Assembly (NCBI GenBank): GCA_965203985.1
Contig: CBDBDS010000005.1
Location: 10,074-74,073 of the forward strand
From: Dehalococcoidia bacterium
GTDB lineage: Bacteria; Chloroflexota; Dehalococcoidia; Lucifugimonadales; UBA3495
Length of the DNA stretch: 64,000 nucleotides
Reading direction: 5' to 3'
A model generated the notes under the pieces. The model saw only the letters and a list, made by a program, of their open reading frames with translations. It searched no databases and was not told where the DNA came from. Of this stretch, positions 1 through 64,000 are shown piece by piece (the first letter of the stretch is position 1; every line of letters begins with the position of its first letter). The translations under genes and the position numbers were made by a program.

Positions 1-1672
1 TCACCTCGTGGCTGCGGCCGATGCACGCGGCCTCGGCCACCTTCAGGTTGTCCACCAGCGCCGACTCCACCTCCATGGTGCTGATGCGGTGGGCCGACAC
101 GTTGATCACGTCGTCCACCCGGCCCAGCAGCCAGAAGTAGGACTCCTCGTCCAGCTTCGCGCCGTCGCTGGTGAAGTAGATGCCCTCGTAGTTGGACCAG
201 TACTGCTGCACGAACCGCTCGGGGTCGCCGTAGATGCCGCGCAGCATGCTGGGCCACGGCTTGCGGACCACCAGGTAGCCGCCGCCGCCCGGGCCGATCT
301 CGTTGCCCTGCTCGTCCAGGATCGCCGCGTCGATGCCGGGGAAGGGCTGCGTCGCCGAGCCGGGCTTCAGCGTCGTTATGCCGGGCAGGGCCGAGATCAT
401 CACCGCGCCGGTCTCGGTCTGCCACCAGGTGTCCACCACCGGGCAGCGGCCGCCGCCGATGTGCTGCCAGTACCAGACCCAGGCCTCCGGGTTGATCGGC
501 TCGCCCACCGAGCCCAGCAGGCGCAGCGACGACATGTCGTGCCGGTTGGGATACTCCTCACCCCAGCGCATGAAGGTGCGGATCGCCGTGGGCGCCGTGT
601 AGCAGATGGTGCAGGCGTACTTCTCGACGATGGCCCAGAACCGGTCCCGGTCGGGGTAGTCCGGCGACCCCTCGTACATCACCGTGGTCGCGCCGTTGGC
701 CAGCGGCCCATAGATGATGTAGCTATGGCCGGTGACCCAGCCGATGTCGGCGGTGCACCAGTAGACGTCATCTTCTTTGAGGTCGAAGATCCACTTGCTG
801 GTGGCATAGGTGCCGGTCATGTAGCCGCCGGTGGTGTGGACGATGCCCTTGGGCTTGCCGGTGGTGCCGCTGGTGTACAGCATGAACAGCATGTCTTCGC
901 TGTCCATCTGCTCCGGCTCGCAGGTCAACGGCTGGTCGGCCACCAGGTCGTGCCACCAGACATCGCGACCCTCCACCATTGGGACGTCATGGGCCGTGCG
1001 CTGCACCACCACCACCTTCTCCACCGGGGTGTCGCCCTCGATGGAGGCGTCGGCGTTGAGCTTCAGCGGGATGATGCCGCCGCGACGCCAGCCCCCGTCG
1101 GCCGTGATCATCACCTTGGACTGGGAGTCCTCGATGCGGTCCCGCAGCGACTCCGCGCTGAACCCGCCGAACACGATGCTGTGGGGCGCGCCGATGCGGG
1201 CGCAGGCCAACATGGCGATGGCCAGCTCCGGCACCATGGGCATGTACAGCGTGACCCGGTCGCCCTTCTGCACGCCGAGGCTCTTCAAGCCGTTGGCGAA
1301 CTTGCACACCTCACGGTAAAGGTCGCGGTAGGTGTAGACCTGCCAGTCGCCCGGCTCGCCCTCCCAGATGATGGCCGCCTTGTTCTTGCGCGGCCCCTCC
1401 AGGTGGCGGTCGATGCAGTTGTACGCGGCGTTGAGCTTGCCGCCGACGAACCACTTGGCGAAAGGCGCGTCCGACCAGTCCAGCACGGTGTCCCAGGACT
1501 TGAACCAGTCCAGTTCGCCGGCGAACCGCGCCCAGAACGCCTCGGGATCCCGTAGGGCCTCTTCGTACACGGAGGGGTCGGCGATGTTGGCGTTGGCGGC
1601 GAACTCGGCCGGCGGCGGATACGTCCGGTCTTCCTGCAGCAGGGCCTCAAAAGCGCCGGTATTCTGAGTCAT
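1..1672 (-). CDS. acs: acetyl-CoA synthetase (3' end runs off window)
   Basis: Minus-strand translation [21 protein letters not shown]...; contains [19 protein letters not shown] and DTWWQTETG motifs; GGAGGA RBS upstream. Absent from the ORF track because it is truncated. Confidence 0.95.
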
Positions 1673-1848
1673 GGTAGCAATCCTCCGGAACGGCAAAATA
1701 TTCAAAGCGAGTCAGGCAGATATTAGCATACTGTTTGCCTGTGCCGGCTGACCGAGATCGGAGCGGCCTCCTGGGCTCCCTGTGCTAGAATCCGCCTGCG
1801 ATAGCCCCGGCGATAGCCCCGGCGACACGATGCCAGGAAGGAAAAGAG

Positions 1849-2539
1849 ATGACAACGGTAGGCGCTGTCCCAATCTACCTGACCAGGCTCTTCACCCCCG
1901 AGGAGTGTGACGTCATGGTTCAGGCCGGCATCATCGCCGCAGACGAACGGGCCGACGCGCTCGCGGGTGTCCGCCGCTTCACGGTGGATGAGTATATGGC
2001 CATGGGCGAGGCCGGCATTCTGCACGAAGACGACCGTATCGAACTGATCGACGGGGAAATAATCATTATGCCGCCCATCGGGCGATCCTCACGAGGTCAG
2101 CACTGATTGGCTGACCAGACTATTCGTACCGCCTCTGATCGGTCGTGCAATCGTGCGGGTGCAGGGGGCAATCCGCCTGAACGACCGCAGCGCGCCGCAA
2201 CCTGACATTGCGGTGTTGCGTGAGCGTCCTTTGAGCGAGGTGGGGCCATATTTCCCGCCGGACGTACACCTGGTCATCGAGGTCGCCGACAGCACGCTCG
2301 CCTACGATCAGGGCGCGAAGCTGGCGCGGTACGCCGCCGCCGGTATCCCGGAGGTGTGGGTAGCCAACCTGCGGGCGCAGGAAGTCACGGCCTACGCCGA
2401 GCCCAACGGCGCGGAGTACGCCGCCGTCCGAACCTACCGGTCCGGCGATAGCATCAGCCCCCGGTCCTTCCCCGACGTGGTCCTGGCGGTGTCCGACTTC
2501 ATGCCGCCGGCCGGGCCGGACACCGCCGAAACGCTCTAG
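1849..2539 (+). pseudogene. Uma2 family (PD-(D/E)XK) endonuclease, frameshifted
   Basis: ORFs 1849-2106 (RRFTVDEY..RIELIDGEI..MPPIG) and 2153-2539 (PQPDIAV..LVIEVADSTL.YD..K...YA.AGIPEVW) join into one Uma2 if one G is removed near 2079-2082. Confidence 0.85.
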
Positions 2540-2599
2540 ACCTGCTCGTATCCGCTACGGCAGCGGCCCGTACCACCGGGCCAAGATCTCGTCCACCTT
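2451..2599 (+). repeat. ~149-bp direct repeat copy 1 (Uma2 3' end + lipoprotein 3' end)
   Basis: Aligns by eye with 3083-3231 at roughly 90% identity. Confidence 0.9.
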
Positions 2600-2669
2600 C
2601 GACGCGCCCGCCGCCGGCCGGAATACCCCTCCGCGCCGGTATAATGGAAAAAGCAGCCACACGTGAGGC

Positions 2670-3050
2670 TTGATGATGGGAACTTTCACCTACCCCATAG
2701 AAGTCATTTCGGCGGACGGCAACACCTCCGAGACAGTGGAGGCGACCGTTGACACCGGTTCCACTTACACTTGCCTGCCAGCAACCCTGCTGCAGAGGCT
2801 CGGGATAGCGCCCGTTGAGCGCATCAAATCGGAACTGGCCGACGGTAGTATTGTCGAAGATGCCGTCGGCGAAGTGCGTGTCAGGGTAGAGGGAGTCGAG
2901 CGATCTACCATCGTCATCTTCGCCGAAGAAGGCGCTCCCGCCCTGCTCGGCGCCTACACCCTCGAAGGCGCGCTGCTCGTCGTTGACCCGGTGCGGCAGC
3001 GGCTGGCGCCAACCCACGCGCTGCGGTATGGGAACTGGGTAATACAATGA
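2670..3050 (+). CDS. clan AA (retropepsin-like) aspartic protease
   Basis: VDTGSTYT catalytic motif and LLGAYTLE C-terminal motif; TATAAT at 2640-2645. Confidence 0.85.
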   Translation: MMMGTFTYPIEVISADGNTSETVEATVDTGSTYTCLPATLLQRLGIAPVERIKSELADGSIVEDAVGEVRVRVEGVERSTIVIFAEEGAPALLGAYTLEGALLVVDPVRQRLAPTHALRYGNWVIQ

Positions 3051-3082
3051 TCGAAACTATTCCTCTGGAAGTCTTCTCCGCC

Positions 3083-3231
3083 GCATCAGCCCCCGCACCT
3101 TCCCCGACCTGGTACCGGCGGTGTCCGACTTCATGCCACCGGCCGGGCCGGACAGCGCCGAAACGCTCTAGACCTGCTCGTGTCCCCTACGGCAGCGGCC
3201 CGTACCACCGGGCCACGATCTCGTCCACCTT
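3083..3231 (+). repeat. ~149-bp direct repeat copy 2
   Basis: Partner of 2451-2599; 632-bp offset. Confidence 0.9.
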
Positions 3232-4920
3232 GGCCGCCTGCGCTTCAGACACGTCGGCCTTGAAAGCCGCGACCAGGTGGCAGATGCCAAGTTCCGTACC
3301 CTCGCAGTCGTCGGAGTAGTCCTCCGCCTGCGATTTCAGGTACAGGCTGCGGAACCCCTGCCGGAAGGTTTCCTCGCCCAGACTGTGGTACAAGTCAAGA
3401 AATATCTGCTCGCCCAACGAGTAGTTGCAGTTGAACCCCCGCGTCCCCAATGCGTCGGGATCCATAGCCTCCAGTTCCCCTATCGTCTTCGCCGCCGCGC
3501 AGGGGTTGTTCGTCACTCCTATGGGCGTCTCGTCCCTAGCGTATTCAGAGATACTGCCGAGGATTTCCGCGGCGCCTTCGTCGATCCAATCTCGGTTGCC
3601 ACGCCAATAGTAGTGCGCCACTTCGTGGGCGATCACAAATGGCGTGTAGTCCCACCAATAACCGTTTTCCACATCAAACAGCAATTGCATCGCCATGTGT
3701 GTACCAAAGTTGGTCCCTCCCGATCCCGGGAACACCGCGTCGTCGTAGAGCAGGGCGATGTAGCCGGTGGGCATGCCCTCACCCATGAACTCCTCGACGG
3801 CGCGCACACTGTGTTCCAGGAAGTCCATGCTGGCCGTCGATTGATCACGTATACGCACGACGGACAACAATGTTTCTCCGGCCAGGGGCAATTGAATGGT
3901 ACGCTCTTCCACCTTGACGCCTGCGCCGCGCAACAGCGCATCACCCGATTCCGGACGATATGAATAGGTTCCGCCCAGCAGCGCAACCATTTTCGCCTCT
4001 TCGTCTGTGATACCGCCCTCCAGTCTCGTATCAGCCAGCACGTCCAAGAAGGTTTGCTCATCGTCACGCTCGAGCCTCTGCAAAGACATCACCGCCAGGG
4101 CATCCGTGCTGGTCACCGTTTCCAGGAACGGCATAGAGAGCGTTCGGATCGTCGCGTCAATGATGTTTTCCCGGACCAGATCGTCCTCGATCCAAACCAG
4201 CCAGTAGAGGTTTTGGGCCACCGTTGCTTCATGGGCGGTAATGCCATCGACAAACCAGGATTTTTGCAAGACCGCGGGAGCCAACTCGTCCCCGTAAAAC
4301 GCCATCCAGCGCGCCGAATCCAGCGCTGTTGCCTCTTCGCCGAATACGCCATCTTCAAGCCAGTCGAGCTCTATGGCAATTGAGAAGACCTCGGGGTACC
4401 AGACCGCAAGGTCCACAAGGTCCTGCGCGGGCACCTCCTCGCCTTCGTCCAATCCGTCTGCAATCCAGGAAAGGCTCCCAACCTGGCTCGCGAGCTTCCG
4501 TTCGTTGTCTGCCAGCCATTCGCCGTTTTTCAGTTCCCTGACCGCGCTCGGTATAGTTGGCGTGTTCGTTGGCCTGGGCGCGAACGTGGGTATCGGCGTG
4601 GGCGTTGACTGCGGCCGCGGTGTGTAAGTCGGCTTGGGTGTTGCGGCAGGCGCGGTCGTCGGCGTGGGTTGGGGCGTAAACGTAGGCACGGGGGTGTAGG
4701 TGGGCGGCGGCGGATACGTCGGTTCCCGCGTGTAAGTCGGCGTGGGCGGCACGTCGGTCGCCGTGAGAGTCGGCGTGGGTGTTGCGGTCACCGCCGCAGT
4801 CGGAGCGGCGGCTGGTGCAGCCGACGGAGGCTCGCCGGACGTGCACGCCGCCATCGCCGCGACCAGGCCGATGGCCAATGACGCCAGCAACCAGATCAAT
4901 GATCGCAGCCCGCTAGCCAT
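3187..4920 (-). CDS. Pro/Thr-rich lipoprotein with C-terminal gluzincin (M1-like) metallopeptidase domain
   Basis: GGAGG RBS before ATG 4920; hydrophobic signal ending AMAAC; PTxTP linker; HEVAH...WIDEG zinc motif. Confidence 0.75.
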   Translation of the reverse strand: MASGLRSLIWLLASLAIGLVAAMAACTSGEPPSAAPAAAPTAAVTATPTPTLTATDVPPTPTYTREPTYPPPPTYTPVPTFTPQPTPTTAPAATPKPTYTPRPQSTPTPIPTFAPRPTNTPTIPSAVRELKNGEWLADNERKLASQVGSLSWIADGLDEGEEVPAQDLVDLAVWYPEVFSIAIELDWLEDGVFGEEATALDSARWMAFYGDELAPAVLQKSWFVDGITAHEATVAQNLYWLVWIEDDLVRENIIDATIRTLSMPFLETVTSTDALAVMSLQRLERDDEQTFLDVLADTRLEGGITDEEAKMVALLGGTYSYRPESGDALLRGAGVKVEERTIQLPLAGETLLSVVRIRDQSTASMDFLEHSVRAVEEFMGEGMPTGYIALLYDDAVFPGSGGTNFGTHMAMQLLFDVENGYWWDYTPFVIAHEVAHYYWRGNRDWIDEGAAEILGSISEYARDETPIGVTNNPCAAAKTIGELEAMDPDALGTRGFNCNYSLGEQIFLDLYHSLGEETFRQGFRSLYLKSQAEDYSDDCEGTELGICHLVAAFKADVSEAQAAKVDEIVARWYGPLP

Positions 4921-4980
4921 GGATCGCCCTCCCAATTCAGGGCGGCATGATAGCACGGGGCCAATCAGCCCGCGGGACCA

Positions 4981-5033
4981 GTGCCGTATAACGCCGTCCG
5001 CCGGAGGTTCCGCCATGATCCTCATCCTGACCA
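4981..5033 (+). repeat. copy of amidohydrolase promoter/RBS/first codons (copy 1 of 3)
   Basis: gtgccgtataacgccgtccgccggaggttccgccATGatcctcatcctgacc matches 5692-5757 and 5903-5958. Confidence 0.85.
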
Positions 5034-5189
5034 TCGACGAACTGCTCGCCGGAGCGGGCGTTTCGTATCCGCGTGGCGGCGCGCCGGCCACCTTCCGCCC
5101 GGCTCCGCGCCGTCGCCGCAGCCAAGGCCGGCAGAGCAGCTTGGTCTGACGCCAGTACCCTCTCCACCCGTCATCCCAGCCCTCACCCT

Positions 5190-5216
5190 GTCATTGCGAG
5201 CGCAGTGCGGCAATCC
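5190..5216 (+). repeat. GTCATTGCGAG-type palindromic element, half copy
   Basis: gtcattgcgagcgcagtgcggcaatcc, same family as 15130, 34513 and 61383. Confidence 0.7.
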
Positions 5217-5248
5217 CGTCGGCTCGGCGCCCACGCGCCAACCAACCC

Positions 5249-5291
5249 AATCCTGTTAAATCATAAAATCCTGTAAATCCTGCTTCAGACA
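5249..5291 (+). repeat. AATCCTG-rich palindromic element (family B), right half only
   Basis: aatcctgttaaatcataaaatcctgtaaatcctgcttcagac matches the right arms of 11654, 30242 and 60291. Confidence 0.75.
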
Positions 5292-5691
5292 TCCCCCTTG
5301 ATCTGTTCAGAACGTGCGTGCTATACTGGCTTTGCAGGCGAGATATTCACGTCCCGACCAGGTCTCAAGCGAAAACGGCCACCCAGATCAGCATCCAAGT
5401 CGCTAAACGGCGTCATGGGAGACTGTCTCTGATCATATTACTCAGGGTAGTCGCCCGGCCACCGGGCCCGCCACAGCCCGCCGTGCCGTGGGCACGGACA
5501 ATGAGAGCAAAAAACACAGCGCAACACCCCCGGCCGTGGGGCTGATAACCGCTCCGAGACCTGGTCGCCAATCACAAATCCACCGCCTGCGCCACCACAA
5601 TCCTGGAGGCAGTCCATCGCAGCATAAACCTCGCTTCTCCGGTCGGCAGCGGTCATCGCCTGTGCCCTGCCGACCCGCAACCCTCCGGCCC

Positions 5692-5757
5692 GTGCCGTAT
5701 AATGCCGTCCGCCGGAGGTTCCGCCATGTCCCTGATCCTGACCAACTCCAACCTCAT
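5692..5757 (+). repeat. copy of amidohydrolase promoter/RBS/first codons (copy 2 of 3)
   Basis: TATAAT + GGAGG + ATG tcc ctg atc ctg acc aac tcc aac ctc (MSLILTNSNL) versus real gene MTLILTNANL. Confidence 0.85.
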
Positions 5758-5923
5758 AAAATCCCGGCTGCGGTTTTGGCGGCGATCAAAGAGTCCATAA
5801 CGGCCGCCGCGTCGTAACGTATCCAACGCTGGGGCCGCAGATAACGGCTTACGTTTGCAGAGGTCATTTCCGGCTCATTTCAGTTTCATTTCGGCTTCGT
5901 TTCCGTCCGCCGGAGGTTCCGCC

Positions 5924-7123
5924 ATGACCCTCATCTTGACCAACGCCAACCTCATCGACTGTGTGCACGAGGGCGTGACGCCGGATGCCACCGTGGTAAT
6001 TGACGACGACCGCATCGTCGAGGTTGGCGCCGGCAGGGCCAGCGCATCCGGCGCAACGGTGATCGACCTGCGGGGTGCGTTCCTGATGCCCGGCCTGTGG
6101 GACGTGCACATCCATCCTGAGTATCCTGTCCCGCCCGGCACCACCGTGGCCCAGGAGACCGCCAATTTCGGCCGCGCCCTTTCCCTGGCGCTGACCGAGG
6201 GCGGCGTCACCGCCGTGCGCTGCGGCGGCGCGGCACACTTCATGGACGTGGCCTGGAAGCGCGCCTTCGACTCCGGCGACGTGGTCGGGCCTCGCGTTTT
6301 CGCCTCGGGCTACTTCCTGACCACCACCGGCGGCCACTTCCTCACCTCGGGACAGGCGAGGGAGTGCGACGGGCCCTACGGCTTCGTCCAGGCCATCCGC
6401 GAGCAGATCAAGAACGGCGTGGACCACATCAAGCTGAACCTCACCGGCGGCATCATGGGGCCGGACTGGGACCGCCACTGGCATTCATTCTTCCTGGAGG
6501 ATGAGCTAACCGCCGCCTTCGCCATCGCCCGCCAACGCGAGTTTCCGGTGATGGCCCACGCGGCCAACCCCGACGCCGTCAAGTCCGCCCTGTGCCTGGG
6601 CGCGCATACCGTCGAGCACGGCTACATCATGGACGAGGAGTGCATCGCCACCCTGGCCGAGTCGCCCACCTGGTACGTGCCCACCCTGGCCATCTCCCAC
6701 CTGACCGATGGGCAGGCCCAAAACGAATACGAAAGGCGCTGGCTGGCCCAGCGCAACATCGCCCAGGAGTTGCAGTGCCGCGCCGACGCTGCCTCCGACG
6801 AGCACGCCTACTGGTTCCGCCGCGCCCTGGACTCCGGGGCGAAGATGGCGCTGGGCTCGGACATCCGCCCCCTGCGCGAGGCCGCCCTGCTGGAGATGGG
6901 CCTGTGGGTTCGCGACGGCGCCACCACCTGGCAGACCCTGATCGCCGCCACCCGCAACGCCGCCGAGCTGTGTCTGGTCGGCGACCGGCTGGGTACCGTG
7001 GAGGCCGGCAAACTCGCCGACCTCATCGTAGTGGGCGCCAACCCGCTGGACGACATCAACAACCTGCGGCAGTTGCGGCTGGTGATTAAAGACGGGCGGG
7101 TAGTTTCGGATAAGCGGGGGTAA
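5924..7123 (+). CDS. metal-dependent amidohydrolase family protein
   Basis: IDL.G.FLMPGLWDVHIH, GVDHIK, AHA, EHG, G.VEAGKLADLIVV motifs; GGAGG RBS. Confidence 0.92.
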   Translation: MTLILTNANLIDCVHEGVTPDATVVIDDDRIVEVGAGRASASGATVIDLRGAFLMPGLWDVHIHPEYPVPPGTTVAQETANFGRALSLALTEGGVTAVRCGGAAHFMDVAWKRAFDSGDVVGPRVFASGYFLTTTGGHFLTSGQARECDGPYGFVQAIREQIKNGVDHIKLNLTGGIMGPDWDRHWHSFFLEDELTAAFAIARQREFPVMAHAANPDAVKSALCLGAHTVEHGYIMDEECIATLAESPTWYVPTLAISHLTDGQAQNEYERRWLAQRNIAQELQCRADAASDEHAYWFRRALDSGAKMALGSDIRPLREAALLEMGLWVRDGATTWQTLIAATRNAAELCLVGDRLGTVEAGKLADLIVVGANPLDDINNLRQLRLVIKDGRVVSDKRG

Positions 7124-7140
7124 AAACGAATATCCACCGA

Positions 7141-8301
7141 TTAGCCATCGGGGGATGCTACCTCAATTTGGTGACCGCTGGCTTCCCGGTATGCTTCATG
7201 TATAGCGGCCAAAATTGCATCCCAATCGTATTTCTTTTGGGATAATCGTCGGTAGCGAGCCTTTCGTGACGTATCTGCATCAATTATCTCATCAACTCGG
7301 TGACGTGAACCAGGAACCAAGATGTCCCCTGTAGGCCAAAACTTTATCTCACCCCCGCGCTCTTTACCGGCCGACAGAAGATTGTCGAACGATACCAAGT
7401 CCCACCCTTTCCCGGGTACCCGCAGTTCCAACCTGATGTGATCGTCTTTGCCGCTGATACGTGTAGTCAGGTCGGCGATTTTTAGTTGTTCCATCGCAAT
7501 TGCCGCATCATAGAGCCGCTGCAAGTCCGCGTGAAATCTTTCTGGCGAGCGTTTGATGCTTGCCTCGAAAGCTGCGGCACCCTGAACACGTTCCGATTTC
7601 CTCGAAGTCGCTGGCATTATTTCCTGTTCCCGCCGCCTAAGTCGAGTTTGGTACTCTGAAGCTTCAGGCAACGGGATTATCACGCTTGCTTCGATCAAGG
7701 TCTCATCATCGTTGCGAAGTGGCTGTAGCCGAACGCACTTGATTTCCTGGCCGGCTTCTCTTAGCCAGGAATCGTTGAGCCACATTACGCAAGTGGTAAG
7801 TTCTTTGCCAAAGTCCTCCGAAGCTAAAATAATTCGGGGTATACCGGTATGAATCACCGGGTCGTCTTGGTCATTGCTCGACAAATGTTCTCGGAGGCGG
7901 CTTTCGGCGTCGTCTGGCTCGTCGGTGTCCCATTCTTCATTGGCTCTCTTGTCTAGGTAGTCTTGGTAAGTGTCCACGGCTTGTTGGAATGTCATATTGG
8001 CGACCATTGCGGCATACCGGATGGCTTGCAAATCCATGTGGCCGCCGGTCTCCCCTCGTTTCAGCTCAACCACTACCAAGCGGCCTTCGGCGTCCAAGCC
8101 CAGTAAGTCGATTCGGCGGTTGGAATCTTCCCAGTTGCCGAATTCCTCAGCTATGATTAGCAGCCCGTCCTCCAGCACTTCTGGCCGGTCGCGCAGCATA
8201 CGTTGCAAGTCTGATCGTTCCAACACGCCCTGTTGGCCGAACGATGTTGGAGCAACTTCTATCAGTTCCTCCTTATTTCCTACCATTTTGTAGATAGCCA
8301 C
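7141..8301 (-). CDS. NucS/DUF91-like PD-(D/E)XK endonuclease with unassigned C-terminal domain
   Basis: RRIDLLGLDAEGRLVVVELKR..H..LQAIRYAAM motif; GTG start; lower GC than neighbours. Confidence 0.75.
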   Translation of the reverse strand: MAIYKMVGNKEELIEVAPTSFGQQGVLERSDLQRMLRDRPEVLEDGLLIIAEEFGNWEDSNRRIDLLGLDAEGRLVVVELKRGETGGHMDLQAIRYAAMVANMTFQQAVDTYQDYLDKRANEEWDTDEPDDAESRLREHLSSNDQDDPVIHTGIPRIILASEDFGKELTTCVMWLNDSWLREAGQEIKCVRLQPLRNDDETLIEASVIIPLPEASEYQTRLRRREQEIMPATSRKSERVQGAAAFEASIKRSPERFHADLQRLYDAAIAMEQLKIADLTTRISGKDDHIRLELRVPGKGWDLVSFDNLLSAGKERGGEIKFWPTGDILVPGSRHRVDEIIDADTSRKARYRRLSQKKYDWDAILAAIHEAYREASGHQIEVASPDG

Positions 8302-8316
8302 ACTAATCTCCCTGTG

Positions 8317-8865
8317 TCATCCTGTCGACTCTGGCGCCGCCCGTGTCGCCCGCCGCTCGGATCCATTCCTGGAAGGCTGCCAGGGTTCCACCAACGGCGT
8401 AACATCCACCGGCTCCAAGCGATAAACCTTGCCATACTGGGCGGCGGTTTCAAGGTCGCCGGCTTCCAGCGCGGCGCGGGCGGCGTCCATGCGGCGCAGG
8501 TCATGGGGACGGATTCCCTCCCCCCAAGGAGAACCGGGGCCGGAGAGTTCGGTTTGCATTTCTACGACGTAGCCGTTGACTTCCTCCATTCTGGTACGAT
8601 ATTGCGCGTAATGCGGCCTGACTTCCCCGGCAATCGCCTGAGGAACCAGACGATACAGGTCTCCGTATGACGCGGCGACGTTCAGATAACCACGGTCAAT
8701 AGCGTCGCGAAAGTCATCAATACGGTCTAAATCGAAGATATGCACCAGGATGCCTCGCGGATGGTCCGGTTCAATCAGAAGTTGTTCGAGCCGCACGGCA
8801 TAGCCCCGGTGGTAAATCATGCGGTCGATAACTTCTTTCTCGTGCTCGTGAATTTTCATCGTCAT
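8317..8865 (-). CDS. putative antitoxin partner of DUF4258, two tandem similar domains
   Basis: Start overlaps the DUF4258 stop (ATGA); two units ending AIDRGYLNVAASYGDLYRLVP and ALEAGDLETAAQYGKVYRLEP. Confidence 0.65.
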   Translation of the reverse strand: MTMKIHEHEKEVIDRMIYHRGYAVRLEQLLIEPDHPRGILVHIFDLDRIDDFRDAIDRGYLNVAASYGDLYRLVPQAIAGEVRPHYAQYRTRMEEVNGYVVEMQTELSGPGSPWGEGIRPHDLRRMDAARAALEAGDLETAAQYGKVYRLEPVDVTPLVEPWQPSRNGSERRATRAAPESTG

Positions 8866-9179
8866 CGCCTCGTCATCAAATCCGGTTCCCACCGCTCGTC
8901 AGGTCGGTACGCAGTAATCACCCAAGCCATGCCGGGGTCGGATTCCTTGATACCCCAAACTACGTGCAAAGGCTGGCCGGCTGCGTCATCTTGCAACGAT
9001 AGCAAACTTGGGCCGATTTCGCCCGTCGGATATTCTTCTACCACGACGGCGTCCATGATCCCACCAACCAGATCGGCATCGCTGAACCGGCGAGTCGCTC
9101 GGCGGAACTTGCCATGTCCGCTGGCGTCCCACCTCCCGGCGGCAACCAACGCTTGCACCTGTTCCATCAGGGAAGGCAT
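8862..9179 (-). CDS. DUF4258 family putative toxin (RelE-like)
   Basis: 105 aa; S.H...R, VEEYP..GPS.L.L..PLHVVWGI..VITAYRPD..W pattern. Confidence 0.8.
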   Translation of the reverse strand: MPSLMEQVQALVAAGRWDASGHGKFRRATRRFSDADLVGGIMDAVVVEEYPTGEIGPSLLSLQDDAAGQPLHVVWGIKESDPGMAWVITAYRPDERWEPDLMTRR

Positions 9180-9200
9180 CGGCCGCCGCCGGAACCCCGT

Positions 9201-10145
9201 CTACAGTATCGCCACCGGGTTCACCGGGGAGCCGGTGCCGCCCACCACGCGCAGCGGGTTGATGGTCAGCATGAACTCCCAGCGGCCCTCCTCGGCGCAG
9301 GCCTCGGCCAGCGGCTGCAGCAGCGCGTTGTCCAGCAGGCCGATGCCGTAGGCGAATATGCTCCCGTGCACCGACCAGGGCAGGTCGTAGCCGTTGGGCG
9401 TGTGGTCCATCATGTCCCAGACCAGCACGCAGCAATCGCTCTCGCGAATGAACTTCAGGCACGATGCGTGCAGGCCCGGCCGCTGCGTCGCGTCGCTGCC
9501 CCAGATGGCGTTGCCGTCGGCGTTCCACTTCTCGCGGCCGCCGTACACCACCAGCGCGTCGCCTGGCTCCATCTGCACTCCCTGGGCGTCGCAGATGTCC
9601 TGGAGTTCCCACGCGTGGATCGGCGTTTCCTGGGTCACGTAGTCGGTGCCCCGATGCCGCGGCACGTCCAGCAGCACGCCACGGGTGATGATGCCCTCCT
9701 TCCAGTGCTCCACGGAGCCGTACTTGGCGCCGTCGAACTGGATCATCTCGTTGGGGTCTTTCCCGTTCCACATGCCGTTGTGGTCCCAAACGTGGCACAG
9801 CGCGTCCAGGTGCGTGGTCGCGGTACCGTGGTAGGAGATGCCGTAGTAGTCGGTGGACATGCCACCGCCCGGCTCGCGCGGACCCTTGCGCATGTAGTGG
9901 ATGGCCGGGGTCGGGTTGTTGGGCGCCGGCGTAACCGGAAACTCCCGGCTCAGCGACACCGCCCGGCCCGTCTTGACCAGGCCGGCGGCCCGCAGCCGCT
10001 TGGCGTCGTCAACCATGTTGACCGCGCCCTTCTGGTCGTCAGGGCCCCAGCGACCCCAGTTGGTGTCGTCCTTCAGGTAGCCGAGCACTTCCTCTCTGCT
10101 GGGCACTCGTCGGCCGTGCTCCGATTGATTAGTAGTCATGGTCAT
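9201..10145 (-). CDS. cyclase family (kynurenine formamidase-like) protein
   Basis: NWGRWGPDDQKG, HG...THLDALCH, RGVLLD, GDALVV.GG, GGTGSPVNPVAI; GGAGGG RBS. Confidence 0.92.
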   Translation of the reverse strand: MTMTTNQSEHGRRVPSREEVLGYLKDDTNWGRWGPDDQKGAVNMVDDAKRLRAAGLVKTGRAVSLSREFPVTPAPNNPTPAIHYMRKGPREPGGGMSTDYYGISYHGTATTHLDALCHVWDHNGMWNGKDPNEMIQFDGAKYGSVEHWKEGIITRGVLLDVPRHRGTDYVTQETPIHAWELQDICDAQGVQMEPGDALVVYGGREKWNADGNAIWGSDATQRPGLHASCLKFIRESDCCVLVWDMMDHTPNGYDLPWSVHGSIFAYGIGLLDNALLQPLAEACAEEGRWEFMLTINPLRVVGGTGSPVNPVAIL

Positions 10146-10244
10146 TCCCTCCGTAACGGCGCGGTCACCCCGCGCCGATTTGACTGGCCGCAAGGTTGCC
10201 ACCATGCGGAGGGAATCGCAAGGATTTAGCCTGCTGGTCGGGCG

Positions 10245-10706
10245 TCAATCATCGCTGAGCGTCACCTCGCCGGTGCGCCCATCGTAATGCAGCACGAAGT
10301 CTCGCAGAAAAGACCGGCCAATGATGGCGCGGTGGATCTGACCGCCAGCGGCCAAGTTGACGCCAGTGAATTGACCGTCGATGACGCGGTTCAGTTCAGG
10401 AATGTAGATTTGGGCCAGGTAGATGTCAGTGGCGTGTTCGCCAACCGAGCCGGAGATTGCCACTCCGTATTCGTACACCGGCAGGCGTAATTGGACCGCC
10501 AACTGGATATCTACACTGTTACCGCTGGCTCCCGTATCCACCAGCGCTGGGTACAAATCCGGCGGCAACACAGGTTTCGGTTCGGCGAATTCGTCAAATC
10601 CAGGGTCATAGCCGACTTGCACCGGAATTGTGGGCCCCACCTCCGCCAGGAGAGCGCTTCTGGAATCTTCCGGCACATCAGGAAAACTACAGTCAGCCGT
10701 CGACAC
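10245..10706 (-). CDS. retropepsin-like aspartic protease
   Basis: ALVDTGAS motif, IIGRSFL; GTG start with GGAGG, overlapping the upstream stop. Confidence 0.8.
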   Translation of the reverse strand: MSTADCSFPDVPEDSRSALLAEVGPTIPVQVGYDPGFDEFAEPKPVLPPDLYPALVDTGASGNSVDIQLAVQLRLPVYEYGVAISGSVGEHATDIYLAQIYIPELNRVIDGQFTGVNLAAGGQIHRAIIGRSFLRDFVLHYDGRTGEVTLSDD

Positions 10707-11631
10707 GGTCCCTCCAGTAGCGCAGGAGTTCGTCACGGGTAAATTGGGGAGAAGGGGGCACGATCTGTCTGATAAAGTGGGGGCCTTCTCTGCCAAAGCG
10801 CGTGACGGCTTCCCGGCCGGCTTCGTTCAGTGTGGGATAAACTCCGATCAGTTCATCGCCGTGGATCAGTACCCACTCGTCGGTGTACTGCGCTTCCAGT
10901 TCTCCGCGCATTTTTTCGTATGCGATGTATTCCGGCGAGGTCACCATGCGGATATACGCCGCGTCGTGCCAGTCGATCCCGTGGTAGCAGGCTTCCCAGA
11001 ACTGGTACTCGTAGCGCAGGGTGGTGTGGAAGATGCGCTCCAGGTTCGCCCGTTTCGTGTCGCTGGCCCGCGCGCCGGCGTCGTTCAGCCGTTCCGTGAA
11101 CCAGGCCACCACGTCGGCCAGCACGGCGGGGCTGTGGATGTCGATCCAGCCCTGGTACACGGCATTGTTGGGTTGCGCGCCGGAGTTGATGAGCCGTTCC
11201 GCCCAGTCCAGGTAGGTGCCCTCGGTCACGTAGAACAGCGCGATGAGATCGTCGAAGTCACCCTCCAGGGCCGTTCGCACCATGAAGTCGCCGAACCCCT
11301 GGGTAACGGGGTTGGCTTCGGTTTCCAGGTACTGCTCCGCCGTGACGCCCAGGTCGTGGAAGCCGTTGAGGAACAGGTCGTTCTCGGCGGACAGGAAGTT
11401 GGAGAGGAACCCGTTGAGTATCTTGCCCGCCTCGTAGTCCGGCGCCGCCTTGGCGATGGCGAAGGACGTCAGCTTCACCAGGTCCTTGCAGAAGACGTAG
11501 TCCTGTCGGAAGTAGGTGCGGAATTTGGCGATGTCCAGGCTCCCGTCGCCCATCTCCAGCACGAAGGGATGCCTGACCATGGCTTCCCACTGGTCGTGAT
11601 ACTTGGCGCGGAGGTCATCTACGAGTGGCAT
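10693..11631 (-). CDS. tenA: TenA/thiaminase II fused in frame to a C-terminal DUF5678-like domain
   Basis: HPFV..MGDGSL...F..Y..QDY.F and EYQFWE motifs, followed by 84 aa (ELEAQY.DEWVLIHG..LIG.Y...EA..F). Confidence 0.85.
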   Translation of the reverse strand: MPLVDDLRAKYHDQWEAMVRHPFVLEMGDGSLDIAKFRTYFRQDYVFCKDLVKLTSFAIAKAAPDYEAGKILNGFLSNFLSAENDLFLNGFHDLGVTAEQYLETEANPVTQGFGDFMVRTALEGDFDDLIALFYVTEGTYLDWAERLINSGAQPNNAVYQGWIDIHSPAVLADVVAWFTERLNDAGARASDTKRANLERIFHTTLRYEYQFWEACYHGIDWHDAAYIRMVTSPEYIAYEKMRGELEAQYTDEWVLIHGDELIGVYPTLNEAGREAVTRFGREGPHFIRQIVPPSPQFTRDELLRYWRDRVDG

Positions 11632-11653
11632 GATTGCTCCTTACAAGGAGTAC

Positions 11654-11745
11654 GTCAGAAGCAGGATTTACAGGATTAGGAGATTTTCAGGATCAGATGG
11701 CCCCAATCCGGTAAATCCTCTAATCCAGCAAATCCTGCTTCTGAC
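11654..11745. repeat. family B palindromic element (MITE/REP-like)
   Basis: gtcagaagcaggattt...aaatcctgcttctgac terminal inverted repeats. Confidence 0.85.
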
Positions 11746-11764
11746 ATTACATTTTCGACAATCA

Positions 11765-12199
11765 TCACGCCGATTCGGCCAGGCAGCCGAAGAACCGGTC
11801 CATCATGCTCTTCGCCACCGAACCCATCATGCGTTGGCCGACCCGGGCCACGGCGCCGCCCACCTGGCCGTCGGTATCCACGTGCAGGTCGGTCCCGCCG
11901 CCGGGAGCCGGGGCCAGCGTGACGCTGGACACGCCGTTGGCGAAGCCCAGGTTGCCGGAACCCTCGATGGCCATCGTGTAGGAATGGGGCGGATTTAGAT
12001 CCGACAGCGCCACCGTGGCGGTGAAGTTTCCGCTGATCGGTCCCACGCGCACCGTCGCGCTGGCGCGGTAGCGGTCCGGCCCGTCCGGCTCGATGCCGCG
12101 GCAGCCGGGGATGCAGCCAGCAAGCACGTCGGGGTTCATCAGCGCGTCCCAGACGGCCTGCGGTTCCTTGTCGAAATGGTAATCGGCGGAAAGTTCCAT
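11765..12199 (-). CDS. coxG: CoxG/SRPBCC family protein
   Basis: VWDALMNPDVLAGCIPGC, GG.VARVGQRM motifs; TATAAT 7 nt before ATG suggests a leaderless mRNA. Confidence 0.88.
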   Translation of the reverse strand: MELSADYHFDKEPQAVWDALMNPDVLAGCIPGCRGIEPDGPDRYRASATVRVGPISGNFTATVALSDLNPPHSYTMAIEGSGNLGFANGVSSVTLAPAPGGGTDLHVDTDGQVGGAVARVGQRMMGSVAKSMMDRFFGCLAESA

Positions 12200-12221
12200 A
12201 GCGGCGATTATAGCAGGGGCG

Positions 12222-12842
12222 TCAGCTCCCGTTGCGAGGCACTGGCTTGCCACTGCGTATCACGATGTCAGGACGACTGAACACGGCGGCGTTCTGGAAT
12301 TTGGTTGCCGGCCTTATAACTCCATAAGTGTGTGTTCGACCGCCGCCTCCCGGCCCCGCTCCGCTGCCTTCGTATTTCCAATCGGTTTGCTCCAGACGAG
12401 CAACGTGGACACGCCATACCACAGCATACTTTCCGGCTTCAATGGTTCTGGAAGGATCAATCAAGTAGCGCAGGATACAATACCATCCCGGATGGTCGTA
12501 GTGCGCTTGCAATGCCCACGGGCGGATACTGGCCTTTATCTCCAAAGAATCATCCGGCGGTGGCGGGTCTGGCGCGCCACGTCGCTTCAGGTCCGGAAAT
12601 CGTTGCTGGGCCAAATCAGCGTGGCGCGGCTTTTCATACACAGTGAGAGCGGAGAACGCTCTGGCTGCGAAGATGCCAACCAGCGCGCTGAAGACGTTCG
12701 CTTGTTCGAAATAAACGTCAGCGAATTGCTCGACTTCGTTTTCTACCGATGCCACCACTCGATTGACGTGGGCAGCGGTCAAGCCGCGAGGCAGCGCAAC
12801 ACCATTGTTGAGCCATTGCTGACGTTCCGGGTGGTCAATCAA
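12222..12842 (-). CDS. putative type II restriction endonuclease
   Basis: RFPDL...LEIKAS PD-(D/E)XK-like motif; start overlaps the stop of the DNA methyltransferase. Confidence 0.55.
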   Translation of the reverse strand: MIDHPERQQWLNNGVALPRGLTAAHVNRVVASVENEVEQFADVYFEQANVFSALVGIFAARAFSALTVYEKPRHADLAQQRFPDLKRRGAPDPPPPDDSLEIKASIRPWALQAHYDHPGWYCILRYLIDPSRTIEAGKYAVVWRVHVARLEQTDWKYEGSGAGPGGGGRTHTYGVIRPATKFQNAAVFSRPDIVIRSGKPVPRNGS

Positions 12843-13797
12843 CCGGAAACTCCGTCAGCGCGGGTACGGCCTGTCGCGCCATCAGGTAATACTCTCTGGA
12901 CGACTCGACGCCTATCGCATGCAATCCCACTGCCCGGGCTGCCGCGACAGTGGAGCCGGAACCCATGAAAGGATCCAATATTGTGCCATACCCCAACGGT
13001 AACGCCGCCCGGACCAGTTGCCGCATCAATCGCTGCGGTTTGAGAGTCGGATGTGGAGCGATCTCACGCTCCGATTTCGTTGCCGGCGGGCAAACTATGA
13101 CGTCCCAAAATGGTTGTTCGTCGGAAATACGACGCAGCCCCCCAACTCCCCATCGTCGCAGATTATCCTGTACTCGGCCCTCAAGGGGTTTACGAAACAA
13201 GCCCCAAGGTTCCCATCCTGAGCGAGGCATTACCGACACGTCGGGGAATTCCTCATGAGCGCCCTTGGGTCTATCCCCTCCCCTGAGCGTTTTGACTATG
13301 CGAACAATCTCACCCCGTTTCTCGAATCCAACTTCGAGCATGGGGCCATACACCAAGTGCGATAGTATAGGAGTGGTAGCGACGAAAACGTGAGCGCCCG
13401 GCACCAACACCCGGAACAGCAGGGCAGCCAGCCGATCAAAGAACGCGCGCAGGTTGGACTCGTCCCGTTGTGTCAGCGCAGTGAAACGCGGAACCGGGGA
13501 GCGCAAAGATCCATCGAAGCTCGGCGGGATGCGCCAAATACCGCCTGTACCATTAGCTCGCTTAGCCAATTGGTCATCCCGGTACTCGACCAGCCCATAC
13601 GGCGGGTCCGTGACCACAGCCTGGATTGAGTTGGACTCCGCAGTTTCCAACCAAGCGAAGGTGTCCCCCAACACCAGATCCAAATCCGGGCCGAGCAAAG
13701 TATCCGCCCAAGCCACCAGCCTGCGGCCGTCAGCATCGCCTACCGCGACCGGGCTATTGACGATGTGGGTGACCGGAGAATCCATAACGGGCAACAT
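12835..13797 (-). CDS. N4/N6 DNA methyltransferase (beta class)
   Basis: VTDPPYG (motif IV), HPTLKP, ILDPFMGSGST (motif I). Confidence 0.92.
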   Translation of the reverse strand: MLPVMDSPVTHIVNSPVAVGDADGRRLVAWADTLLGPDLDLVLGDTFAWLETAESNSIQAVVTDPPYGLVEYRDDQLAKRANGTGGIWRIPPSFDGSLRSPVPRFTALTQRDESNLRAFFDRLAALLFRVLVPGAHVFVATTPILSHLVYGPMLEVGFEKRGEIVRIVKTLRGGDRPKGAHEEFPDVSVMPRSGWEPWGLFRKPLEGRVQDNLRRWGVGGLRRISDEQPFWDVIVCPPATKSEREIAPHPTLKPQRLMRQLVRAALPLGYGTILDPFMGSGSTVAAARAVGLHAIGVESSREYYLMARQAVPALTEFPVD

Positions 13798-13823
13798 TAT
13801 ACTTGCCCGACGACGTCTCCGCG

Positions 13824-15074
13824 CTACCGCTCATCGGCCAGCAGCAGCGCGTTCAGCAGCACCTGGGCCCCGTTGGCGCAGTCCTCAGGAGTGCTGAATT
13901 CCGCCGGCGCGTGGCTGATCCCGCCCACGCTGGGCACGAACACCATGGCCGCCGGCGTTATCGCGGCGATGGCCTGGGCGTCGTGGCCGGCGCCGCTGGG
14001 CAGGCTTACGTGCTCCAGGCCCGCCATCTCCGATGCGTCCGCGACCAACTGCTGCATGTTCCCTGATATGGGCACCGACGGCGTGTTGCGCTGGGCGGTC
14101 ACGGTGATTGCCACCTGCTCGGCATGCCCCACTTCCTCGGCGGTGCGGCGCAACTCCACCTCGGCGCCGGCCAGCGATTCCATCCGCTCGTCCCGAAACT
14201 CCACGCCCATCTGCACCCGCCCCGGGATCACGTTGCCGGCGTTGGGATGCACATCCATGGAGCCCACCGTACCCACCCGGCACACTTCCATCTCGCCGGC
14301 GATACGACGCACGGCCAGGGCAATTTGCGCCGCCGCCGACATGGCGTCCCGCCGCAGCGCCATGGGCGTGGTGCCGGCGTGGTTGGCCTCGCCGACGATA
14401 TCCACGTGGTACACCGAGCGCCCGGTGATGCTGGTCACCACTCCGATGGGAAAGCCGCCCCGGTGCAGCGTCGGCCCCTGCTCGATGTGCAGTTCAAAGT
14501 AACAGGCGAACTCTTCAGGCCGGCGTCGCGCCGCCTCAATGCGAGAGATGTTGCCGCCGATGTTGGGCAGGGTATCGGTTAGGGTCGCTCCATCGTCGGC
14601 GACGGCGGCGAAGTCCTCCGACTCCCACAGTCCGGCCACGGCGCGGCTGCCCAGCAGCCAGCGGTGGAAGCTCGTGCCCTCCTCGTTGGTGAACACCATC
14701 ACCTCGATGGGATGCCGCGGCGTGCGCCCGGTATCGCGCAACGCCTCCACCACCTCAATGGCTCCGATTACGCCCAATGCGCCGTCGTAAGCGCCGCCGC
14801 TGGGCACGGTGTCGGTGTGCGATCCGAGGACGATGGCGGGCAGCGTGGGATCCGCGCCTTCGGTCCGGCCGATGATGTTACCGGCCGGGTCAATGCGGAC
14901 GGACATGCCGGCTCCGCGCATCAGGTTGCTGACGTAGTCGCGGCCGGCAACGTCCTGGCGGGAGAACGCCACCCGCTGCATCCCGAATTCGTCACGGCCG
15001 ATTGCACCCAGCGCGTTGAGGTGGTCGTTCAGGCGAGTGGAGTTGATGGCGGCGGAGGCCGGTGTAGATGTCAT
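13824..15074 (-). CDS. M20 Zn-dependent hydrolase (N-carbamoyl-L-amino-acid/allantoate amidohydrolase)
   Basis: GSHTDTVPSGGAYDG, NEEG, ELHIEQG, HAGTTPM.LRRD, SGAGHDA, GGISH.P.E. Confidence 0.93.
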   Translation of the reverse strand: MTSTPASAAINSTRLNDHLNALGAIGRDEFGMQRVAFSRQDVAGRDYVSNLMRGAGMSVRIDPAGNIIGRTEGADPTLPAIVLGSHTDTVPSGGAYDGALGVIGAIEVVEALRDTGRTPRHPIEVMVFTNEEGTSFHRWLLGSRAVAGLWESEDFAAVADDGATLTDTLPNIGGNISRIEAARRRPEEFACYFELHIEQGPTLHRGGFPIGVVTSITGRSVYHVDIVGEANHAGTTPMALRRDAMSAAAQIALAVRRIAGEMEVCRVGTVGSMDVHPNAGNVIPGRVQMGVEFRDERMESLAGAEVELRRTAEEVGHAEQVAITVTAQRNTPSVPISGNMQQLVADASEMAGLEHVSLPSGAGHDAQAIAAITPAAMVFVPSVGGISHAPAEFSTPEDCANGAQVLLNALLLADER

Positions 15075-15129
15075 GTTACCTGCCGTTGTCCAGTAGTTGT
15101 AATCGGGCGTTAACTCACGCGCAATATTT

Positions 15130-15222
15130 TGTCATCGCGAGCAGCGCAGCGGCGTGGCGATCTCGGCGCTGAATAAGACGCCGTTACCCCCGCGAGATTG
15201 CCACGCTGCGCTCGCAATGACA
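15130..15222. repeat. GTCATTGCGAG-type palindromic element
   Basis: tgtcatcgcgagc...gtggcgatctcg / cgagattgccacg...ctcgcaatgaca arms. Confidence 0.85.
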
Positions 15223-15274
15223 GTTCTGATCAAAATGGGTACGCGTGATCGGGTGTTAGTTGTTGTTGGCGTTG

Positions 15275-15892
15275 TTAGCGCTGTTTCCGTCGAGACCGGC
15301 GGTCGGGTCCGCGGAAGGGGCTTTCGATGAACTCGCCCACCTTCAGGGTGCCCAGGATATCGTTCCAGGCCGCCTTGGCCCGGTCGGCGTGATCATCCCA
15401 GTAGTCCATGGCGATCATCGCCAGCAGCGCCACCTGCGTTTTCATCGCGTAGCACAGCCGGGTGTGGGCTGGACGTTTTTCCAGCGGATCGATGAAATCC
15501 ATCTCCGCCCAGACGATGGTGGTTCCGTCCAGCCGCAGGGTGAGGGGATTCCCGACCCGGGTGGGAACGCGCTCGTCGGCGGCGAGGTTCTTCTTGAGCC
15601 AGTCGGCGATGGGCGGCTCGTCCCACGGTTGCAACTGAGACCAGTCCACGTCGGGCCGGGCGGCCGCCAGCGGCATCACGCGCACGTCCAGCCGGATGTC
15701 GGCGTCCACCTCCGGCTTCCGGTCCAAAAACACGAACGACCGGGAACCCTTGGGCATGTCCAGTATCCAGGTGTCCGGGACCTCAAAACGCACCGCGCCC
15801 TGGTTGGCCACGAAGACCCGGTTGCCGGGTTTCGCTGTCCACCCGTGGTTCTCGGGGAGGTTGAACTCGCGCCTTTCCCAATTACTGCTCAT
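15275..15892 (-). CDS. conserved hypothetical protein
   Basis: 205-aa ORF with typical codon bias (MSSNWERREFNLPENHGW...). Confidence 0.7.
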   Translation of the reverse strand: MSSNWERREFNLPENHGWTAKPGNRVFVANQGAVRFEVPDTWILDMPKGSRSFVFLDRKPEVDADIRLDVRVMPLAAARPDVDWSQLQPWDEPPIADWLKKNLAADERVPTRVGNPLTLRLDGTTIVWAEMDFIDPLEKRPAHTRLCYAMKTQVALLAMIAMDYWDDHADRAKAAWNDILGTLKVGEFIESPFRGPDRRSRRKQR

Positions 15893-16057
15893 TGCTGTCC
15901 GCCTGTTGTCGGGTTGGGCCAGTGTCGGCCGGGGTTCGCGGCGACACCGCAACGGCAAGTTTACTCAGAAATGGCGGGACTGCCAAACGGGAATGGCGCC
16001 GGTTTGACGGCGCGGATGAGCCTGGACCGGGGCGGTTTGCAGCGCGCCGGCCCAACA

Positions 16058-16504
16058 TCACCGGGAGCGGTTCGCGTATCCGTAACCGCCGAAGGCTCCG
16101 GCAATCAGCCCACCGATGCCGGATAGGATGTACCCCAGCAGGCCGCCCTCTTTATAGATGGTCAGAAAGACGATGATGCCGACTACGGCCAGGATGGCGA
16201 CGATAACTACCAGAACGGCCCAACGGCGTGTTTCTTTCCCGGCGTCGTGGTCGCGTTGGGATTGGCGATCGGCGTATTCGAGTTCTTTCCCTTGCAACTC
16301 GATGACGCCTGAAAACTGTTCTTCGGTCAGACGCACTTGGGTGAAGTTGGCCTGGCTGCGTATTTGAGCGACTCGCGATGCGGTGTTTTCCAGTATTTCT
16401 TGATAATCCGACCCGGCGTCGTCCTCGGATGATTGGTCGCCCGGTCGGGCGATGGGAGTTTGGTCCGAAGGTTGCGGTTTCGGCTCGTCTTGGTTTGCCG
16501 CCAC
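16058..16504 (-). CDS. small membrane protein, DUF2335-like
   Basis: Acidic N-terminus, helical middle, two C-terminal TM segments; GGAGG before GTG. Confidence 0.55.
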   Translation of the reverse strand: MAANQDEPKPQPSDQTPIARPGDQSSEDDAGSDYQEILENTASRVAQIRSQANFTQVRLTEEQFSGVIELQGKELEYADRQSQRDHDAGKETRRWAVLVVIVAILAVVGIIVFLTIYKEGGLLGYILSGIGGLIAGAFGGYGYANRSR

Positions 16505-16516
16505 GGTCCCCTCCAG

Positions 16517-16804
16517 CTATGTCCGCCTGATGTGGCGATGGGAAGCCTCTGTCAAGGTTCCCTTCTTTTTAGGCGAGAAAGCGTCGGCAACCATTTCACC
16601 GACTTCGTACTCCAACTTGGCAGCTATGAGCATCTTGACGAGGTTCGTTGCTTGTTTGGAGGTAATGCGACCCTGTTGCCAGTAAAGCGTGATCTCATCA
16701 AGCCCGTGCCGGTACAGTGTATCAACCGATCGCGGGGACGGGTTGATGGCTTCCAGCAAATCGTCCATCGTCAGGTGCTCAATGCCGTTTGTCGCCAGCG
16801 CCAT
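16517..16804 (-). CDS. hypothetical protein
   Basis: Short ORF (MALATNGIEH...) directly upstream of the DUF2335-like gene; start uncertain. Confidence 0.5.
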   Translation of the reverse strand: MALATNGIEHLTMDDLLEAINPSPRSVDTLYRHGLDEITLYWQQGRITSKQATNLVKMLIAAKLEYEVGEMVADAFSPKKKGTLTEASHRHIRRT

Positions 16805-16988
16805 GATTATGCTCCGTGCTCGATCAGGTCGAGCCACCGCCCGAATCTGTTTCAGTATAGCAAAGCCCAGCCGTGCTGCCGTTACCCCGCCGGCGAGAAT
16901 GGGAGCGGCGACTACGCAAGCGAGGATGTTACAATCGGATTATGCCTCGGCATTAGTGGCTGGAATGTTGCTGACGGAGTTGGCAATT

Positions 16989-17303
16989 GTGATTGATTTA
17001 CGCAAGCGCATAGTATCCGACCCCGAGATTTTGCGGGGCAGGCCGTGCGTAAAGGGAACCTGCATCTCGGTGGTTTTCGTCCTCTACCTGCTGGCCGGCG
17101 GGACGAAAGCAGAAGACATCGTGAAGCATTATCCCCACCTGACCCCCGAGGACATACACGCCTGTTTCCTGTATGCCAGCGAAAACCTGACAGGCGGAAC
17201 CTCCCAATGGAAGTTCGAGGGGAGCTTTCTGGACAGCGACGCATGGACGCTGGAGGAAGGAGAAGAGGCTCCGACGCTGGAAAGCCTGTTCCGGCATGGG
17301 TAA
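16989..17303 (+). CDS. DUF433 antitoxin-like protein
   Basis: RIVSDPEILRGRPCVKGT.ISV..VL..LAGG....I...YP.LT.EDI.AC; start may be 16965. Confidence 0.88.
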   Translation: MIDLRKRIVSDPEILRGRPCVKGTCISVVFVLYLLAGGTKAEDIVKHYPHLTPEDIHACFLYASENLTGGTSQWKFEGSFLDSDAWTLEEGEEAPTLESLFRHG

Positions 17304-17306
17304 GTC

Positions 17307-17520
17307 GTGGCGCAGTTCATCCTTGATGAAAATATGCCCCCAGCCATCGCAGTCTTGCTGAACGACCAGGGGCACGATGCGATAGCAGTATCCCAAATTG
17401 CGCCTCGTACTCCAGACCACGGCGTACTGGCTTGGGCAGTGCGCGAAAACCGGATACTGGCTACTTTCGATACCGATTTTGGCGACCTGATTTACGCGCG
17501 GGGATTGCCGGCCCCGCCCG
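17307..17520 (+). pseudogene. DUF5615 PIN-like toxin, truncated
   Basis: FILDENMP...HDA..RENRILATFD.DFG.L, then similarity is lost after LPAPP where the opposite-strand 17530 gene ends; the intact paralog 21541 continues GVILFR. Confidence 0.75.
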
Positions 17521-17529
17521 TTCAACCGG

Positions 17530-19677
17530 CTAGGCAGCGACCGCTTCGGTCGCTTCCGGGTCTAGGATTGCTGCCAACCTATCCAAGATTTGCCGCCATT
17601 CCCTTTCGACAAGTTCCTGCACCATCGCCTGAAAATCCCGGTCGCTGTTGGAAAACCAGCTTTTGTGGTACTGCGCCACGTCGTCGCGATACCCATACCC
17701 TTGCCCCCATCGGCTATCGCAGAGCCCCCAGAATTCCGAATCTGGCTTTAAGTGCTGGATATAGATTCTCTTTCCCAGCAACTCACTCCGCATCAAGAGC
17801 GTGTTGACACCGTCTTCCAGAATACGGCGAGATTGTCCTATCAGATCGAAAGCTGGTTTGAGTTCCTCATTTTCGAGGATAATCTCGATTCTCGCTCTGA
17901 AATTCTCCAGTTTGGGAACAACTGATCTGGCTGCCATCACTCGCGCACCGTAGCCCAAGTGGTGCGAGTAATTGAGGTTGTACCAGTCTCCTTGACGCCG
18001 GACGCTTGCTCTGACGGAACTCGCATATGCCCCATTGATGGCAGCGATAAGGTTTCCCTCCAAAGACCCGGTGAGGCCATCAATTTCCTGATTGTTCTCC
18101 AACCATCTCCACACTGGCCGAGCCGCTTGTTGATAGACTTCTTGCACCTGCGCCTCGGCAAAGTTTGCTACCAAGGCATTTGCGCCGTCTATCACTTCCT
18201 CCAGCCTGATGCGGTGCATATTCCTGACTCCCTGTATCAACCGCAACAGGAAATTGGTCGCTGGTTGAAGATCATCTTCGCGCGCGTTGAAGAATTCCAT
18301 GTCGGCATAGGGAAGGTTTTGGTGCTCCAATAATGACCTTGCATCCTCTCCCTTGAGTACGTATCCCTCGGCCGTGTCATCTGCTTTGTTTCCCTGGTCA
18401 TCTTTCACATCAGATGCCTCATCGTGACGGGGCAGCACCAAAACCGCCGCTTGGGTTCCCATATCAGCGAAACCACCATCTACCGCACGGCGCAACAGGC
18501 TTTGCACATCGGTTGAAGGCGCATCGGCGAAGGAAGAACAGAGCATCACTACCGCGCGGCGGTCGTTGAAATGAGCCTCCAAATCTGCACGCTCCGCTGT
18601 GGCGTAGATGCCCTTGGTGTCCACCAAGCAAACTGACAGATCTTCCTCACCAAGGATTTTCTCTGGCACTACGATGTCGATGCGCGTAGGCAGCGAAAAT
18701 TCGGGATGTCGGCCGTTGTTCAGCTGCTCAAACGTTTCTTTCAGCCAAAGCTTTTGTTCTTTCCCTGAAATTTCGGGATACCAAAGCCTACGTCCTGTCC
18801 GTTCTTGGGGACGTATCCGGGACAGAATTTCTCCGGTCAGAGTATTGGGATCGGGGAAATCCTTCGCCATCTCCGCGACCGGGTCAATACGCTGTCGCTT
18901 GCCGTCAGGCAATAGTATATTGCTACGAGTTAGACCGCTCATATTGCGAATCGCACGATCAATCTCAGTTGAGGTTCCTTGAGAGTCCTCCTCTCCCGCC
19001 ACTTGTTCCGGTTCTTCTCCCAATGGCTTGGTAAAGGAACTCGCGAATTCCAGAACTTCCCGGTGAAACTCGTCCGCCTTCATTGGTTCAACATAGAAGC
19101 CATAGCCACTACCCTGCATTACGCGAACCTCGCAGACAGTGGTTCCCCCACCAGCTGTTTCTAGTAATGGCTCGCTCTTGCCGTCTTTTGAAACCTCAAG
19201 CCCGGCTATTCGGCACAAAGCCGTGGTCTTCCCTACGCCTCTTTTTCCCACGAATGCGATATTGTGTTCTGTTTTGGAAACCAGTCTTGCCGCGTCCTTG
19301 AGTTCAGAACCAAATGTCTTCAGGCGCTCGGCAAACACGTTCTTGATGTCAGGACTTTCGGCAAGATCCGTGACTCTTTGCAGAGCCTGCTCCCCTTCCC
19401 AGAGAATTTGCTCGTCAGGATGACCGAGCGGAGGGCGATCCAAGTGCTGCCACACTCGTTCAACCGTTTCCTTGAAGTCCAGCGCTTCCTCGGTGCCGAT
19501 TGCGTCCAGAATGGAGTCCCGCTCTTCGGCAGACAAGGGGCGCTCGCCGGATTCAACACGGGACAGGACCGCGGGACTCCAGGTCACTTTGCTGGCGAGT
19601 TCATTTTGTTTGAGGCCGGCCTTCTCCCTGAGACGCGCCAGGTAGGCGCCGATTTCGGTGGCGGTCGCGGTGGTCAT
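17530..19677 (-). CDS. XRE-HTH fused to dynamin-like P-loop GTPase
   Basis: N-terminal LARLREKAGLKQNELA..SRVESGER; G1 GKRGVGKTT, G2 GTTVCEV, G3 VDTKG; long helical C-terminus; lower GC. Confidence 0.75.
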   Translation of the reverse strand: MTTATATEIGAYLARLREKAGLKQNELASKVTWSPAVLSRVESGERPLSAEERDSILDAIGTEEALDFKETVERVWQHLDRPPLGHPDEQILWEGEQALQRVTDLAESPDIKNVFAERLKTFGSELKDAARLVSKTEHNIAFVGKRGVGKTTALCRIAGLEVSKDGKSEPLLETAGGGTTVCEVRVMQGSGYGFYVEPMKADEFHREVLEFASSFTKPLGEEPEQVAGEEDSQGTSTEIDRAIRNMSGLTRSNILLPDGKRQRIDPVAEMAKDFPDPNTLTGEILSRIRPQERTGRRLWYPEISGKEQKLWLKETFEQLNNGRHPEFSLPTRIDIVVPEKILGEEDLSVCLVDTKGIYATAERADLEAHFNDRRAVVMLCSSFADAPSTDVQSLLRRAVDGGFADMGTQAAVLVLPRHDEASDVKDDQGNKADDTAEGYVLKGEDARSLLEHQNLPYADMEFFNAREDDLQPATNFLLRLIQGVRNMHRIRLEEVIDGANALVANFAEAQVQEVYQQAARPVWRWLENNQEIDGLTGSLEGNLIAAINGAYASSVRASVRRQGDWYNLNYSHHLGYGARVMAARSVVPKLENFRARIEIILENEELKPAFDLIGQSRRILEDGVNTLLMRSELLGKRIYIQHLKPDSEFWGLCDSRWGQGYGYRDDVAQYHKSWFSNSDRDFQAMVQELVEREWRQILDRLAAILDPEATEAVAA

Positions 19678-19719
19678 ATCACTGCTCTCCTTTCAGCACC
19701 GGCTCTCTGCGCCGGCTTG

Positions 19720-19788
19720 ATGCAGCAACGATATGCCAATTATCTGGTGTTTGTCAACATCGTTGCAGCAACGTTGCTGCAACGATGT
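19720..19788 (-). promoter_or_regulatory. sigma70-like promoter overlapped by GTTGC(A/T)GCAAC operator boxes and a perfect 32-bp palindrome
   Basis: Minus-strand TTGACA 19757-19752 and TATCGT 19733-19728; palindrome acatcgttgcagcaac|gttgctgcaacgatgt at 19757-19788; partial box at 19720-19732. Confidence 0.7.
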
Positions 19789-19802
19789 GTGGCCCTCTCG
19801 GG

Positions 19803-20873
19803 TCAATCACTCAGCAGCCGCACCACTTCATCGCCCACCTGCTGGGTGCCGGCGTTTCCGCCCAGGTCACCGGTGACGACCCTACGCTGGTTCAGTGTCT
19901 GCAGCGCAGCCGCGTTGACACGGTCGGCCGCGTCTGTTTCGCCCAGGTGATCCAGCATCATGGCCACCGCGAAGATCGTCGCCAGTGGGTTGGCCAGGCT
20001 CTTGCCGGTGATGTCGAAGGCCGCTCCGTGCACCGGCTCGAACATCGAGGGGAACGTCCCCTCCGGGTTGATGTTCGCGCTGGGCGCCAGGCCCATGCTG
20101 CCCGTGACCACGGCCGCGATGTCCGAAAGAATGTCCGCGAACAGGTTCGACGCTACGATGACGTCGAAGTCCTCCGGCCACCGCACCAGGTCCATGGCCG
20201 CCCGGTCCACCAGCAGCGACTCCGTCTGCACCTGGGGATACTCTGCGGCCACGTCCTCGAACACCTCGTCCCAGAACACCATGCTGAACGCCTGGGCGTT
20301 GGACTTGGTGACCGAGGTCACCTTGTTCTTGCCACCCCGACGGACGCTGTGCTCGAAGGCGGCCCGGATGATCCGCTCCGTGCCCCGCCGGGTGAACACG
20401 CCGCTCTGGATGACCGTCTCGTGGGCCGTGCCCGCGTACAGCCGGCCGCCCACGGGCGCGTACTCGCCTTCGGTGTTTTCGCGGAAGATCACCATGTCCA
20501 CGTCGCCGGCCGCTTTGCCGGCGATGGGCGACTCGACGCCGGGAAACAGCACCGCCGGCCGGACGCAGATGGCCTGGTCGAAGGCGCGGCGCATGGGCAG
20601 CAGCAGGCCCTGCAGCGTCACGTGGTCAGGGATGTTGGGATCGCCCACCGCGCCGAAGAGCACCGCGTCGCTGGCGGAAAGCTGCTCCAGCCCATCCTCG
20701 GGCATCATCCGACCGGTCTCGCGGTAATAGTCGCTGCCCCAGGGGTACTCGGTGGCGCGGAACGACAGGCCGTCCGTCTGCGCAGCCACCGCGTCCAGCA
20801 CCTTGCGCCCCTCGGCGATCACTTCTGGCCCGATGCCGTCGCCGCCGATGACGGCCAGGTTGTATTCGGCCAT
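19803..20873 (-). CDS. tartrate/D-malate dehydrogenase (decarboxylating), isocitrate/isopropylmalate DH family
   Basis: IGGDGIGPEV, FRENTEGEY, TKSNAQ, SNLFADILSD, SMFEPVHG.A.DI. Confidence 0.92.
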   Translation of the reverse strand: MAEYNLAVIGGDGIGPEVIAEGRKVLDAVAAQTDGLSFRATEYPWGSDYYRETGRMMPEDGLEQLSASDAVLFGAVGDPNIPDHVTLQGLLLPMRRAFDQAICVRPAVLFPGVESPIAGKAAGDVDMVIFRENTEGEYAPVGGRLYAGTAHETVIQSGVFTRRGTERIIRAAFEHSVRRGGKNKVTSVTKSNAQAFSMVFWDEVFEDVAAEYPQVQTESLLVDRAAMDLVRWPEDFDVIVASNLFADILSDIAAVVTGSMGLAPSANINPEGTFPSMFEPVHGAAFDITGKSLANPLATIFAVAMMLDHLGETDAADRVNAAALQTLNQRRVVTGDLGGNAGTQQVGDEVVRLLSD

Positions 20874-20995
20874 TTTGGCTCCTCTGTGGATAAGTATCCA
20901 GTGTCACCAGCAGTCTAGCCCGGCCCGCCGGGGATGTCTATTGCATCGAGTACAATGCACTGAGGCCCTTTGCGTACCTATAGGAGATCACTGCC

Positions 20996-21544
20996 ATGAC
21001 CGCGCCGAAACAAGACCCGCCCGCCGACTGGCAGGACCGGATTGTGTGCGATCCGGAAATACTGGGTGGCAAGCCGACCATCAAGGGCACGGTCATCTCC
21101 GTGGACCTGGTGAACCAGTTGCTGCAGAGGGGATATACCCTCGAAGCCATCGTCGGCAACTACCTTCACGTTACGGAGGAGGCCGTCGAGGCTTGCCGCC
21201 GCTACGGGGAGATGGTGGAACAACAGCGCCGTTCGGAAGAGCGGATGAAAATAGAGAAAGCAACGCCGGAAAAGGTTGCCGACTGGCGGGACCGCATTGT
21301 GTGCGACCCAAGGATTCTAGTGGGCAAACCGACGATCAAAGGCACCAGAATCTCGGTGGAACTGGTCACGGACCGGTTGGCGGGAGGATGGACGGTGTCT
21401 CAGATCCTTGACAACTATTCCCACATTAGGGCGGAGGATGTTGACGCTTGCGTGAAGTACAAGGCGACGGGAGCGTCATTATCCAGGATGCCGTGGGACG
21501 AATACGACGCCTGGATGGCTAACGCCGAGCCGACACAATCATGA
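20996..21544 (+). CDS. tandem double DUF433 protein
   Basis: Two copies of DW.DRIVCDP.IL.GKPTIKGT.ISV.LV. Confidence 0.9.
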   Translation: MTAPKQDPPADWQDRIVCDPEILGGKPTIKGTVISVDLVNQLLQRGYTLEAIVGNYLHVTEEAVEACRRYGEMVEQQRRSEERMKIEKATPEKVADWRDRIVCDPRILVGKPTIKGTRISVELVTDRLAGGWTVSQILDNYSHIRAEDVDACVKYKATGASLSRMPWDEYDAWMANAEPTQS

Positions 21545-21882
21545 GAATTCTGGCAGACGAAAATATGGCGCCGACGTCGATAGCCGAACTGCGGGCCGCC
21601 GACCACGACGTGCATTGGGCCCGTGAAATCTATCGAGGAGCGCCGGACGCGAATCTGCTGGAAATTGCCACCGCTGACGCACGCCTGTTGATAACGTACG
21701 ACAACGACTACGGTGAGTTGGTACGCCGGTCTGGGGCGGCGGCACCTTACGGTGTAATCCTTTTCCGAATTCATGACGACGTGCCGAAAGAAGCCGAAAA
21801 CAAATTCGTCGTGGCCAGTGTAGCTATCCAGGACGACTGGCCGCCCGGCGTGTGGACCATCCAGATCCGACACAGCGAATAG
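21541..21882 (+). CDS. DUF5615 PIN-like toxin
   Basis: ILADENM..HDV..D..LL..A....RLLITYD.DYGEL..GVILFR; ATGA overlap with upstream gene. Confidence 0.9.
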   Translation: MRILADENMAPTSIAELRAADHDVHWAREIYRGAPDANLLEIATADARLLITYDNDYGELVRRSGAAAPYGVILFRIHDDVPKEAENKFVVASVAIQDDWPPGVWTIQIRHSE

Positions 21883-21906
21883 GGGCGAATAATCATTCGC
21901 CCCTAC
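21880..21906. repeat. GTAG-type REP palindrome
   Basis: taggggcgaataatcattcgcccctac; also at 39829 and 58956. Confidence 0.8.
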
Positions 21907-21931
21907 GTAGATTCATAGTTGGTACGCCCGG

Positions 21932-22780
21932 CTACACGTCCCGCTCAATGGGCGCGCCGACGATGCTGCCCCACTCGGTCCACGAGCCGTCGTAGTTGCG
22001 CACGTTGTCGTAGCCGAGCAACTGGCTGAGCACGAACCAGGTGTGGGATGACCGCTCGCCGATCCGGCAGTAGGCGATGGTCTCGCGGCTGCCGTCCACG
22101 CCCCTGCCGCCGTAGAGAGCGCTGAGCTCGTCAGCGGACTTGAAGGTGCCGTCCTCGTTGACCGCCTGTCCCCAGGGAACGTTTGCCGCGCCGGGGATGT
22201 GCCCGTTGCGCTGGGAACCTTCCTGGGGCAGGTTCGGCGGAGCATTCAGCGCGCCGGAGAACTCGTCGGGGGATCGGACGTCAACCAATGCGTGGCTGCC
22301 GCTGTTCACGGCCTGCAGCACGTAGTCCCGCAGGGCGCGCAGGTCGGTGTTCTCCGTGCTGATGCTGTAGCTGGTGGCGGCGTAGGACGGGACGTCGGTG
22401 GTGGTCGGGCGGTTCTCCGCCAGCCACAGGGCGCGGCCGCCGTTCATCAGCTTGACGTCCTGGTGTCCGTAGTACCGCAGTTGCCAGAAGGCCCACGCGG
22501 CAAACCAATTGTTGTTGTCGCCGTAGAGGATGATCGTGGTGTCGGGGCCGATGCCGCTGCCGCTCAGCAGCGCCTCCATCTCGCCGCGGGAAACAATGTC
22601 CCGGGCGACGTTCTGCTGGAGTTGGCTCTGCCAGTTCCAGGTGACGGCCCCAGCGATGTGGCCCTGCTCGTAGGCGGACGTGTCAACGTCGACCTCCACC
22701 AGCCGCACGTTGGCATCGTCGCCGTGCTCGGCCACCCAGTCGGTACTCACCAGGGATTCGGGATGTGCGTATTCAGCCAT
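21932..22780 (-). CDS. sulfurtransferase (tandem rhodanese, SseA/CysA type)
   Basis: YEQGHIAGA, VDVRSPDEFSG, GHIPGA, YCRIGERS, YDGSWTEW. Confidence 0.95.
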   Translation of the reverse strand: MAEYAHPESLVSTDWVAEHGDDANVRLVEVDVDTSAYEQGHIAGAVTWNWQSQLQQNVARDIVSRGEMEALLSGSGIGPDTTIILYGDNNNWFAAWAFWQLRYYGHQDVKLMNGGRALWLAENRPTTTDVPSYAATSYSISTENTDLRALRDYVLQAVNSGSHALVDVRSPDEFSGALNAPPNLPQEGSQRNGHIPGAANVPWGQAVNEDGTFKSADELSALYGGRGVDGSRETIAYCRIGERSSHTWFVLSQLLGYDNVRNYDGSWTEWGSIVGAPIERDV

Positions 22781-22916
22781 AGTTACACCTCTCCTTATAT
22801 TGGGATTGCGGTTGGGACGGTGTTCGTTTTCATCATCTCCGGCCATCAGGGCCGGTTGGCCCATTATACACAGCGGCTTCGGGTCTCCCTGAATTTGGGC
22901 CTCCTTGGAATGCGGT

Positions 22917-23234
22917 TCATTCCAGCAGCAGGAAATCCTTCCGTATCCGATCCAGGAAATTCGCGTCGGTCGCTGCCATGTCGTGCAGTTCCACGATGAT
23001 CGGGAGACTGGATTCGTCGAAGTCCTCGTCCAGATTACCCATGACGGACCAGGGTATTTCTCGACCTCGGTCGTCCAGCATCAGGTCCAGGTCGGAGTAA
23101 CGGCGGGCGCGCCCCTTGGCCCGCGAGCCGTACACCGATACCCTGGCGTCCGGCAACCGCGCGCGGATGATCTCGAGGACCTGCTTCCGGTGCGCCTCGG
23201 GCAGGTCAATGGCGCGGTCGGCTTCATCCGCCAT
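22917..23234 (-). CDS. minimal nucleotidyltransferase (MNT) antitoxin
   Basis: YGSRAKG..RRYSDLDL motif. Confidence 0.9.
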   Translation of the reverse strand: MADEADRAIDLPEAHRKQVLEIIRARLPDARVSVYGSRAKGRARRYSDLDLMLDDRGREIPWSVMGNLDEDFDESSLPIIVELHDMAATDANFLDRIRKDFLLLE

Positions 23235-23637
23235 CGGCTATCCCCTGCTCCATGGCAACCAGCAACGCCCGCGCGTCGGCAGCGAAGGTGGTTGCATTCG
23301 CCGCGATAGCGTAGGCCATCGGTTCGCTGTAAGCATGAACGACTCGGTTGCGGTTTTCCGCGTGCCGCAGCCAATCGGCACACTCCGCAATCAGCCCCAG
23401 GTCGGCCGCTTCCCGCAAACGACGGCGGGGAGACATACGATTTGGGTCCCGGACGGCGGCTACAAATTGCAGGTAGCGTCCCAGCGCAGACGCTGCGGCC
23501 TCAAAGGTAAGAGTAAACCTCAAGATCACCGCGTCCCGCAGGTACGTATTTCCGGGCTCGGCGGCGCGATCTCCCAGGGCTTCTTCCAAGCGGCAGAGGG
23601 CGTCCCGGAAATTTTGCAAGTCAATGTCGGAAGTCAT
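23224..23637 (-). CDS. HEPN toxin (HI0074-like nucleotidyltransferase substrate-binding)
   Basis: RDAVILRF.LTFE, RNRVVH (RX4H) motif; overlaps the MNT gene. Confidence 0.88.
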   Translation of the reverse strand: MTSDIDLQNFRDALCRLEEALGDRAAEPGNTYLRDAVILRFTLTFEAAASALGRYLQFVAAVRDPNRMSPRRRLREAADLGLIAECADWLRHAENRNRVVHAYSEPMAYAIAANATTFAADARALLVAMEQGIADGG

Positions 23638-23732
23638 TTGTCAAGGGTAGCACAGGCAAAGTCGAGGCGGTTTAGGCGAGTGCGACTCGGGCAGGTCCGT
23701 AACGGGCGCAAGGCGACGTTGCTGGTAGCCGC

Positions 23733-23792
23733 GAAACAAAAAAGTAACGCGCACGCAACAGTTTTTTAATCGCCGCGCAACGGACGTTTAAC
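23733..23792 (+). promoter_or_regulatory. GlnR-like box array upstream of amtB1
   Basis: GAAAC-n6-GTAAC-n6-GCAAC-n6-TTAAT-n6-GCAAC-n6-TTAAC. Confidence 0.6.
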
Positions 23793-23897
23793 ACCCTGCG
23801 CCTAGCCTACGGATTGTCACATTCACATGGGACGCCGGTCCACAGCGTTCAGGTCACACGTTGCGCGACGACGCCTCAAATCCGCAAGGAGGCACAA

Positions 23898-25259
23898 ATG
23901 CTTTCGGCCACGAAATCACTTTCAGGCAACGGGGTACTCAGTCACGGCGTCGCCGCGGTGCGAGAGTACCCATTCTCGCTGCGGCGGACGCTGCTGGCGC
24001 TGGCGGTCGGTCTGCTGGCAGTCGGTCTGCTGGCTACCTACAACGCGGTGTTCGCGCAGGATGACGGACCCACCACCGAGTGGCTCAATGGCTACTCCGA
24101 CAACATCGTTACGGTGGTCGCCGCCGCCCTGGTCTTCTTCATGCAGGCCGGCTTCGCCTTCCTGGGCGCCGGTCTCATCCGCTCCAAGAACACCACCAAC
24201 TACCTCACCAAGTCCTTCATGGACTTCGCCATCGCGTCGCTGGGCTTCTGGGCCTTCGGCTTCGCGTTCATGCTGGGCGACACCGCGGGTGGGTTCATCG
24301 GCCTGACCGGCTGGTTCCTGACCTCCGGCGACTACGTGGGCTGGATCTTCCAGATGGTCTTCGCCGCCACCGCCGCCACCATCGTGGCCGGCGCCATGGC
24401 CGAGCGCACCAAGCTGCAGACTTATCTGGCCTACAGCTTCATCGTCTCCGCGCTGATCTACCCCATCTACGGGCACTGGGTCTGGGGCGACGGCTGGCTG
24501 TCTGCAATGGGCGCCCTGGACTACGCCGGTTCCGGCGTGGTGCACGCGGTGGGCGGTTTCGTGGCCCTGACCGGCGCGGTCGTGGTCGGCCCCCGCATGG
24601 GCAAGTTCGTCAACGGCGTGGCGCAGGAGCTGCCCGCGCACAGCACCCCCTTCGTGGTGGTGGGCACCTTCATCCTGTTCTTCGGTTGGTTCGGCTTCAA
24701 CATCGGTTGGGGCGACGACATCGGCCTGAACGCGGTCAACACGCTGCTGTCGGGAGCCACCGGCGCGGTCGTGGCAATGTACATCACGCTGATCGTGAAG
24801 GGCAAGGCCGACATCCTGATGGCGTGCAACGGCGCGCTGGCCGGCCTGGTGGGTATCACCGCGCCCGTGAATTTCGTGGATCCCTGGGCCGCCGTGGTCA
24901 TCGGCGCCATCGCTGCGCCCGTCATGTACGGCTCCGTGATGTTCATGGAGCGGGTCCTCAAAATCGACGACCCGGTGGGCGCCATCAGCGTGCACGGCGT
25001 GACCGGTCTGTGGGGCCTGCTGGCCATTGCCATCTTCCACAAGGACGGTGGCCTGGTGGGCGGCAGCGCGTCGCTGCTGGTGCCGCAGATCGTCAGCATG
25101 GTTGCTGTCCTGGTCTGGTCGCTGGTCACCGGTTTCGCGCTGTTCTTCCTGCTGAAGTTCAGCATGGGCGTGCGCGTCAGCGAAGAGGAAGAGATGCAGG
25201 GCCTGGACATCTCCGAGCACGGCATCCAGACCTACCCCGAATCGGCCGCTACCAGCTAG
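23898..25259 (+). CDS. amtB: ammonium transporter
   Basis: FFMQAGFAFL.AG, FQMVFAAT..TIV.GAMAER, DYAGSGVVH, DDPVGA.SVHG; AAGGAGG RBS. Confidence 0.95.
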   Translation: MLSATKSLSGNGVLSHGVAAVREYPFSLRRTLLALAVGLLAVGLLATYNAVFAQDDGPTTEWLNGYSDNIVTVVAAALVFFMQAGFAFLGAGLIRSKNTTNYLTKSFMDFAIASLGFWAFGFAFMLGDTAGGFIGLTGWFLTSGDYVGWIFQMVFAATAATIVAGAMAERTKLQTYLAYSFIVSALIYPIYGHWVWGDGWLSAMGALDYAGSGVVHAVGGFVALTGAVVVGPRMGKFVNGVAQELPAHSTPFVVVGTFILFFGWFGFNIGWGDDIGLNAVNTLLSGATGAVVAMYITLIVKGKADILMACNGALAGLVGITAPVNFVDPWAAVVIGAIAAPVMYGSVMFMERVLKIDDPVGAISVHGVTGLWGLLAIAIFHKDGGLVGGSASLLVPQIVSMVAVLVWSLVTGFALFFLLKFSMGVRVSEEEEMQGLDISEHGIQTYPESAATS

Positions 25260-25290
25260 CGCACCAATACAGACATTCTCTCTCCTCATG

Positions 25291-25333
25291 GCGAGGGCCG
25301 GGGGTTGTGGCCACCTCCGGCTCTCGTTTTTTT
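25291..25333 (+). terminator. intrinsic terminator after amtB1
   Basis: gagggccggggg..ttgt..ccacctccggctctc hairpin followed by T7. Confidence 0.75.
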
Positions 25334-25508
25334 GACTCCTCAGGTATTGCCCCCGCGGCGACGGTCCATAGGCGAGGCTATGCGGGCTCTACTGCCACAA
25401 ACGCCGTAGAATTGACAAGCCCAAAAGGCAGCGTATACGATCTCAATCGTATAATAGTGGAACCGCGTTGCTGGACCGCGGGATCTTTGACCGCCCAGGT
25501 GCTACCCC

Positions 25509-27785
25509 ATGTTACTGAGCGACACTGCATTCGAAAACGCCGTCAATGAAACGGCACGCCATCTTTGGCCGCAAGCAGCTTACTCCGGTTCGACCACATA
25601 CGGAGGGCGCGAACGCGACGGTGTCTTCGAAACAGACGAAATGGTACACATGATCGAAAGTACCACATCGCGGCGCAAAGAGAAAGCCGAGCAAGATACG
25701 AAAAAACTTGCTCGGCTGGCCAAGAACATGCAATCCCAGCACCCAATGAAAGGAGTGAAGGGATATTTTATAACGCGAGATGAACCCACGGCCGAGCAAC
25801 GAGATGCCGTAAGGCGATTCGGTGACGGGCTAGTTGTCAGCCTCTCGTATTCGCAATTCCGTCGTCAGATGATCGATGCTCAATCCTATCTAGATTGTCG
25901 GATAGATTACCCATTCGGCAGCATGTTTGATAGAGACACCGAATCGCGGACCGAAACCGCCGATTTGATATCTCCCCAATTCACCACGGAGAGAGGGGAT
26001 ATATTGCGTGTATCGAACATCATACAGAGCCTCGCCCAAGGAGATGGTTTTGTTTTGGTGGGAGATTATGGAGCTGGCAAGAGCACCGCTTTGCGCGAAG
26101 TGTTCGTAGCGTTACGATCGAAATATTTTTCCGAGAATCAGACCGGCCGCTTCCCAGTTCACTTGAACCTAAGAGACCACCACGGGCAAACCAACCCTGC
26201 TGAAGCCCTGGAACGCCATGCTCGGAACGTAGGGTTTCAGTCCCCGACTCACTTAGTAAGGGCATGGCACGCGGGTTATCTTACGTTGATCCTAGACGGG
26301 TTCGATGAATTCGCGACGGTAGGTTGGTCAGGCCAAGCTAAACTGCTGCGGGACATCAGGTACACGTCGATGGAGTTAATCCGCAACTTCATGCGCGGTC
26401 CATCGGACACGGGTATCATGATTGCGGGTCGCCAACACTACTTTGACAGCTACTCGGAGCTGTCGCGCAGTCTCGGGTTGCGGCAGCAGACCACACGTCT
26501 TTATATCAATGACTTTAACGAAGATCAGATTCGAGAGTTCCTTTCGAAAAAAGGGTGGAGTGAGGGTATCCCGGCGTGGCTCCCATCTAGACCTTTATTG
26601 CTTGGTTATTTGTTCTCAAGAGGCATGCTGGACCAAGTGATGACGGTAGATCATGGCTCTAGTCCTGCTGCCGGGTGGAACGTTTTTCTCGAACTCACAG
26701 CGCAGAGAGAAGCGGAAATCGAGGCTGGCGTTGACGGAACCGCAGTGCGGCAGATCGTTGAGAACCTGGCGACCAAAGCCCGCAGCAAAAACGATGGCAT
26801 GAGTTCACTGTCGCAAGACGACATTTTGGGTTCATTTCAAAGCGTCTGCGGATTTTCACCCGACGACCGAGGTTTGCTATTGCTTCAAAGACTACCCGGC
26901 TTGGGGGCATCGAGCAGTGACGACGGTTCCCGGGATTTCATAGACGCAGATTTGGTGGATGCCGCCCGGGCGGGGGATGTTTCTCGGTTCGTCGAGGATC
27001 CCTTTACTTTCCATCTCGAGAACCCGAATGCGTGGCAAATTACCCTTGGCCAACTCGGCATAGAGCTTGCTACTTTGCGTTGTCATCAAATGGCGTTCAA
27101 CCAAGGCAAACTGCGGACTGCGGTCCAGCAAGCGGGTAGAGACGGTGAGCAAGGTGCTCTCTGCATGGACCTAGTGCAAGTCTCTAAGGAAATGGGTTTC
27201 GGTTTCACTGGGCAACCAATCACCGTGAGAAATATAATGGTTGCAGACGCCTCATTCGGAGATGATTCTTTAGATTTTTCGAGAATTTCATTCCATGATT
27301 GCCTGTTTCAGCGGTTGGAAATTAGCGGGTCGGCCGATGCGTCACTACTCCCGCATTTTTACGAAAGTTATGTTGGCACCCTTGATGGGCGAGTTTCCAA
27401 AGGGGACTTGCCTCCAAACATATTCGACAGTAAATGTGTTTTCGATTCATTCGGGGACAGTTCGCAAAATACGGCTGCCATATTGGCTTTGCCATTGTCG
27501 AACGGGGCCAAGGTGCTGTTGACAGTTTTGAAAAAACTGTACCTCCAACCAGGGGCTGGCAGAAAGCAATCAGCACTTTTTAGGGGTCTTGACCATCGCT
27601 CCCGGGCTTTGGTGCCGGATGTGTTGCAATTGTTAGTCGCGGAAGGTCTTACGGTCCGGTCTACAGTTGGGGAAGAACCGGTTTGGCTCCCTGTTCGGGA
27701 TGAGGGTGTCCGGGTGCGACGATTAGTGTCATCCCCAATAGGAAGCAACGACCGCTTGCTGAGCGCGGCAAACTCGTTGCGTTGA
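25509..27785 (+). CDS. nuclease-like N-terminus fused to NACHT/STAND NTPase (putative defence protein)
   Basis: RERDGVF..HMIEST..K (PD-(D/E)XK-like); Walker A GDYGAGKST; Walker B LILDGFDE; low GC. Confidence 0.75.
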   Translation: MLLSDTAFENAVNETARHLWPQAAYSGSTTYGGRERDGVFETDEMVHMIESTTSRRKEKAEQDTKKLARLAKNMQSQHPMKGVKGYFITRDEPTAEQRDAVRRFGDGLVVSLSYSQFRRQMIDAQSYLDCRIDYPFGSMFDRDTESRTETADLISPQFTTERGDILRVSNIIQSLAQGDGFVLVGDYGAGKSTALREVFVALRSKYFSENQTGRFPVHLNLRDHHGQTNPAEALERHARNVGFQSPTHLVRAWHAGYLTLILDGFDEFATVGWSGQAKLLRDIRYTSMELIRNFMRGPSDTGIMIAGRQHYFDSYSELSRSLGLRQQTTRLYINDFNEDQIREFLSKKGWSEGIPAWLPSRPLLLGYLFSRGMLDQVMTVDHGSSPAAGWNVFLELTAQREAEIEAGVDGTAVRQIVENLATKARSKNDGMSSLSQDDILGSFQSVCGFSPDDRGLLLLQRLPGLGASSSDDGSRDFIDADLVDAARAGDVSRFVEDPFTFHLENPNAWQITLGQLGIELATLRCHQMAFNQGKLRTAVQQAGRDGEQGALCMDLVQVSKEMGFGFTGQPITVRNIMVADASFGDDSLDFSRISFHDCLFQRLEISGSADASLLPHFYESYVGTLDGRVSKGDLPPNIFDSKCVFDSFGDSSQNTAAILALPLSNGAKVLLTVLKKLYLQPGAGRKQSALFRGLDHRSRALVPDVLQLLVAEGLTVRSTVGEEPVWLPVRDEGVRVRRLVSSPIGSNDRLLSAANSLR

Positions 27786-27853
27786 AGATATGCGGCGGAC
27801 TTCTGACGACCTCCCAGCGCCATTTTCCCGAGCGGCACTTGCCAGTTGAGTCT

Positions 27854-28208
27854 CTACCCCAGCGAGCCCATCCACTCCGCAACCGCCTGCCCAATCTCCG
27901 CCGGCGCGTCCTCCTGGATGAAGTGGTAGCCCGGGACCGTTACCCCCGTCTGGTTGGGCCAGGCGCGGCAGTGCTCGCGTTGGGCGCCGGTTAGGATGAC
28001 GCCCTGGTCGGCGTTGATGAACAGCTTGGGGACGTTGCTGGCGGACAGCCACCGGGAGTAGTCGTCGACGATAGCCACCACGTCGGCCGGCTCGCCGTCC
28101 AGGGGGATCTGCCGGGGCCAGGTCAGGGTCGGGCGGCGGGACTCGCCGGGCCCCAGGTAGGCCCAGTGGAACGCTAGGGCAGAACCCCGGCACGTCGCCC
28201 TGTCCGGT
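27854..28208 (-). pseudogene. internally deleted copy of the haloalkane dehalogenase gene
   Basis: Mosaic of DTGQGD, ALAFHWAY and ESRRPTLTWPRQIPLDG..EWMGSLG segments matching 31686-32570. Confidence 0.85.
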
Positions 28209-28335
28209 ATCTCCGCACGGCATCCAGACCTACCCCGAGTCGTGCTCCGACAGCTAACGCTCAGCGCGCGCCCCAACGACGTTTCCTCTCTATCACTGCG
28301 AGGGCCGGGGGTTGTGGCCACCCTCGGCTCTCGTT
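28209..28335 (+). repeat. diverged copy of amtB1 3' end and terminator
   Basis: atctccgcacggcatccagacctaccccga and gcgagggccgggggttgtggccacc match 25209-25328. Confidence 0.9.
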
Positions 28336-28576
28336 CTTGGTCGATCTCACCGACCGTTTTCAGAGACTCAACAGTAGAGTGCCGCCTGACACAGTCCTCT
28401 CGATGTTGGCCGTATTATCCTTTCAGGCCAACCGCCTTTACCTCGCTGCCCATAAGTCGCGCGGACATGGTCGGTTCGGGACGCATATGGTTCCCGACCC
28501 TTGGATTGGCAATGACGCAATAGCGGACGGACTTCCGCAACGCTCCAATCCGGGCGAAACAGGCCGTAGGTATAAG

Positions 28577-30052
28577 CTACCGGTCCGGCCTGACCCGCAC
28601 CGCGTTGGCCTCGACTTCTCGTTCGGTCTCCGACCTCCGGCGGCGCTTGGCTGACCGCTGCTCCCGCGTCCATGATTTGCGGGTGAACTGGCGACCCAGG
28701 CCACGCTCGATCTCGCGCCACTTACGGTCTTCGTCCGGCGTGATGAACGTGATGGCCTCGCCGGCGCGTCCCATGCGGCCGGTGCGGCCCACCCGGTGGG
28801 TGAACAGCTGCTCCGAGTCGGGGAGATCGTAATTGATGACCTGTCCAATGCCCTCGACGTCCAGGCCTCGCGCCGCCACGTTGGTGGCAACCAGAATCGG
28901 CGCGACCCCCGAGCGGAAGTCCTTCATCACCCGCTCGCGGGCGACCTGGCTGAGGTTGCCCTGCAGGGCGCCCACCGGGTAACCCGCCTCATCCAGTTGT
29001 CTGGCCAGTCTCTTGACGCCGTGCTTGGTCTTCCCGAACACGAGGACCGGCGCCCCGTCCCGGCGATCCAGCAGGATGCGCAGCGCCTCCATCTTGTCGG
29101 TCTTCTGGATGCTGTAAACCAGGTGCTCCACGCTGGGCAGGGTTTCGAAATCGGCGTCCACCGCCACGGTGACCGGATCATGGAGGTGTTTTCTGGCGGT
29201 CTTCACCACCCAGTCCGGCACGGTGGCCGAGAATAGCGCAGTCTGCCGTTGGGTCGGAGTCTCGCTCAAAATGGCGTCGACGTCGCGGGCGAAACCCCTG
29301 TCGAGCATCTCGTCAGCTTCGTCCAGCACCAGGAATCGCACCGATCTCAGCTTCAGGCTGCCCTGCCGGACGTGATCCAATGTCCGGCCCGGGGTGCCGA
29401 TGATGATCTGCGCGCCCTGCTGCAACGCCCGGTGGTCCTTGCCCACCGACCGCCCACCGTACAACAGGGTGACGTGCAGCCCCTGCGGTCGGGCGAGGTC
29501 CTCCACGACGCCGCCCACCTGGATGGCCAACTCGCGGGTCGGCACCAGGACCAGCGCCTGCACCTGCCTGGCGGTGGCGTCGCACTGTTCCACCAGCGGG
29601 ACCGCAAAGGCCAGGGTTTTGCCGGATCCGGTGCGGGCCTGGCCAATGAGATCGCGGCCTTCCAGCAACGGCGGGATCGACTGCTCCTGTATCGGCGTGG
29701 GGTCGGAGATGTTCATGCCCGCGATGGCGGTTCTGGTCCCGGGATTCAGCACCATGCCGGGAAAGACGGATTCGCGTGCAGCGGCTTCAGACCGGCGTTC
29801 ACTAGCGGAGACCGCCGGAGATGCCGATTTGCGACCCTCCGCAGGACGGGAAGAAGCGACACCGTTGCGCCGCAGGTACAGGCAGGAGGGACAATAAACC
29901 GGCCGACCCTCTGTCGGCCGGAAAGGAACGGTGGTGTCGTCTCGGCAGTCCGCGCAAACGGCGGCGTGCCGTTGTGGTCGGTTGATCTGTGGGCTGTAGG
30001 TATGTTTGCGATTATTGGAGCGTGTACCAGTCTGACGGGGTTGAAATGGCAT
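28577..30052 (-). CDS. DEAD-box RNA helicase with N-terminal CxxC-x17-CxxC zinc ribbon
   Basis: PTPIQ, ARTGSGKT, PTRELA, DEAD, SAT, HRVGRTGR; CADC-x17-CPSC. Confidence 0.95.
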   Translation of the reverse strand: MPFQPRQTGTRSNNRKHTYSPQINRPQRHAAVCADCRDDTTVPFRPTEGRPVYCPSCLYLRRNGVASSRPAEGRKSASPAVSASERRSEAAARESVFPGMVLNPGTRTAIAGMNISDPTPIQEQSIPPLLEGRDLIGQARTGSGKTLAFAVPLVEQCDATARQVQALVLVPTRELAIQVGGVVEDLARPQGLHVTLLYGGRSVGKDHRALQQGAQIIIGTPGRTLDHVRQGSLKLRSVRFLVLDEADEMLDRGFARDVDAILSETPTQRQTALFSATVPDWVVKTARKHLHDPVTVAVDADFETLPSVEHLVYSIQKTDKMEALRILLDRRDGAPVLVFGKTKHGVKRLARQLDEAGYPVGALQGNLSQVARERVMKDFRSGVAPILVATNVAARGLDVEGIGQVINYDLPDSEQLFTHRVGRTGRMGRAGEAITFITPDEDRKWREIERGLGRQFTRKSWTREQRSAKRRRRSETEREVEANAVRVRPDR

Positions 30053-30241
30053 GTAGAGAAAGACTCCTTGGTCTCGACAGGAAAAGAATGGGCGGCGCCT
30101 CGCGCCGAGCAAAACCGTGCATTATGATGAAGTTCGTTGCTGCAAAAACCATCAATGCAATTTATCGGACACATCCATTGTAACAGCGCCCCACCGTGGT
30201 CAGCGTCGCTGTGGTCTCGTGCGTACGTAGTTCCGTAAATC

Positions 30242-30351
30242 GTCAGAACCTTGATTTTCAAGATTTGGTGATTATCAGGATTAGTACCGTTCTGTGATGG
30301 ATCTCTCCCAATCCTGCCCAATCATAAAATCCCGCAAATCCTGCTTCTGAC
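30242..30351. repeat. family B palindromic element
   Basis: gtcagaa...ttctgac; closely similar to 60291-60400. Confidence 0.85.
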
Positions 30352-30401
30352 GTTCCCACGCCGCAAGCGGGGCACTCATCAGGCGAGACCGCTCTGGCAC
30401 C

Positions 30402-31667
30402 GTGCGAACCACGGGGGTATACTGGCGCCACATTTTCATACTGCGTATCTGGATACGAGATTTCGACAACTCCGCAGCAGCAGATAAAGAGGGAAGGATT
30501 ATCGCCAACGATACGGTGGGCCCGCCGCACAGCGAACCAGCTAGCAACCGGGGACTCGCAGACGCCACGGCGGGCATTTTGGATGGACGGCAACGCAACG
30601 AGGAATATTTCAAGCTACGGCGTTTGATATTGGAGCACGGGCTCCTGGATCGGCAATACGCTTATTACGCAGTCAAGGTAGCAGTCGCACTCGCGTTTCT
30701 CATCGCCAGCGCGGTCATACTGGTCGTTGTTGACAGCCTGTGGGTGCAGATGCTGAACGTGGCCCTGATGGCAGTCGCGTTCGGCCAGTTCGCCTTCCTG
30801 GGGCACGACTCCGGACACCGTCAGGTCTTCCGGTCGGTGAAGCGTAACGACATGCTCATGATGCTGGCGGCGCTGGTCACGGGTATGGCGCCCAGTTGGT
30901 GGCAGGAAAAGCACATCAAGCATCACGTCATTCCTAACCAGATCGGGCATGATGGCGACATCGAGGTTTCGGTTTTTGCTTTCACCCGCGGGCAGGCTCT
31001 GGAGTCGTGGGGAGTTGCGCGGTTCTTCGTCCGCCATCAAGCCTTCTGGTTCTATCCGATGCTCATGTTCACGTCGTACAGTCTGCTGTTCGCGGGCATC
31101 GTCTTCCTGGCGCGGCCGAAGGGGCTGAAGCATCCGGTCCTGGAACCCATCGTCGTGGCAACCGCGATTGCGGCCTATCTGGCCCTGGTTTTCGCATTCC
31201 TGCCCTTCTGGCACGGGGTCCTGTTCATCGTAGTCCATCGATCTCTGACCGGATTGCACTTGGGCTCAGTGTTTGCTCCCAATCACAAGGGAATGCCGAT
31301 CCTGGGACCCGATACCGAGCTCGATCACCTGCGGCAGCAGGTGCTGACGTCCCGGAACGTCATTCCCAACCCTGTTGTCGATTACATGTACGGCGGGTTG
31401 AACTACCAGATTGAGCACCACCTCTTCCCCAACATGCCTCGCAACCGGCTGAAGGATGCACGGCCCGTGATCAAGGCGTTCTGCGCCGACCACGGGGTTC
31501 CCTATCACGAGACGGGTTTCTGGCGGTCCAATGGCGAGATACTGAGCTATCTGCACGCGGTGAGCGCTCCGCTGCGTCAAAACCGGCGCAAGCCCATGAG
31601 CAGCCTGGACCGCGTGGCCGGAGGTCGCGCTGTGCTGCGGCAGCGGCCGGGGTATGCCCTCTTCTGA
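30402..31667 (+). CDS. membrane fatty acid (acyl-CoA) desaturase
   Basis: His boxes HDSGH, HIKHH, QIEHHLFP; start uncertain. Confidence 0.92.
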   Translation: MRTTGVYWRHIFILRIWIRDFDNSAAADKEGRIIANDTVGPPHSEPASNRGLADATAGILDGRQRNEEYFKLRRLILEHGLLDRQYAYYAVKVAVALAFLIASAVILVVVDSLWVQMLNVALMAVAFGQFAFLGHDSGHRQVFRSVKRNDMLMMLAALVTGMAPSWWQEKHIKHHVIPNQIGHDGDIEVSVFAFTRGQALESWGVARFFVRHQAFWFYPMLMFTSYSLLFAGIVFLARPKGLKHPVLEPIVVATAIAAYLALVFAFLPFWHGVLFIVVHRSLTGLHLGSVFAPNHKGMPILGPDTELDHLRQQVLTSRNVIPNPVVDYMYGGLNYQIEHHLFPNMPRNRLKDARPVIKAFCADHGVPYHETGFWRSNGEILSYLHAVSAPLRQNRRKPMSSLDRVAGGRAVLRQRPGYALF

Positions 31668-31685
31668 ACGGACCTGACAGCGCCA

Positions 31686-32570
31686 CTACCCCAGCGCGGC
31701 CAACCAGTCTGCGATGGCGTGGCCGATTTCGGCGGGGGAGTCCTCCTGGATGAAGTGGTAGCCCGGGACGGTGACCTCGGTTTGGTTGGGCCAGGCGCGG
31801 CAGTGTTCGCGCTGGGCGCCGGTGAGGATGACGCCGGGGTCGGCGTTGATGAACAGCTTGGGGACGTTGCTGGTGGACAGCCATTGGGAGTAGGCATCGA
31901 CGATGGCCACCACGTCGGCGGGCTCGCCGTCCAGAGGGATCTGCCGGGGCCAGGTCAGGGTTGGGCGGCGGGACTCGCCGGGCTCGACGTAGGGACGGCG
32001 GTAGACCTCCATCTCCGGCTCGGTCAGGCCGCGGATCACGCTGGCCGGCAGGATGCGCTCGACGAATACATTGCGCTCCAGGATGATCTGCTCGCCGTCG
32101 GGGGAGCGCATGGACTGGAACAGCCCGCGGGAACGCTCGGGCCACTCCTCCCACGCCAGGGGTCGGACGATGGCCTCCATGTAGGCGATCCCCTTGACCC
32201 GATCCTGGTGTCGGTAGGCCCAGTGGAATGCCAGGGCCGAGCCCCAATCGTGAGCGACCAGGGTGACGTTCTCGGTCAAGCCCAGGGCATCGAACCAGGC
32301 GTCCAGGTAGCGGGCGTGGTCGACGAACCGGTAGGAGCCGTCGGGAGCCCGGTCCGACTCGCCCATACCCAGCAGGTCGGGGGCCAGGCAGCGGGCCATG
32401 CCGGACACGTGGGGGATGACGTTGCGCCACAGGTAGGACGAGGTGGGGTTGCCGTGCAGAAACACCACCGGGTCGCCCTGGCCGGTGTCCACGGTGGATA
32501 GCTCCACGTCCAGGGCCGGCACCCGGCGTCGGGGATGGGGATCGGTAGGGGAGATGGGCTGATCGGCCAT
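31686..32570 (-). CDS. dhaA: haloalkane dehalogenase
   Basis: FLHGNPTSSYLWRN, APDLLGMG, HDWG, RRPTLTWPRQIP, G.HFIQED. Confidence 0.93.
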   Translation of the reverse strand: MADQPISPTDPHPRRRVPALDVELSTVDTGQGDPVVFLHGNPTSSYLWRNVIPHVSGMARCLAPDLLGMGESDRAPDGSYRFVDHARYLDAWFDALGLTENVTLVAHDWGSALAFHWAYRHQDRVKGIAYMEAIVRPLAWEEWPERSRGLFQSMRSPDGEQIILERNVFVERILPASVIRGLTEPEMEVYRRPYVEPGESRRPTLTWPRQIPLDGEPADVVAIVDAYSQWLSTSNVPKLFINADPGVILTGAQREHCRAWPNQTEVTVPGYHFIQEDSPAEIGHAIADWLAALG

Positions 32571-32703
32571 GGAGCGCGCTCCTCATGATCTGGTGGCGCG
32601 CATGGTATCAGGTTGGCCGGGCGGCCGGTGCGACACGCTCCAGGATTGGAATGGACGAAATAGAGCCATTACTGCCCTGGCTTTTACCGGAATCAGCCAT
32701 TAT

Positions 32704-32732
32704 TTGACATTGGAATACAGCGTATTTACACT
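32704..32732 (+). promoter_or_regulatory. sigma70-like promoter with overlapping short inverted repeat
   Basis: TTGACA-17-TACACT; aatac-agc-gtatt in the spacer. Confidence 0.6.
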
Positions 32733-32809
32733 TCGGCCATCGCAAGTTGCTCTTGTCGTCAGGCGGGGCAGATTGAATTCACAGCACGCCGCTATCGGGA
32801 GGAAACGTT

Positions 32810-34486
32810 ATGCCGGAGTTTGACTTGGTAATTCGCGGTGGAACCGTAATCGACGGCACCGGCCTGCCCCGCATCCGCGCCGACGTCGGAATCAAGGACG
32901 GGCGGGTGGCCATGATCAGCGGGCGCATCAGCTCGGCCGGGGCCAAAGAGCTGGACGCCAGCGGGTGCATCGTCGCGCCGGGCGCGGTGGACCTGCACAC
33001 GCACTACGATGCGCAACTGAACTGGGACCCCTACGCGTCGCTGTCGGGATGGTTCGGCGTGACCTCCCTGACCGTGGGGCAGTGCGGTTTCGGCTTCGCG
33101 CCGACGCGGCCCGAGGACCGGGACCTGAACATGCGCATGATGAACCGCATCGAGGCGATCCCGCTGGAGTCGATGCGCCTGGGCATGCGCTGGGACTGGG
33201 AGACCTTCCCCGAATACATGGACAGCCTGGACCGCCAGGGCCTGGGGGTGAACGTCGGCGCGCTGGTGCCCTTCTCCCCGCTGCGGGGCTACGTGCTGGG
33301 CATGATCCCGGCGCGGGAGCGCACCTCGGTCACCGAGGCCGAGCTGAACCAAATGAAGCAGATCCTGTACGACTCCATGAAGGCGGGGGCGTTCGGGTTG
33401 TCCGCCGACAAGAACCTGGAGGACCGCCCCGAGGACGGCAGCTGGCTGCCCAGCCACGTGGCATCGCCGGAGGAGTTCTACGCGCTGTCCCAGGTCCTGA
33501 GCCAGTTCGGCGTCGGCCACCTGGGCTGGACCATCGGCATCTCCGACGACCGGCCCGGCCAGCGGGAGATGCTGGCGGAGATGGTGCGCATGAGCGGGCG
33601 CCCGCTGCACGTCGCGCTGGGCGACGAGGAGGGCTACGACTGGCTGGAGGAAGTCCGGCAGGAAGGGCTCCCCGTGCTGGCGCAGCAGGGCTCGGTGCCG
33701 ACCATCGCCGAGTTCAAGCTCTCCGAGTACAACCTGTTCGACTACATGCCCAACTGGGTGCAGCCGCTGGTGGGCACCAAGGAGGAGCGCATCGCCAAGC
33801 TGTCCGAGGACGGCATCCGCTCCGGCATGAAACGCGACGTCATCGAGCGGCCCCACGCGCGGACTGACTGGACGCAGGTGCAGGTGGTCGAGGTGGCGCT
33901 GGAACGGAACCTCAAATATGAGGGCCTGTCCATCGCCGACATCGCCGAAGCTGAGGGCAAGCACCCGCTGGACGTGTTCCTGGACATCGCCTTGGACGAG
34001 GACCTCGAGACCGAGTTCGCCCACCCGGCCGGCGGGCAGGGCGACGACGCGCGGGCCGAGCGGCTGGTCAACCCCTTCGTCCACATCTCGGTGTCGGACG
34101 GCGGCGCGCACACGCGGTTCCTGGTCAACAGCGTGTGGCCGGTGTATTTCCTGGGTCACTGGATCCGCGACAACGAGCTGATGAGCCTGGAGCAGGCGCA
34201 CCAGAAGATGAGCGCGCTGCCGGCGGCGTTCTCCGACATGAAGGGTCGTGGCACGCTGCGCGTCGGCGACTATGCCGATGTCATGATCTACAACATGGAC
34301 GAGCTGGGACTGCTGTACGACAAGCCACGGTTCGAGACCGACTTCCCCGGCGGCGAGAAGCGGCTGGTGCAGAAGCCCACCGGCATCCGCTACATCCTGG
34401 TCAACGGCGTGGTGACATTCGTCGAGAACGAGTGCACCGGCGAGCTGCCCGGCAAGTTGCTGCGCAGCTACGACATGGTCGGATAG
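32810..34486 (+). CDS. N-acyl-D-amino-acid deacylase-like amidohydrolase
   Basis: PGAVDLHTHYDAQ, GVTS..GQCG, SDGGAH, G.LRVGDYAD. Confidence 0.92.
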   Translation: MPEFDLVIRGGTVIDGTGLPRIRADVGIKDGRVAMISGRISSAGAKELDASGCIVAPGAVDLHTHYDAQLNWDPYASLSGWFGVTSLTVGQCGFGFAPTRPEDRDLNMRMMNRIEAIPLESMRLGMRWDWETFPEYMDSLDRQGLGVNVGALVPFSPLRGYVLGMIPARERTSVTEAELNQMKQILYDSMKAGAFGLSADKNLEDRPEDGSWLPSHVASPEEFYALSQVLSQFGVGHLGWTIGISDDRPGQREMLAEMVRMSGRPLHVALGDEEGYDWLEEVRQEGLPVLAQQGSVPTIAEFKLSEYNLFDYMPNWVQPLVGTKEERIAKLSEDGIRSGMKRDVIERPHARTDWTQVQVVEVALERNLKYEGLSIADIAEAEGKHPLDVFLDIALDEDLETEFAHPAGGQGDDARAERLVNPFVHISVSDGGAHTRFLVNSVWPVYFLGHWIRDNELMSLEQAHQKMSALPAAFSDMKGRGTLRVGDYADVMIYNMDELGLLYDKPRFETDFPGGEKRLVQKPTGIRYILVNGVVTFVENECTGELPGKLLRSYDMVG

Positions 34487-34512
34487 CCCGGTGTCCGAAG
34501 ACACCCGGGTTT

Positions 34513-34603
34513 GTCATTGCGAGGAGCAAAGCGACGTGGCAATCTCGCTCAGTGGAAAACGATTGCTCCAACGACGAGATTGCCGCGCTACGTTCGCAAT
34601 GAC
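34513..34603. repeat. GTCATTGCGAG-type palindromic element
   Basis: gtcattgcgaggagcaaagcgacgtggcaatctc...gagattgccgcgctacgttcgcaatgac. Confidence 0.85.
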
Positions 34604-34676
34604 GGTTTGAGCGGAGACGCGAGCGGCCCCGGAGCGTGAAGTTCCGGGGCCGGTTTCATTCCGATGGCCGAGCGAT

Positions 34677-35045
34677 CTATTCGTCCGGCACCAGCGCCAC
34701 CAGCCGGCCTTCCTGCTGAGTGACGAGGAATGCCTTCATGCGGAAGTCGGGGTTGTTGACGCAGGTGCCCTCGCCCTTCTCGTACTGCCAGCCGTGGCCG
34801 TCGCAGACGAACACCTCGTCGCCCTCGTCCTCGATCTCGCCGCCCTGGTGCGGGCATATGGTGGACAGCAGCTTGTACCCATCGCGGCCGCGCACCAGGA
34901 AATAATTGGCATCGCCCACCTTCACCGGGGCAGGGAGATCGGTGAAAGCGGACTCCTCGCCCAGTTCCACCCTGACCTTTTTCGATCGGGCCGAGCCGCT
35001 GACCTGGCGTAGAGTGACGGTTCCTCTGCGACGTTCGGTAGTCAT
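34677..35045 (-). CDS. Rieske [2Fe-2S] protein
   Basis: CPHQG...CDGHGW. Confidence 0.9.
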   Translation of the reverse strand: MTTERRRGTVTLRQVSGSARSKKVRVELGEESAFTDLPAPVKVGDANYFLVRGRDGYKLLSTICPHQGGEIEDEGDEVFVCDGHGWQYEKGEGTCVNNPDFRMKAFLVTQQEGRLVALVPDE

Positions 35046-35209
35046 TGCAACATCCCCTCCCGACGTTGTGCCGGCGCTGTAGTTTGATTGGTGTCGGCGA
35101 ACGGCGAGAGTATAGCAAAATCTCGACGATTTCTGTCCGTCGGTGGCGGTGCAGGGGAACGAATGCTACACTCGCTGAAAATACGAACCGCACAGCGTAG
35201 GAGGTTGAC

Positions 35210-36298
35210 ATGGTTGGTCTCGAATCCGCTACAGACTTGGAAAAATTCGGCCTGAACGTCGGCGCGCCGGCTGTCAAATCGGTGGGCCCGCTGGCCTTTG
35301 GACCGGAGGGACTCCTGTTCGTCGGCGACAACGTGGGCGCATCGATTTTCGCCATTGACGTCGGCGACACTGACAACGGGGAACCGCAGGACGTGAACCT
35401 CGACAACTTCGACGCATCCCTGGCGTCCTACCTGGGCTGTTCCAGGGAGGATGTGACTATACGGGACATCGTGGCGCATCCGACCTCGGGCAACGTGTAC
35501 TGTTCCGTCATGCGGGGCAGCGGCGACGACGCGGTTCCGGTGATCATCAGGGTGTCGGGCGACGGCTCCATCGGTGACGTATCGCTGGAAGACGTCGCCT
35601 TCTCCCAGTACGACATCACGGATGCCGCCGACGCGGACGACCCCCGCCTGGTCACTCGCATGCAGTTGCGCACGGTGACGGTGACGGACATGTCCTACGT
35701 TGACGGCCTGCTCATCGTGGCCGGCACCTCCAACGAGGAGTTCACCTCCACCCTGCGGCGGATCCCGTTCCCCTTCAACGGCGAGGCCAGGTCCAACTCG
35801 CTGGAGATATTCCACGTGTCCCACGGCGTGTACGAGACGGCCGCGCCCATCCGCGCCTTTGTGCCCTACCAGGGCAACACCAGCATCCTGGCCAGCTACA
35901 CCTGCACGCCGGTGGTGCAGTTCACCCTGGCCGATTTCGACACCGAAAAGCACGTCATGGGCAAGACCGTGGCCGAGCTGGGCTCCCACAACCATCCGAT
36001 TGACCTGATCTCCTACGAGCACGACGGCGGCGAGTACCTGCTGGTGTGCAACGACCGGCACCCGCTGTTCAAGATCGCGTGCAAGGACATCGACGGGCAG
36101 GGTCCGCTCACGGTGCCGGATGACTCGCTGGACGCCTCGCCGGCCGACCCGGTCACGCCGGGCGTGGGCGTGCCGCGCCAGTTGCTGCCCCATCCCGGCG
36201 TCAAGCGCATGGCGAACCTCAACGGCGACGCCGTGGTGATGCTCCAGCAGGACGATGACGGCAGCCACCTGCGCACCTACGCCACCGCGACGCTGTGA
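35210..36298 (+). CDS. conserved hypothetical protein (beta-rich, possible propeller)
   Basis: GGAGG RBS; strong coding bias; GPLAFGPEGLLFVGD, GVYETAAPIR motifs. Confidence 0.75.
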   Translation: MVGLESATDLEKFGLNVGAPAVKSVGPLAFGPEGLLFVGDNVGASIFAIDVGDTDNGEPQDVNLDNFDASLASYLGCSREDVTIRDIVAHPTSGNVYCSVMRGSGDDAVPVIIRVSGDGSIGDVSLEDVAFSQYDITDAADADDPRLVTRMQLRTVTVTDMSYVDGLLIVAGTSNEEFTSTLRRIPFPFNGEARSNSLEIFHVSHGVYETAAPIRAFVPYQGNTSILASYTCTPVVQFTLADFDTEKHVMGKTVAELGSHNHPIDLISYEHDGGEYLLVCNDRHPLFKIACKDIDGQGPLTVPDDSLDASPADPVTPGVGVPRQLLPHPGVKRMANLNGDAVVMLQQDDDGSHLRTYATATL

Positions 36299-37386
36299 CC
36301 CACGGCCGCGACCTGCAACTGGAGTGGGCGCAGCACGAGGGACGCGACTGCCTGAAGATCAGCGGCTGGACCGGGGCTGAGCTTCGCGAGTCCGGAGGGC
36401 CGGACGCCGGCGCATTGTCCCGGCGTCTGGCCGTATATCCCAGCGAGGCCCTGACTTCAGGGGGCGGTAAGCCGACCGTTCCGCCGGTGGCCGGCCGGTT
36501 CATGGCCGAAGGCGGGTCAGTATGCTTCGTGCCGCGCTTCCCTTTCGCCGGCGGGGTACGCTATTCCCTGCTGGTCAAGTCCGCCGGCGACACGGAACCC
36601 GCCGCGGTCCGGGAGATCGTGCGGCCATTGCCGGACGTCGATTCCACCACGGAGGTCGTGGCGATATACCCCACCGCCGCCGAGTTGCCGGTCAACCTGC
36701 TGCGGGTGTACGTGCACTTCTCCGCCCCGATGAGCGAGGGCTGGGCGGCGCGCGCGATAACGGTCCGTCTCGCCGACACCGGCGAAACCCTGGACGACGT
36801 CATCCTGCCGCCCGAGCCGGAGTTATGGGATGCCCGGCGCAAACGCCTGACCATGCTGCTGGATCCCGGTCGCATCAAGCGCGGCCTGGTGCCCAACCTG
36901 GAGTTCGGTTACCCGCTGGTGGAGAGCACGACGGTCCGCATCTCCGTCGACCCGGCCTTTCGCGACGCCACGGGTAAACCGCTCAAGGCCGGTGCAGAAC
37001 GCAGCTACAGCATCGGGCCGGCTCTGCGCTCGCGCATTGACCCTACCGCCTGGCGGTTGACCGCTCCGGCTGCGGGGTCGCACGACCCGCTCCGGGTTGA
37101 GTTCGGCCGGCCGCTGGACCACGGCCTTTTGCAGCACTGCCTGTCCGTTCAGGACGCCGGGGGCCAGGCCGTTGTAGGCAAGGTAGAGATTGGTGAGGGT
37201 GAGTGCGGCTGGAGCTTCACGCCGGACATCCCGTGGGATGCCGGCGAGTACAAGCTAGTCGTTGAACCGCGCCTGGAGGACGTGGCCGGAAATACGCCGG
37301 TGCGGGTGTTTGATCGGGATATTACGAAGGAGGAGGATGCGCCAGGGGAGCCAGGGGCGGTTGTAGTCAGTTTCGCGTGCTTCTAA
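36295..37386 (+). CDS. conserved hypothetical protein with Ig-like domains
   Basis: GTGA overlap with upstream gene; NLLR.YVHFSAPM, ELWD...LTMLLDPGRIKRG, LEDVAGN. Confidence 0.7.
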   Translation: MTHGRDLQLEWAQHEGRDCLKISGWTGAELRESGGPDAGALSRRLAVYPSEALTSGGGKPTVPPVAGRFMAEGGSVCFVPRFPFAGGVRYSLLVKSAGDTEPAAVREIVRPLPDVDSTTEVVAIYPTAAELPVNLLRVYVHFSAPMSEGWAARAITVRLADTGETLDDVILPPEPELWDARRKRLTMLLDPGRIKRGLVPNLEFGYPLVESTTVRISVDPAFRDATGKPLKAGAERSYSIGPALRSRIDPTAWRLTAPAAGSHDPLRVEFGRPLDHGLLQHCLSVQDAGGQAVVGKVEIGEGECGWSFTPDIPWDAGEYKLVVEPRLEDVAGNTPVRVFDRDITKEEDAPGEPGAVVVSFACF

Positions 37387-37504
37387 ACGCGTCTGGATTT
37401 GGCTGAGGCACAGGGGTCTACTATTGTCGGGTTACAGCTCACTATGTGGACCACGATGGCGTAGGCGATGAGGCCCGGCGTCGCAGCGGCTAACTCCACC
37501 ACGT

Positions 37505-37993
37505 TTGTCCCGCGAGCAGGAGCAAATTATGGGTGTTTCCACTGTGCTGCCGATAGTGATATCCGTCGTATCTGCGGCGATCGCGATCATCGCGGTTTGG
37601 CAGAGTTGGAGACTGCAGAATCGGCAGTGGAGGAGGGACGAAATAGAGACTCGACGGGACGTGCTGCGACGCTTCTTTGCTTATCGCTACCGTTTGACCG
37701 ATTCTTTGCGTGGTACCGATGCAGAGCCGTTCATAGCGTTGCATGAAGCGTGGATTGTATTCGCCGGTTTTCCCGAGGTGACGGCTGCGTTAGCCAAATT
37801 GCACAATGATCTGGGCAAGAGTGGCATGTTGGCTCGTAACGTCACCGCATTGATTAGGGCAATGGCAACTGCTGCGAATATCTCGACTCAGCAAACGGTA
37901 TCCCAGCGTCAACACGTTCTAAACCTGGTCACCCACTCGTGGGTGCGCCCACGCTTCTCACCCGGCCCACCAGCCAGACCAGCGTTGCGCTGA
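37505..37993 (+). CDS. N-terminally anchored membrane protein (DUF6680-like, tentative)
   Basis: N-terminal TM helix then helical soluble domain; lower GC. Confidence 0.5.
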   Translation: MSREQEQIMGVSTVLPIVISVVSAAIAIIAVWQSWRLQNRQWRRDEIETRRDVLRRFFAYRYRLTDSLRGTDAEPFIALHEAWIVFAGFPEVTAALAKLHNDLGKSGMLARNVTALIRAMATAANISTQQTVSQRQHVLNLVTHSWVRPRFSPGPPARPALR

Positions 37994-38176
37994 GTACAAA
38001 ATTGCCTGCGAACACGTGGACGGCCGCGTCCAAGCTCCCGAACTGGTCGTCGGCGGAGGCTGCCAAGGGTAGGCCGCCGATTCTGTCGCTTCGGTTCTAA
38101 CAGCGGGGCGATGTCGGCTGTTAAGCACACAGGGTGAGCGCTCATGCCTACCGGCTTGCGGGATTGCCGGGGGTAC

Positions 38177-38207
38177 ATTTGCATGGATGCACAGGATGGG
38201 GAGGATG
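38177..38207 (+). repeat. solo end resembling the GxxExxY left inverted repeat
   Basis: atttgcatggatgcacaggatggggaggatg versus ttttacatggatagacaggataaacaggatg at 48131. Confidence 0.55.
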
Positions 38208-38278
38208 TTGACAATGCTGGACAGGTGCGATTTCGCCATCGGTGCAGCTTTCGTAACGGAAGGCTGCCGGCTGCCCCC

Positions 38279-38316
38279 GAAACAACTTTGTAACATTTAC
38301 GTCATTCGTCCGTAAC
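38279..38316 (+). promoter_or_regulatory. GlnR-like box array upstream of amtB2
   Basis: GAAAC-n6-GTAAC-n6-GTCAT-n6-GTAAC. Confidence 0.6.
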
Positions 38317-38466
38317 ACCGGATACCTAAATTTATGCGGTAAATACTTGGCCGATCCACGCATCGCGGTGCCACCGTTCCCGGCATGGTCATCCGCTCCC
38401 GAGCGGGCCGCGACGGCGATGCGACTAACCACGATTAGCGGTCAACGTCAGTGGGGAGATAGAGAT

Positions 38467-39687
38467 ATGGAGTTCAGCGAATTTGAAGTGCTGTCGTTTC
38501 TGATTTCGGCGGCCCTGGTGTTCCTGATGGTGCCCGGCCTGGCGCTGTTCTACGGCGGGCTGGTGCGCCACAAGAACGTAATCGGCACGATGATGCACTC
38601 CATCACCGCCATCGGTGTGGTCAGCGTGCTGTGGGTGCTCTGGGGCTACAGCCTCGCCTTCAGCACCAGCGTCGGCGGCCTGGGCTTCGTGGGCGACCTG
38701 GGCAAGTTCGGCATGGTCGGCGTCGGACTGGACGAACAGGCCTTCATGATCTTCCAGGGCATGTTCGCCATCATCACCGTGGCGCTGATCGCCGGCGGGT
38801 TCGCCGAGCGGTTCAAGTTTCAGTCCTACATCATCTTCGCCGCCCTGTGGGTGACCATTGTGTACGCCCCGCTGTGCCACTGGGTTTGGGGCGGCGGATG
38901 GCTCGGCAAACTGGGCCCACTGCTGGGGATGAGCGAAGCCGGATTTGCCCTGGACTTTGCCGGCGGCACCGTGGTCCACATCGCATCGGGCACGGCCGCC
39001 CTGGCCGCCGCTCTGATCGTGGGGCGTCGCAGCGGCTTCGGCACGGCGACCCTGGCTCCCGACAACGTTCCGCTGGTGCTGCTGGGCGCCGGCCTGCTGT
39101 GGTTCGGCTGGTTCGGCTTCAACGCCGGCAGCAGCTTCGATCTGACCACCGAGAGCGCGGCCAACGCCTTCGTGGTTACCAACGTGGCGGCAGCCACCGC
39201 CATGTCCTCCTGGTCCATCATCTCCTGGTTCATCACCAAGCGCCCGTCGGCCAGCGGTGCCGCCGCGGGCGCAGTTGCCGGCCTGGTGGCGATCACTCCC
39301 GCCGCGGGCTTTGTGGGCGTCATGCCCGCCATCATTATCGGCGCCGGGGCCGGCGGAGCCTGCTTCATCGCCGTCGAGCTGATGCACAAGTTCCGCATCG
39401 ACGACTCCCTCGACGTGTTTGGCATCCACGGCATCGGCGGCATGTGGGGCGCGCTGGCGACGGGAATTTTCGTCGGCATCGGCTTCGGCGCGCTGGACGC
39501 CGACGTCACGCGCATCGAGCAAATCCTGTACCAGATTATCGGCATCGCCGCCGCCTTCGCCTGGTCATTCGTGATTTCCGCCATCATCCTGCTGGCATTG
39601 AAGTACACCATCGGCCTCCGCGTTTCCGACCAGGAAGAGGAGATCGGCGTGGACCTGACGCAGCATGGCGAGAGGATGAACATCTAG
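38467..39687 (+). CDS. amtB: ammonium transporter (second paralog)
   Basis: LMVPGLALFYGGLV, FQGMFAIIT.ALI.G..AER, DFAGGTVVH, DDSLDVFGIHG. Confidence 0.95.
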   Translation: MEFSEFEVLSFLISAALVFLMVPGLALFYGGLVRHKNVIGTMMHSITAIGVVSVLWVLWGYSLAFSTSVGGLGFVGDLGKFGMVGVGLDEQAFMIFQGMFAIITVALIAGGFAERFKFQSYIIFAALWVTIVYAPLCHWVWGGGWLGKLGPLLGMSEAGFALDFAGGTVVHIASGTAALAAALIVGRRSGFGTATLAPDNVPLVLLGAGLLWFGWFGFNAGSSFDLTTESAANAFVVTNVAAATAMSSWSIISWFITKRPSASGAAAGAVAGLVAITPAAGFVGVMPAIIIGAGAGGACFIAVELMHKFRIDDSLDVFGIHGIGGMWGALATGIFVGIGFGALDADVTRIEQILYQIIGIAAAFAWSFVISAIILLALKYTIGLRVSDQEEEIGVDLTQHGERMNI

Positions 39688-39828
39688 GTTGATTTGTCGG
39701 CTGGGTGGACTACAAGCAGAACGCCGCGGACGACCTGCACATGTGGCGCTTCCCATCAAATTCTTCAAGCGCTTCGACGCCTGACGCCCGGTGATACAAT
39801 TGCCACATGCTGCGGCGAGAGCAGTGCA

Positions 39829-39856
39829 GTAGGGGCGAATGATCATTCGCCCCTAC
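39829..39856. repeat. GTAG-type REP palindrome
   Basis: gtaggggcgaatgatcattcgcccctac. Confidence 0.85.
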
Positions 39857-39884
39857 TGCACTTGCAACACGCGGGGAAGATGAT

Positions 39885-40418
39885 ATGGCTGCCGACAATC
39901 TGAAGAGCCTGCGGGAAAGAGCTTGGGCCATCTACAACGCCGATATCAAGCATCTGGTGGAACCGGAGCACAAGAACAAGTACCTGGTGTTGAACGTGGA
40001 CACCGGGGATTATGAAATCGACGCCCGCCTGGGGCAGGCCAGCGCTCGAATGCTGGAGCGGTTTCAGATACCTAGGGACGAAAAACCGCCCTTCTTTGCC
40101 TTCCGCATCGGACACCCGACGACTTTCGACAAGCGCCCCCGGATCAAAGGGACGCCGATCACGCCCGAAGAGTGGCCAAACAGCTTGCCCGGACGTGCCC
40201 ATGCTATTTACGACGCCAAAATCAAGCATCTGGTGGAGCCGGAGCACCATGGCAAGTACCTAGTGATGCACATGGAAACCCACGAGTACGAGATTGACAA
40301 CAGCCTGGCCCAGGCCATCCTGCGGATGCTGGAACGGTTCCAGATACCGAAAGGCGAAAAGCCGCCCTTCTTTGGATTCCGTGTCGGCTACCCAACCGCA
40401 CACGACGGACGGGCATAG
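39885..40418 (+). CDS. tandem double DUF5678-like protein
   Basis: Two ~80-aa units: RA.AIY.A.IKHLVEPEH..KYLV....T..YEID...A..RMLERFQIP..EKPPFF.FR.G.PT. Confidence 0.75.
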   Translation: MAADNLKSLRERAWAIYNADIKHLVEPEHKNKYLVLNVDTGDYEIDARLGQASARMLERFQIPRDEKPPFFAFRIGHPTTFDKRPRIKGTPITPEEWPNSLPGRAHAIYDAKIKHLVEPEHHGKYLVMHMETHEYEIDNSLAQAILRMLERFQIPKGEKPPFFGFRVGYPTAHDGRA

Positions 40419-40429
40419 GAGAAGCGGCG

Positions 40430-40840
40430 ATGCCGGTTCACGGTCGGGTCAACGGCGATGCCCAGCGCATTACCATACGAGTCAGCGTCTCCAACGGCGA
40501 GCAACCGTATCGCGAGATTGAGTTTGAGGTTGATACCGCCAGCGACGAAGGGCTGGCTATGCCACCGCCGGACATCGCGGAGCTCGGCCTCGCGCGGTCG
40601 GTTGATATGGACTACAGGTACAATGGCGCGTCCGGTGGCACGCCAACCTATGTTGCTCAAGTGGAATGGCACGACGGCCCGATACCCGTGACCGTCGTGG
40701 AGACGGAGCGTCCGGCCTATGTGGGCATGGGCCTGCTGTGGGACAGTTATCTTTCGGCGTACCTCTTCCCCAACGGCGCCGTTACCGTCAGCCGCATGGT
40801 GCATTGGGACGACATCAAGCGCGAGGCGGAAGAGGAGTGA
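40430..40840 (+). CDS. clan AA aspartic protease-like protein (DTA variant)
   Basis: EFEVDTASDEGL.MP, YVGMGLL; follows the DUF5678-like gene. Confidence 0.75.
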   Translation: MPVHGRVNGDAQRITIRVSVSNGEQPYREIEFEVDTASDEGLAMPPPDIAELGLARSVDMDYRYNGASGGTPTYVAQVEWHDGPIPVTVVETERPAYVGMGLLWDSYLSAYLFPNGAVTVSRMVHWDDIKREAEEE

Positions 40841-40845
40841 GTGCA

Positions 40846-41202
40846 ATGGCAAAGTACGAAGTGGTGCTGGTCAAATACCCAAACCTTGACTACCCGGATA
40901 ATCTTTGGTGGACGGCCATCTGTCCCGCCATGCGTGGCTGCGTCTCCGACGGCCAGACGCGTGAGGAAGCGTTGCTGATGATTGCCGACGCCATGGCGCT
41001 GTACCTGGAGCCGGGAACGAGCTGGGAAGTTGTGGTTTTAGAAGGTGCGCAGGCGCAGGCGGAGAAGGAGACTGTGCTGGCCGAATGCCATGAAGAAGGG
41101 GGAGTTACCGAAGTGCATCGGGTCGAACCGCGGTTTATGACTGAAGAAGAAATTCGCAGATACGATCGGCATCTTGATCCTGTTGAGTCTCCGATTGTTT
41201 GA
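40846..41202 (+). CDS. HicB-like antitoxin (orphan)
   Basis: W.A.CPAMRGCVSDGQTREEAL.MIADA..LYL. Confidence 0.8.
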   Translation: MAKYEVVLVKYPNLDYPDNLWWTAICPAMRGCVSDGQTREEALLMIADAMALYLEPGTSWEVVVLEGAQAQAEKETVLAECHEEGGVTEVHRVEPRFMTEEEIRRYDRHLDPVESPIV

Positions 41203-41274
41203 TGCCCCCGTATTTCCGCCCTGGACGGCAACATTCCGCCCCGTTTCAGAAACTAAAGCATCAGGAGATGTCCC

Positions 41275-42615
41275 GTGCTGACTGACCACCATGCCGCCGA
41301 GCGCGAATACGTGCTCCGCAGCGCCCGCGACTTCGACGTCAAGTTCATCCGCCTGTGGTTCACCGACATCTTGGGCAACCTCAAGGGATTCGCCATCACC
41401 GTGGACGACCTGGAGGATGCCCTGGAGCTGGGCGTCGGATTCGACGGCGCAGCCATCGAGGGCTACAGCACCGACACGGAAAGCGACATGCGGGCTTTCC
41501 CGGACCCGACCACCTTCACGCTCCTGCCCTGGCGTCCCCGGCGCAACGCTGTGGCCCGCATCTTCTGCGACGTCCGCACCCCACGGGGCGAGCCGTTCAT
41601 CGGAGATCCGCGCCACGTCCTGAAGCGTAACCTGGAGCGCCTGGCCAGCTTGGGGTACATCTACTACGTGGGGCCCGAGCTGGAATATTTCTACCTGCGG
41701 GACGCCGAAACGCCGGAACCCCTGGACACCTACGGGTATTACGACCAGCTCTCCAGCAACCCCGCTTCCGACCTGCGCCGGGACACCGTACTCAACCTGG
41801 CGGAAATGGGCATCCCCGTAAAATATTCCCACCACGAGGGCGCGCCCAGCCAGCACGAAATCGACCTCCAGTACACCGATGCTCTGACCATGGCTGACAA
41901 CGTCATGACCGCGCGCATGGTCATCAAGGAACTGGCCCAGCAGCAGGGGGTGTACGCCTCGTTCATGCCCAAGCCGTTTTCCACGGCCAACGGCAGCGGG
42001 ATGCATACGCACCAGTCGCTGTTCCGCGGCAACAACAACGCCTTCTACGACCCGGACGACGACCTGCACCTGTCCGTCATCGGCAAACGGTTCATCGCCG
42101 GCCTCCTGCGCCATGCGCCGGAGATCACCCTGGTGACGAACCAGTGGGTGAACTCCTACAAGCGCCTGGTGCCCGGATATGAGGCTCCGGTGCATGTGTC
42201 CTGGACCATGTCCAACCGCCTGGACCTCATACGGGTGCCCTCGTACAAGGCCGGCTACGAGACCTCCCTGCGTGTGGAGTACCGCGCGCCTGACCCGGCC
42301 TGCAACCCGTACCTGGCGTTCAGCGCGCTGCTGGCCGCCGGCATGAAGGGTATCGAGGAAGAATACCCGCTGCCGTCTCCCATCACCGGCAACGTGGCTT
42401 CCATGTCCACCGAGGAGCGCACCGCCCGCGGCATCGTGCGGCTGCCTACCAGCATGGGCGAGGCCATTGCGTTGGCGGAAGACAGCGAACTCCTGCGCAA
42501 GACACTGGGTGATTTCGTCTTCGAAGCCCTGATACGCAACAAGAAACAGGAGTGGGAACAATACCGCTCTACCGTCACCGATTACGAGATCTCACGCTAC
42601 CTGCCATTGCTATAG
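41275..42615 (+). CDS. glnA: glutamine synthetase type I
   Basis: FDG..IEG, GPELEYF, HHE..PSQHEI, FMPKP...NGSGMH.HQSL, NSYKRLVPGYEAP, EYR.PDP.CNPYL. Confidence 0.96.
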   Translation: MLTDHHAAEREYVLRSARDFDVKFIRLWFTDILGNLKGFAITVDDLEDALELGVGFDGAAIEGYSTDTESDMRAFPDPTTFTLLPWRPRRNAVARIFCDVRTPRGEPFIGDPRHVLKRNLERLASLGYIYYVGPELEYFYLRDAETPEPLDTYGYYDQLSSNPASDLRRDTVLNLAEMGIPVKYSHHEGAPSQHEIDLQYTDALTMADNVMTARMVIKELAQQQGVYASFMPKPFSTANGSGMHTHQSLFRGNNNAFYDPDDDLHLSVIGKRFIAGLLRHAPEITLVTNQWVNSYKRLVPGYEAPVHVSWTMSNRLDLIRVPSYKAGYETSLRVEYRAPDPACNPYLAFSALLAAGMKGIEEEYPLPSPITGNVASMSTEERTARGIVRLPTSMGEAIALAEDSELLRKTLGDFVFEALIRNKKQEWEQYRSTVTDYEISRYLPLL

Positions 42616-42643
42616 CACGGTTGCACTGTCAAAGAGGCCGCCC

Positions 42644-43462
42644 ATGCAATTCTCCGGGAAACTGGTTATCATCGCCGCGATAGCGGTGACGGTGCTGTTG
42701 GTCAGCAACATCATCGCCACGAAGCCGGTGTCGCTGTTCACCCTGCCCTTCGACTTCATTGGCAGCAACCTGTTTGTGGTATCCGCTGCCATAGTCTGTT
42801 TCCCCATCGGGTACATCATCAGCGACATCCTCACCGAGGTGTACGGGTTCCGTGTCGCGCGCGGCGTGATCTGGCTGGGGTTCGTATGCAACCTGCTGAT
42901 GGTGCTCCTGTTCTGGGTCGGGGATATGATCCCGGGCGCCGTGTTCTGGTCTATAGATCCGGTGATAATCACCGACGACGCCGGAAACGTCGTGGCCAAC
43001 CTGCCCAGCGAACACGCTTATGAAGCGATCCTGGGGGCCACCGGTTGGATCCTCCTCGGCTCCTTTGTCGCCTATATCGTCGGCGAGTTTTCCAACGCCG
43101 CGGTCATGGTCCTGCTCAAGAACCGCACCCAGGGGCGCTTCCTGTGGCTGCGCACCATATCCTCCACCGTGGTGGGGCAGGGTATCGACTCCATCCTGTT
43201 TTTCACCATCGCCTTTGGCGTTTCGGGCCTATGGGTCGGCCCGGACGGCTCATGGCTGCCGGTGTTCAACGCCGCCGTATGCGCCTGGATCGCCAAGTCG
43301 GTGTACGAGATCATCGCTACGCCGTTGACTTACATCGTGGTGGGTTGGCTGAAGCGGACCGAGCGGATGGACGTCTACGACGCGCCGCGGTCGCTGAACC
43401 CCTTCGGCGTGTTCGGCAGCGGGGACACCAACGCTGCCAACGCCGCCGCTGCCCGGTCCTGA
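42644..43462 (+). CDS. yhhQ: queuosine precursor transporter (VUT/YhhQ family)
   Basis: SNIIATK, FPIGYIISDILTEVYG, WLRTISST.VGQ.IDS. Confidence 0.9.
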   Translation: MQFSGKLVIIAAIAVTVLLVSNIIATKPVSLFTLPFDFIGSNLFVVSAAIVCFPIGYIISDILTEVYGFRVARGVIWLGFVCNLLMVLLFWVGDMIPGAVFWSIDPVIITDDAGNVVANLPSEHAYEAILGATGWILLGSFVAYIVGEFSNAAVMVLLKNRTQGRFLWLRTISSTVVGQGIDSILFFTIAFGVSGLWVGPDGSWLPVFNAAVCAWIAKSVYEIIATPLTYIVVGWLKRTERMDVYDAPRSLNPFGVFGSGDTNAANAAAARS

Positions 43463-43481
43463 CCTCGCAATGGTGTCCAAT

Positions 43482-43682
43482 ATGTCAGAACCTGAGCCGG
43501 GCCATCAGCATCCGCACCGTCACGGCCCCAACAGGCCGGAGAGCCTCGGCGCGGCCATTGCCAACTTGCGCGGCACCGGCCTGCCCTGGCGCCAGGTGCT
43601 GGCGCTGGTGGCCGCCAACATGCGACGGAAGGTAGTCTCCCGTAGCGCTTGCTGCGGCAATCACGGCCAACCCGGCTGTTGA
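43482..43682 (+). CDS. small hypothetical protein with C-terminal CCGNHGQPGC motif
   Basis: Short ORF filling the gap downstream of yhhQ. Confidence 0.5.
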   Translation: MSEPEPGHQHPHRHGPNRPESLGAAIANLRGTGLPWRQVLALVAANMRRKVVSRSACCGNHGQPGC

Positions 43683-43725
43683 CGGCGCTAGCGCTGTGCC
43701 GGCGTGCCCGGCTTCGGTGGAGAGC

Positions 43726-44901
43726 CTAATAGCGGCGCGACTCCTCCGCGTACACGTGGTCCGGCAGGTTGTAGCTTATGCCTATTTCCCCAAGCATCGA
43801 GGCTTCCAGGAGCCCGGAGAACCGGTCGAACCGATGCCCCTGGCGCAGATTTGGAAACAGGGCTCCCAGGGTGTGCTGGTAGCGTTTCTGGAACCTGAAC
43901 CACGGTAGGACGCCGAAGGACGAACGCTTGGGATATCTCAGCTGGTCCGCCAGCTCGTCTCCGATGAGCGCGCGGGAGACGCTGAACACGTACCTGGCGA
44001 GCCGGCGCCGAGCCTGGGTATCCGTAATCCCTATGACCAACGGCGCCGAGTTGATCAGCGCATGCACCATTACTATGGATTCCAGGTCGATCTCGGGTTC
44101 GCACATGGAGCCGATGGCAAACAGCGTCAGCGCATCCTCTTCGTCTCGGAAAAGAATGGCTTCCGGAATGCCCATGAGATGTCCACAGTAGCGCCAAACG
44201 GAGATGAAGCTTTCCCGCTCTTCGTCATTGAAGACCGCGCCCAGCCGCGCTATGTGCCCCACCAAACGCGCCGAGAAAGCCGTGATCGCTAAACCAAGGT
44301 GCGCCGCGCTGACCGGAGCGCCCCACGCTGCGGCGTCCCACTCTTCCGACGCGGCGAGGAGTCGTCTGATTTGCGCGTGCAGCAACCGCACCCGAACCGA
44401 GAGTTTCCATCCGTCCCCGTCCCTTTCCAGCCCGCCGGGCACGAATAGCTCTACCATGTGGCGATTATTCTGCTTCAGCCGCCGGACGCCCTGGTCCCGC
44501 AGCCGTCCGGTGATGAAGAACGACTTGCTGATATTCGTCGAGAACCCTTCCACCAGTACGCCCCCCACGAAGGCGCCCAGAATCAAGCGGGAGTTGCGGT
44601 GAAACATCCGAATGCCGGGCGCGAAATCCCGCTGATCAACCCAGTCGGGCGGCGTTTCCAACTGGTTGAAGAGGTGCAGCAGCGTCGGCGGAGCGTTAGC
44701 CAAAGCGCTGTGGTCGCCGTCCACCGCCGCCTGGATCAGCCGGTTTGCTTCCGCCAGGGGGAAGTCGGCGAGTTCGTTCATCAGCGCGTCGGCGTCCGGG
44801 TCGCCGATTACGGTGTGGGCCAGATAGTTGGACGCCAACCTCCGTTCCAAATCACGGGCCTTCACGTAGCCCGGTATGTAGGCAGACGGTATGTTGTTCA
44901 T
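43726..44901 (-). CDS. oxygenase MpaB/DUF2236 (Lcp-like) family protein
   Basis: GDPDAD.L, PPDWVD, VRLLHAQIRR, W...WGAPVS, WRYCGHLMGIPE. Confidence 0.85.
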   Translation of the reverse strand: MNNIPSAYIPGYVKARDLERRLASNYLAHTVIGDPDADALMNELADFPLAEANRLIQAAVDGDHSALANAPPTLLHLFNQLETPPDWVDQRDFAPGIRMFHRNSRLILGAFVGGVLVEGFSTNISKSFFITGRLRDQGVRRLKQNNRHMVELFVPGGLERDGDGWKLSVRVRLLHAQIRRLLAASEEWDAAAWGAPVSAAHLGLAITAFSARLVGHIARLGAVFNDEERESFISVWRYCGHLMGIPEAILFRDEEDALTLFAIGSMCEPEIDLESIVMVHALINSAPLVIGITDTQARRRLARYVFSVSRALIGDELADQLRYPKRSSFGVLPWFRFQKRYQHTLGALFPNLRQGHRFDRFSGLLEASMLGEIGISYNLPDHVYAEESRRY

Positions 44902-44915
44902 CTCATCGGTCCGCG

Positions 44916-47132
44916 TTACCGCCCCTGATCCCTGTCCTCCTCCGTCGGCTCCACTCTCAGGTCAGGCAGCCAGCCCAACCACGACGGCAGATACCAGTTG
45001 CCCCGGCCCAGCATCTCCATGCTGGCCGGCACCAGCACGGAACGGACCAGCGTGGCGTCCAGGAATATGGCTACGGCCAGGCCGAACCCCACCTGCTGGT
45101 TGATGATGGTCTCCCCGGCGGCGAAGGCGCCGAACACCGCCACCATGATGAGCGCCGCTCCGGTGATGATGCCGGCGGTCGAGCGCAGCCCGTAGGCCAC
45201 CGCCTCGGCGTTGTTTCCGGTCTGGTCATAGCGTTCCCGTATGCGGCTCAAAAGGAACACGTGGTAATCCATGGACAGGCCGAAGAGGATGGTGAAGAGG
45301 AATAGCGGTATCCAGGCGTCAATGACTTCGGCGTGCTGGAACCCCAGCAGGTCCGTCGCCACTCCCTTCTGGAACACCAGCACCAGCAGCCCGTAGGCCG
45401 TGCCCACGGACAGCAGGTTCATCACCACCGCTTTCACCGGAATGACTATCGAACGGAAGACCAGCAACAGTATCAGGAAGCTCAATCCCAGCACGAAAGC
45501 GAATACGATGGGTGTATAACGGTCAATGACATCGAACAGGTCGGCGGTGACGGCAGTTACGCCTCCGACGTACACTTCGGCGGATATCCCGTCAAAGGCC
45601 GCCGGAATGTGCCGGTTGCGGAGTGTGGCCATGGCGTCCACCGCCGCGCGGTTGCTGGGCTCGCCGGGCACGACTACCGACATCAACGCCAGGTCCCCGG
45701 ATGGGTTGGGAACTACCACGGGCGGCAGGGGGAAAGTCGGGTCATCCACCAGAGACTGCTCCAGGCTTGCCATCGCCTCCTGCACTTGGGGACTGTTTAT
45801 GTCCCCGTCAATGGCTATCTCCGCGGGGTTCACCAGTCCGAAGGAAAACTTTTCCTCCAGTACGAAGAAGGCTTCCCGCGTCTGCGCCCCTTCCGGGAAG
45901 GTGTCTACGCCGTTGAGTCCCGTGTTGATTTCAAAGTAGAAGACTATGGCGACGATCATCGGAGCCGCCACCGCCACGAAGCTGATGATGGGCACCCGGG
46001 TCACCGCCCGCGTCGTTACCTCCCAGAATCCATTCGGATTGGCGTCGTCGGTCTGCGTCCGACGCCGGCCGAAGTAAGGCAGCGGCAGCAGGTTCACCCG
46101 CGGGCCCAGCAGCGTCAACACGGCTGGCAGCAGCGTGAGCGTGGCCGCAAGGGCGACCATGACCACCAGTATTGCCCCCAACCCCAGAGATTGGAAGAAT
46201 GACGCGGGAACGATCAACATTCCAAAAAGCGCGATCACCACCGTGACGCCGCTGAACAACACCGTTCGCCCCGCCGTGTCGCCGGCCCGGGCCACGGCTT
46301 CGGCTTTCTCCAAGCCGCCGTCCAGTTCTTCACGGAAACGGGAGATGATGAACAGCGAATAGTCGATACCCACCGCCAGGCCAATCATGGTAATCATCAG
46401 GGTGACGAAGAACACCAACTCAAAAAACTGACCGATTATGGCCGCGACGCCCAGGGCGATTATCACGGCAACGACGGCCAGGCCTAAAGGAACCAAGGCA
46501 GCGACCACGGCGCCGAACAACGCTAGCAGGATAAGCAAAGCCACCGGAATGCCGATGCGCTCTCCCTTCTCCAGGTCTTCCGTCGCCAGTTCGTTGGATT
46601 CAAAGGCGATGCTGGCCGGGCCGCTCATAAGCGCCCGGAAATCGTCTGCGGCGTCTGCTTCCGTTATGACGTGGAGCACACTTTCAACGCGTTCGGTGGC
46701 TTCTTCAAATTCGCCCGCCATCACCAGCTGTATCAAAGCAGTCCGGCGGTCTGCGGACACCAGCGTCTCGTCGCCGGTCAGGTAATAATGCTGCCCGGCG
46801 GCCACCGTGTCGTTGCCCAGGGCCATGGCATCCTCAAACAGGCCCTCCACTTTCTCCCGGAACTTCGGGTCATCCACCGTCAACGACTCGGATTGCACGA
46901 TGACTATTTCGACAATCGGCTCCGGGCCGCGCAGCCGCTCTTCCAGCAATGTAGCCGCGCGCTGTGAATCTGCTCCCCCGCCGAGTTTCAACTCAGTGGT
47001 GGTGGCGCTGTCCAGCAGACGAGCATTCAGCCCCAGTCCAATCACCACCAACACCACCCACACTCCAATCGTCAGCCAGGGCCTACGGGCGCTGATGCGA
47101 GCCAATGCCTTGGTCATACGGGTATCATCCAT
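44916..47132 (-). CDS. MMPL family RND-type transporter
   Basis: GLAVGIDYSLFIISRFREE, TAGRTVLFSG, FGLSMDYHVFLLSRIRE, DATLVR.VLVPA. Confidence 0.95.
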   Translation of the reverse strand: MDDTRMTKALARISARRPWLTIGVWVVLVVIGLGLNARLLDSATTTELKLGGGADSQRAATLLEERLRGPEPIVEIVIVQSESLTVDDPKFREKVEGLFEDAMALGNDTVAAGQHYYLTGDETLVSADRRTALIQLVMAGEFEEATERVESVLHVITEADAADDFRALMSGPASIAFESNELATEDLEKGERIGIPVALLILLALFGAVVAALVPLGLAVVAVIIALGVAAIIGQFFELVFFVTLMITMIGLAVGIDYSLFIISRFREELDGGLEKAEAVARAGDTAGRTVLFSGVTVVIALFGMLIVPASFFQSLGLGAILVVMVALAATLTLLPAVLTLLGPRVNLLPLPYFGRRRTQTDDANPNGFWEVTTRAVTRVPIISFVAVAAPMIVAIVFYFEINTGLNGVDTFPEGAQTREAFFVLEEKFSFGLVNPAEIAIDGDINSPQVQEAMASLEQSLVDDPTFPLPPVVVPNPSGDLALMSVVVPGEPSNRAAVDAMATLRNRHIPAAFDGISAEVYVGGVTAVTADLFDVIDRYTPIVFAFVLGLSFLILLLVFRSIVIPVKAVVMNLLSVGTAYGLLVLVFQKGVATDLLGFQHAEVIDAWIPLFLFTILFGLSMDYHVFLLSRIRERYDQTGNNAEAVAYGLRSTAGIITGAALIMVAVFGAFAAGETIINQQVGFGLAVAIFLDATLVRSVLVPASMEMLGRGNWYLPSWLGWLPDLRVEPTEEDRDQGR

Positions 47133-47411
47133 TTACGGCGTATGAACGTCCAACCATTGCGGGACATCCTACCCCATGACGCTTGTGAAGGTAAACTTAA
47201 CGATTTGTGGAGTACCGCCAGGACAGACAAGATTGCGGATTTTACACAACGATTGGCATCATGGGGGCAGAGCCTTCCCAAAATCGCAGATTCAGATTGT
47301 TCCGCTTGCGCCGAGCCTGTGAAGGACGGTTCCGGCGCGTTCGAGGCGAACTGCCGTGTGTTACGATTGGGCTAATCCCCCATCGCATATCGACATAAAG
47401 GAGCCTGACTG

Positions 47412-48119
47412 ATGCACGCCGAACAGCGCAGGGTAGACGACGACGGCCTCCATTATCTCGTCATATTTCCCGACGATTACGACGCCGACGCCGACTATCC
47501 GGTGGTGGTCATGCTGCATGGTTTTGGCGCCAACATGCAGGACCTCGCCGGCCTCGCCCCGTCCATCAACCGCAAGGGCTACGTGTACGTGTGCCCCAAC
47601 GCGCCGATCCCCTTTGAACTGGCCCCCGGCATGATCGGCTACGGCTGGCATCCGCCCCGCGGTCAAGCAACCGAGGAACATTTCGGCCAGGCGGAGACAT
47701 TCCTGGATGCCTTCTTTTCCGAGGTGCTGAAAGAGTTTCGCGCGCAGGAAGGCCGGGCCGTGCTGTTAGGTTTCTCCCAAGGCGGCGGCATGACCTACCG
47801 CATGGGCCTGGAGCGGCCGGACAAGTTCGTGGCCCTGGTTGCGCTCAGCGCATCCCTGCCGGACCCCGAGATCCTGCGACCGCGCCTGCCAGACCACCGC
47901 AAACAGCCGGTTTTCGTCGCCCACGGCCTGCATGACCAGATGGTTTCGATGGACAGCGCGCGCCGCACCCGGGAGTTTCTCGACGCGGAGAACTACAACC
48001 TGTCCTATAACGAATACAACATGGGCCACGAAATCCCGGTGGAAGTCCTCCGCGACATGGTTCCCTGGATGGAAGCCCTGCTGCCCCCGCTGGTGGAAGA
48101 AACCGACCGCATCTTCTGA
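47412..48119 (+). CDS. phospholipase/carboxylesterase (alpha/beta hydrolase)
   Basis: LHGFGAN, GFSQGG, AHG..D, MGHEI. Confidence 0.9.
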   Translation: MHAEQRRVDDDGLHYLVIFPDDYDADADYPVVVMLHGFGANMQDLAGLAPSINRKGYVYVCPNAPIPFELAPGMIGYGWHPPRGQATEEHFGQAETFLDAFFSEVLKEFRAQEGRAVLLGFSQGGGMTYRMGLERPDKFVALVALSASLPDPEILRPRLPDHRKQPVFVAHGLHDQMVSMDSARRTREFLDAENYNLSYNEYNMGHEIPVEVLRDMVPWMEALLPPLVEETDRIF

Positions 48120-48128
48120 CCAGATACG

Positions 48129-48586
48129 AATTTTACATGGATAGACAGGATAAACAGGATGGAACGATGATACATTCGGATTTGACCAGTAAGATAATCG
48201 GGTGTGCTTTTTCCGTTAGCAATGAGCTCGGCGCCGGTTTCCTGGAATCGGTGTACGAGAAGGCTATGGTTGTTGCCCTGTCGGATGCCGGGGTTAGAGT
48301 TCAAGCGCAGGTGCCTATCAGCGTGTGTTTTCGCGGCCGGCCAGTCGGCGACTTTTACGCAGACTTGCTGGTTGGTGAGAGTGTGATTGTCGAACTCAAA
48401 GCAGTGCCAGCACTGACGCCACAAAACGAAGCGCAGATAATTGACTACCTCAACGCCACCGGCATTCCCGTGGGATTGTTGATCAACTTTGGCAATCCTA
48501 AACTCCAATATCGCCGCTTTACCCGCGGAAGCGGCTATCCCGCCCTCAAATCCTGATCCCGTTCATCCTGTACATCCATGTAAATT
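48129..48586 (+). mobile_element. GxxExxY gene bounded by ~32-bp imperfect inverted repeats
   Basis: Left ttttacatggatagacaggataaacaggat (48131-48160); right atcccgttcatcctgtacatccatgtaaat (48556-48585). Confidence 0.6.
48167..48556 (+). CDS. GxxExxY family PD-(D/E)XK-like protein
   Basis: LT.KIIG.AF.V.NELGAGFLESVYE, DLLV...VIVELKA, GLLINFG. The ORF-track start 48137 lies inside the repeat. Confidence 0.93.
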   Translation: MIHSDLTSKIIGCAFSVSNELGAGFLESVYEKAMVVALSDAGVRVQAQVPISVCFRGRPVGDFYADLLVGESVIVELKAVPALTPQNEAQIIDYLNATGIPVGLLINFGNPKLQYRRFTRGSGYPALKS

Positions 48587-48609
48587 AAGACCGTGGAGGT
48601 TTTGCAACT

Positions 48610-49536
48610 ATGAAAGCCACTGCCAAGCTGCGCCAAATGCTCGCGTCCGACCGGTTGGTCGTCGCGCCCTTCGTCCTCAATGCCCTGCACGCCCGCATCG
48701 CCGAGGACGTGGGACACCAGGCCGTCTACATGACCGGCGCCGGCACTGCCGCCGAACGGGGCTTCCCCGACGTCGGCCTGCTGACCATGACCGAAATGGT
48801 CTCCAACGCCAAGTACATCGCGGACGCCATCAACATACCGGTGATCTGCGACGCCGACACCGGCTACGGCAACCCCCTCAACGTGCACCGCACCGTGCGC
48901 GAGTACGAGTCCGCCGGCGTGGCCGCCATCCACCTCGAGGACCAGGTGTTCCCCAAGAAGTGTGGCTTCTTCGCCGGCAAGCAGGTGGTTCCGGTCGAGG
49001 AACACGTCCAGAAGATCCGCGCGGCCTTGGACGCCCGCACCGATCCCGATTTCGTCATCATCGCTCGCTGTGACGCCTATGCCGTCACCGTCTGGGAGGA
49101 CACCGTCAGCCGTTGCCGCGCCTACGTCGAGGCCGGCGCCGACCTGGTGTTCGTCGACGGCATCAAGTCCCAGGACGACATCCAGCGGTACGCCGCCGAC
49201 CTGGCCGACGTGCCGCGCATGTACAACGGCGACCTGGCCACTACGCAGACCATGGACGAACTGGGTTACAAGATCATGATCTGCGGCAGCACCATCTGGC
49301 TCATTTACAAGCAGGTGCGAGCCGCTTACGAAGAGCTCATGAGCGACGGCAAGGTGGACCCGGACCGCTACGGCACCCGCTGGGATGTTGCTTCCGTTCT
49401 GGGCCTGGACGCCATCTACGAGCTGGAAAAGAAGTACGGCGTGCAGGATGTGGGCACCGACGTGGCCGGCCTCGCCGCGGCTCAAGCCGCCCAGATGGCT
49501 GCCGACGCCGCGGTGCTCACCCCGGCCGACGACTGA
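48610..49536 (+). CDS. isocitrate lyase/PEP mutase family (methylisocitrate/dimethylmalate lyase-like)
   Basis: DADTGYG, IHLEDQVFPKKCG, IIARCDA, AGADLVF. Confidence 0.92.
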   Translation: MKATAKLRQMLASDRLVVAPFVLNALHARIAEDVGHQAVYMTGAGTAAERGFPDVGLLTMTEMVSNAKYIADAINIPVICDADTGYGNPLNVHRTVREYESAGVAAIHLEDQVFPKKCGFFAGKQVVPVEEHVQKIRAALDARTDPDFVIIARCDAYAVTVWEDTVSRCRAYVEAGADLVFVDGIKSQDDIQRYAADLADVPRMYNGDLATTQTMDELGYKIMICGSTIWLIYKQVRAAYEELMSDGKVDPDRYGTRWDVASVLGLDAIYELEKKYGVQDVGTDVAGLAAAQAAQMAADAAVLTPADD

Positions 49537-49575
49537 CCCGTCCTGCACACCAAAGCCTCAGCGGGGAGGCCGGCG

Positions 49576-49953
49576 ATGAGTGATCGCTTCCGTATGCTAT
49601 ACGACGGGTCGTGTCCCATGTGCAGCCGTGAGGTGATGAACCTGTACCGCCGCCGACCCGACGCCATTGAGCCGGTGGACATCTCCGCCGAGGGTTTCGA
49701 CGCCGCTGCACTGGGCTTTACTGACGAACAGGTTCAGGGCGCACTGTACGGCATCCGGCCGGACGGTACCATCACGGTGGGCATGGAAAGCCTCCGCGAG
49801 GGCTATCGACTGGCCGGCCTGGGTTGGCTGATTAAGTGGACGGGCTGGTGGCCGGCGCGCCCCGCCTTCGATCTCTTCTACCGTGGTTTCGCGCGCAACC
49901 GAATGCGCATCAGCAACTGGCTGGGCCGGTGCGACGGCCACTGCCGAGTCTGA
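49576..49953 (+). CDS. DCC1-like thiol-disulfide oxidoreductase (DUF393)
   Basis: LYDGSCPMC motif, LFYRGFARNR. Confidence 0.88.
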   Translation: MSDRFRMLYDGSCPMCSREVMNLYRRRPDAIEPVDISAEGFDAAALGFTDEQVQGALYGIRPDGTITVGMESLREGYRLAGLGWLIKWTGWWPARPAFDLFYRGFARNRMRISNWLGRCDGHCRV

Positions 49954-49969
49954 GCTCCGGCTCGGACGC

Positions 49970-50104
49970 AAAAAAAGACCGGGACATATTCGGCTGGGAA
50001 TTTTCTCCAGCCGCAACTGTCCCGGGCGGGGTTAGCGACTAAAATGCGCCAACCTCCTGAGCAAAGGGCGGCGGGCGTAACGTTGGAACATTGCTCCCGC
50101 TACC
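49970..50104 (-). ncRNA. candidate ~135-nt structured RNA divergent from DUF3800 gene
   Basis: Minus-strand TTGACA (50139-50134)-17-TACGGT (50116-50111); nested stems 49979-86/50018-25 and 49991-50000/50003-13, followed by U7. Confidence 0.5.
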
Positions 50105-50163
50105 ATGCGTACCGTACGATATTTCGTTAGATCTGTCAATCCACAACAACAAGTGTGCTCATT

Positions 50164-50904
50164 ATGCTGGCCTTCATTGACGAAAGTGGCAAGCCAAATC
50201 CCAATGACGCAAACAGTCGGCCTGTCGTTGTTGCGGTCTGTTTTGATGAGAGCGTTTCGCGCGACATTACCCGGCGAATTTACGCGATAAAGCGGAATCT
50301 GCTTGACTCGCAGCAAACTGAGGCAGAACTTAAGGGAACTAAACTGCTGAAAGAAAAAACCTATACACGTAGCCGGGCATCGCGGCTATTTGCAGAGGAT
50401 TTCTTCGCGGCGTTGAGCACTTGGGAGGTAACCATCTTCGCCACGATCATGCGGGCTCCGTTTGCCGCGCGGCAGAAAGACGGGTTGCTAGAAACCAGGT
50501 TTCGCTACCTCTTGCAGCGCATTGACCTGCTTGCCGCCGAGTGCGGTACGCATGCAAACGTGATGTTCGATGGACGCGGAGACGAATTCAGGGATTTGAG
50601 TCGGCGTTTCTCCGGTTACCTTTTCAGGTCCAACGAGGGCAGAAGACGCCTCAACATCACGGACAGTCCGGCGTTTGTAGATTCGGCTACCAGTGCTGGA
50701 ATCCAGATTGCCGATATGTGCGCTTATGTGATAAGCAAATATCAAGAGAAACAGCTGTTTTCGCTCCCTCCATCGCAAGATGATTGCTACCAGCGTGCTG
50801 TTCGGAGTTGGTATCGCTATATCGAGTCCCGTACTCGCGATTTTGATGGCCCGGATGACGTGACCTGGCGTGGCTTCTACTTTTTCAAGCCCGGAGACCA
50901 GTAG
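50164..50904 (+). CDS. DUF3800 domain protein (RNase H-like)
   Basis: AFIDESG N-terminal motif, ELKG..LL, FVDS..SAGIQIAD.CAY; lower GC. Confidence 0.88.
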   Translation: MLAFIDESGKPNPNDANSRPVVVAVCFDESVSRDITRRIYAIKRNLLDSQQTEAELKGTKLLKEKTYTRSRASRLFAEDFFAALSTWEVTIFATIMRAPFAARQKDGLLETRFRYLLQRIDLLAAECGTHANVMFDGRGDEFRDLSRRFSGYLFRSNEGRRRLNITDSPAFVDSATSAGIQIADMCAYVISKYQEKQLFSLPPSQDDCYQRAVRSWYRYIESRTRDFDGPDDVTWRGFYFFKPGDQ

Positions 50905-50925
50905 GGTAGACCCGGGTTATCGTTC

Positions 50926-51882
50926 ATGTGGCCGTTGCTCGCGCTGGGCTCAGCCCTGGCATTTTGCTTCGTCAGCGTCTGCGACAAGCGCCTGCTGTCG
51001 TTCCACCTGAACGGCGTGCCGCCCCTGTGCCTGTGGTGCGGGACCACCGGACTGATCTACGGCACCATCGTGGCCGCCATAGTAGGCGTTCCAGCCGGCA
51101 CTACCTGGCAGGTGGCGGTGACTCCCGCGGTAGCTGGCCTGTTCATGGGTTGCTCCGTGGTGCTCCTGTTCCGCTGTCTCCGTCTCATGGAGGCCTCGCG
51201 AGCCGTCGCCATTTCCCAGACTAATCCGATTTTCGTCGCCATTCTGGCCCTGATGTTCCTGGGTGAGCACATATCGCCGGCCCAATGGTTCGGCATCGCC
51301 CTGGTGGTGGCGGGTGCCGTGCTCATCTCGGTGCGCCTGTTCCAGGAGCTGCCCTTCGGACGGATCGGGGCCGGATTGGCGGTTCCGAGTACCGCGATTT
51401 TCGACCTGCGCGACCGCAGCACAGTCTACGGACCGGCGCTGCTGATCCTCAGCGCGATGTGCGCCGCCTCCAGTTTCGTAGTGGCCAAGGCCGCGCTGAA
51501 CGCTGAGCTTCCCGTGCTGACGGTATTCGGGATCCAGCAGGCCACGGTGGGCGCGGTGTTCTTCTGCGTCGGGTTGAGCGGCGGACCCCGTCTGTGGTCG
51601 GCAGTGAAACAGCCGGGCGTCCTGGCAATGCTCCTGTTCGGCGAGTCGTTGATGCCGGCGGTATCCATCCTGCTGGGAGTCTACGCGTACAGCCTGGGCC
51701 CCGCCTCCCTGGTGGCGGCGGTCCTGGCGACCCGACCGCTGTTCGTGTTCATCGCGTCCACGATTCTGTCCCGGATGCGCTGGCAGTTCCTGGACGAGTC
51801 GCTGAGCCCCCGCGTGCTGTCGGTAAAAGCCGCGTCCATAGTGATGATTGTAGGTGGCGTGGGCACACTCAGCATGGGTTGA
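50926..51882 (+). CDS. EamA/DMT family transporter
   Basis: About 10 TM segments; ASRAVAISQTNPIF.AILA..FLGE.I repeat. Confidence 0.85.
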   Translation: MWPLLALGSALAFCFVSVCDKRLLSFHLNGVPPLCLWCGTTGLIYGTIVAAIVGVPAGTTWQVAVTPAVAGLFMGCSVVLLFRCLRLMEASRAVAISQTNPIFVAILALMFLGEHISPAQWFGIALVVAGAVLISVRLFQELPFGRIGAGLAVPSTAIFDLRDRSTVYGPALLILSAMCAASSFVVAKAALNAELPVLTVFGIQQATVGAVFFCVGLSGGPRLWSAVKQPGVLAMLLFGESLMPAVSILLGVYAYSLGPASLVAAVLATRPLFVFIASTILSRMRWQFLDESLSPRVLSVKAASIVMIVGGVGTLSMG

Positions 51883-52104
51883 CCCCCAAAACGGGAACTT
51901 CCCGCTATGCCGTCGGTCATTACGTTAATGCTGCGTCGAAAGCGGAGAAAAAGCATTGAATCCGTCACGAATAAATCGATAATGTTTATCATCGTCTCTT
52001 TGATGGTTGACAACCGCAGCAACAACGAATATTATCTTGTGCCAAATATCTGCGCCATTGAGCGTAGGAATGTGACTGCATCCTAGCACGGAGTCTGCCA
52101 ACCA

Positions 52105-52539
52105 ATGGATGAACTTGACCTGAAGATCATCGGTATCCTGCAATCGGACGGGCGTGCGTCCAACGCCAAGATTGCGCGCGCAGTGGGTGTCAGCGAAGGC
52201 ACCGTGCGCCGCCGGTTGCGCCGCCTGATAAAAGAAGACATCGTTCACGTGGTGGCAGTCCCTAACCTCGAAAAAATGGGCTACGGCACCACCGCCCTGA
52301 TCGGTCTGGAAACCGGCCCGGGCAAGTCCGATTCCGTCGCGGAGTGCATCGCCAACCTCGACGAGGCGCACTATGTCGTCGTCGCCACCGGCCCCTACGA
52401 CGTATTCGTCTGGACCGCCCTGGAATCCGCCGAAAGCCTTGGCGACTTCCTGCGCACCCGCATCGGCGTAATAGATGGAGTGCAAAAGACGCAGACCTTC
52501 GTCACCCTCTCGACCAAAAAGCGCTTCACCCGGGTGTAG
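52105..52539 (+). CDS. Lrp/AsnC family regulator
   Basis: MDELDLKII..LQ.DGR.S...IA..VGVSEGTVRRR; TTGACA-17-TATTAT upstream at 52007. Confidence 0.95.
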   Translation: MDELDLKIIGILQSDGRASNAKIARAVGVSEGTVRRRLRRLIKEDIVHVVAVPNLEKMGYGTTALIGLETGPGKSDSVAECIANLDEAHYVVVATGPYDVFVWTALESAESLGDFLRTRIGVIDGVQKTQTFVTLSTKKRFTRV

Positions 52540-52695
52540 GCCGGCCGGCTGGGATACCTCCGATCAGCGCTCCGGGCCACCCTGCGCGTTTGCATTGCCT
52601 ACCCGCCGTGCTATAATTCCGGCACGCGTGAGTTGTGGCCCGAATTTCGGTTTGCCACTGTCGACCCACAGCACATCACCCGAGGGAATGCCGCT

Positions 52696-52938
52696 ATGAC
52701 CTACATCATTACCGAGCCATGCGTGGGCGTAAAAGACGCCGCGTGTGTCGACGTTTGTCCGGTGGACTGCATCTACACCACCGACGACGATGACATGTAC
52801 TTCATCAGTCCCGATGAGTGCATCGATTGTGCCGCCTGCGAACCGGTGTGCCCGGTCACGGCCATCTTCGCCGAAGAAGCCGTACCGTCCATGTACGAAG
52901 AATACATCAAGATAAATTACGACTACTTCAGCAAGTAG
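52696..52938 (+). CDS. fdxA: dicluster ferredoxin (FdxA type)
   Basis: YIITEPC...KD.ACVDVCPVDCI..PDECIDCAACEPVCPV. Confidence 0.93.
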   Translation: MTYIITEPCVGVKDAACVDVCPVDCIYTTDDDDMYFISPDECIDCAACEPVCPVTAIFAEEAVPSMYEEYIKINYDYFSK

Positions 52939-53025
52939 TCGAAGCGCCGCCCGGCGTACACCGACCCCGTCGTGCGCCCGGCGCTTGGCCGCCGGGCGCA
53001 CATTTAACGGTTCACACGTTCTCAG

Positions 53026-53853
53026 ATGTCCGCATCCGACCCGCAGCGGTCCGCTCGCCCCGAAGTCAACGTTGTAGTCTGTACTGACGAGTACGGCTGC
53101 GGACGCTGGTATCATCGCGGCCGCAACGCCGAGGACGTCCTGGGCGATTTTCGTACTGCCGTAAGACACTGGGGTGACGATCGCGTGCAGGTCACCACGT
53201 CCGGATGCATCCTGGGATGCACCTACGGCCCGCGATTCGACGTCGCCCGCCGCTGGTCTGGCGAAAAAGCGCTGTACGGCTCGATCACAGGCGAAGCGAC
53301 CGTCACCCGGCGCGGACGGGTGAGATTCGACCTCATTCCGGACGACTTGAACGAGGTTCTGTCCGACCACCTGCCGGAAACCGCCGTTCCCATCCACTCC
53401 CTCGGCGGGTCCAATCCCCCGACCAATGTTGACCTGCTTCGGCAAATCCTGTCGGATTGCAGCCGGGGGATGGGCGATGCCCCCGTGGGTTTGGCCGAAG
53501 CCGTGGTCATGGTGCACAATCCGGCCGCCACCGTCTCCATTCCCGCCTCGCTGGACAGCCTGCAATTCGTGGATGGCAGCGGGAGAGCCGACCCAACCGG
53601 AGACATCGCCCTGCTGGCAACGGACGGCGATGGTCAGGTGTCACTGCAACTAAGCCGGATCCGCCAGGTGGAGTTTCTGTTTCGACAACTGCGCAACGGG
53701 ATGCCGAGCTACTCCATCTGGCTGCGGGACGACGACCTGGCGACCGTGTACCGCATCTACCTGCGGCGCTCGGAAAACCCGGCCAACAATCCCCTGCGTC
53801 ATCGTCTCTTCATGGACCTCATTGATCAGCATGGCGAAAAGGTAACCCTGTAA
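53026..53853 (+). CDS. thioredoxin-like [2Fe-2S] domain fused to a ChuX/HutX-like domain (tentative)
   Basis: C-x5-C...GC-x3-C-x2-GP; C-terminal VMVHN...SYSIWL.D..YRIYLRR pattern. Confidence 0.55.
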   Translation: MSASDPQRSARPEVNVVVCTDEYGCGRWYHRGRNAEDVLGDFRTAVRHWGDDRVQVTTSGCILGCTYGPRFDVARRWSGEKALYGSITGEATVTRRGRVRFDLIPDDLNEVLSDHLPETAVPIHSLGGSNPPTNVDLLRQILSDCSRGMGDAPVGLAEAVVMVHNPAATVSIPASLDSLQFVDGSGRADPTGDIALLATDGDGQVSLQLSRIRQVEFLFRQLRNGMPSYSIWLRDDDLATVYRIYLRRSENPANNPLRHRLFMDLIDQHGEKVTL

Positions 53854-53969
53854 CATCTCCCCGGGCCTGGTCGCCCGCCGCGGCGTTCTACAACACGGAC
53901 AACTTGCGTGATTGACGACGCGCCGGCGGGCTGATCCAGCGGGGCTAAACTCGAGGAGGAGCGAACACA

Positions 53970-56252
53970 ATGAGCAATATCGATTCCACTCCGGAATTCG
54001 TGCGGGAAACCTACCGAAAAATGGACGAGAAGCTGGCCCAGGTGCGGGGCAGGCTCAACCGCCCCCTGACCATGGCTGAGAAGCTATTGCTCTCTCATCT
54101 GGACGACGTTGCCGACGCCGACCTGCGCCCTGGCGACAGCTACATCAACCTCCGCCCCGACCGAGTGGCCCATCAGGACGTGACGGGACAGATGGCCATC
54201 CTGCAGTTCATGCAGTCCGGCCGCGATCGCGTGGCGGTCCCGACCACCGTGCACTGCGACCACCTCATCCAGGCCCGCGTCGGCGCCTCCTCCGACCTCC
54301 AGGACGCGCTCAACGAGAGCAACGAGGTCTACCAGTTCCTGGAATCCGCCAGCCGCCGCTTTGGCATGGGGTTCTGGAAGCCCGGCTCCGGCATCATCCA
54401 CCAGGTGGTACTCGAAAAGTACGCCTTTCCCGGCGCCCTGATCATTGGGACCGACTCGCACACCGTCAACGGCGGCGGCCTGGGCTCACTGGCCATCGGC
54501 GTGGGCGGAGCGGACGCGGCCGACGTGATGGCCGGCCTCCCCTGGGAAGTGCGCTATCCACGCATCATTGGCGTCAAGCTCACGGGTTCCATGAGCGGCT
54601 GGACCGCGCCCAAGGATGTCATCATCAAGCTGGCCTACGAGCTCACCGTTTCCGGCGGCACCAACGCCATCATCGAATACTTCGGACCCGGCGCCGCCTC
54701 CATCTCCGCCACCGGCAAGGGCACGATCTGCAACATGGGCGCCGAGCTGGGCGCCACCGGCGACGTGTTCCCCTACGACGAGCGCATGGCCACCTACCTG
54801 CGCGCCACCGGCCGCGAGGATCTGGTCGCAATCGCTGAGGAGTACAAACATCTGCTCCAGTCCGACCCCGAGGTCGAGGAGCAGCCGGAGCAGTTCTACG
54901 ACCAGATCGTCGAGATCGACCTGTCCTCGTTGGAACCGCACGTTACCGGGCCCCATTCGCCCGACCGGGCGCGGCCGATTTCCGCGCTGGCCGCTGAGGC
55001 CCAACAGGAAGGCTTTCCGGAGCGGGTGTCCGTGGCGCTGGTCGGCAGCTGCACCAACTCCTCCTACGAAGACATGGAACGCTGCGCCGACGTGGCCCGA
55101 CAGGCCGCTGCCCACGGAGTGTCCGCCGCTTCAGGTCTGCTGGTTACCCCCGGTTCCGAGCAGGTCCGCGCCACCATCGAGCGCGACGGTCAGCAGGCCG
55201 CGCTGGAAGCCATCGGCGCAACCGTGCTGGCCAACGCCTGCGGTCCCTGCATCGGCCAGTGGAACCGGCCCGAGGCCCGCGGCACCGACAACAGCATCGT
55301 CACGTCCTACAACCGCAACTTCCCCAGCCGCAACGACGGCAACGCCGGCACCATGAACTTCATCGCCAGCCCCGAGCTGGCCGTGGCCATGGGTCTGGGC
55401 GGCAGCCTCTCTTTCAACCCGCTGACCGACCCGCTGGTGGACGCCGACGGCAACGAGTTCATGCTCCAGCCGCCGTCCGAGGCCCCCGAGGTACCGCCCA
55501 CCGGCTTTGACCCGGGTACCGACATGTACGTCGAGCCGCCGGAAGACGGCAGCGACGTTGAGGTCCGCGTCGACCCCAACAGCAACCGGCTGCAGGTCCT
55601 GGATCCGTGGGATCCGTGGGATGGCAACGACTTCGAAGACGTACCGATCCTGGTGAAGACCGAAGGCAAGACCACGACTGACTCCATCTCGCCGGCCGGC
55701 CCGTGGCTCCGTTTCCGTGGCCACCTGAACAACCTCAGCGACAACATGTTCCTTGGCGCCAACAACGCCTACACCGATGACACCGGAACCGGCAAGAACC
55801 AGCTCTCCGGCGAGGAAATCATGCCTATTCCGGAGATCGCCCGGGCCTACAGCGCCCAGGGCATCCGCTGGGTCGCCATCGGCGACGAGAACTACGGCGA
55901 GGGCTCCAGCCGCGAGCACGCTGCGCTGTCGCCCCGAATGCTGGGCGCCGCGGCCATCATCACCCGCAGCTTCGCCCGCATCCACGAGTCGAACTTGAAG
56001 AAGCAGGGGTTGCTGCCTCTCACCTTCGAGGACCCGGCGGACTGGGACCGCGTGCTGGAGGACGACCGCATGAGCCTGGTCGGCCTCAACGACCTGGCGC
56101 CGGACCGCCCGGTCCAGGCGGTCCTCAAGCACGCCGACGGCTCCGAGGAAACGCTCAACCTGCGGCACACGCTGAACGACACCCAGATCGCGTGGTTCCG
56201 GGCCGGCAGCGCCATGAACCACATGAAAAACCTGGAGAGCGCCAGCAGCTAA
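53970..56252 (+). CDS. acnA: aconitate hydratase (mitochondrial-type)
   Basis: LRPDRVA.QD.T.QMA, HCDHLI, GTDSHT.N.GG, GSCTNSSYED, NYGEGSSREHAA. Confidence 0.95.
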   Translation: MSNIDSTPEFVRETYRKMDEKLAQVRGRLNRPLTMAEKLLLSHLDDVADADLRPGDSYINLRPDRVAHQDVTGQMAILQFMQSGRDRVAVPTTVHCDHLIQARVGASSDLQDALNESNEVYQFLESASRRFGMGFWKPGSGIIHQVVLEKYAFPGALIIGTDSHTVNGGGLGSLAIGVGGADAADVMAGLPWEVRYPRIIGVKLTGSMSGWTAPKDVIIKLAYELTVSGGTNAIIEYFGPGAASISATGKGTICNMGAELGATGDVFPYDERMATYLRATGREDLVAIAEEYKHLLQSDPEVEEQPEQFYDQIVEIDLSSLEPHVTGPHSPDRARPISALAAEAQQEGFPERVSVALVGSCTNSSYEDMERCADVARQAAAHGVSAASGLLVTPGSEQVRATIERDGQQAALEAIGATVLANACGPCIGQWNRPEARGTDNSIVTSYNRNFPSRNDGNAGTMNFIASPELAVAMGLGGSLSFNPLTDPLVDADGNEFMLQPPSEAPEVPPTGFDPGTDMYVEPPEDGSDVEVRVDPNSNRLQVLDPWDPWDGNDFEDVPILVKTEGKTTTDSISPAGPWLRFRGHLNNLSDNMFLGANNAYTDDTGTGKNQLSGEEIMPIPEIARAYSAQGIRWVAIGDENYGEGSSREHAALSPRMLGAAAIITRSFARIHESNLKKQGLLPLTFEDPADWDRVLEDDRMSLVGLNDLAPDRPVQAVLKHADGSEETLNLRHTLNDTQIAWFRAGSAMNHMKNLESASS

Positions 56253-56276
56253 CCGGTTTCACACCTGGCACTACGG

Positions 56277-56308
56277 GGGGCGTCTGCGCGAGCAGGCGCC
56301 CCTGTTTT
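56277..56308 (+). terminator. probable intrinsic terminator after aconitase
   Basis: ggggcgtctgc-gcga-gcaggcgcccc followed by tgtttt. Confidence 0.55.
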
Positions 56309-56373
56309 GCGGGGAGCCGCCGCGACGCAGCTTTTCTTGCCCGCCTTCGCCGGCCGGTGGTATGGTATTGACC

Positions 56374-58173
56374 ATGACCACGCAGATCACCAACGAAGAC
56401 ATCGTCCAGCTGTTCAACAACATGGCTGCCATGTTGGAGATCAAGGGTGACACCGTCTTCAAGATTCGTGCCTACCAGCGCGCCGCCAACACCATCGAAC
56501 AACTCAGCTGGTCGCTGGCCGCGGCGGCCTCCGCCGGCGACGACCTGAAGAAAATTCCCGGCGTCGGCAAGGCCATCAGCGAAAAGGTCCAGGAGTACGT
56601 GGCGACGGGCCGCGTTGCGGCCTACGATCGCCTGGCCGAGGAGCTTCCGCCCAACGTCCTGGAACTGCTCGAAGTTCCCGGCATGGGACCCAAGACCGTG
56701 AAAGCCGCCGTGGACGAGCTCGCTATCGGGTCCGTCGCCGAGCTGGAGCAGGCCGCTTTGGACGGCCGGCTCGAACAGCTGCCCCGCATGGGCAAGCGTT
56801 CCGTGGCAAACATTCTGCGCCACATCCAGGCCCAGCGAATGCGATCCGACCGCACGCCCCTGGGCATCGCCTCCGAGACCTGCGCCGCGGTAACTGCCCA
56901 GTTGTTCGACACTTGCCCCGGTCTGGTGAGCATCACCCCGGCCGGCTCGCTTCGCCGCTGGGAGGAAACCATCGGCGACCTGGACCTCATCGCGGTGTCG
57001 GAGAACCCCGCGGAGACCGGCCCGGCCCTGGCCGCCCTGCCATCAGTCCGTGAGGTCCTCGTTCAGGGCGATTCCAAGACCTCCGTGATCGTCGACCCAA
57101 GCATCCAGATTGACCTGCGCATCGGCGAGCCCGACGCCATGGGAGCAATGCTCCAGTACTTCACCGGCAGCCAGCAGCACAACATCCGGCTGCGTGATTA
57201 CGCCAACCGCCGGGGTTTGTCCCTGAACGAATACGGCATCACGGTAATTGAGAGCGGCGAAACCGAGCGGTTCCGGGACGAGGAGTCTTTCTACGGCCGT
57301 CTCGACCTGCCCTGGATCCCGCCGGAACTCCGCCGCGGTGCCGACGAGCTGGACGCCGCCCGCGACGACAACCTGCCCAACCTGATCACCGAAGCCGACC
57401 TCCGGGGCGACCTGCACCTCCACAGCGATTGGAGCGACGGCAAATTCCCCCTGGAAGAAATGGTCGCCGCCGTGGCCGCGATGGGCTACGAATACATGGC
57501 TCTCACCGACCATTCCCAGGGCCTGGGAGTCGCCAACGGCCTGACCCCCGACCGTCTTGCCCGCCAGGTCGAAATCCTGAAGGGCCTCCAGTCCCGGTAC
57601 GACATGACCATCCTCTGCGGCTCGGAGGTGGACATTCGCGCCGACGGCGCCATGGACTTTCCCGACGACGTGTTGGGCATGCTGGACTGGGTCATCGCCT
57701 CCATTCACAACGCCATGAGCCAGGATCGGGACACCATGACCCGGCGCATCACCCGCGCCATGGAGAACCCTCACGTTGCCGTTATCGGCCACGCCTCCGC
57801 GCGTCTGCTCGGCCGCCGCGATCCGGTTGAGTTCGATATCGAGACACTGCTGCAAACCGCTCGCGACACCGGCACCGCCATGGAAATCAACGCCGCCCCG
57901 GAACGCTTGGACCTCAAGGACACCCACGCGGCCCGTGCCCGCGAGTTGGGCGTACCGCTGGTGATCGACACCGACTCGCACCACATTGACGGCCTGACCA
58001 ACCGCACCTTCGGCGTGGCCGTAGCCCGCCGCGCCTGGTGCGGGCCGGAGCATGTCCTGAACACCTATCCGGCCAGCGAGTTCCTCGCTTGGCTCCGGGC
58101 GCCGAAAGGCCAGCGACCCGAACGCTTCGCGGCTATGGTAGCGAGCCGGCAGGCTGCGGCATCCCGACCATGA
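56374..58173 (+). CDS. polX: DNA polymerase X with PHP 3'-5' exonuclease
   Basis: KIRAYQRAA, IPGVGKAI, AGSLRR.EETIGDLD, YFTGS.QHN, GDLHLHS.WSDG, TDHS. Confidence 0.95.
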   Translation: MTTQITNEDIVQLFNNMAAMLEIKGDTVFKIRAYQRAANTIEQLSWSLAAAASAGDDLKKIPGVGKAISEKVQEYVATGRVAAYDRLAEELPPNVLELLEVPGMGPKTVKAAVDELAIGSVAELEQAALDGRLEQLPRMGKRSVANILRHIQAQRMRSDRTPLGIASETCAAVTAQLFDTCPGLVSITPAGSLRRWEETIGDLDLIAVSENPAETGPALAALPSVREVLVQGDSKTSVIVDPSIQIDLRIGEPDAMGAMLQYFTGSQQHNIRLRDYANRRGLSLNEYGITVIESGETERFRDEESFYGRLDLPWIPPELRRGADELDAARDDNLPNLITEADLRGDLHLHSDWSDGKFPLEEMVAAVAAMGYEYMALTDHSQGLGVANGLTPDRLARQVEILKGLQSRYDMTILCGSEVDIRADGAMDFPDDVLGMLDWVIASIHNAMSQDRDTMTRRITRAMENPHVAVIGHASARLLGRRDPVEFDIETLLQTARDTGTAMEINAAPERLDLKDTHAARARELGVPLVIDTDSHHIDGLTNRTFGVAVARRAWCGPEHVLNTYPASEFLAWLRAPKGQRPERFAAMVASRQAAASRP

Positions 58174-58958
58174 CCTTCACGGTGGACGACACCGGGATCG
58201 CGGTAATCTCACCGGCGCACGGCGCCGCAGGTCTCCCGGAATACGAGCACGTCATCGAGCGGTTGCGCTCCCGCGCCGGCCGCGCCGAGCCGTGGCACAT
58301 CGCGCTGCTGGACGCCATCGGGCGCTGGAGCCTCCCCCACGAGGAAATCTGGGGACGAACCTGGCGTTACGTCATCGGCGGCGAAGCGCTGGATTGGCTC
58401 ACCCTGGCCCATCGTCTCAGCCTTGCAATCCCGGATGCCGTCCCACCGGAGGAGTTGGAAACCCTGCTGTTCTACGGGCGTCTGCCCGAAGACATCGGCG
58501 CGGAACGGTTCCGTCAACTCATCGGACCCTACCGCTACACCGCCCACCTGAATTTCTGGTACGGCGTGGTAGTCGAAGAGGCATTGCAACTGGTCACGGA
58601 AGACGCCATCCGCAAGAGCCGACTGGCCCGCTGCTACGGCGACAGCGACGACGTGGTGGAGGACGCCTACCGCAATCTCTACGGCGATACCCGCGCCAAC
58701 CTCGTGCCTGAGTTCCTCGCGGATGCCGGCGGAGCCTGGGGTTGGGAACCTGAGTGCCTTTCCCTGGTTGCCTGGAAGGAATTCACCTACTGGCTGTTCA
58801 AGCGTCGCATCCGCAAGTGGCACCCGGCCCGGGTCGCCAGCGATACCCGGCGGGGCTTGGAGCGGCTCCAGGCGTTGCGCGACGATGCCCATGCCGGCGA
58901 CCCCGGCCTCCTCATCATGAACAGCGCCGACCTGCCGGCGCTGCAAAGAACAAAATAG
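58170..58958 (+). CDS. conserved hypothetical protein
   Basis: ATGA-coupled to polX; 262 aa with typical codon bias. Confidence 0.75.
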   Translation: MTFTVDDTGIAVISPAHGAAGLPEYEHVIERLRSRAGRAEPWHIALLDAIGRWSLPHEEIWGRTWRYVIGGEALDWLTLAHRLSLAIPDAVPPEELETLLFYGRLPEDIGAERFRQLIGPYRYTAHLNFWYGVVVEEALQLVTEDAIRKSRLARCYGDSDDVVEDAYRNLYGDTRANLVPEFLADAGGAWGWEPECLSLVAWKEFTYWLFKRRIRKWHPARVASDTRRGLERLQALRDDAHAGDPGLLIMNSADLPALQRTK

Positions 58959-58979
58959 GGGCGAAAACCTTCGCCCCTA
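58956..58979. repeat. GTAG-type REP-like palindrome
   Basis: taggggcgaa-aacc-ttcgccccta between convergent genes. Confidence 0.65.
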
Positions 58980-59011
58980 AATCACTTTCGCCTTTGCGCC
59001 GGACGGTTCGG

Positions 59012-60112
59012 CTATAGGCCGTACACCTTGCGGTAGCTCAGGCTCATCCGCTTGCGCTCGGTGTCGATGCTCAGGATCTGCACCTTGATCTGCTGACCCT
59101 GGTAGACAATCTCCCGGGGGTGCTCCATCCGACGAGCCGACAACTCGGAGATATGCACCAGGCCCTCGACCCAGTCTTCCAGCTTGACGAAGGCGCCGAA
59201 GTCCATGAGGCGGGTGACGGTTCCGTCGACAATGTCGCCAACGTGGTACCGCTCCGGCACGGTATCCCAAGGTTCCGGCTGGGTCCGCTTCAGGCTCAGG
59301 GAGATTTTGCTGTTCTCCCGGTCCACCCGCAGCACCTTGAGGGTGAGGTCGTCACCCACGCTGACCACTTCTTCCGGCGACTTGATCATGGACCAGGACA
59401 GCTCGGAGATGGGCACCAGCCCCTCCGCGTCGCCCAGGTCGACGAAGGCGCCGAACCCGCGCATCGACCGCACCGTGCCCTGCACGATCTGGCCTTCCTG
59501 CAGTTCTTCCAGCAGGCGCTCCTTGGCCGCGTTGCGCAACTGTCGCCAGATACGCCGCTCGGTCAGCACCAACTTTTCACGCTGGGCGTCCAGCTCAAGG
59601 ATGTTGAACCGCGCGTCCTCACCGATCCTGGCGTCCAAGTGTTCGATGCGGCCTTCTTTCGGCACCGGCGCCATTTGCGAGAAGGGCACGAAACCGCGCA
59701 CTCCCTGCCAGTCGACCACCAGGCCGCCCTTGTTGTGCTGCACCACCTTGGCCGCCAGTTCGGAGTCCTGCTTGTGCAGCTCAATCAGGTCTTCCCAGAC
59801 CTGCTTTTCCTGCGCCTGGTCGTATGAGAATACCGCCATTCCTCCGGGCCCGCGATTGTTCAGGTGAATGACAATCACGTTGGCGCCCGGCTGCATCTGT
59901 TCTCGCTTCTCGTCGGTAAGTGTGCGCATCTCCTGTGGCGGAACGATGCCCTCGGTCTTGAGGCCGGCGCTGATGACCATGCCCTCGTCATCGATGCGCA
60001 CTATCTCGCCGGTCACCAAGTCGCCTCTCCGGTACTCCCTCGGCGAAAACGCCGACTCCGGGAGTTGAGACATGTCGGTGACTTCGACTACGTTCGGGTC
60101 CTGGGCTACCAT
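59012..60112 (-). CDS. rpsA: ribosomal protein S1-like multi-S1 domain protein
   Basis: Repeated S1 motifs (NKGGLVV..GFVP.SQ; FGAFVDLG..EGLVPISELSW; FGAFVKL..VEGLVHISEL). Confidence 0.85.
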   Translation of the reverse strand: MVAQDPNVVEVTDMSQLPESAFSPREYRRGDLVTGEIVRIDDEGMVISAGLKTEGIVPPQEMRTLTDEKREQMQPGANVIVIHLNNRGPGGMAVFSYDQAQEKQVWEDLIELHKQDSELAAKVVQHNKGGLVVDWQGVRGFVPFSQMAPVPKEGRIEHLDARIGEDARFNILELDAQREKLVLTERRIWRQLRNAAKERLLEELQEGQIVQGTVRSMRGFGAFVDLGDAEGLVPISELSWSMIKSPEEVVSVGDDLTLKVLRVDRENSKISLSLKRTQPEPWDTVPERYHVGDIVDGTVTRLMDFGAFVKLEDWVEGLVHISELSARRMEHPREIVYQGQQIKVQILSIDTERKRMSLSYRKVYGL

Positions 60113-60290
60113 CAGTTAAGCTGCTCCTTACTCTGGCTTACGGTCGATTGCGCGACCGCACAGGTTGAGCAGGTACTTCGTTCTCGCTTGGATCACTTTC
60201 CCCACAATTCGCCTGCCTAATAATACTTATACCGCACGCAAATTGCAACCGCAAAGCCCGAAGGCCATGCGCACCTCCCTTTCGCAAGTC

Positions 60291-60400
60291 GTCAGCAGCA
60301 GGATTTTCAAGATTTGGGGATTATCAGGATTGGAACCGTTTTGTGATGGAGATCTCCCAATCCTGCCCAATCATAAAATCCCGCAAATCCCGCTTCTGAC
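60291..60400. repeat. family B palindromic element
   Basis: Closely similar to 30242-30351. Confidence 0.85.
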
Positions 60401-60536
60401 AACTTCCTGACGACGGCAAGCAGGTGGGTCCGCCCGAGGGCAAAGGCGCGGCGGGCCAAAACGCAAAGTGGCCCGCAGATGGGGGCTCGCACCAGAGACT
60501 AATGCCTGTCCTGGCGGGGGTGCTATGACCGGGGCC

Positions 60537-61223
60537 TCAGGGACTCTGCTGGCGCAGCAGCGCCTCCAGTTCGCGGATCCGGGCCTCGGCGGCGTCAGCG
60601 CGGGCACGCTCGGTGTCAAAGGTGGCGATGTGCAACCCCGTCGCGGGGTCGTAGCAGCCCAGTTGGCCTTTTTCCCATCGCCAGTCCAGGTTCAGTACCT
60701 CGCTATGGCCCTGCAACACATCCCCAGACAACTCGGCAATGTCGATTGGTTCGTACCTCCCGTCCACCAGCCGGTCGCCAGCCAGTCTCGCGCCGTGAAA
60801 CTCACCCGTGGCGTCGAACCGCCAGTACTCCGGTATCCCCAGCCTCTCGTAGAACTCGCGCTTCGCCCCAACGTCAATTCGCGCCGTCCGCTGCGAAGCT
60901 ATCTCAAGCACCAGGTCCGGTGGCTTGCCCTGCTCCGAGATCACGTAGCCGTTGGTCTCCCGGTAGGCGGCCGGGTCCACGTCGAAGGCCACCATCAGGT
61001 CGGGATACCTCATCTCAGCGCCGCGCCGGGCTAGCATGTACTTCTCCCCGGACACGATGGTGGTCTCGGGATGGCCCAGGAACTGCTTCAGATGGTGGTG
61101 CAGCCCGGTCTCGCTGAGGTGCTCGGCGGATGTCATGTCGTCGGGTTCCCGCTCGGGCGGGTCGGGCAGCCGGAAACCGCCGGGGGCTGGGGGCGTCTTG
61201 GCGAAGGTGTCGGGCGTGGTCAT
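60537..61223 (-). CDS. Uma2 family endonuclease
   Basis: YPDLMVAF, GKPPDLVLEIAS, K..FYE.LGIPEYWRFD. Confidence 0.9.
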   Translation of the reverse strand: MTTPDTFAKTPPAPGGFRLPDPPEREPDDMTSAEHLSETGLHHHLKQFLGHPETTIVSGEKYMLARRGAEMRYPDLMVAFDVDPAAYRETNGYVISEQGKPPDLVLEIASQRTARIDVGAKREFYERLGIPEYWRFDATGEFHGARLAGDRLVDGRYEPIDIAELSGDVLQGHSEVLNLDWRWEKGQLGCYDPATGLHIATFDTERARADAAEARIRELEALLRQQSP

Positions 61224-61382
61224 ATCGCACCTGGCGGCGGTCGGTCGGCTCCGCTCTCCGGCTCCGGAAAAGGCGTTAGACGTGCCGGCCATTCTACGCC
61301 ATACGGCGGTCTGCAGACAGCGGGGCCCGGCGTGATGGTGCTATGCCTGCCCGGTCAGCCCCCTCCGAACGCATACCCGGTT

Positions 61383-61486
61383 TGTCATTGCGACCCCGCA
61401 CTTGATGCGAGGGTGGCAATCTGGTTGGGACCAGGATCGTCTCTGCACCAACGAGATTGCCACGGCGCAAGCGCCTCGCAATGACA
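61383..61486. repeat. GTCATTGCGAG-type palindromic element
   Basis: tgtcattgcga...gtggcaatct / agattgccac...tcgcaatgaca. Confidence 0.85.
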
Positions 61487-61568
61487 GCCTCCTGAATTCC
61501 GAACACTTACGAACGAGCCGACTGAATTGACACGGCCGATGCCGCCGTCTATGATTAAAGCCCGGTTA

Positions 61569-61645
61569 GCCGAGGTAGCTCAGCCTGGTAGAGCACGGCA
61601 CTGAAAATGCCGGTGTCGGTGGTTCGAATCCGCCCCTCGGCACCA
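61569..61645 (+). tRNA. tRNA-Phe(GAA)
   Basis: Acceptor GCCGAGG/CCTCGGC, D arm AGCTCAGCCTGGTAGAGC, anticodon loop CTGAAAA, GGTTCGAATCC T loop, encoded CCA. Confidence 0.97.
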
Positions 61646-61987
61646 AAATCCCAATTTCCTACTCAGAAGCGGCCCCATTTGGGGCCGTTTTCGCCGTTTT
61701 GCCGACCATTTGCCGACCAAATTCACAACTGCCGACCGCAGTCAGCCGCGTTCCACAGCACCAAACACGCGCCAATCGGTATCAGTAAACGCGGTCAGAC
61801 AGCCGGGGTAAAGGCCACTGGTTTGTTTTCGTCCCATCAGCACGTGGGCAAATTGTGATCTCAACCCTACAACAACGACATTCTGAATTTCCGCCAATGG
61901 AACCGAGTTGGGCCTGCCTTGGATCATGGTAACCAGGTAGTTCCGGCAATTGGCGTCAAAGAACAAAGTGGAAGCGAGTGAGGATTA

Positions 61988-62863
61988 GAGCCTATCCTAA
62001 TAAGCCGGCGGCTCTGAGGGTGATGAGTACGCCGGCAAATTTAAGAAAGGCGATGTAGTTCTCAGGGGACTTGTCCCAACGCACCAGGATGCGCCGGAAG
62101 CGGTTCAGCCAGCTGTGCGTGCGTTCCACTACCCAACGCCGGGCTTTGAAACCGGCCTCCCCTTTGATGGCTCGAACCTTTTCGCCTCGGCTGCGGATGT
62201 GGGCGGTGAGCCGAACTCGTCCAGGGTGCGATGCACCTCGGCAAAGCGTAGCCTTTGTCCAGGAACATACCCTGAGGATGCTGTGGACTGGGCTTCGGTC
62301 AGCAGGCCGCGCTTGACCCCTCGCTTACTCCGCTCGTTGGGGTTGGCGCCGGTTGTTCCCGCCTGAGGAGACTTGGTCATGGCTCCGTCCATACTCAACC
62401 AACTCCAGTCCAGACCCTTCAGTTCGTCGTAGCGCTCCAGTTCCACCCGCCACAGTTCCAGGAACACCCCGATGGAAATCCATTCCTGGAAGCGCAGATA
62501 CGCCGTGGACCCGGAACAGACCCCTGTGATGTCCAGTGTTTTCCGCTGGTCCGCCAGAGAGGGGTTTGCAGCACGTAGAAGATGCCATTGACGCAGGTGC
62601 AGTCGGGAACTCTGGACCGATCGCCGCCGAACCGATGGGTTGGGTATTGACACGCTCAGTGATCAATGGCTCCAGCACCTCCCAGAATTCGTCGGAGATC
62701 TAAAAACCGCCGGTGGTCGGATTGGTCTTGGTGGCAGGGCCAGCACGCTTGGGACGCCGGGGGGTGGATTTTTCGCTTTGGTCATTGACCAAGTTGAGGC
62801 GCAACTTTGGTTTGGCTTCCCGGAATAGGACCGGGAGTTTTCACCAGTCATTGGGATAGGCTC
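61988..62863 (-). mobile_element. IS5-family element, degenerate transposase
   Basis: TIRs GAGCCTATCCTAA / TTGGGATAGGCTC flanked by TA; fragments ISDEFW, NGIFYVL, WSWLSMDG, LDKGY, RWVVERTHSWLNRFRR, interrupted by an in-frame stop and several frameshifts. Confidence 0.9.
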
Positions 62864-62883
62864 TAAGCTGGGCTTTGCGCATC

Positions 62884-64000
62884 TCAAGCGGCGTAAGCGC
62901 GGGAGTCCACCATTCGGTGGTACAGGGTGGCGGGGAATTCCTGCGTGTCGGGGTTGCCGGCCGACAGTGAGAAATCTTCCGATGCCAGCCACAGGTGGCG
63001 ACGCACCAGGGCGATGGCATCCACGAAGGTCGGCGATGGTTTGTCGTACCAGGCGGCGGTACGCGGGGTGATGGGATGCTGTTTCTGCAAAGCGTGGGCG
63101 GCCAGGGTGGTCCAGGAGAAGAGGCCCAGCAGAGCCGGCGTGGTGCGGGCGATGGCCAGGTCGGACCATTGGCGCTGGGTTTCCATCCCCAGATGGGTGC
63201 GGGCTTCCTGGAAGGTGACTTCGAGTTGCCAACGCAGCACAAACCACTCCAGGATCTGGGTCGGGTTCGCCAGCGGGTCGGTGCAGAGGAGGGCTTGGGG
63301 ATCGAAAGCGCCTTCGGGATCTCGCACCAGCACCCATCGGATGAGGACGGGCGGTTTGCCAGAGCTGTACCAGACGGCAGTCTGGGAGGTGAGTTCCAGC
63401 GTGCGAGTAGTGCCGTCATACCAAGAGACTTCGGCGCCGGTCCACGGCACTTCGGCCTGACCCAGGATGGTTTTCAGCGACGGTCGCCGCTGGCCTTTCA
63501 GGGCAGACCGGCCTTTCTGACCTGGCGGCCGTGGCGGCGCTGGCGCGTAGAGAGCGGCGTCCAGGCGCAGTCTGGCGATGAGGGTAACGGGTTCACGAAG
63601 GGACTGGCAGCAGTGGAGCAGATCAAGCACGGCGTAGCCGTTATCCCCCACCAGCACGAGAGTCCGGTGGGGCAGCCAGCGGCGCAGCTGAATGACCATT
63701 TGTCGAGCCCAGTCGGTGACCTTCTTGTGGCGGCGTCCCTGCTGCTGGTGGTACCGAGATGACGGTGCCAGCACGGTGAGCACCGGCAGCGCCCAGTGCC
63801 GTCCTGCCCACGGCACGTGGCCCAGCCACATCAAGGAGATCCAGCGCAACCCACTGGCCTTGACCAGTTGGTGGCGGCTGGAACGCACCGCGTCACGGTA
63901 GATGCCCCGAGCCTTGATCTTGGCGCCGCGACGCCGTTCCAGGGTTTCGTCGATGCCGAAGACCAAGGGGCCGTCGCCGCGATCCAGGTGCTGGAGCAAA
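62884..64000 (-). mobile_element. IS701-like DDE transposase (5' end beyond window)
   Basis: FGIDETLERR.G, VGDNGYA, RWQLEVTFQEARTHLG..QRQWS; ends about 20 bp from the IS5 TIR. Confidence 0.88.

Follow-up and report, generated by a model that had tools for sequence, protein, structure and literature searches.

A GxxExxY-family nuclease gene framed by dispersed inverted repeats in a Dehalococcoidia genome: a candidate nuclease-repeat partnership

What kind of genetic unit is a small gene that lies between two conserved genes and is tightly bounded by inverted copies of a repeat found throughout the chromosome? Such a gene is present in the window, here the whole stretch of 64,000 nt of contig CBDBDS010000005.1 that was analysed. 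The host is a sponge-associated, SAR202-type Dehalococcoidia bacterium with a genome (G000) of 4.4 Mb and 62.6% GC; its close relatives are mostly MAGs, some of them labelled SAR202 or bearing sponge-style isolate names. A preliminary description of the locus proposed an autonomous selfish element, mobilised without a DDE, HUH or tyrosine enzyme. The cassette, its surroundings and one related repeat copy (the repeat is referred to as family 1) are laid out as follows.

47412-48119, plus strand: upstream neighbour, alpha/beta hydrolase (Abhydrolase_2; Pfam); its stop codon at 48117-48119 is the left breakpoint.
48120-48131, plus strand: left spacer, 12 nt, purine-rich, swapped along with the cassette (21-species alignment).
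48132-48160, plus strand: left arm, three 9-bp-phased units ending in GGAT at 48139-42, 48148-51 and 48157-60.
48167-48556, plus strand: GxxExxY gene (PF13366, TIGR04256), PD-(D/E)XK nuclease, 129 aa.
48556-48584, minus strand: right arm, the left arm inverted, overlapping the stop codon of the GxxExxY gene.
48585-48594, plus strand: right spacer, 10 nt; the exchangeable segment stops just 5' of GGAGG (junction alignments).
48595-48599, plus strand: GGAGG, the ribosome-binding site (RBS) of the downstream gene.
48610-49536, plus strand: downstream neighbour, PEP-mutase/isocitrate-lyase family (Pfam), ATG at 48610.
38178-38206, plus strand: solo family-1 arm, TTTGCATGGATGCACAGGATGGGGAGGAT (motif search).

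The arms are 29 nt long (about 31 nt if the flanking AA and AT are counted), 86% complementary and 395 nt apart. Each is an array of phased units, TTTACATGGATAGACAGGATAAACAGGAT, and a genome-wide position table confines the conserved core of the module to exactly the 29 arm positions. The motif TTTACATGGATNNACAGGAT, with up to three mismatches, matched the window three times, at both arms and at 38178-38197, against 0.00 matches expected from shuffled sequences, which rules out a chance inverted repeat at 48132-48584. Imperfect inverted repeats tightly framing the gene, and a solo related end near 38178, had both been noticed in the preliminary description and are real. The GC content of the cassette is 51%, versus 63-66% in the flanks.

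The last AGGA of the left arm, 8-9 nt 5' of the start codon, may serve as an RBS. The start codon is most likely ATG 48167 rather than the arm-internal ATG 48137, because the arm variants ACATCGAT and ACCGGGAT, found in relatives, have no ATG at 48137. Read in frame, the left arm in the window (48137-48166) gives MDxQDxQD, a spurious N-terminal extension of the ORF; gene callers may therefore over-extend such genes into the repeat.

The family assignment, made earlier from the translation, was borne out over the full length of the protein by PF13366 (135 bits, cut-off 22, E = 2e-39) and TIGR04256 (136.9 bits, cut-off 35, E = 3.8e-40); PDDEXK_3 (PF13366) was its sole Pfam match. An AlphaFold (AF2) model of the 129-aa protein had a pLDDT of 89, and Foldseek matched this model to Cas4 SSO0001, lambda exonuclease and LHK-Exo (E about 5e-4) as well as to a restriction-endonuclease-like protein. 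Residues E27, Y30, D66, K78, Q90, Y94, N107, F108 and R117 are invariant across 15 diverse GxxExxY sequences, and E76 is conserved in at least 90% of them. Because E27, D66 and K78 are invariant and E76 is this well conserved, the classical E...D...ExK nuclease site is intact, and E27, D66, E76 and K78 are the predicted catalytic residues. The cassette protein thus has both the restriction-endonuclease-like fold and the E...D...ExK motif of the PD-(D/E)XK superfamily. No solved structure of the family was found in the PDB by sequence, even with E values as high as 10. The GxxExxY/PF13366 family is very large, and its function was still listed as unknown in a 2012 survey of PD-(D/E)XK proteins (PMC3424549), and the searchable literature mentions it rarely, with no paper on its function or biology.

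The same site was compared in 29 closely related species; in about 20 of them a GxxExxY gene flanked by both arms lies between the same neighbours. Orthologs of the downstream PEP-mutase-family gene were found in 80 genomes. Empty alleles, which the preliminary description had proposed to look for, occur in G001, L010 and L015; in the last two the hydrolase stop is followed directly by the RBS and ATG of the next gene. Unrelated inserts occupy the gap in L019, L020 and G007. The G007 spacer (L258) holds about 310 bp of unrelated repeat-like sequence, and a related GxxExxY cassette is found elsewhere in that genome. This copy, of type 1b, lies apparently downstream of lepA between two complete family-1 hairpins, and groups in the tree with copies of Opitutales and Latescibacterota MAGs. 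Exact-protein look-ups for both flanking genes gave no match, and one metagenome scan returned a single close contig.

In an alignment of 21 filled loci the GGAT columns were invariant in both arms. Identity across the filled loci was 65-77% for the GxxExxY protein and 83-98% for the flanking proteins. Pairwise nucleotide identity of the gene was bimodal, 97-99% or 65-73%, whatever the identity of the flanks (85%-97%): the high-identity pairs are G005/G009 (99.4%) and G000/G014 (96.8%), and all other pairs fall at 65-73%. The sisters G019 and G004 have flanks that are 95.6% and 97.1% identical and genes that are 69.9% identical; for the sisters G012 and G023 the values are 97.6%, 96.4% and 67.2%. 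The divergent block in both of these independent pairs runs from the hydrolase stop codon to the GGAGG of the next gene, and a filled and an empty sister (G016 and G001) show a clean 487-bp difference with the same limits as the swapped block. A gene difference of 30% beside a flank difference of 3%, when cassettes are near-identical at 5-8% flank divergence, rules out gradual divergence in place. The protein tree of the locus also conflicts with the rpoB tree of the genus. Taken as a whole, these alleles show a discrete unit that is gained, lost and swapped.

Flank identity is 95-100% up to the breakpoints with no donor-type divergence, as is also expected with conspecific donors, and homologous recombination between conspecific alleles could also produce sharp breakpoints. 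Neither a consistent direct repeat indicating target-site duplication nor an excision scar was found in five junction comparisons, among them the filled-versus-empty or replaced junctions of G016/G001, G019/G004, G012/G023 and WIN/L010.

The arms of the cassette belong to a large repeat population. We found 134 family-1 arm copies by regular expression and 137 by profile search in the 4.4-Mb host genome, so that gene-less, MITE-like derivatives, as had been suspected, are abundant. The consensus over 29 nt is TTTRCATSGATGNACAGGATGRACRGGAT, and upstream of the module there is a weaker genome-wide preference, G-rich then A-rich. Adjacent +/- pairs 56-211 bp apart, 31 in number, are gene-less hairpins of several subfamilies. 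A single +/- pair is 455 bp apart; it is the GxxExxY cassette and the only pair filled by its enclosed gene. One other gene-enclosing +/- pair below 3 kb was detected (2,901 bp, with a histidine-kinase/response-regulator gene), and it is probably two solo arms. No classical insertion sequence bounded by family-1 arms was found in the host genome. A family-1 arm is also present in the closest relative, G014, in the stretch syntenic to 38178-38206, where only one flank could be matched. Although G000 and G014 are about 10% diverged, many of their dispersed copies are orthologous and therefore old, not freshly moved. Others differ between the two genomes in that a whole spacer is replaced, half of the element is lost or a further insertion is nested in the hairpin loop.

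The host genome contains only two GxxExxY genes. The second, referred to as type 2, is 42% identical to the first (type 1) and is embedded in a different repeat family, GTCAGAAGCAGGATT...AATCCTGCTTCTGAC, which is likewise made of GGAT(T) units. About 260-290 arms of this family 2 are present in the host genome. The "family B" palindromes of the preliminary description turned out to be family 2, with GTCAGAAGCAGGATT-type arms at four positions in the window against 0.1 expected.

11654-11745, no strand assigned: family-2 hairpin element, GTCAGAAGCAGGATT...AATCCTGCTTCTGAC.
60291-60400, no strand assigned: family-2 hairpin element.
30337-30351, minus strand: family-2 arm, the right end of the element noted earlier at 30242-30351.
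5276-5290, minus strand: family-2 solo arm.

G014 lacks the hairpin of 11654-11745 at the orthologous site, and the two genomes differ there cleanly by about 112 bp; one family-2 insertion showed at most an ambiguous TT as target duplication. Type-2 genes were identified in six genomes of the genus at no fewer than four distinct loci, in all cases with family-2 hairpins immediately on both sides. The type-2 gene of the host (L167, G000 C13:684459-685600) sits inside tandem arrays of family-2 half-elements, with at least seven units on each side and a period of about 70-100 bp. When 4066 crude genes were examined, a repeat of either family lay within 120 bp on one side of 289 and on both sides of 18. 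Both host GxxExxY genes are among these 18, for which the chance is about 2e-5.

Repeat abundance was set against nuclease type. Family-1 counts (up to two mismatches) were 15-145 in 18 genomes with a type-1 gene and 0, 0, 2, 5, 7, 28 and 104 in seven genomes without one, and for family 2 the six genomes that have a type-2 gene gave 124-258 copies and all others 0-96. Brownian-motion simulation on the rpoB tree of 24 congeneric genomes gave P = 0.0056 when family 1 was paired with type 1 and P = 0.0001 when family 2 was paired with type 2. General streamlining may confound this correlation, because the smallest genomes are also those that have neither gene nor repeats, and repeats may be under-represented in short-read MAGs. 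The cross pairings were not significant in the same simulation (P = 0.20 and 0.065). There are exceptions to the coupling: genomes without any GxxExxY gene include G021 with 104 family-1 copies and G024 with 28, and 74-96 family-2-like copies are present in G019 and G004 without a type-2 gene. An arm remnant lies about 185 bp upstream of the PEP-mutase gene in G021. No Y1/RAYT transposase (PF01797) was detected in 41 genomes (the host and 40 relatives), and control genomes did match. RAYT-driven REPs are thereby ruled out as the origin of the repeats, and the cassette is associated with no enzyme of the DDE, HUH or tyrosine kind, as the preliminary description had proposed.

The terminal unit of the arm occurs in several variants (ACATGGAT, ACATCGAT, ACCGGGAT, ACAGGGAT and GCATGGAT). 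Within a cassette the two arms always have the same variant, which goes with the clade of the protein; gene and arms therefore travel and evolve together. Allele-specific tracking was tested with the dispersed copies that have ACATCGAT and ACCGGGAT ends; these did not follow the arm variant of the resident allele. For example, there are 52 ACATCGAT copies in G019 and 35 in G023, though the cassettes of these genomes carry other variants. A strict allele-specific engine is not supported. The independence of dispersed variants from the resident allele, together with the repeats of G021 in the absence of the gene, suggests that recognition probably rests on the shared inner ACAGGAT units; repeat turnover is probably slow.

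Arms of the same design were found to frame GxxExxY genes not only within the genus but also in further families of the order and across many phyla; the preliminary description had suggested looking for such framing. Two other families of the order have single GxxExxY genes framed by inverted arms of other units (CCACAGAGG..., CGCAGAT...). Across 68 scorable loci from many phyla, the median inverted-repeat score of the flanks (the highest-scoring inverted match of the 160 nt before the gene with the 160 nt after it) was 14.5, versus 8 in both controls. The score exceeded the 99th percentile of the between-locus control at 20 of the 68 loci; since units are shared among loci, this control is conservative. 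Visual inspection showed arms of 2-4 phased units at about 45 of the 68, for example NNACAGGAT, AACGCGGAT, AACACGGAT, CGCAGAT and CACAGAT. Twelve such genomes from other phyla contain 5-141 dispersed GGAT-CAGGAT-CAGGAT modules each, often as close +/- pairs, and the reversed pattern gave 0. GxxExxY genes 64-68% identical, with the same CATGGAT/ACAGGAT arms, were found in an Opitutales MAG (L172), a Latescibacterota MAG (L174) and an Anaerolineae MAG (L173). These genes are as close to the window gene as are congeneric alleles of the same site, which suggests that gene and arms have been transferred across phyla.

How far, then, does the reading as an autonomous selfish element hold? Two of the three refuting conditions named in the preliminary description, a lack of empty alleles in relatives and a lack of conserved inverted repeats around homologs, were checked, and both results favour it, as do the gene-less derivatives, but "autonomous selfish" goes beyond the evidence. 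The term is too strong because about 20 species have one copy of the gene at one and the same chromosomal site, with no consistent target-site duplication, because dispersed variants ignore the resident allele and G021 has its 104 repeats with no GxxExxY gene, and because conspecific homologous recombination could account for the sharp breakpoints.

Several known systems offer closer comparisons. In REPIN/RAYT systems, REP doublets are accompanied by a single-copy REP-associated tyrosine transposase (PMC3116915; PMC3337134; PMC5581495; bioRxiv 10.1101/2021.07.10.451892). The cassette described here is similar in that a single-copy enzyme gene is framed by its own repeats at a long-held chromosomal site, tens to hundreds of repeat copies are dispersed as inverted, hairpin-forming doublets, and each enzyme lineage is paired with its own repeat family. 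Repeats tend to be few or absent without the gene, an association that is significant with phylogenetic control and has G021 and G024 as exceptions. It differs in encoding a PD-(D/E)XK nuclease of about 125 aa and not an HUH/Y1 transposase (PF01797 being absent), in having arms of three 9-bp-phased units and not a single REP palindrome, and in the replacement of the fixed-site gene by very divergent alleles between sister species.

In NTS/Ssn systems, GIY-YIG site-specific single-strand nucleases are flanked by the hairpin repeats that they cut (PMC11893778). Common to both cases are a small stand-alone nuclease gene flanked on both sides by a repeat of hundreds of copies, an association that extends across phyla and a specificity that varies between homologs. 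The superfamily is different (PD-(D/E)XK, not GIY-YIG, cd10448), as is the repeat design, and cleavage and biological role have been shown for Ssn, whereas the GxxExxY cassette is known from sequence. Like pairs of MITEs and parent insertion sequences, one gene-bearing unit and many short gene-less palindromes have terminal inverted repeats in common; unlike them, the present system has neither a known transposase, DDE or other, nor a consistent target-site duplication, and about 20 species have just one gene-bearing unit at a shared site, with a related copy elsewhere only in G007. The minimal mobile elements of Neisseria are cassettes between conserved flanking genes that are exchanged by homologous recombination. 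They resemble the present locus in their alternative cassettes, including an empty state, in one gap with sharp boundaries, but here the cassette has conserved inverted arms of its own, which are also found around relatives at other loci and in other phyla. On these comparisons the cassette behaves more like the REPIN/RAYT and NTS/Ssn partnerships than like an insertion sequence that jumps, and belongs to neither of the two partnerships; it looks like a kind of partnership that is known for other enzymes and unpublished for GxxExxY.

The most likely reading, to which we assign a probability of roughly 0.5, is that nuclease and repeats are functionally coupled partners: by acting on the arrays, the nuclease would influence how these are copied, lost and exchanged. 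The cassette would be the gene-bearing member of this partnership of nuclease and dispersed repeats, similar to REPIN/RAYT and NTS/Ssn and built on a minimal PD-(D/E)XK nuclease, at the same even odds. In such a partnership the GxxExxY protein would bind the phased units as an oligomer and cut at the array or immediately beside it, the probable substrate being a hairpin or cruciform formed by the folded-back arms in single-stranded DNA. In repairing or replicating such breaks, the host would copy, delete or exchange arrays, and occasionally the cassette too; the repeat population would thus be maintained while the gene stays single-copy at one site. Movement of the repeats by the nuclease itself is unproven, because there is no consistent target duplication and one genome (G021) has many repeats and no gene.

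If GxxExxY nucleases do act on the arrays that frame them, a pan-bacterial protein family would gain a function, the abundant intergenic hairpins of many phyla would gain an origin, and a new source of small sequence- or structure-specific nucleases would become available, as with Ssn. The genus is an unusually good test bed: it offers dozens of near-complete genomes, two nuclease types with two repeat families, and a single site at which filled, empty and swapped alleles all occur naturally. To the evidence on GxxExxY cassettes it adds swapped alleles, clean empties and phylogenetically controlled co-occurrence.

A bolder version of the partnership is possible but doubtful. HUH/RAYT-REPIN and GIY-YIG/Ssn-NTS would then be joined by a third class of within-genome replicators, based on PD-(D/E)XK and with GxxExxY proteins as its enzymes, in which a nuclease of about 125 aa reads phased 8-9-bp units and itself drives the copying, loss and site-specific exchange of hairpins and of its own cassette via breaks at fold-back arms. 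Were this true, mobility without DDE, HUH, serine or tyrosine chemistry would exist across bacterial phyla.

It is unlikely that the nuclease has an Ssn-like host function without any mobilisation, the arrays being genomic marks that it reads and the repeats having spread by other means. Such a nuclease might, for example, modulate transformation, recombination or defence by cutting single-stranded DNA that enters the cell or is being replicated, and the hyper-allelic cassette would reflect diversifying selection on specificity. There is a published precedent, namely small nuclease genes with cut hairpin repeats on both sides and hundreds of copies per genome (PMC11893778), and the single-copy gene at a fixed site, the extreme and bimodal allele diversity with replacement between sister species, and the close kin of the G007 copy in other phyla, from assemblies resembling the same kind of sample, are all in agreement with it. 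It leaves the multiplication of the arrays unexplained, however, and a specificity differing between alleles would leave most genomic sites unrecognised, given that dispersed variants are independent of the allele.

We regard as improbable a passenger or homing role, in which the hairpins are made or moved by another host or element function and GxxExxY is a parasite or cargo that lands in or between them. The type-1 gene does sit exactly at a would-be hairpin loop, and the type-2, G007 and L173 genes lie between two complete hairpins; other repeats are also nested in hairpin loops, and repeats persist without the gene in G021 and G024. Against this, there are only 1-3 gene copies per genome despite more than 100 potential landing sites, and no candidate mobiliser was found, neither a Y1 transposase in the 41 genomes nor a transposase element bounded by arms in the host genome. 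The specific pairing of nuclease type and repeat family would need explaining as well.

An ordinary accessory cassette exchanged by flank homology, with arms that are mere terminator or regulatory hairpins drawn from common intergenic repeats, agrees with the conserved flanking genes, with a gap that holds alternatives (empty, or the inserts of L019, L020 and G007) and with intergenic regions that are generally full of repeat families that turn over in this genus, but is disfavoured as very improbable by same-design arms around GxxExxY genes in many phyla, by the pairing of each paralogue type with a framing repeat family of its own, seen at no fewer than five independent loci, and by the chance of about 2e-5 that both host genes are doubly flanked.

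Further observations concern the repeat-rich regions of the host. Other intergenic repeat families were found inside family-2 loops or, between close species, in place of whole spacers (G000 C13:668251-668508, 659891-660098 and 654932-655171), among them cgagattgccgcgctgcgctcgcaatgac-type palindromes and ggattcccgc...gcgggaatgac hairpins. Spacer boundaries in these nested-repeat regions are often right at the RBS of the neighbouring gene. A multi-copy ORF of about 230 aa (MGSVQHHQTQARRFLS...) is present at G000 C1:162016-162711, C2:692006-, C13:347525-348220 and C13:702597-703283, accompanied by a conserved non-coding unit of about 430 nt between same-strand family-1 arms. This ORF (231 aa), which lies beside many repeats, was considered as a mobilising enzyme and gave only a weak HEPN match (E = 0.015); the 430-nt unit had no Rfam match as a structured RNA. 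The type-2 GxxExxY gene directly adjoins the 430-nt unit in G013 and G009. Beside a repeat cluster, a T-box leader match was obtained at L166:2803-2974 (G000 C13:349302-349473), with 61.9 bits against a gathering score of 93 and E = 7e-12.
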